Shown here piece by piece: positions 1 through 12,754 of a stretch of 12,754 bases of DNA (position 1 is its first letter; every line of letters begins with the position of its first letter). Made by a program: the position numbers and the translations under genes. Source of the stretch: Candidatus Thorarchaeota archaeon (GTDB taxonomy: Archaea > Asgardarchaeota > Thorarchaeia > Thorarchaeales > Thorarchaeaceae). Below the pieces are notes generated by a model. The model saw nothing but the letters and a program-made list of their open reading frames with translations, made no database searches and had not been told where the DNA came from. The DNA is taken from contig JBHIAE010000072.1 in assembly GCA_046758445.1 (NCBI GenBank), forward strand, positions 1-12,754, in the 5' to 3' direction.

Positions 1-54
1 CGTGTAATACTCGGATACAAGGAGAGGGAGGGGTGGGACTGCCATTGATCAACC

Positions 55-975
55 ATGACCCTGTCGTACGACCAGGCCTATGATATGGCAGTCATCCACC
101 ACTATGACTTTGTGCCCGCCCTCCTTATGAGGATTTGTAACATCCTCCCTCTTCCAGAGAGCCGCACTGGCCGTCCTCCGACCTACCCTCTCTCCTCACT
201 CACTGTCCTACTTGCTCTCCTTGCCCACTCTGGAATGACATATCGAGGCTTCTGCGCCCTCATCGATCGTGACACCGACCTCCTCTCTCAACTAGGCATC
301 TCTCGAGCTCCTCACTACTCCACTCTCAATCGTGCCATGGACAGAGTACCTCCAGATGTTCTCCAACGCGTGGTCAGACTCATCGCATCCACTCAACCTC
401 CTCCTCGAAGAGTGGCAGTGGACTCCACAGGGATGGGTCACTCAACTGGAGGTGAGTGGTTCTCTGTGAGCTGCCAGGAGGCCCGTAGAAGGCGTTTCCA
501 CGGCCTCCACGCGGCTGTGGACATTGACACACTGATGGTGACATCAGTCATGGTCAGAGATCGACCTGGTGGTGATGCAAAGATGTTGATTCCACTGCTT
601 GAGGCGATGTGGACTGATGCACTGCAGCTGGTCTTTGGTGACAAGGCATACCTATCTCGGGTCAATGTCACATACATTCACAGTCTGGGTGCAAGAACTG
701 TGATTGAACCGAAGAGGGGGCTGACTGGGAAGGCTCGAGGACACATCGAGTACGCAAGGCTGGTGAAGGAGTATCTGAGAGACCCCGATGGCTGGAGGAA
801 GAAGTACGAGTACGGAAAGAGGAGTCTGGTGGAGAGTGTGTTTGGAGCTGTGAAGGTGAAGTTCGGAGGGACCTTGAGGTCAAGGTGTGACAACAGAAGG
901 ACGGTGGAGACCCTGCTCAAGGTGGTGATATACAATGCAGAGCGAGCAAACTACCTCTCATGGTTCAACCCATGA
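55..975 (+). CDS. IS5-family DDE transposase (DDE_Tnp_1-like), 306 aa
   Basis: N-terminal GRPPTY and APHYSTL motifs; catalytic segments VAVDSTG, LHAAVD, FGDKAY and Y..RSLVESVFGAVK (YREK-like). Confidence 0.92.
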   Translation: MTLSYDQAYDMAVIHHYDFVPALLMRICNILPLPESRTGRPPTYPLSSLTVLLALLAHSGMTYRGFCALIDRDTDLLSQLGISRAPHYSTLNRAMDRVPPDVLQRVVRLIASTQPPPRRVAVDSTGMGHSTGGEWFSVSCQEARRRRFHGLHAAVDIDTLMVTSVMVRDRPGGDAKMLIPLLEAMWTDALQLVFGDKAYLSRVNVTYIHSLGARTVIEPKRGLTGKARGHIEYARLVKEYLRDPDGWRKKYEYGKRSLVESVFGAVKVKFGGTLRSRCDNRRTVETLLKVVIYNAERANYLSWFNP

Positions 976-991
976 GTTTTGCAACAGAGCC
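974..991 (-). repeat. Right terminal inverted repeat of the IS (GAGTTTTGCAACAGAGCC)
   Basis: Overlaps the transposase stop codon. Reverse complement begins GGCTCTGTTG. The partner IR is not in the window. Confidence 0.75.
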
Positions 992-998
992 TATAAGG

Positions 999-1014
999 GA
1001 AGAGAGTTTTTAAG
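999..1014 (+). promoter_or_regulatory. Archaeal BRE/TATA promoter (GAAGAGAG-TTTTTAAG)
   Basis: Purine-rich BRE followed by a TATA box, conserved in copy 2. The spacer after it diverges in sequence but keeps its length, and conservation resumes near the expected start site (~1035-1040). Confidence 0.6.
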
Positions 1015-1201
1015 CAGCCTCAGGACGTCTGATGTAACAGACTGACGGAGAGTAGGGAAGATCTGCTTGGCAGATTGGACAAGATGATGTCCCAAAAGAA
1101 GCTCCCATAGCAGTTGGGAGAGCCCGTATGAGCAGAATCGAAACACCGATAATCCTGTTTGACATGGTAATGTCAAAGGTTGCGGCACGAGAGCTGACAA
1201 A

Positions 1202-1375
1202 ATGAGAAAAGACAAGAAGACAGGGGACAACAAGAATAGACCAACAATTGACAAGGAAAGACTAGCAGCAAATATGCCAATCAGTGATTGGTATGATATC
1301 AAGTGGAAAGTGGCCATGCTTTCAAGGATAGTAACAGAATCAGTAAGGAAGAGCTCCAAGGGCGTGAGCTCTTGA
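1202..1375 (+). CDS. Small hypothetical protein, 57 aa (MRKDKKTG...NMPISDWYDIKWKVAMLSRIV...); paralog of 7880-8083
   Basis: Translated by hand (absent from the ORF track). The frame is preserved in the second copy with a conserved L.AN.P.S.WYDI...A..SR core. Confidence 0.6.
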   Translation: MRKDKKTGDNKNRPTIDKERLAANMPISDWYDIKWKVAMLSRIVTESVRKSSKGVSS

Positions 1376-1764
1376 GTCCTAACTCAGATGACCTGATCAC
1401 CTGCATGGACGATTTTGGAGAGGTAATAGATCTTTCTGAGCCCGAGGAGGAGCCTCTCAACCAGTTGAGCAAGATTCACCCAATTCGTGTGCCTGAGTAT
1501 TATCTCACTCTAATCAATGAGAAAGACTCGGAAGATTCGATAAGGAGAATGGCTATTCCTACTAATAGCGAGTTAATCGCAGGGGGGGTATATGATACTA
1601 GTGTAAACAATCGAGTTGCCAAAGGCGGAATCAAGAGTCGAATGGTTAACGGTGTATGTCTGGCCATAGACCAAGACACAGACGAACCCATTGATGAGAT
1701 TGTGAGACTCAAGAAACTTGTGAGAGGTATAATCTCAAGCAGTATAAGGAGTACAAGGCATTGA
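1372..1764 (+). pseudogene. Truncated KamA-family (lysine/glutamate 2,3-aminomutase-like) N-terminus with an unassigned C-terminal tail
   Basis: HPIRVPEYYLTLINEKDSEDSIRRMAIP..EL...G.YDTS matches the KamA N-terminal region. Similarity stops before the CxxxCxxC radical-SAM motif. The TTG at 1372 overlaps the upstream stop and the stop overlaps the asnB-like start. Confidence 0.72.
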
Positions 1765-3116
1765 CTGGAATAGTAGGTATTGGAGAAACCAGAAGACAAG
1801 AAGTCGTTGAACATATGTTGGATATGATTAGTCACCGGGGACCTCATGGTCGGGAGATTATCGAACCTGTTGGAGCTACTCTTGGAGTTGTTTGGTCTGA
1901 AAGTGAAACGAAGTGGATTCCACAGATGAGGTGTCAAAATGCTGTGTGGGATACTGCAGGTAGGGGTCACTTTGCTCGAGCTGATGTCAGAAATGGAAAG
2001 CTCACTCTGATGCGTGACAGGATTGGTGTTGTTCCCTTGTACTATGGAAGGACAGACAGTGGAGTGCTATGTTTTGCATCCGAGGTCAAGGCACTACTAC
2101 CATTGACAAAAGTTGTGAATGAGCTTCCACCAGCGACTTATTTTGATGGTGTATATCAAGAGCGATATGGAAGTGTAGAACGCAAATCGCCAATCAATGT
2201 AGGTGTGGAAGAGATTACAAGTGGGCTTCAACAGCGACTTGCAGAATCAGTAAAAGAACGTTTGAGAGCCAAGAAGACAGTGGGTGCTTGGTTGTCAGGT
2301 GGACTAGACTCAAGCATAATGTCAGCGGTTGCGAAACAGTATGTAGAGGAGTTGTACACTTTTGCTGCGGGCTTCCGAGATGCAGAAGATCTTGCAGCTG
2401 CTGAAGAGGTTGCAGATTTCATTGGATCTGAACATCGCGAGGTGATTGTCACAATAGATGACATTGTCGAGGTATTGCCAGATGTGATCTATCACCTTGA
2501 GTCTTTTGACTCTCTCTTGGTACGTTCAAGTTTGCTAAACTTCATTGCTTCGAGAGAATCTTCCAAAATGGTTGACAGAGTTTTCTCTGGCGAGGGTGCT
2601 GACGAACTGTTTGCAGGATATCGCTATATCAAGTCAATGACACCTGAGTTCATTGCAATGGAAATCGTGGACATGACTAGGCGTCTGCATAACACTGCTC
2701 TACAACGTGTTGATCGATGTGCTTCGGCATACGGTACAACTGCATTTGTTGGATTCCTCGATCCACAAGTTGTTCAATGCGCCCTTCGGATTCCACCCAC
2801 AATGAAAGTCTTTGAAGGTATCGAGAAATGGATCCTTCGAAGAGCAATGAAAGATCGACTTCCAGAGAGCATAGTGAATAGGACCAAATCGAAGTTCTGG
2901 CAGGGAGGAGGTATAGGAGAAAAGATAGCTGATATCGCTGAGAACACTATAACTAATGCTGAGTTTCTGAAAGAGAGAGAGCTGCCCAATGGTTGGATTC
3001 TAAATACAAAGGAAGAGTTGCTCTATTATCGAATTTTCAAAGGTCATTTCGGCACTTTGTATGGATTATCATGGATGGGGCGTACAAAAGGAATACGAAG
3101 GGCATCAATCAGTTAG
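1761..3116 (+). CDS. Asparagine synthetase B-like ATP-dependent amide/lactam synthetase with degenerate glutaminase domain, 451 aa
   Basis: HRGP, RDRIGVVPLYY, FASEVKAL, PP-loop LSGGLDSS, SGEGADELFAGY and EKWILR motifs. The N-terminus is MTGIVG rather than MCGI. Confidence 0.9.
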   Translation: MTGIVGIGETRRQEVVEHMLDMISHRGPHGREIIEPVGATLGVVWSESETKWIPQMRCQNAVWDTAGRGHFARADVRNGKLTLMRDRIGVVPLYYGRTDSGVLCFASEVKALLPLTKVVNELPPATYFDGVYQERYGSVERKSPINVGVEEITSGLQQRLAESVKERLRAKKTVGAWLSGGLDSSIMSAVAKQYVEELYTFAAGFRDAEDLAAAEEVADFIGSEHREVIVTIDDIVEVLPDVIYHLESFDSLLVRSSLLNFIASRESSKMVDRVFSGEGADELFAGYRYIKSMTPEFIAMEIVDMTRRLHNTALQRVDRCASAYGTTAFVGFLDPQVVQCALRIPPTMKVFEGIEKWILRRAMKDRLPESIVNRTKSKFWQGGGIGEKIADIAENTITNAEFLKERELPNGWILNTKEELLYYRIFKGHFGTLYGLSWMGRTKGIRRASIS

Positions 3117-3254
3117 GATGGTTGATTGTTATGACTCACTGGAAAAGTAGATACAATCTCCGCTCGTTATTGAAACTCATGAAAAATAGGTGTAGAAAGT
3201 ATGACTTCAAGAAACATGAAAAGCATCATGCAGGAAAGGGGGGGTGAACATGAA

Positions 3255-3488
3255 TTGGCAAAAACAAGTGGAGAAATAGTTGCATCACGAATAAGCAAAC
3301 AAAGGACCACGGGTGTGAGAGAAGGCTACATTGTGATACTAACTCCAACTCATGAACATGTAAGGTTCAGGGTTGACTCATCCACATCGTTTGAGAGTCT
3401 GGAGAGGGGAGAGAAAGTAACTGTCGAATATGAAACTCTCGGAGATACGGACATCCTTGTAGCTAAGAAGATTGTACAGAGCTTCTGA
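3255..3488 (+). CDS. Small hypothetical beta-rich (OB-fold-like) protein, ~77 aa
   Basis: TTG start after a GGGGTGA SD-like motif; pattern G.IV...GYIVI...VRFRV....LERGEKVTVEYE...LVAKKI is suggestive of an OB fold. Confidence 0.65.
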   Translation: MAKTSGEIVASRISKQRTTGVREGYIVILTPTHEHVRFRVDSSTSFESLERGEKVTVEYETLGDTDILVAKKIVQSF

Positions 3489-3553
3489 ACTGAAATCTCT
3501 GATAGAAACCGACTTGGAGGAATTGCATTAGAGCTAATTAGGGTTTGATTTCG

Positions 3554-5308
3554 ATGAAACGTGCTCAATTGGAGTCAGTGACTTCTGAGGTTGTTGGTAA
3601 CGCATTAATGTCAATAGCTGAGCAGATGGGTATGGTACTGGTAAGATCTGCATACTCTACCAACATAAAGGAACGAAAGGACTGTTCCAGTGCAGTATTC
3701 GGTCCAAAAGGCAGACTAGTAGCCCTTGCTGAACACATACCCCTTCATCTTAGTTCCATGCAGGGGTTAGTAGCAGAAATCGCGAGAAAATCAGGAATCT
3801 GGTGTCTGAGAGCTGGTGATGTTATCATAGCAAATGACCCCTACAAAGGTGGTGGTTCTCACCTCCCTGACATAACACTTGTTCAACCTGTGTTCTATGA
3901 ACGAAATATGGTTGCATTTGTCGCCAATATAGCTCATTGGTCTGATGTTGGAGGACGATTGCCAGGAATAGGAACGGCTGGTGATTCAACAGAACTGCTG
4001 CAGGAAGGTTTACGCATTCCTCCAACCCGGATAATATCTGAAGGTGTCATTCGCACTGACAATCTGGATTTTATCCTCATCAATATGCGAAATCGAACTG
4101 AACGCCTTGGTGATTTCCATGCACAAATCGCCTCACTACGTTTAGGTGAGAGAAAAGTAATGGATCTCTTCAAGCGTTATGGAACTGAAACAATCAATGC
4201 GTGTATCGAAGAAATCCTCGACTACAGTGAAAGGCAACTTAAGGCTGCAATTCTGAATGTGCCTGAAGGCGACTATGACTTCGAAGATGCATTGGATGAT
4301 GATGGCATCACGGACAATACTTTAGCAATTAGAGTTCTCGTTAGTATTTCCCACGAGCCTGAAGCTTCGATTTGCTTTGATTTCAGTGGTACGGAAACTC
4401 AGGCGCGCGGAGGAATTAACATGGTATGGTCCGCCCTTCTGGCCTCGGTGTTCTATGCGTTGAAAGCTATACTGGTTCCAAAAGTGCCATTGAATGCGGG
4501 CTTTCAAAGGCCTATCAAGATTAAGGCACAAGAAGGGAGTGTTGTCAATGCTCAAGAGCCAGCAGCAGTTGGTGGACGTGCGGATACTTGTCAGAGAGTT
4601 GTGGATACTATAATGGGGGCTTTTGGCAAAGTGGTTCCAGAGAAGATTGTGGCTGCCTCAAATGGTGCCACTACTGCAATAATCATTGCTGGGACAAAAT
4701 CAATGACAGGAAGAGACTTTGTCTTTGTCGAAGCTTTGGGGGGCGGTATGGGAGCCAAATTCAATAGAGATGGGATAGATGGAATACAGGTGCATATGAC
4801 AAATACTTCCAACCTGCCAATAGAGGCTGCAGAGCTTGAATATCCTATTCGAATTCTGCACTATGGTCTTGTACCAGATTCAGGAGGTCCTGGAAAGTTC
4901 CGTGGAGGATTGGCAATTCGTAAAGACATAGAGTTCCTTCGCCCCGTTCTGTTTTCAGCCCACTCTGATCGGCACCGTATTCCGCCTTGGGGGGTTCGGG
5001 GTGGACTATCTGGGAGTTGCGGCAAGTTTGTTTTAGATCCTGACAGTCCTACGGAACGGATTCTTCCTTCGAAGACATCAGGCATTAAGATTGACAGAAA
5101 CCAGATACTCAGAGTCTTCACTGCGGGTGGAGGAGGATATGGAGAACCAACTCTTCGTAATCCACAAAATGCAGCGGTTGATCGTGTGTCGGCAAAAGTA
5201 AGTGACAGACAGTTGCGTGAAATCTATGGCGTGGAGGTTTCTCCTCAAGGTGAAATAGACTGGAGAGCAACCCAAGCTCTTCGAAATAGGAAGCGTAAAG
5301 GACAGTGA
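3554..5308 (+). CDS. hyuB: Hydantoinase B / 5-oxoprolinase family subunit
   Basis: [74 protein letters not shown] and GGGGYG motifs. Confidence 0.93.
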
Positions 5309-5317
5309 GAATGAAGA

Positions 5318-7414
5318 ATGCGTGCAGCAATTGACATCGGAGGAACTTTTACCGATATTCTGCTTTTTGATGAACGCCGCAACATACTGTGGTCAGTTAA
5401 GACTCCATCAGACTACAAGTCCGAAGATAGACTCTTTCTACATGGACTACAAAGAGTATTGAAAGAGTCTGGAAATAGTCTTGGAGATATGGATGAGCTA
5501 ATCCATGCTACTACTGTAGTCACAAATGCTCTCTTACAAGGTAACACTTCAAGAGTAGGGCTTCTTGTTACAGAGGGGTTCCGAGATCTCCTTGAGATTG
5601 GGAGACAGACTAGGCCACACCTATATGATTTGGCAGCAGAACGTACACCTCCGATAGTATCTAGAGAATTGGTAATGGAAGTTCGTGAGCGAGTGGGATC
5701 TAATGGAGAGATTGTGACACCTATGGATGAATACGATGGAATCGAAAAGCTCCAGAGTTTAAGTGAGAAGGAAATCGATGTGCTTGCTATCAATCTTCTA
5801 TTCTCTTTCAGTAATGACAGTCATGAAATAAGGCTAGCCGAGTTGGCCAAAGAAATCATGCCAGAAAAGCTCGTCTTCCTTTCAAGCAAGGTGTTGCCAG
5901 AATTCCGTGAGTTTGAGCGCGCTAGTACTACTGTTGTTGCCGCAGCAGTGGCACCAAATGTTGTTGAGTATCTCAGGAGAATAAAGCAGGGTGTCAATTC
6001 TCATGGCAGGTCCACTGATATGGTGGCAATCATGCACTCAGGAGGGGGGACATTGTCATACCAAGAAGCAAAGATACGTCCTCATACGCTCATTGAATCA
6101 GGTCCTGCTGCAGGTGTTCTTGCTTCAGTACATATGGCACGGTCAATGGCTTTACAAAGAGTGATTTCATTCGACATGGGAGGAACTACGGCAAAGGCGA
6201 GTCTTGTCTTGGATGGCAAACCACAGTACACTAACGAGTATGAAGTTGGCAGCGGATTACATCACGGCGCTGCTTTGATAGGAAGAGGTTATCCAATTAG
6301 GGGTCAGATGATTGATATTTACGAGTGTGGGGCTGGGGCGGGATGCATAGCATGGGTCGACTCAGGAGGTCATCTCAAAGTCGGTCCACAAAGTGCGGGT
6401 GCAGACCCTGGTCCTGCATGCTATGGAAAAGGTGGACAAGATCCAACAGTTACAGACGCTCATGTAGTCTTAGGTCATCTGGATCCTAAGTGGTTCCTAG
6501 GTGGTCAGATGAAGATTGAAGCGAAACTTGCTGAAAAAACAATAGAGAATTGTATTGCAAATCCTCTGGGATTAACAGTAGAAAAGAGTGCGCAGGGGAT
6601 TCTATCAATAGTAAATGCAAAAATGCTGAATATTCTTAGACTCGTGTCTGTGGCTCGAGGTTATGATCCAAGAGATTTCACGTTACTCGTATTCGGTGGC
6701 GCAGGTCCTCTTCACGGTATAGACTTGGCTGAAGCGGCATCCATCTACTGTGTGGTAGTCCCGCCCTTACCAGCCTACTTTTCCGCAATGGGCTTGTTAT
6801 ATGCAGATATGGCAATTGACTATGTGGAAAATGTCATGCTAATGTTGGAATCTCAGAACCTACAACAAATCAACCTGGCTCTGGAACACATGTTGGAAAG
6901 ATCTGAAACTTGGTTTAGACAACGAAATATACCATCGGAACTTCGGTCATTGGTTCTATCAGCAGATTTGCGATATTATCATCAAAACTATGAACTAAAT
7001 GTATTCCTTGACAGTTCCCGTATATGGGAGAAAGATATACCTAGAATTCGAAAGAAGTTCAACAAGATTCATGAAGCTAAATATGGTCACATGAGCTCTG
7101 AAGAACCTATTCAGGTTGTGAATCTAAGACTACGGGCATCGAAATGTTGTCCTAGGCCAGTTCCACCAACTATCAAGGAAGATTATGGAACACCAAAGCC
7201 CGTACCATATGAAACAAAGACCATACTGCAATTGGGAAAGCTCGTAGACTACCCAGTTTATCGGCGAAAGGATTTGCCAATTGGATTCTCCGTTGATGGG
7301 CCTGCAATAGTCCAAGAAGACGAAGCTACTACCCTGATTAGAGAAGAATGGCAGGCTCGAGTTGGAAAGATTGGAAACTTGATCATTACTAAGGCGGTTC
7401 GGTGTTCAGGGTGA
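5318..7414 (+). CDS. hyuA: Hydantoinase A / 5-oxoprolinase family ATP-binding subunit, 698 aa
   Basis: IDIGGTFTD, EFREFERASTT, ESGPAAG, FDMGGTT, VGPQSAGADPGPACYG, PTVTDA and FGGAGPLH motifs. Confidence 0.93.
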   Translation: MRAAIDIGGTFTDILLFDERRNILWSVKTPSDYKSEDRLFLHGLQRVLKESGNSLGDMDELIHATTVVTNALLQGNTSRVGLLVTEGFRDLLEIGRQTRPHLYDLAAERTPPIVSRELVMEVRERVGSNGEIVTPMDEYDGIEKLQSLSEKEIDVLAINLLFSFSNDSHEIRLAELAKEIMPEKLVFLSSKVLPEFREFERASTTVVAAAVAPNVVEYLRRIKQGVNSHGRSTDMVAIMHSGGGTLSYQEAKIRPHTLIESGPAAGVLASVHMARSMALQRVISFDMGGTTAKASLVLDGKPQYTNEYEVGSGLHHGAALIGRGYPIRGQMIDIYECGAGAGCIAWVDSGGHLKVGPQSAGADPGPACYGKGGQDPTVTDAHVVLGHLDPKWFLGGQMKIEAKLAEKTIENCIANPLGLTVEKSAQGILSIVNAKMLNILRLVSVARGYDPRDFTLLVFGGAGPLHGIDLAEAASIYCVVVPPLPAYFSAMGLLYADMAIDYVENVMLMLESQNLQQINLALEHMLERSETWFRQRNIPSELRSLVLSADLRYYHQNYELNVFLDSSRIWEKDIPRIRKKFNKIHEAKYGHMSSEEPIQVVNLRLRASKCCPRPVPPTIKEDYGTPKPVPYETKTILQLGKLVDYPVYRRKDLPIGFSVDGPAIVQEDEATTLIREEWQARVGKIGNLIITKAVRCSG

Positions 7415-7671
7415 TTTCTCATTGATAGGACACATTAGATAATCGCCAAATGAACGAGAAGGTGAGATAAGGTACCTGAGATGAACGGGAGAGTTGTCGG
7501 ATTATATATACGAAGATATCCCGCAATTCGTTCTTCAGAATTCATATGAATCACGTCGGTTGCTCAAGATGCGTTCTTATGAAACTGACAAACCAACATA
7601 CACATATCCATTCTTATTGCTTAAAAAGGGGAAAACGGATTTATGAGCTCTAATTGAAGCCCTATGAGCCT

Positions 7672-8051
7672 TATAAGGGCGGAGAGCTTTTAAGCGGTTC
7701 CACGATACCGTATGTAATAGACTGACAGAGTAGGGAAGATCTGCTTGGTAGATTGGTCAGAATGATGTCCTAAAATAGCCTCCCACACCAGTTGGGAGAG
7801 TCCGTATGAGCAGAATCGACAACACCGAAGTCCTACTTGACCAGGTAATGTCGAAGGTTGTCACATAAGAGGCGATAGAATGAGAGAAGACAAGAAGACA
7901 GAGGATATTGAAGACAAATCGACAAATGACAAAAAGAAACTAGTGGCAAATATCCCACTCAGTGAATGGTATGATATCGAGCGGAGAATGGCGATTGTTT
8001 CAAGGATGTCAACAGAACCGGCCAAGAACCCACCTAAGAACGTAAGCTCTT
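7672..8051 (+). repeat. Diverged direct repeat, copy 2
   Basis: Colinear with 992-1375, with only a few small indels. Confidence 0.93.
7680..7694 (+). promoter_or_regulatory. Archaeal BRE/TATA promoter (GGAGAG-CTTTTAAG)
   Basis: Positional homolog of 999-1014. Confidence 0.55.
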
Positions 8052-8083
8052 CAATAGACACAGCAGGAGATTCCGGTGTATAA
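7880..8083 (+). CDS. Small hypothetical protein, 67 aa; paralog of 1202-1375
   Basis: ORF conserved between the repeat copies. TCA here replaces the copy-1 TGA and extends the protein by 10 aa. Confidence 0.6.
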   Translation: MREDKKTEDIEDKSTNDKKKLVANIPLSEWYDIERRMAIVSRMSTEPAKNPPKNVSSSIDTAGDSGV

Positions 8084-8290
8084 TGTCACAAACCACTGGG
8101 GATTTTGAAACTCTTAGGAAATTGCGAGAGGTTCCTCTTCAAGTATCATCAAACGATGCTTTGCAGTGACGAAAGCAGGATACTCACAAGACCTTTGGAT
8201 AAAGAAAGGACTTGGTTGGATGATCTGTGATAGTAGGATTCTGCTTTCAGTCGTCTTGGGATTCACAGTAAAGGCGGTATAAAGATAACT

Positions 8291-8830
8291 ATGGGGAAAC
8301 GTCCAGGCCACTGCTATAGAGAGTGTGACCGTCCTCCATACACACGGAAACGCTTCATACATCGCAGACCTACTAGCAAGATCACGAGCTTTGACATGGG
8401 GAATCCAGCTGGTGACTTCAAAGTGAAGATGTCACTGCTGGGTCTAGAGAGATGTCAGATCAGGCATCAAGCCCTTGACGCGGCACGTATTGCCTCTAAC
8501 CGATACATGACAAGAAACGTTGGTAGACAGAACTATCACCTAAGAATAAGAGTCAAGCCCTACCATCACCTTCGTGAGAATAAGATGATCACCGGTGCAG
8601 GTGCAGACCGTGTACAGGATGGGATGCGTCTGGCGTTTGGAAAGGTCATCGGACTTGCAGCGCGTGTTGAACCTAGGCAGCCACTGATAACAATAAGGTG
8701 TAATAATCAACATATCAAACACGCCAGAAAGGCCCTGAAGAGGGCAGCGCCTAAGCTGCCAACTCCATATAGGATTGTATTTGATAAGATAGACCCTGAA
8801 CTGAAACGCAGTATGGGCTATGGAAACTAG
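8291..8830 (+). CDS. rpl10e: 50S ribosomal protein uL16 (archaeal L10e), 179 aa
   Basis: RP..CYR...PPYTR, QIRHQALDAARI, LRENKMITGAGADRVQDGMRLAFGK and ALKRAAPKLP motifs. Confidence 0.97.
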   Translation: MGKRPGHCYRECDRPPYTRKRFIHRRPTSKITSFDMGNPAGDFKVKMSLLGLERCQIRHQALDAARIASNRYMTRNVGRQNYHLRIRVKPYHHLRENKMITGAGADRVQDGMRLAFGKVIGLAARVEPRQPLITIRCNNQHIKHARKALKRAAPKLPTPYRIVFDKIDPELKRSMGYGN

Positions 8831-8878
8831 AATCAAGTTTCCATATGATAACGAGTCACTGGCTCCACAAGTCTGTCA

Positions 8879-9832
8879 TCAAAATGCTATCTCAAGTTCT
8901 TGTACGAGCTCCTTGTAGCGATTGCGAACGGTGACTTCTGTGACTCCAGCAGCTTGGGCAATCTCTCGTTGTGTCGTACGATTCTCTGTTAGAATTGATG
9001 CGATATAGACGGCTGCTGCAGCCAGACCTCGGGGATCCTTCCCAGTGATCAAATGCGAGTTCTCCTTTACCCTTCTAAGAATGTCCAGAACTTTTCCTTG
9101 CATGTTTCCCGGAACGCTCAATCTAGATATTATCTTGGGAACATAGGTTGTGGGGTCAGGAACAGGCATCTTCAGGTTCATCTTTCGTGCTATGAGCCGA
9201 TAGTGTCGTCCTATCTTCTTCATATCGATTCTAGAGTGCCTCGCAATCTCCTTTAGGGATCGAGGAATCTGTCTCAATCGACAGGCGGCATAGACGGCTC
9301 CTGCAACTGTTGCATCAATTGACCGGCTACGCATTAGTCTGTTTGAGAGCGCCTTTCTGTAAATCATGGCGGCAAGGTCCTTGACGCTCTTCTTCAGTTC
9401 CAGTTGCGATGCAAGTCTGTCCAGTTCAGTCAGTGCCTGAATGAGGTTTCTCTCGTTTGAGCTATGTATCCGACTCCGAATCTGCCATTTTCTGAGTCGA
9501 TGGATTTCCGCCCTTCTTCTTGGAGAAAGTCGCTTGCCTGACGAATCACGATCACGCCAGTCAATTGCTGTTGATAATCCCTTGTCGTGCATTGTATATC
9601 TTGTGGGCGCTCCTGTTCGCTCTCTTGCTCTCCGCTCCTCTGCAGTGAACGCTCTCCACTCGGGTCCTGTGTCAATCTTCTTCTCACTCACAACAAGACC
9701 ACACTGAGCACACACTCTATCACCAGAACTTCTCTTCTGAACAATCTGAGTTCCAGAACACTCAGGACATGAGAATGATGAACTATCACTAAACGAATCT
9801 TTGTACTTCCTTCTTCTTTTACTAAATGGCAT
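8879..9832 (-). CDS. tfb: Transcription initiation factor IIB (TFB), 317 aa
   Basis: Zn ribbon CPEC...CAQCGLV, B-reader IDTGPEWRAF, HDKGLST.ID, two cyclin repeats, GKDPRGLAAAAVY and TQREIA..AGVTEVTVRNRYKEL. Confidence 0.97.
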   Translation of the reverse strand: MPFSKRRRKYKDSFSDSSSFSCPECSGTQIVQKRSSGDRVCAQCGLVVSEKKIDTGPEWRAFTAEERRARERTGAPTRYTMHDKGLSTAIDWRDRDSSGKRLSPRRRAEIHRLRKWQIRSRIHSSNERNLIQALTELDRLASQLELKKSVKDLAAMIYRKALSNRLMRSRSIDATVAGAVYAACRLRQIPRSLKEIARHSRIDMKKIGRHYRLIARKMNLKMPVPDPTTYVPKIISRLSVPGNMQGKVLDILRRVKENSHLITGKDPRGLAAAAVYIASILTENRTTQREIAQAAGVTEVTVRNRYKELVQELEIAF

Positions 9833-10375
9833 TGTGTTGTCACAACTTCTAGCTCGATTCGCGTTATAATAGAAGCAAGGCAGTATGGTGCTTCAGCTTT
9901 CGACCAGAGTCAGGACTAGGGCATGCGGCCGCTCCTTTGTGCCTGGTCTTGGCTCCAAGAACTGGTCCTAGATGTTCTGGTTCGAGATTCATACATCTGT
10001 CACATGCTGGGCAAAAGGGATCTAGAAAACGAAACTATGTGTAGGTGTCTTCCGTATTTCTCGGACCACTAGTCATTTCTTGAGCCCTTTCATCATTATT
10101 ATCTTGTGAGGTCATATAAACATCAGGCCACTGCAACTTCTAGAAGTCAATGTCCCTCTGGCCTCAATCACCACTTTGGTCAGCAAATTCTGGTCGCAGG
10201 AATAGTCGGGAAACAACTGAAATGTTCCTTCTAAGGGGAGAGAAGAGAGCAGCTCCAAAACTGCCAATTCAATGTAGGGTTTCATCTAATGAATGAGGAA
10301 CCGAATTGGGGTGCATTGTGAGCTACGGATGCTAGGATGGGGAAACTGAGGGTTTCCCCATGACCTTGCTTGCTA

Positions 10376-10693
10376 CTATTTGACAACAATATTGTCGATA
10401 ATATCAACGACTCCGAACGTGTTCTCCACACAATCGAGTGCTGCCCGATAGACCACAGGACTTGCAACTGTTCTAGCCAGTGTCACCTCTCCATCCTTAA
10501 CTCGAATGTCGATGTCACTAGGCTCAATCCCGTGTGTCTGTTTCATTGCAGAAACAATGTCCTTTGCTATTGCTTCATCCACAACACTCTTTGTCGGCAC
10601 TATCTTGAGCGCATTCTTAATCTCTAGTACTCCGCCAACATCTGCGACAATCTGGCTCGCACGATGCTTCTTCCAATATGCATCAACATATCC
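10376..10693 (-). pseudogene. 5'-truncated BON (OsmY-like) domain protein, about 1.5 domains
   Basis: The frame extends upstream of the listed ORF as GYVDAYWKKHRASQIVADVGGVLEIKNALKIVP (second half of a BON domain), followed by a full BON domain (DEAIA..I...IDIRVKDGEVTL...GVVDIIDNIVV). There is no start of its own. Confidence 0.8.
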
Positions 10694-11096
10694 ACAGGGT
10701 GTTTGTCGTCAGTATTGTCTTGATGGTGTCTTCCAAGAGTGTGGACGACCGAAGCACTCGACCTTGGGCCTTCTCCTCCATGTGTGCCAGTTTCGGCTCG
10801 TTGCGTGCCAACGTGTAGAAGGATGAGAAGTCTAGGTCCAGTCCAAGCATCCAGATGACCGTTTCCTTCACTCCTCTCTTCTGTTCTGGGGTCATACTAT
10901 CTTCCGTTTCAACACAAGCGCCGTCGGTCGTTTCACTGATACTCAATCGCACAACCCTGCCTGAAACCAGCTGTAGAGTGTAGCTGAGAATTGGAGGATT
11001 TTCTTCGAATGAGAAGGGAGCCAGCTGCCACCAGCCATGTAATCTCACGGTAGAATAGAGGGAGAAGGGAGCATGAGCCTTCAATGTCATTCTCAT
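10683..11096 (-). pseudogene. 3'-truncated HhH-GPD (AlkA/Ogg1-like) DNA glycosylase
   Basis: PFSL..TV..HGW.QLAPF, WMLGLD.DFS.FY and GRVLRS.TL.ED.IKTILTTNTLW. The ORF stops before the HhH motif and catalytic region. Confidence 0.78.
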
Positions 11097-11260
11097 TGTG
11101 TCTTCGGTGTGTCTTGGTACTCTGACACAGATAACTCCGTTCATTCCCTGAGATCCTGAAGAACGGCCATGCTTTCGTTCGGAGCCTGTTGAGAAAGAGT
11201 GGTCGGGACGGCTGCCTGACATTCTTAGATTCAGTTAGTTTCAGGTGGTCCATCAGCAAT

Positions 11261-11269
11261 CCTTTTAAC
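11261..11269 (+). promoter_or_regulatory. TATA box of the tRNA gene (CCTTTTAAC)
   Basis: Lies about 30 nt upstream of tRNA position 1. Confidence 0.55.
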
Positions 11270-11311
11270 GAAACGAAGGTGACACCAAGCCGGTTTCGGG
11301 ACGTAGCTCAA

Positions 11312-11341
11312 AAGAGCGTCGTTTCGACGGCCTCTGAGAAA
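11312..11341 (+). other. tRNA intron 1 (D-loop, ~15/16, 30 nt, relaxed BHB)
   Basis: Central helix GCTC/GAGA with one mismatch, intron helix AGAG/CTCT plus CGTCG/CGACG. An alternative register (CTCA/TGAG, intron 11313-11340) exists, so the boundaries are uncertain by 1 nt on each side. Confidence 0.75.
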
Positions 11342-11349
11342 TCTGGTAG

Positions 11350-11378
11350 TTTGATGCTCACATGTGTATCAAGCCAAA
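11350..11378 (+). other. tRNA intron 2 (22/23, 29 nt)
   Basis: Central helix TGGT/GCCA, bulges AG^T and AA^A, intron helix TTGATGC/GTATCAA. Confidence 0.87.
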
Positions 11379-11393
11379 AGCAATGGACTGTAG

Positions 11394-11424
11394 AGAGCTG
11401 CCAATTTGGATGGCGTTCATAGTT
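11394..11424 (+). other. tRNA intron 3 (canonical 37/38, 31 nt)
   Basis: Central helix CTGT/ATAG, bulges AG^A and TT^A, intron helix GAGC/GTTC plus GCCA/TGGC; the outer helix is the anticodon stem. Confidence 0.92.
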
Positions 11425-11446
11425 ATCCATTGGTTGCTGGTTCAAA

Positions 11447-11476
11447 GGCCATCATGTTCTCCATGATGGCTGAATC
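11447..11476 (+). other. tRNA intron 4 (T-loop, 59/60, 30 nt)
   Basis: Central helix TTCA/TGAA, bulges AA^G and TC^T, 9-bp intron helix GCCATCATG/CATGATGGC; the outer helix is the T stem. Confidence 0.92.
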
Positions 11477-11734
11477 TCCGGCCGTCCCGACCATTTCATT
11501 CCTTCTGTCTTCGCCCTAGAAAGTAATCCTATGAACGGGTTTGAACCGGCCTGACCTGTTTCTTTAGATGAGTGAACTTCAACCATAAGAAACTCCTGTG
11601 TTTCACCCTTTCTCTGCCAAGTGTCGCCACCTTTCTACAGGTTCTGTGACCCTGGGAAAGAGCAGAGAGTCCACCTGATGATATCCTAGATTTGGACGAT
11701 TGCAAGGAGAAGATTCACAATCTGCTCTCAAGTC

Positions 11735-12007
11735 ATGGCTATGGAGAGAAGCCCAGAGTGTCGTCTTGCTGCTTCACGTGAAGGTGAGATAGTCACTATC
11801 ACACTAACACAAGTTGGTGGAGGACGAAACGTCATTCTCAGTAAGGATTCATTTACAGTTGATAAGAGTCTACACAAAGAAACCATTATGGATGACTTCT
11901 ACTTTCAGCTGGGTGATGGCGAGCTGTCCAAATTCAACATTGCGAATTCATCAGGGTTTCTTGAGGGCCTTCAGACTCTGTTTGATGAGATTGATTTGAG
12001 AGAGTAG
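11735..12007 (+). CDS. Hypothetical protein, 90 aa (possibly a frameshifted C-terminal remnant)
   Basis: Protein-like composition. An overlapping upstream frame (PPDDILDLDDCKEKIHNLLSSHGYG, from ~11650) also looks coding, which hints at a decayed gene. Confidence 0.4.
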   Translation: MAMERSPECRLAASREGEIVTITLTQVGGGRNVILSKDSFTVDKSLHKETIMDDFYFQLGDGELSKFNIANSSGFLEGLQTLFDEIDLRE

Positions 12008-12128
12008 TGTGAAGTCCGAAGAGTGGGGATTGGAATTGGGAGGATTACTCAGTAGTCAGGGCTTTCACGGAATATTGAAAGGGCTCGATGCCAACAGTGA
12101 GAGTATCTCAATCTGAGGAGGACCCGCC

Positions 12129-12754
12129 CTGTCAAGACGGCCAATAGAGAATACGTTTCCAATCTCAGAGATCAATAAGATTGCAGAGAAGGAATCGACT
12201 GGTTTTGGCAGATGTCACTACAGGCCGGTATATGTCATGCATAAGTGGTGGGCTCGTAGACTTGGGTCAGTATTCCGGTCCATTATACTGTATAGTTTGG
12301 CTGACAAAACTCTGACTAGTTGGGACCAGGACGCTTCAACGCTCTGGAGTCTATATCCACATGAGGTGGATCTATCCGGTAAAGTGGTTCTAGATCCAAT
12401 GATGGGAGGAGGAACCACAGTTGTTGAGGCACTAAGGTTCGGGTGTAATGTGATTGCTGGGGACCTTAACCCGGTAGCGTGGTACATTGTCAAGAAAGAA
12501 CTGGAGGATATCAATCCTCAACTGCTTACAGAGGCCCTTGAACAGCTGGAAGACAAACTTGGCGTTGAGATTAGACGATATTATCGAACGAAGTGTCCCG
12601 AGTGCGGAGATTCGGCAGAGGGCATCTACTACTTCTACTACAAGGAGCTTGTTTGCACTGATTGCGCAACTGCAATCCCCCTAATGCGCAATTTTGTACT
12701 TGCGAAATCTCTGACAAATGATGGAGATTCTGTGATTTGCCCTCAATGTTGGGG
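12129..12754 (+). CDS. DUF1156-type adenine-specific DNA methyltransferase with Zn-ribbon insert (partial, runs off the window)
   Basis: Hand translation gives RRPIENTFPISEINKIAEKE...MHKWWARRLGSVFR, SAM-binding VLDPMMGGGTTVVEALRFG...GDLNPVAW, and the Cys pairs CPEC, CTDC and CPQC. Not in the ORF track. Confidence 0.9.
   Translation, partial: MSRRPIENTFPISEINKIAEKESTGFGRCHYRPVYVMHKWWARRLGSVFRSIILYSLADKTLTSWDQDASTLWSLYPHEVDLSGKVVLDPMMGGGTTVVEALRFGCNVIAGDLNPVAWYIVKKELEDINPQLLTEALEQLEDKLGVEIRRYYRTKCPECGDSAEGIYYFYYKELVCTDCATAIPLMRNFVLAKSLTNDGDSVICPQCW

Follow-up and report, generated by a model that had tools for sequence, protein, structure and literature searches.

Transfer RNA genes interrupted by several introns are said to have been described in Thermoproteales by Sugahara in 2007 and 2008 and by Fujishima in 2010. 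As of 2021, archaeal tRNA genes were known to contain up to three introns each, according to the tRNAscan-SE 2.0 paper (PMC8450103). In Asgard archaea, 92-95% of the tRNA genes of Atabeyarchaeia and Freyarchaeia were reported to have introns, and more than half to have several (PMC11291895, 2024), and a preprint of October 2026 describes up to five intervening sequences in one Asgard tRNA gene and an average of 2.2 per gene in its three focal families, finding that annotators miss inserts in the D-arm and that there is no general route by which inserts are copied between tRNA genes (10.64898/2026.10.13.758758). Hidden disrupted genes had already been suspected in 2018 as the reason for incomplete Asgard tRNA sets (PMC5829648).

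Here we analyse a tRNA gene of a Thorarchaeota genome (the focal genome, G000). The window, by which we mean the whole 12,754-nt stretch of DNA analysed, is an entire contig (C72) that encodes TFB and ribosomal protein L10e, the latter 78-87% identical to that of MAGs labelled Candidatus Thorarchaeota. With a probability of roughly 0.88, we read the locus as a functional single-copy tRNA-Tyr(GUA) gene with four short bulge-helix-bulge (BHB) introns, at positions 15/16, 22/23, 37/38, and 59/60, which would be spliced by the EndA/RtcB route. A preliminary description took three introns to be the known maximum; this is superseded by PMC11291895 and 10.64898/2026.10.13.758758, and the claim of novelty fails because Asgard tRNA genes with multiple introns have been in the literature since 2024, and genes with up to five since October 2026.

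Anatomy of the gene and its introns

At 11297-11493 (+), 197 nt yield a 77-nt tRNA-Tyr(GUA) after removal of four inserts of 30, 29, 31, and 30 nt, which total 120 of the 197 nt (61% of the gene). All parts lie on the forward strand. Exon 1 (11297-11311) contains the 5' strand of the acceptor stem (C1 to G7), U8, A9, the 5' strand of the D-stem, and A14 and A15, and is followed by intron 1 (11312-11341, 30 nt) at position 15/16 in the D-loop. Exon 2 (11342-11349) is the 8-nt micro-exon TCTGGTAG, covering positions 16-22 with G18 and G19, and intron 2 (11350-11378, 29 nt) follows it at 22/23, inside the 3' strand of the D-stem. Exon 3 (11379-11393) comprises A23 to C25, A26, the 5' strand of the anticodon stem, and the loop bases C32, U33, G34, U35, A36, and G37, after which intron 3 (11394-11424, 31 nt) occupies the canonical position 37/38. 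Exon 4 (11425-11446) supplies A38, the 3' strand of the anticodon stem, the variable loop, the 5' strand of the T-stem, and the T-loop from U54 to A59; intron 4 (11447-11476, 30 nt) interrupts the T-loop at 59/60, and exon 5 (11477-11493) completes the gene with U60, the 3' strands of the T-stem and acceptor stem, the discriminator A73, and an encoded CCA. A run of A residues at intron 1 allows its borders to shift by one base, leaving the product unchanged. A split or permuted tRNA gene is ruled out, the five exons being colinear on a single strand within 197 nt.

The preliminary description had claimed that these 197 nt reassemble into a canonical tRNA-Tyr(GUA), with introns in the D-loop, D-stem, anticodon loop, and T-loop, and its coordinates prove exact: ARAGORN calls the joined exons a complete, full-length tRNA-Tyr(gta), and the intron sites are fixed by orthologues. 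The spliced molecule has a full cloverleaf, with the anticodon GUA in a 7-nt loop with U33, with U8, A14, G18, and G19 present, and with the T-arm GCUGG-UUCAAAU-CCGGC. Its acceptor stem, CGGGACG/CGTCCCG, is a perfect 7-bp helix whose halves lie 197 nt apart, followed by A and CCA. Read from the DNA, the C at 11297 pairs with the G at 11489 as C1-G72, and A73 is position 11490. C1-G72 together with A73 forms the identity set of TyrRS in archaea and eukaryotes, and the mature product would presumably be aminoacylated with tyrosine.

We set the intron borders by alignment to intron-free orthologues and scored BHB geometry afterwards at those borders, using the rule that exon bases -6 to -3 pair with intron bases -6 to -3, leaving two 3-nt bulges, each cut after its second base. 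Introns 2, 3, and 4 form perfect 3-4-3 BHBs, with all four pairs in the central helix: TGGT/GCCA for intron 2 (inner helix of 7 bp, outer helix of 1 bp), CTGT/ATAG for intron 3 (inner helix of 4 bp, outer helix of 6 bp formed by the anticodon stem), and TTCA/TGAA for intron 4 (inner helix of 9 bp, outer helix of 5 bp formed by the T-stem), the last two being of the strict hBHBh' form. Intron 1 is relaxed, with three of four pairs (GCTC/GAGA, with a G.A mismatch), bulges AA|A and AA|T, no outer helix, an inner helix of 4 bp, and a 9-bp bulged hairpin closed by a UUCG loop. The proposal of three clear BHBs and one relaxed version was thus accurate, the central helix being 4/4 at three junctions and 3/4 at 15/16.

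Freedom in placing four deletions might produce a resemblance to tRNA-Tyr by chance, and a BHB solver run under relaxed rules does return wrong alternative parses, for example a five-insert solution for the span 11297-11493. The borders used here, however, were fixed by intron-free orthologues and not by BHB, the BHBs were then found precisely there, and the tRNA-Tyr exons are near-identical in about 20 species. Random junction pairs of the same lengths from the same genome satisfy the strict rule at a frequency of 3.9e-4 and the relaxed rule at 2.9e-3, and this background excludes chance for the tRNA-Tyr junctions; we regard a coincidental resemblance as having a negligible probability.

The register of intron 1 requires more discussion. 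Excision at the fully paired CTCA/TGAG would remove 28 nt and give a 79-nt tRNA with an 11-nt D-loop (AAAAUCUGGUA). This helix is a perfect 4-bp helix between AAA bulges, is kept in five of five species (as CTCA/TGGG in G020), and suits the strict 3-4-3 rule better than the register containing the G.A mismatch. Against it, the intron-free orthologues have a 9-nt D-loop, AAUCUGGCA, which corresponds to excision of 30 nt; the base that this excision would leave at D-loop position 16 differs between the five species (A, A, T, G, G), which an intron base would be expected to do but an exon base would not; and a 28-nt excision would put six bases between A14 and G18, more than standard tRNA numbering allows. 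We consider the shorter excision improbable and prefer the 30-nt intron, because it reproduces the D-loop of intron-free genes and because its first base is variable while A14 and A15 are invariant.

Intron distribution in relatives and the integration question

Orthologues were collected by BLAST of the tRNA-Tyr region against 40 relatives followed by spliced alignment. The joined exons are identical at 71 of 74 positions (96%) to the intron-free tRNA-Tyr genes of G013, G009, G016, G017, and G005, and the three differences from these 74-nt genes are all C-to-T changes that keep the fold. Inserts are absent from these five genomes and from G021. A single insert is present in G015 (15/16), in G006 (22/23), and in G018 and G024 (37/38); two are present in G007 (15/16 and 37/38) and in G012, G022, and G023 (22/23 and 37/38); and three are present in G020 (15/16, 37/38, and 56/57). 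About 120 nt are inserted at four sites in G000, G002, and G003, and a gapped pattern search of 87 genomes of the order found this insert total in these three only, all of one genus. Across genus g1, the number of tRNA-Tyr inserts is 0, 1, 2, or 4 (11 genomes with a recovered Tyr gene).

For every insert of the focal gene, other Thorarchaeota have a homologous insert at the matching site. Homologues of intron 1 occur at 15/16 in G015, G007, G020, and G002, and those of intron 2 at 22/23 in G012, G022, G023, G003, and G006. An intron at 37/38 is found in ten species and falls into two main sequence families plus the divergent intron of G024. For intron 4, no homologue was found among the first 40 relatives; a family-wide search located one at 59/60 in G087, a member of a different genus, where the stretch from exon 4 through intron 4 to exon 5 is 80% identical to that of the focal gene. 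By BLAST, no paralogous copies of the four introns exist elsewhere in the focal genome, and there is therefore no sign of intron transposition within it.

To count covariation, exon flank and intron were aligned between species and pairs were counted for the predefined BHB. Intron 1 (five species) has 90% of alignment cells paired and four pairs in which both bases changed, the G.A position being unpaired in five of five; intron 2 (six species) has 97% of cells paired and six pairs changed on both sides, matched by 0 of 500 shuffles, with a central helix that covaries as TGGT/GCCA, AGGT/GCCT, and TGGC/GCCA; and intron 3 (ten species) has 94.6% of cells paired. Compensatory changes are present in introns 1-3, and intron 4, with one full homologue only, was left out of the count. 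The alignments indicate that the structure of introns 1-3 is under selection; all four introns are shared with other species and appear to be kept in a cleavable shape.

The two sister genes with four inserts, at G002:C93:1275-1472 (L008) and G003:C15:169402-169598 (L009), differ in their T-loop. A single 60-nt T-loop intron was considered for both and rejected; the 60-nt insert consists of two adjacent 30-nt introns, a strict one at 56/57 and a relaxed one at 59/60. On this sequence, the pair must be spliced in order, because the helix TTCA of the 59/60 intron would exist only after removal of the 56/57 intron.

The focal gene is itself a composite. Its 5' flank and intron 1 resemble G007, G002, and G020, which carry the other 37/38 intron family; introns 2 and 3 resemble G012, G006, G003, G022, and G023; and intron 4 resembles G087. 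This mosaic would fit recombination between differently interrupted tRNA-Tyr alleles. A stronger proposal is that the four-intron state arose by such allele recombination and that the pile-up was favoured as introns break an attachment (att) site of about 42 nt, the 3' half of the gene, into which elements of this family integrate. If true, this would be an in-the-wild case of the old idea that introns protect tRNA genes from integration; we judge it unlikely.

In several relatives, an intact gene is followed 0.9-8.8 kb downstream by a direct repeat of the intron-free 3' half of tRNA-Tyr, which runs from CTGTAGATCC to the 3' end: G016:C312 (gene at 9556-9633, repeat at 10459-10500; L015/L021), G015:C26 (16788-16907 and 18952-18993), G081:C1 (125471-125521 and 127408-127449), and G085:C127 (19983-20033 and 28790-28831). 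Such repeats are the hallmark of integrative elements for which tRNA-Tyr serves as the attachment site. The segment from position 23 to 73 is uninterrupted in 32 of 87 genomes. A shielding of the att site by introns found no clear support: the duplications in cis stand beside uninterrupted genes, but the search pattern detects intron-free copies only. At about 3752-3816 of G077:C33 (L064), there is a partial 3' copy of tRNA-Tyr with the 59/60 intron, and its inclusion of the intron argues against a simple story in which introns block integration.

Several features of the window bear the marks of rearrangement or mobile DNA. The element TGGTCGGGACGGC at 11200-11212 (+) is a perfect reverse-complement copy of the tRNA 3' end (11481-11493), so that promoter and tRNA gene are bracketed by 13-bp inverted repeats; the element also occurs about 75-95 nt upstream of tRNA-Tyr in G007, G020, and G002. 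Could it be an att remnant or the border of an invertible segment? Its placement within the first codons of an open reading frame at 10683-11222 (-) was rejected, as homologues put the gene start at 11096 and the element is then intergenic. This reading frame has no match in PHROGs. Positions 10686-11096 (-) encode the first 137 residues of an HhH-GPD DNA glycosylase of about 300 aa (3-methyladenine/8-oxoG type); the fragment is 82% identical to a full-length relative and then stops, and because the window lacks the C-terminal catalytic half, the gene was probably cut by a rearrangement or insertion near 10686. A DDE transposase gene (55-975, +) lies at the left contig end and a fragment of a phage-type DNA methyltransferase gene (phrog_10183; 12237-12752, +) runs off the right end. 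Both ends of the contig thus carry mobile-element genes, and an integrated element may occupy the region downstream of the tRNA.

Expression, processing, and detection

A BRE/TATA-like box, CAATCCTTTTAAC, lies at 11257-11269 (+), about 26-38 nt upstream of the tRNA 5' end and centred at about 32. The box GCAATCCTTTTAAC or GTAATCCTTTTATT is found at the same upstream distance in nearly all of 19 listed Thorarchaeota tRNA-Tyr orthologues, with variants in G018, G021, and G022. From its conservation and position, we infer that it is a BRE/TATA promoter. CCA is encoded in tRNA-Tyr and in nearly all tRNA genes of the genome.

The preliminary description held that a splicing endonuclease of relaxed specificity is needed, and a broad-specificity type of EndA with a conserved loop lysine is indeed encoded. 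The genome contains two EndA paralogues, with both Pfam domains, and a gene for the ligase RtcB. The EndA at C1:41790-42377 is nearest to the catalytic chains of crenarchaeal heterotetramers (3P1Z_B, 3AJV_B, 2ZYZ_B, and 2CV8) and aligns without gaps through the crenarchaeal-specific (CSL/L1) loop, where the lysine matching K44 of 3P1Z chain B is conserved; the EndA at C7:9156-9908 is nearest to the M. kandleri construct 5X89. Asgard archaea are known to have (alpha-beta)2 EndA with the L1 loop, a feature tied to cutting of relaxed motifs (PMC5829648). The second EndA gene lies between two tRNA-Arg genes (C7:7893-8000 and C7:11233-11367; L061, C7:7893-11367), both of which have a 30-nt D-loop intron at the same position.

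We infer splicing of the tRNA-Tyr precursor from these genes and from intron anatomy, and propose that the standard EndA/RtcB pathway acts four times on a single transcript. Transcription from the TATA-like box about 32 nt upstream would yield a precursor of about 200 nt, in which the acceptor and T stems would form and every intron would form a separate BHB, in which the final exon bases pair with the intron 3' end in a 4-bp helix that is flanked by two 3-nt bulges. [quoted passage not shown] Four BHBs could coexist on one precursor because each is local, involving six preceding exon bases and the intron, and the predicted minimum-energy fold of the unspliced region contains the acceptor stem, the T stem, and four hairpins. 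The D-arm would fold only after introns 1 and 2 are gone, because the 5' strand of the D-stem (GCUC) is engaged in the BHB of intron 1 and its 3' strand is split by intron 2; these two introns are probably removed in turn, their BHBs lying one base apart.

Whether this is the genome's only tRNA-Tyr gene had been raised as a check, and no other was found in the 3.25-Mb, 92.7%-complete assembly by blastn-short with the joined sequence as query. The locus could nevertheless be a decaying, non-functional copy that has collected insertions, with the working gene in an unassembled part: about 7% of marker genes are absent, leaving room for an intact second tRNA-Tyr, partial copies of tRNA-Tyr are common in relatives, and truncation of the adjoining glycosylase gene indicates that the region has been rearranged. 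The five exons are nevertheless intact and 96% identical to orthologues of working type, with structure-neutral changes; the four BHBs, the promoter box, and the CCA are all retained; the same introns occur with compensatory changes in other species, where the gene is again the sole copy found; and no other Tyr-like sequence was found in the assembly. A decaying copy therefore seems to us very improbable, even more so than the shorter excision of intron 1, and a functional gene remains the preferred reading.

Standard tRNA finders were expected to miss this gene, and this is borne out for ARAGORN and the Rfam tRNA model. The unspliced sequence has no ARAGORN match, with or without intron options, and no match to the Rfam model at the gathering score, at E<=1 genome-wide, or at E<=10 on a 500-nt region. 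Intron-free orthologues, which differ from the joined exons at 3 of 74 bases, score 71.6 bits with RF00005, two-insert orthologues score 45-51 bits, and the gene of G015, with its D-loop insert, yields a truncated match of 33.7 bits; detection therefore decays with each insert.

Other hidden genes were sought by a genome scan that paired acceptor strands followed by CCA and solved the enclosed spans by BHB candidates and a cloverleaf check. Under relaxed rules, the solver mis-parsed several genes, and because of these wrong parses it was used to find candidate genes and not to define introns. The scan recovered most genes already called by ARAGORN or Rfam, with Tyr the longest gene recovered, and four that both had missed or mis-called: Met-CAT (C7:21003-21167, -), Pro-GGG (C7:76096-76233, +), Thr-CGT (C3:91323-91426, -), and Phe-GAA (C69:3865-3972, -), with lengths that would accommodate about 1-3 inserts. 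Under the filters of the scan, several isoacceptors were not found, including Asn and several of Ser and Thr. The wider suggestion that tRNAs reported as missing in this lineage are hyper-fragmented in the same way is thus plausible but only partly shown: a few hidden genes were recovered, with about 1-3 inserts, while several isoacceptors remain unfound.

Comparison with other multi-intron tRNA genes

The locus provides a clean, comparatively anchored case of the fragmentation of an essential tRNA gene into five exons, the shortest of 8 nt. Because such a gene is invisible to ARAGORN and the Rfam tRNA model, Tyr will be wrongly missing from the tRNA inventories of Thorarchaeota MAGs. The locus is also a compact natural series for the gain, loss, and exchange of BHB introns, with homologous introns crossing genera, and it is suited to testing the substrate range of Asgard EndA.

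Among described systems, the genes of Cyanidioschyzon merolae and Thermoproteales share several of these properties. Nuclear tRNA genes of C. merolae have up to three BHB introns each, in the D-stem, at 37/38, and in the T-loop, and their ordered processing has been shown and their splicing demonstrated by RT-PCR (PMC3728597), whereas splicing here is predicted from sequence; these genes are located in a eukaryotic nucleus and some are also permuted, in contrast to the colinear archaeal gene described here. The introns of Thermoproteales, like those described here, include BHB introns at non-canonical sites, among them the D-arm and T-loop. A broad-specificity (alpha-beta)2 EndA that carries the crenarchaeal-specific loop removes them, as it would in the focal genome, and where introns are closely spaced their removal has to follow an order. 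Thermoproteales genes, however, contain three introns at most (PMC8450103), compared with four here in an Asgard genome whose composition is not hyperthermophilic, and their intron families are spread across genes, whereas those of tRNA-Tyr have no related copies elsewhere in the genome.

The closest likeness is to the Asgard multi-intron genes of 10.64898/2026.10.13.758758, which similarly have several short BHB-type introns per gene, many of them non-canonical, with unannotated D-arm inserts, repeated lineage-specific gains, and a background of (alpha-beta)2 EndA. The absence of copying between genes reported there holds for the four tRNA-Tyr introns as well. The preprint focuses on Jordiarchaeia and Atabeyarchaeia rather than Thorarchaeota (the terms 'Thor' and 'Tyr' are absent from its main text), and its introns have a median length of 22-23 nt, compared with a uniform 29-31 nt here. 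Within the focal genome, Tyr is an outlier, because gene lengths suggest roughly one insert per gene. What appears to be new is the Thorarchaeota case itself, the mosaic of Tyr genes with zero to four inserts in one genus, and the ordered T-loop intron pair in two sister species. The current picture of Asgard tRNA genes is unchanged by this case: the gene is an extreme example of the known Asgard multi-intron type and not a new kind.
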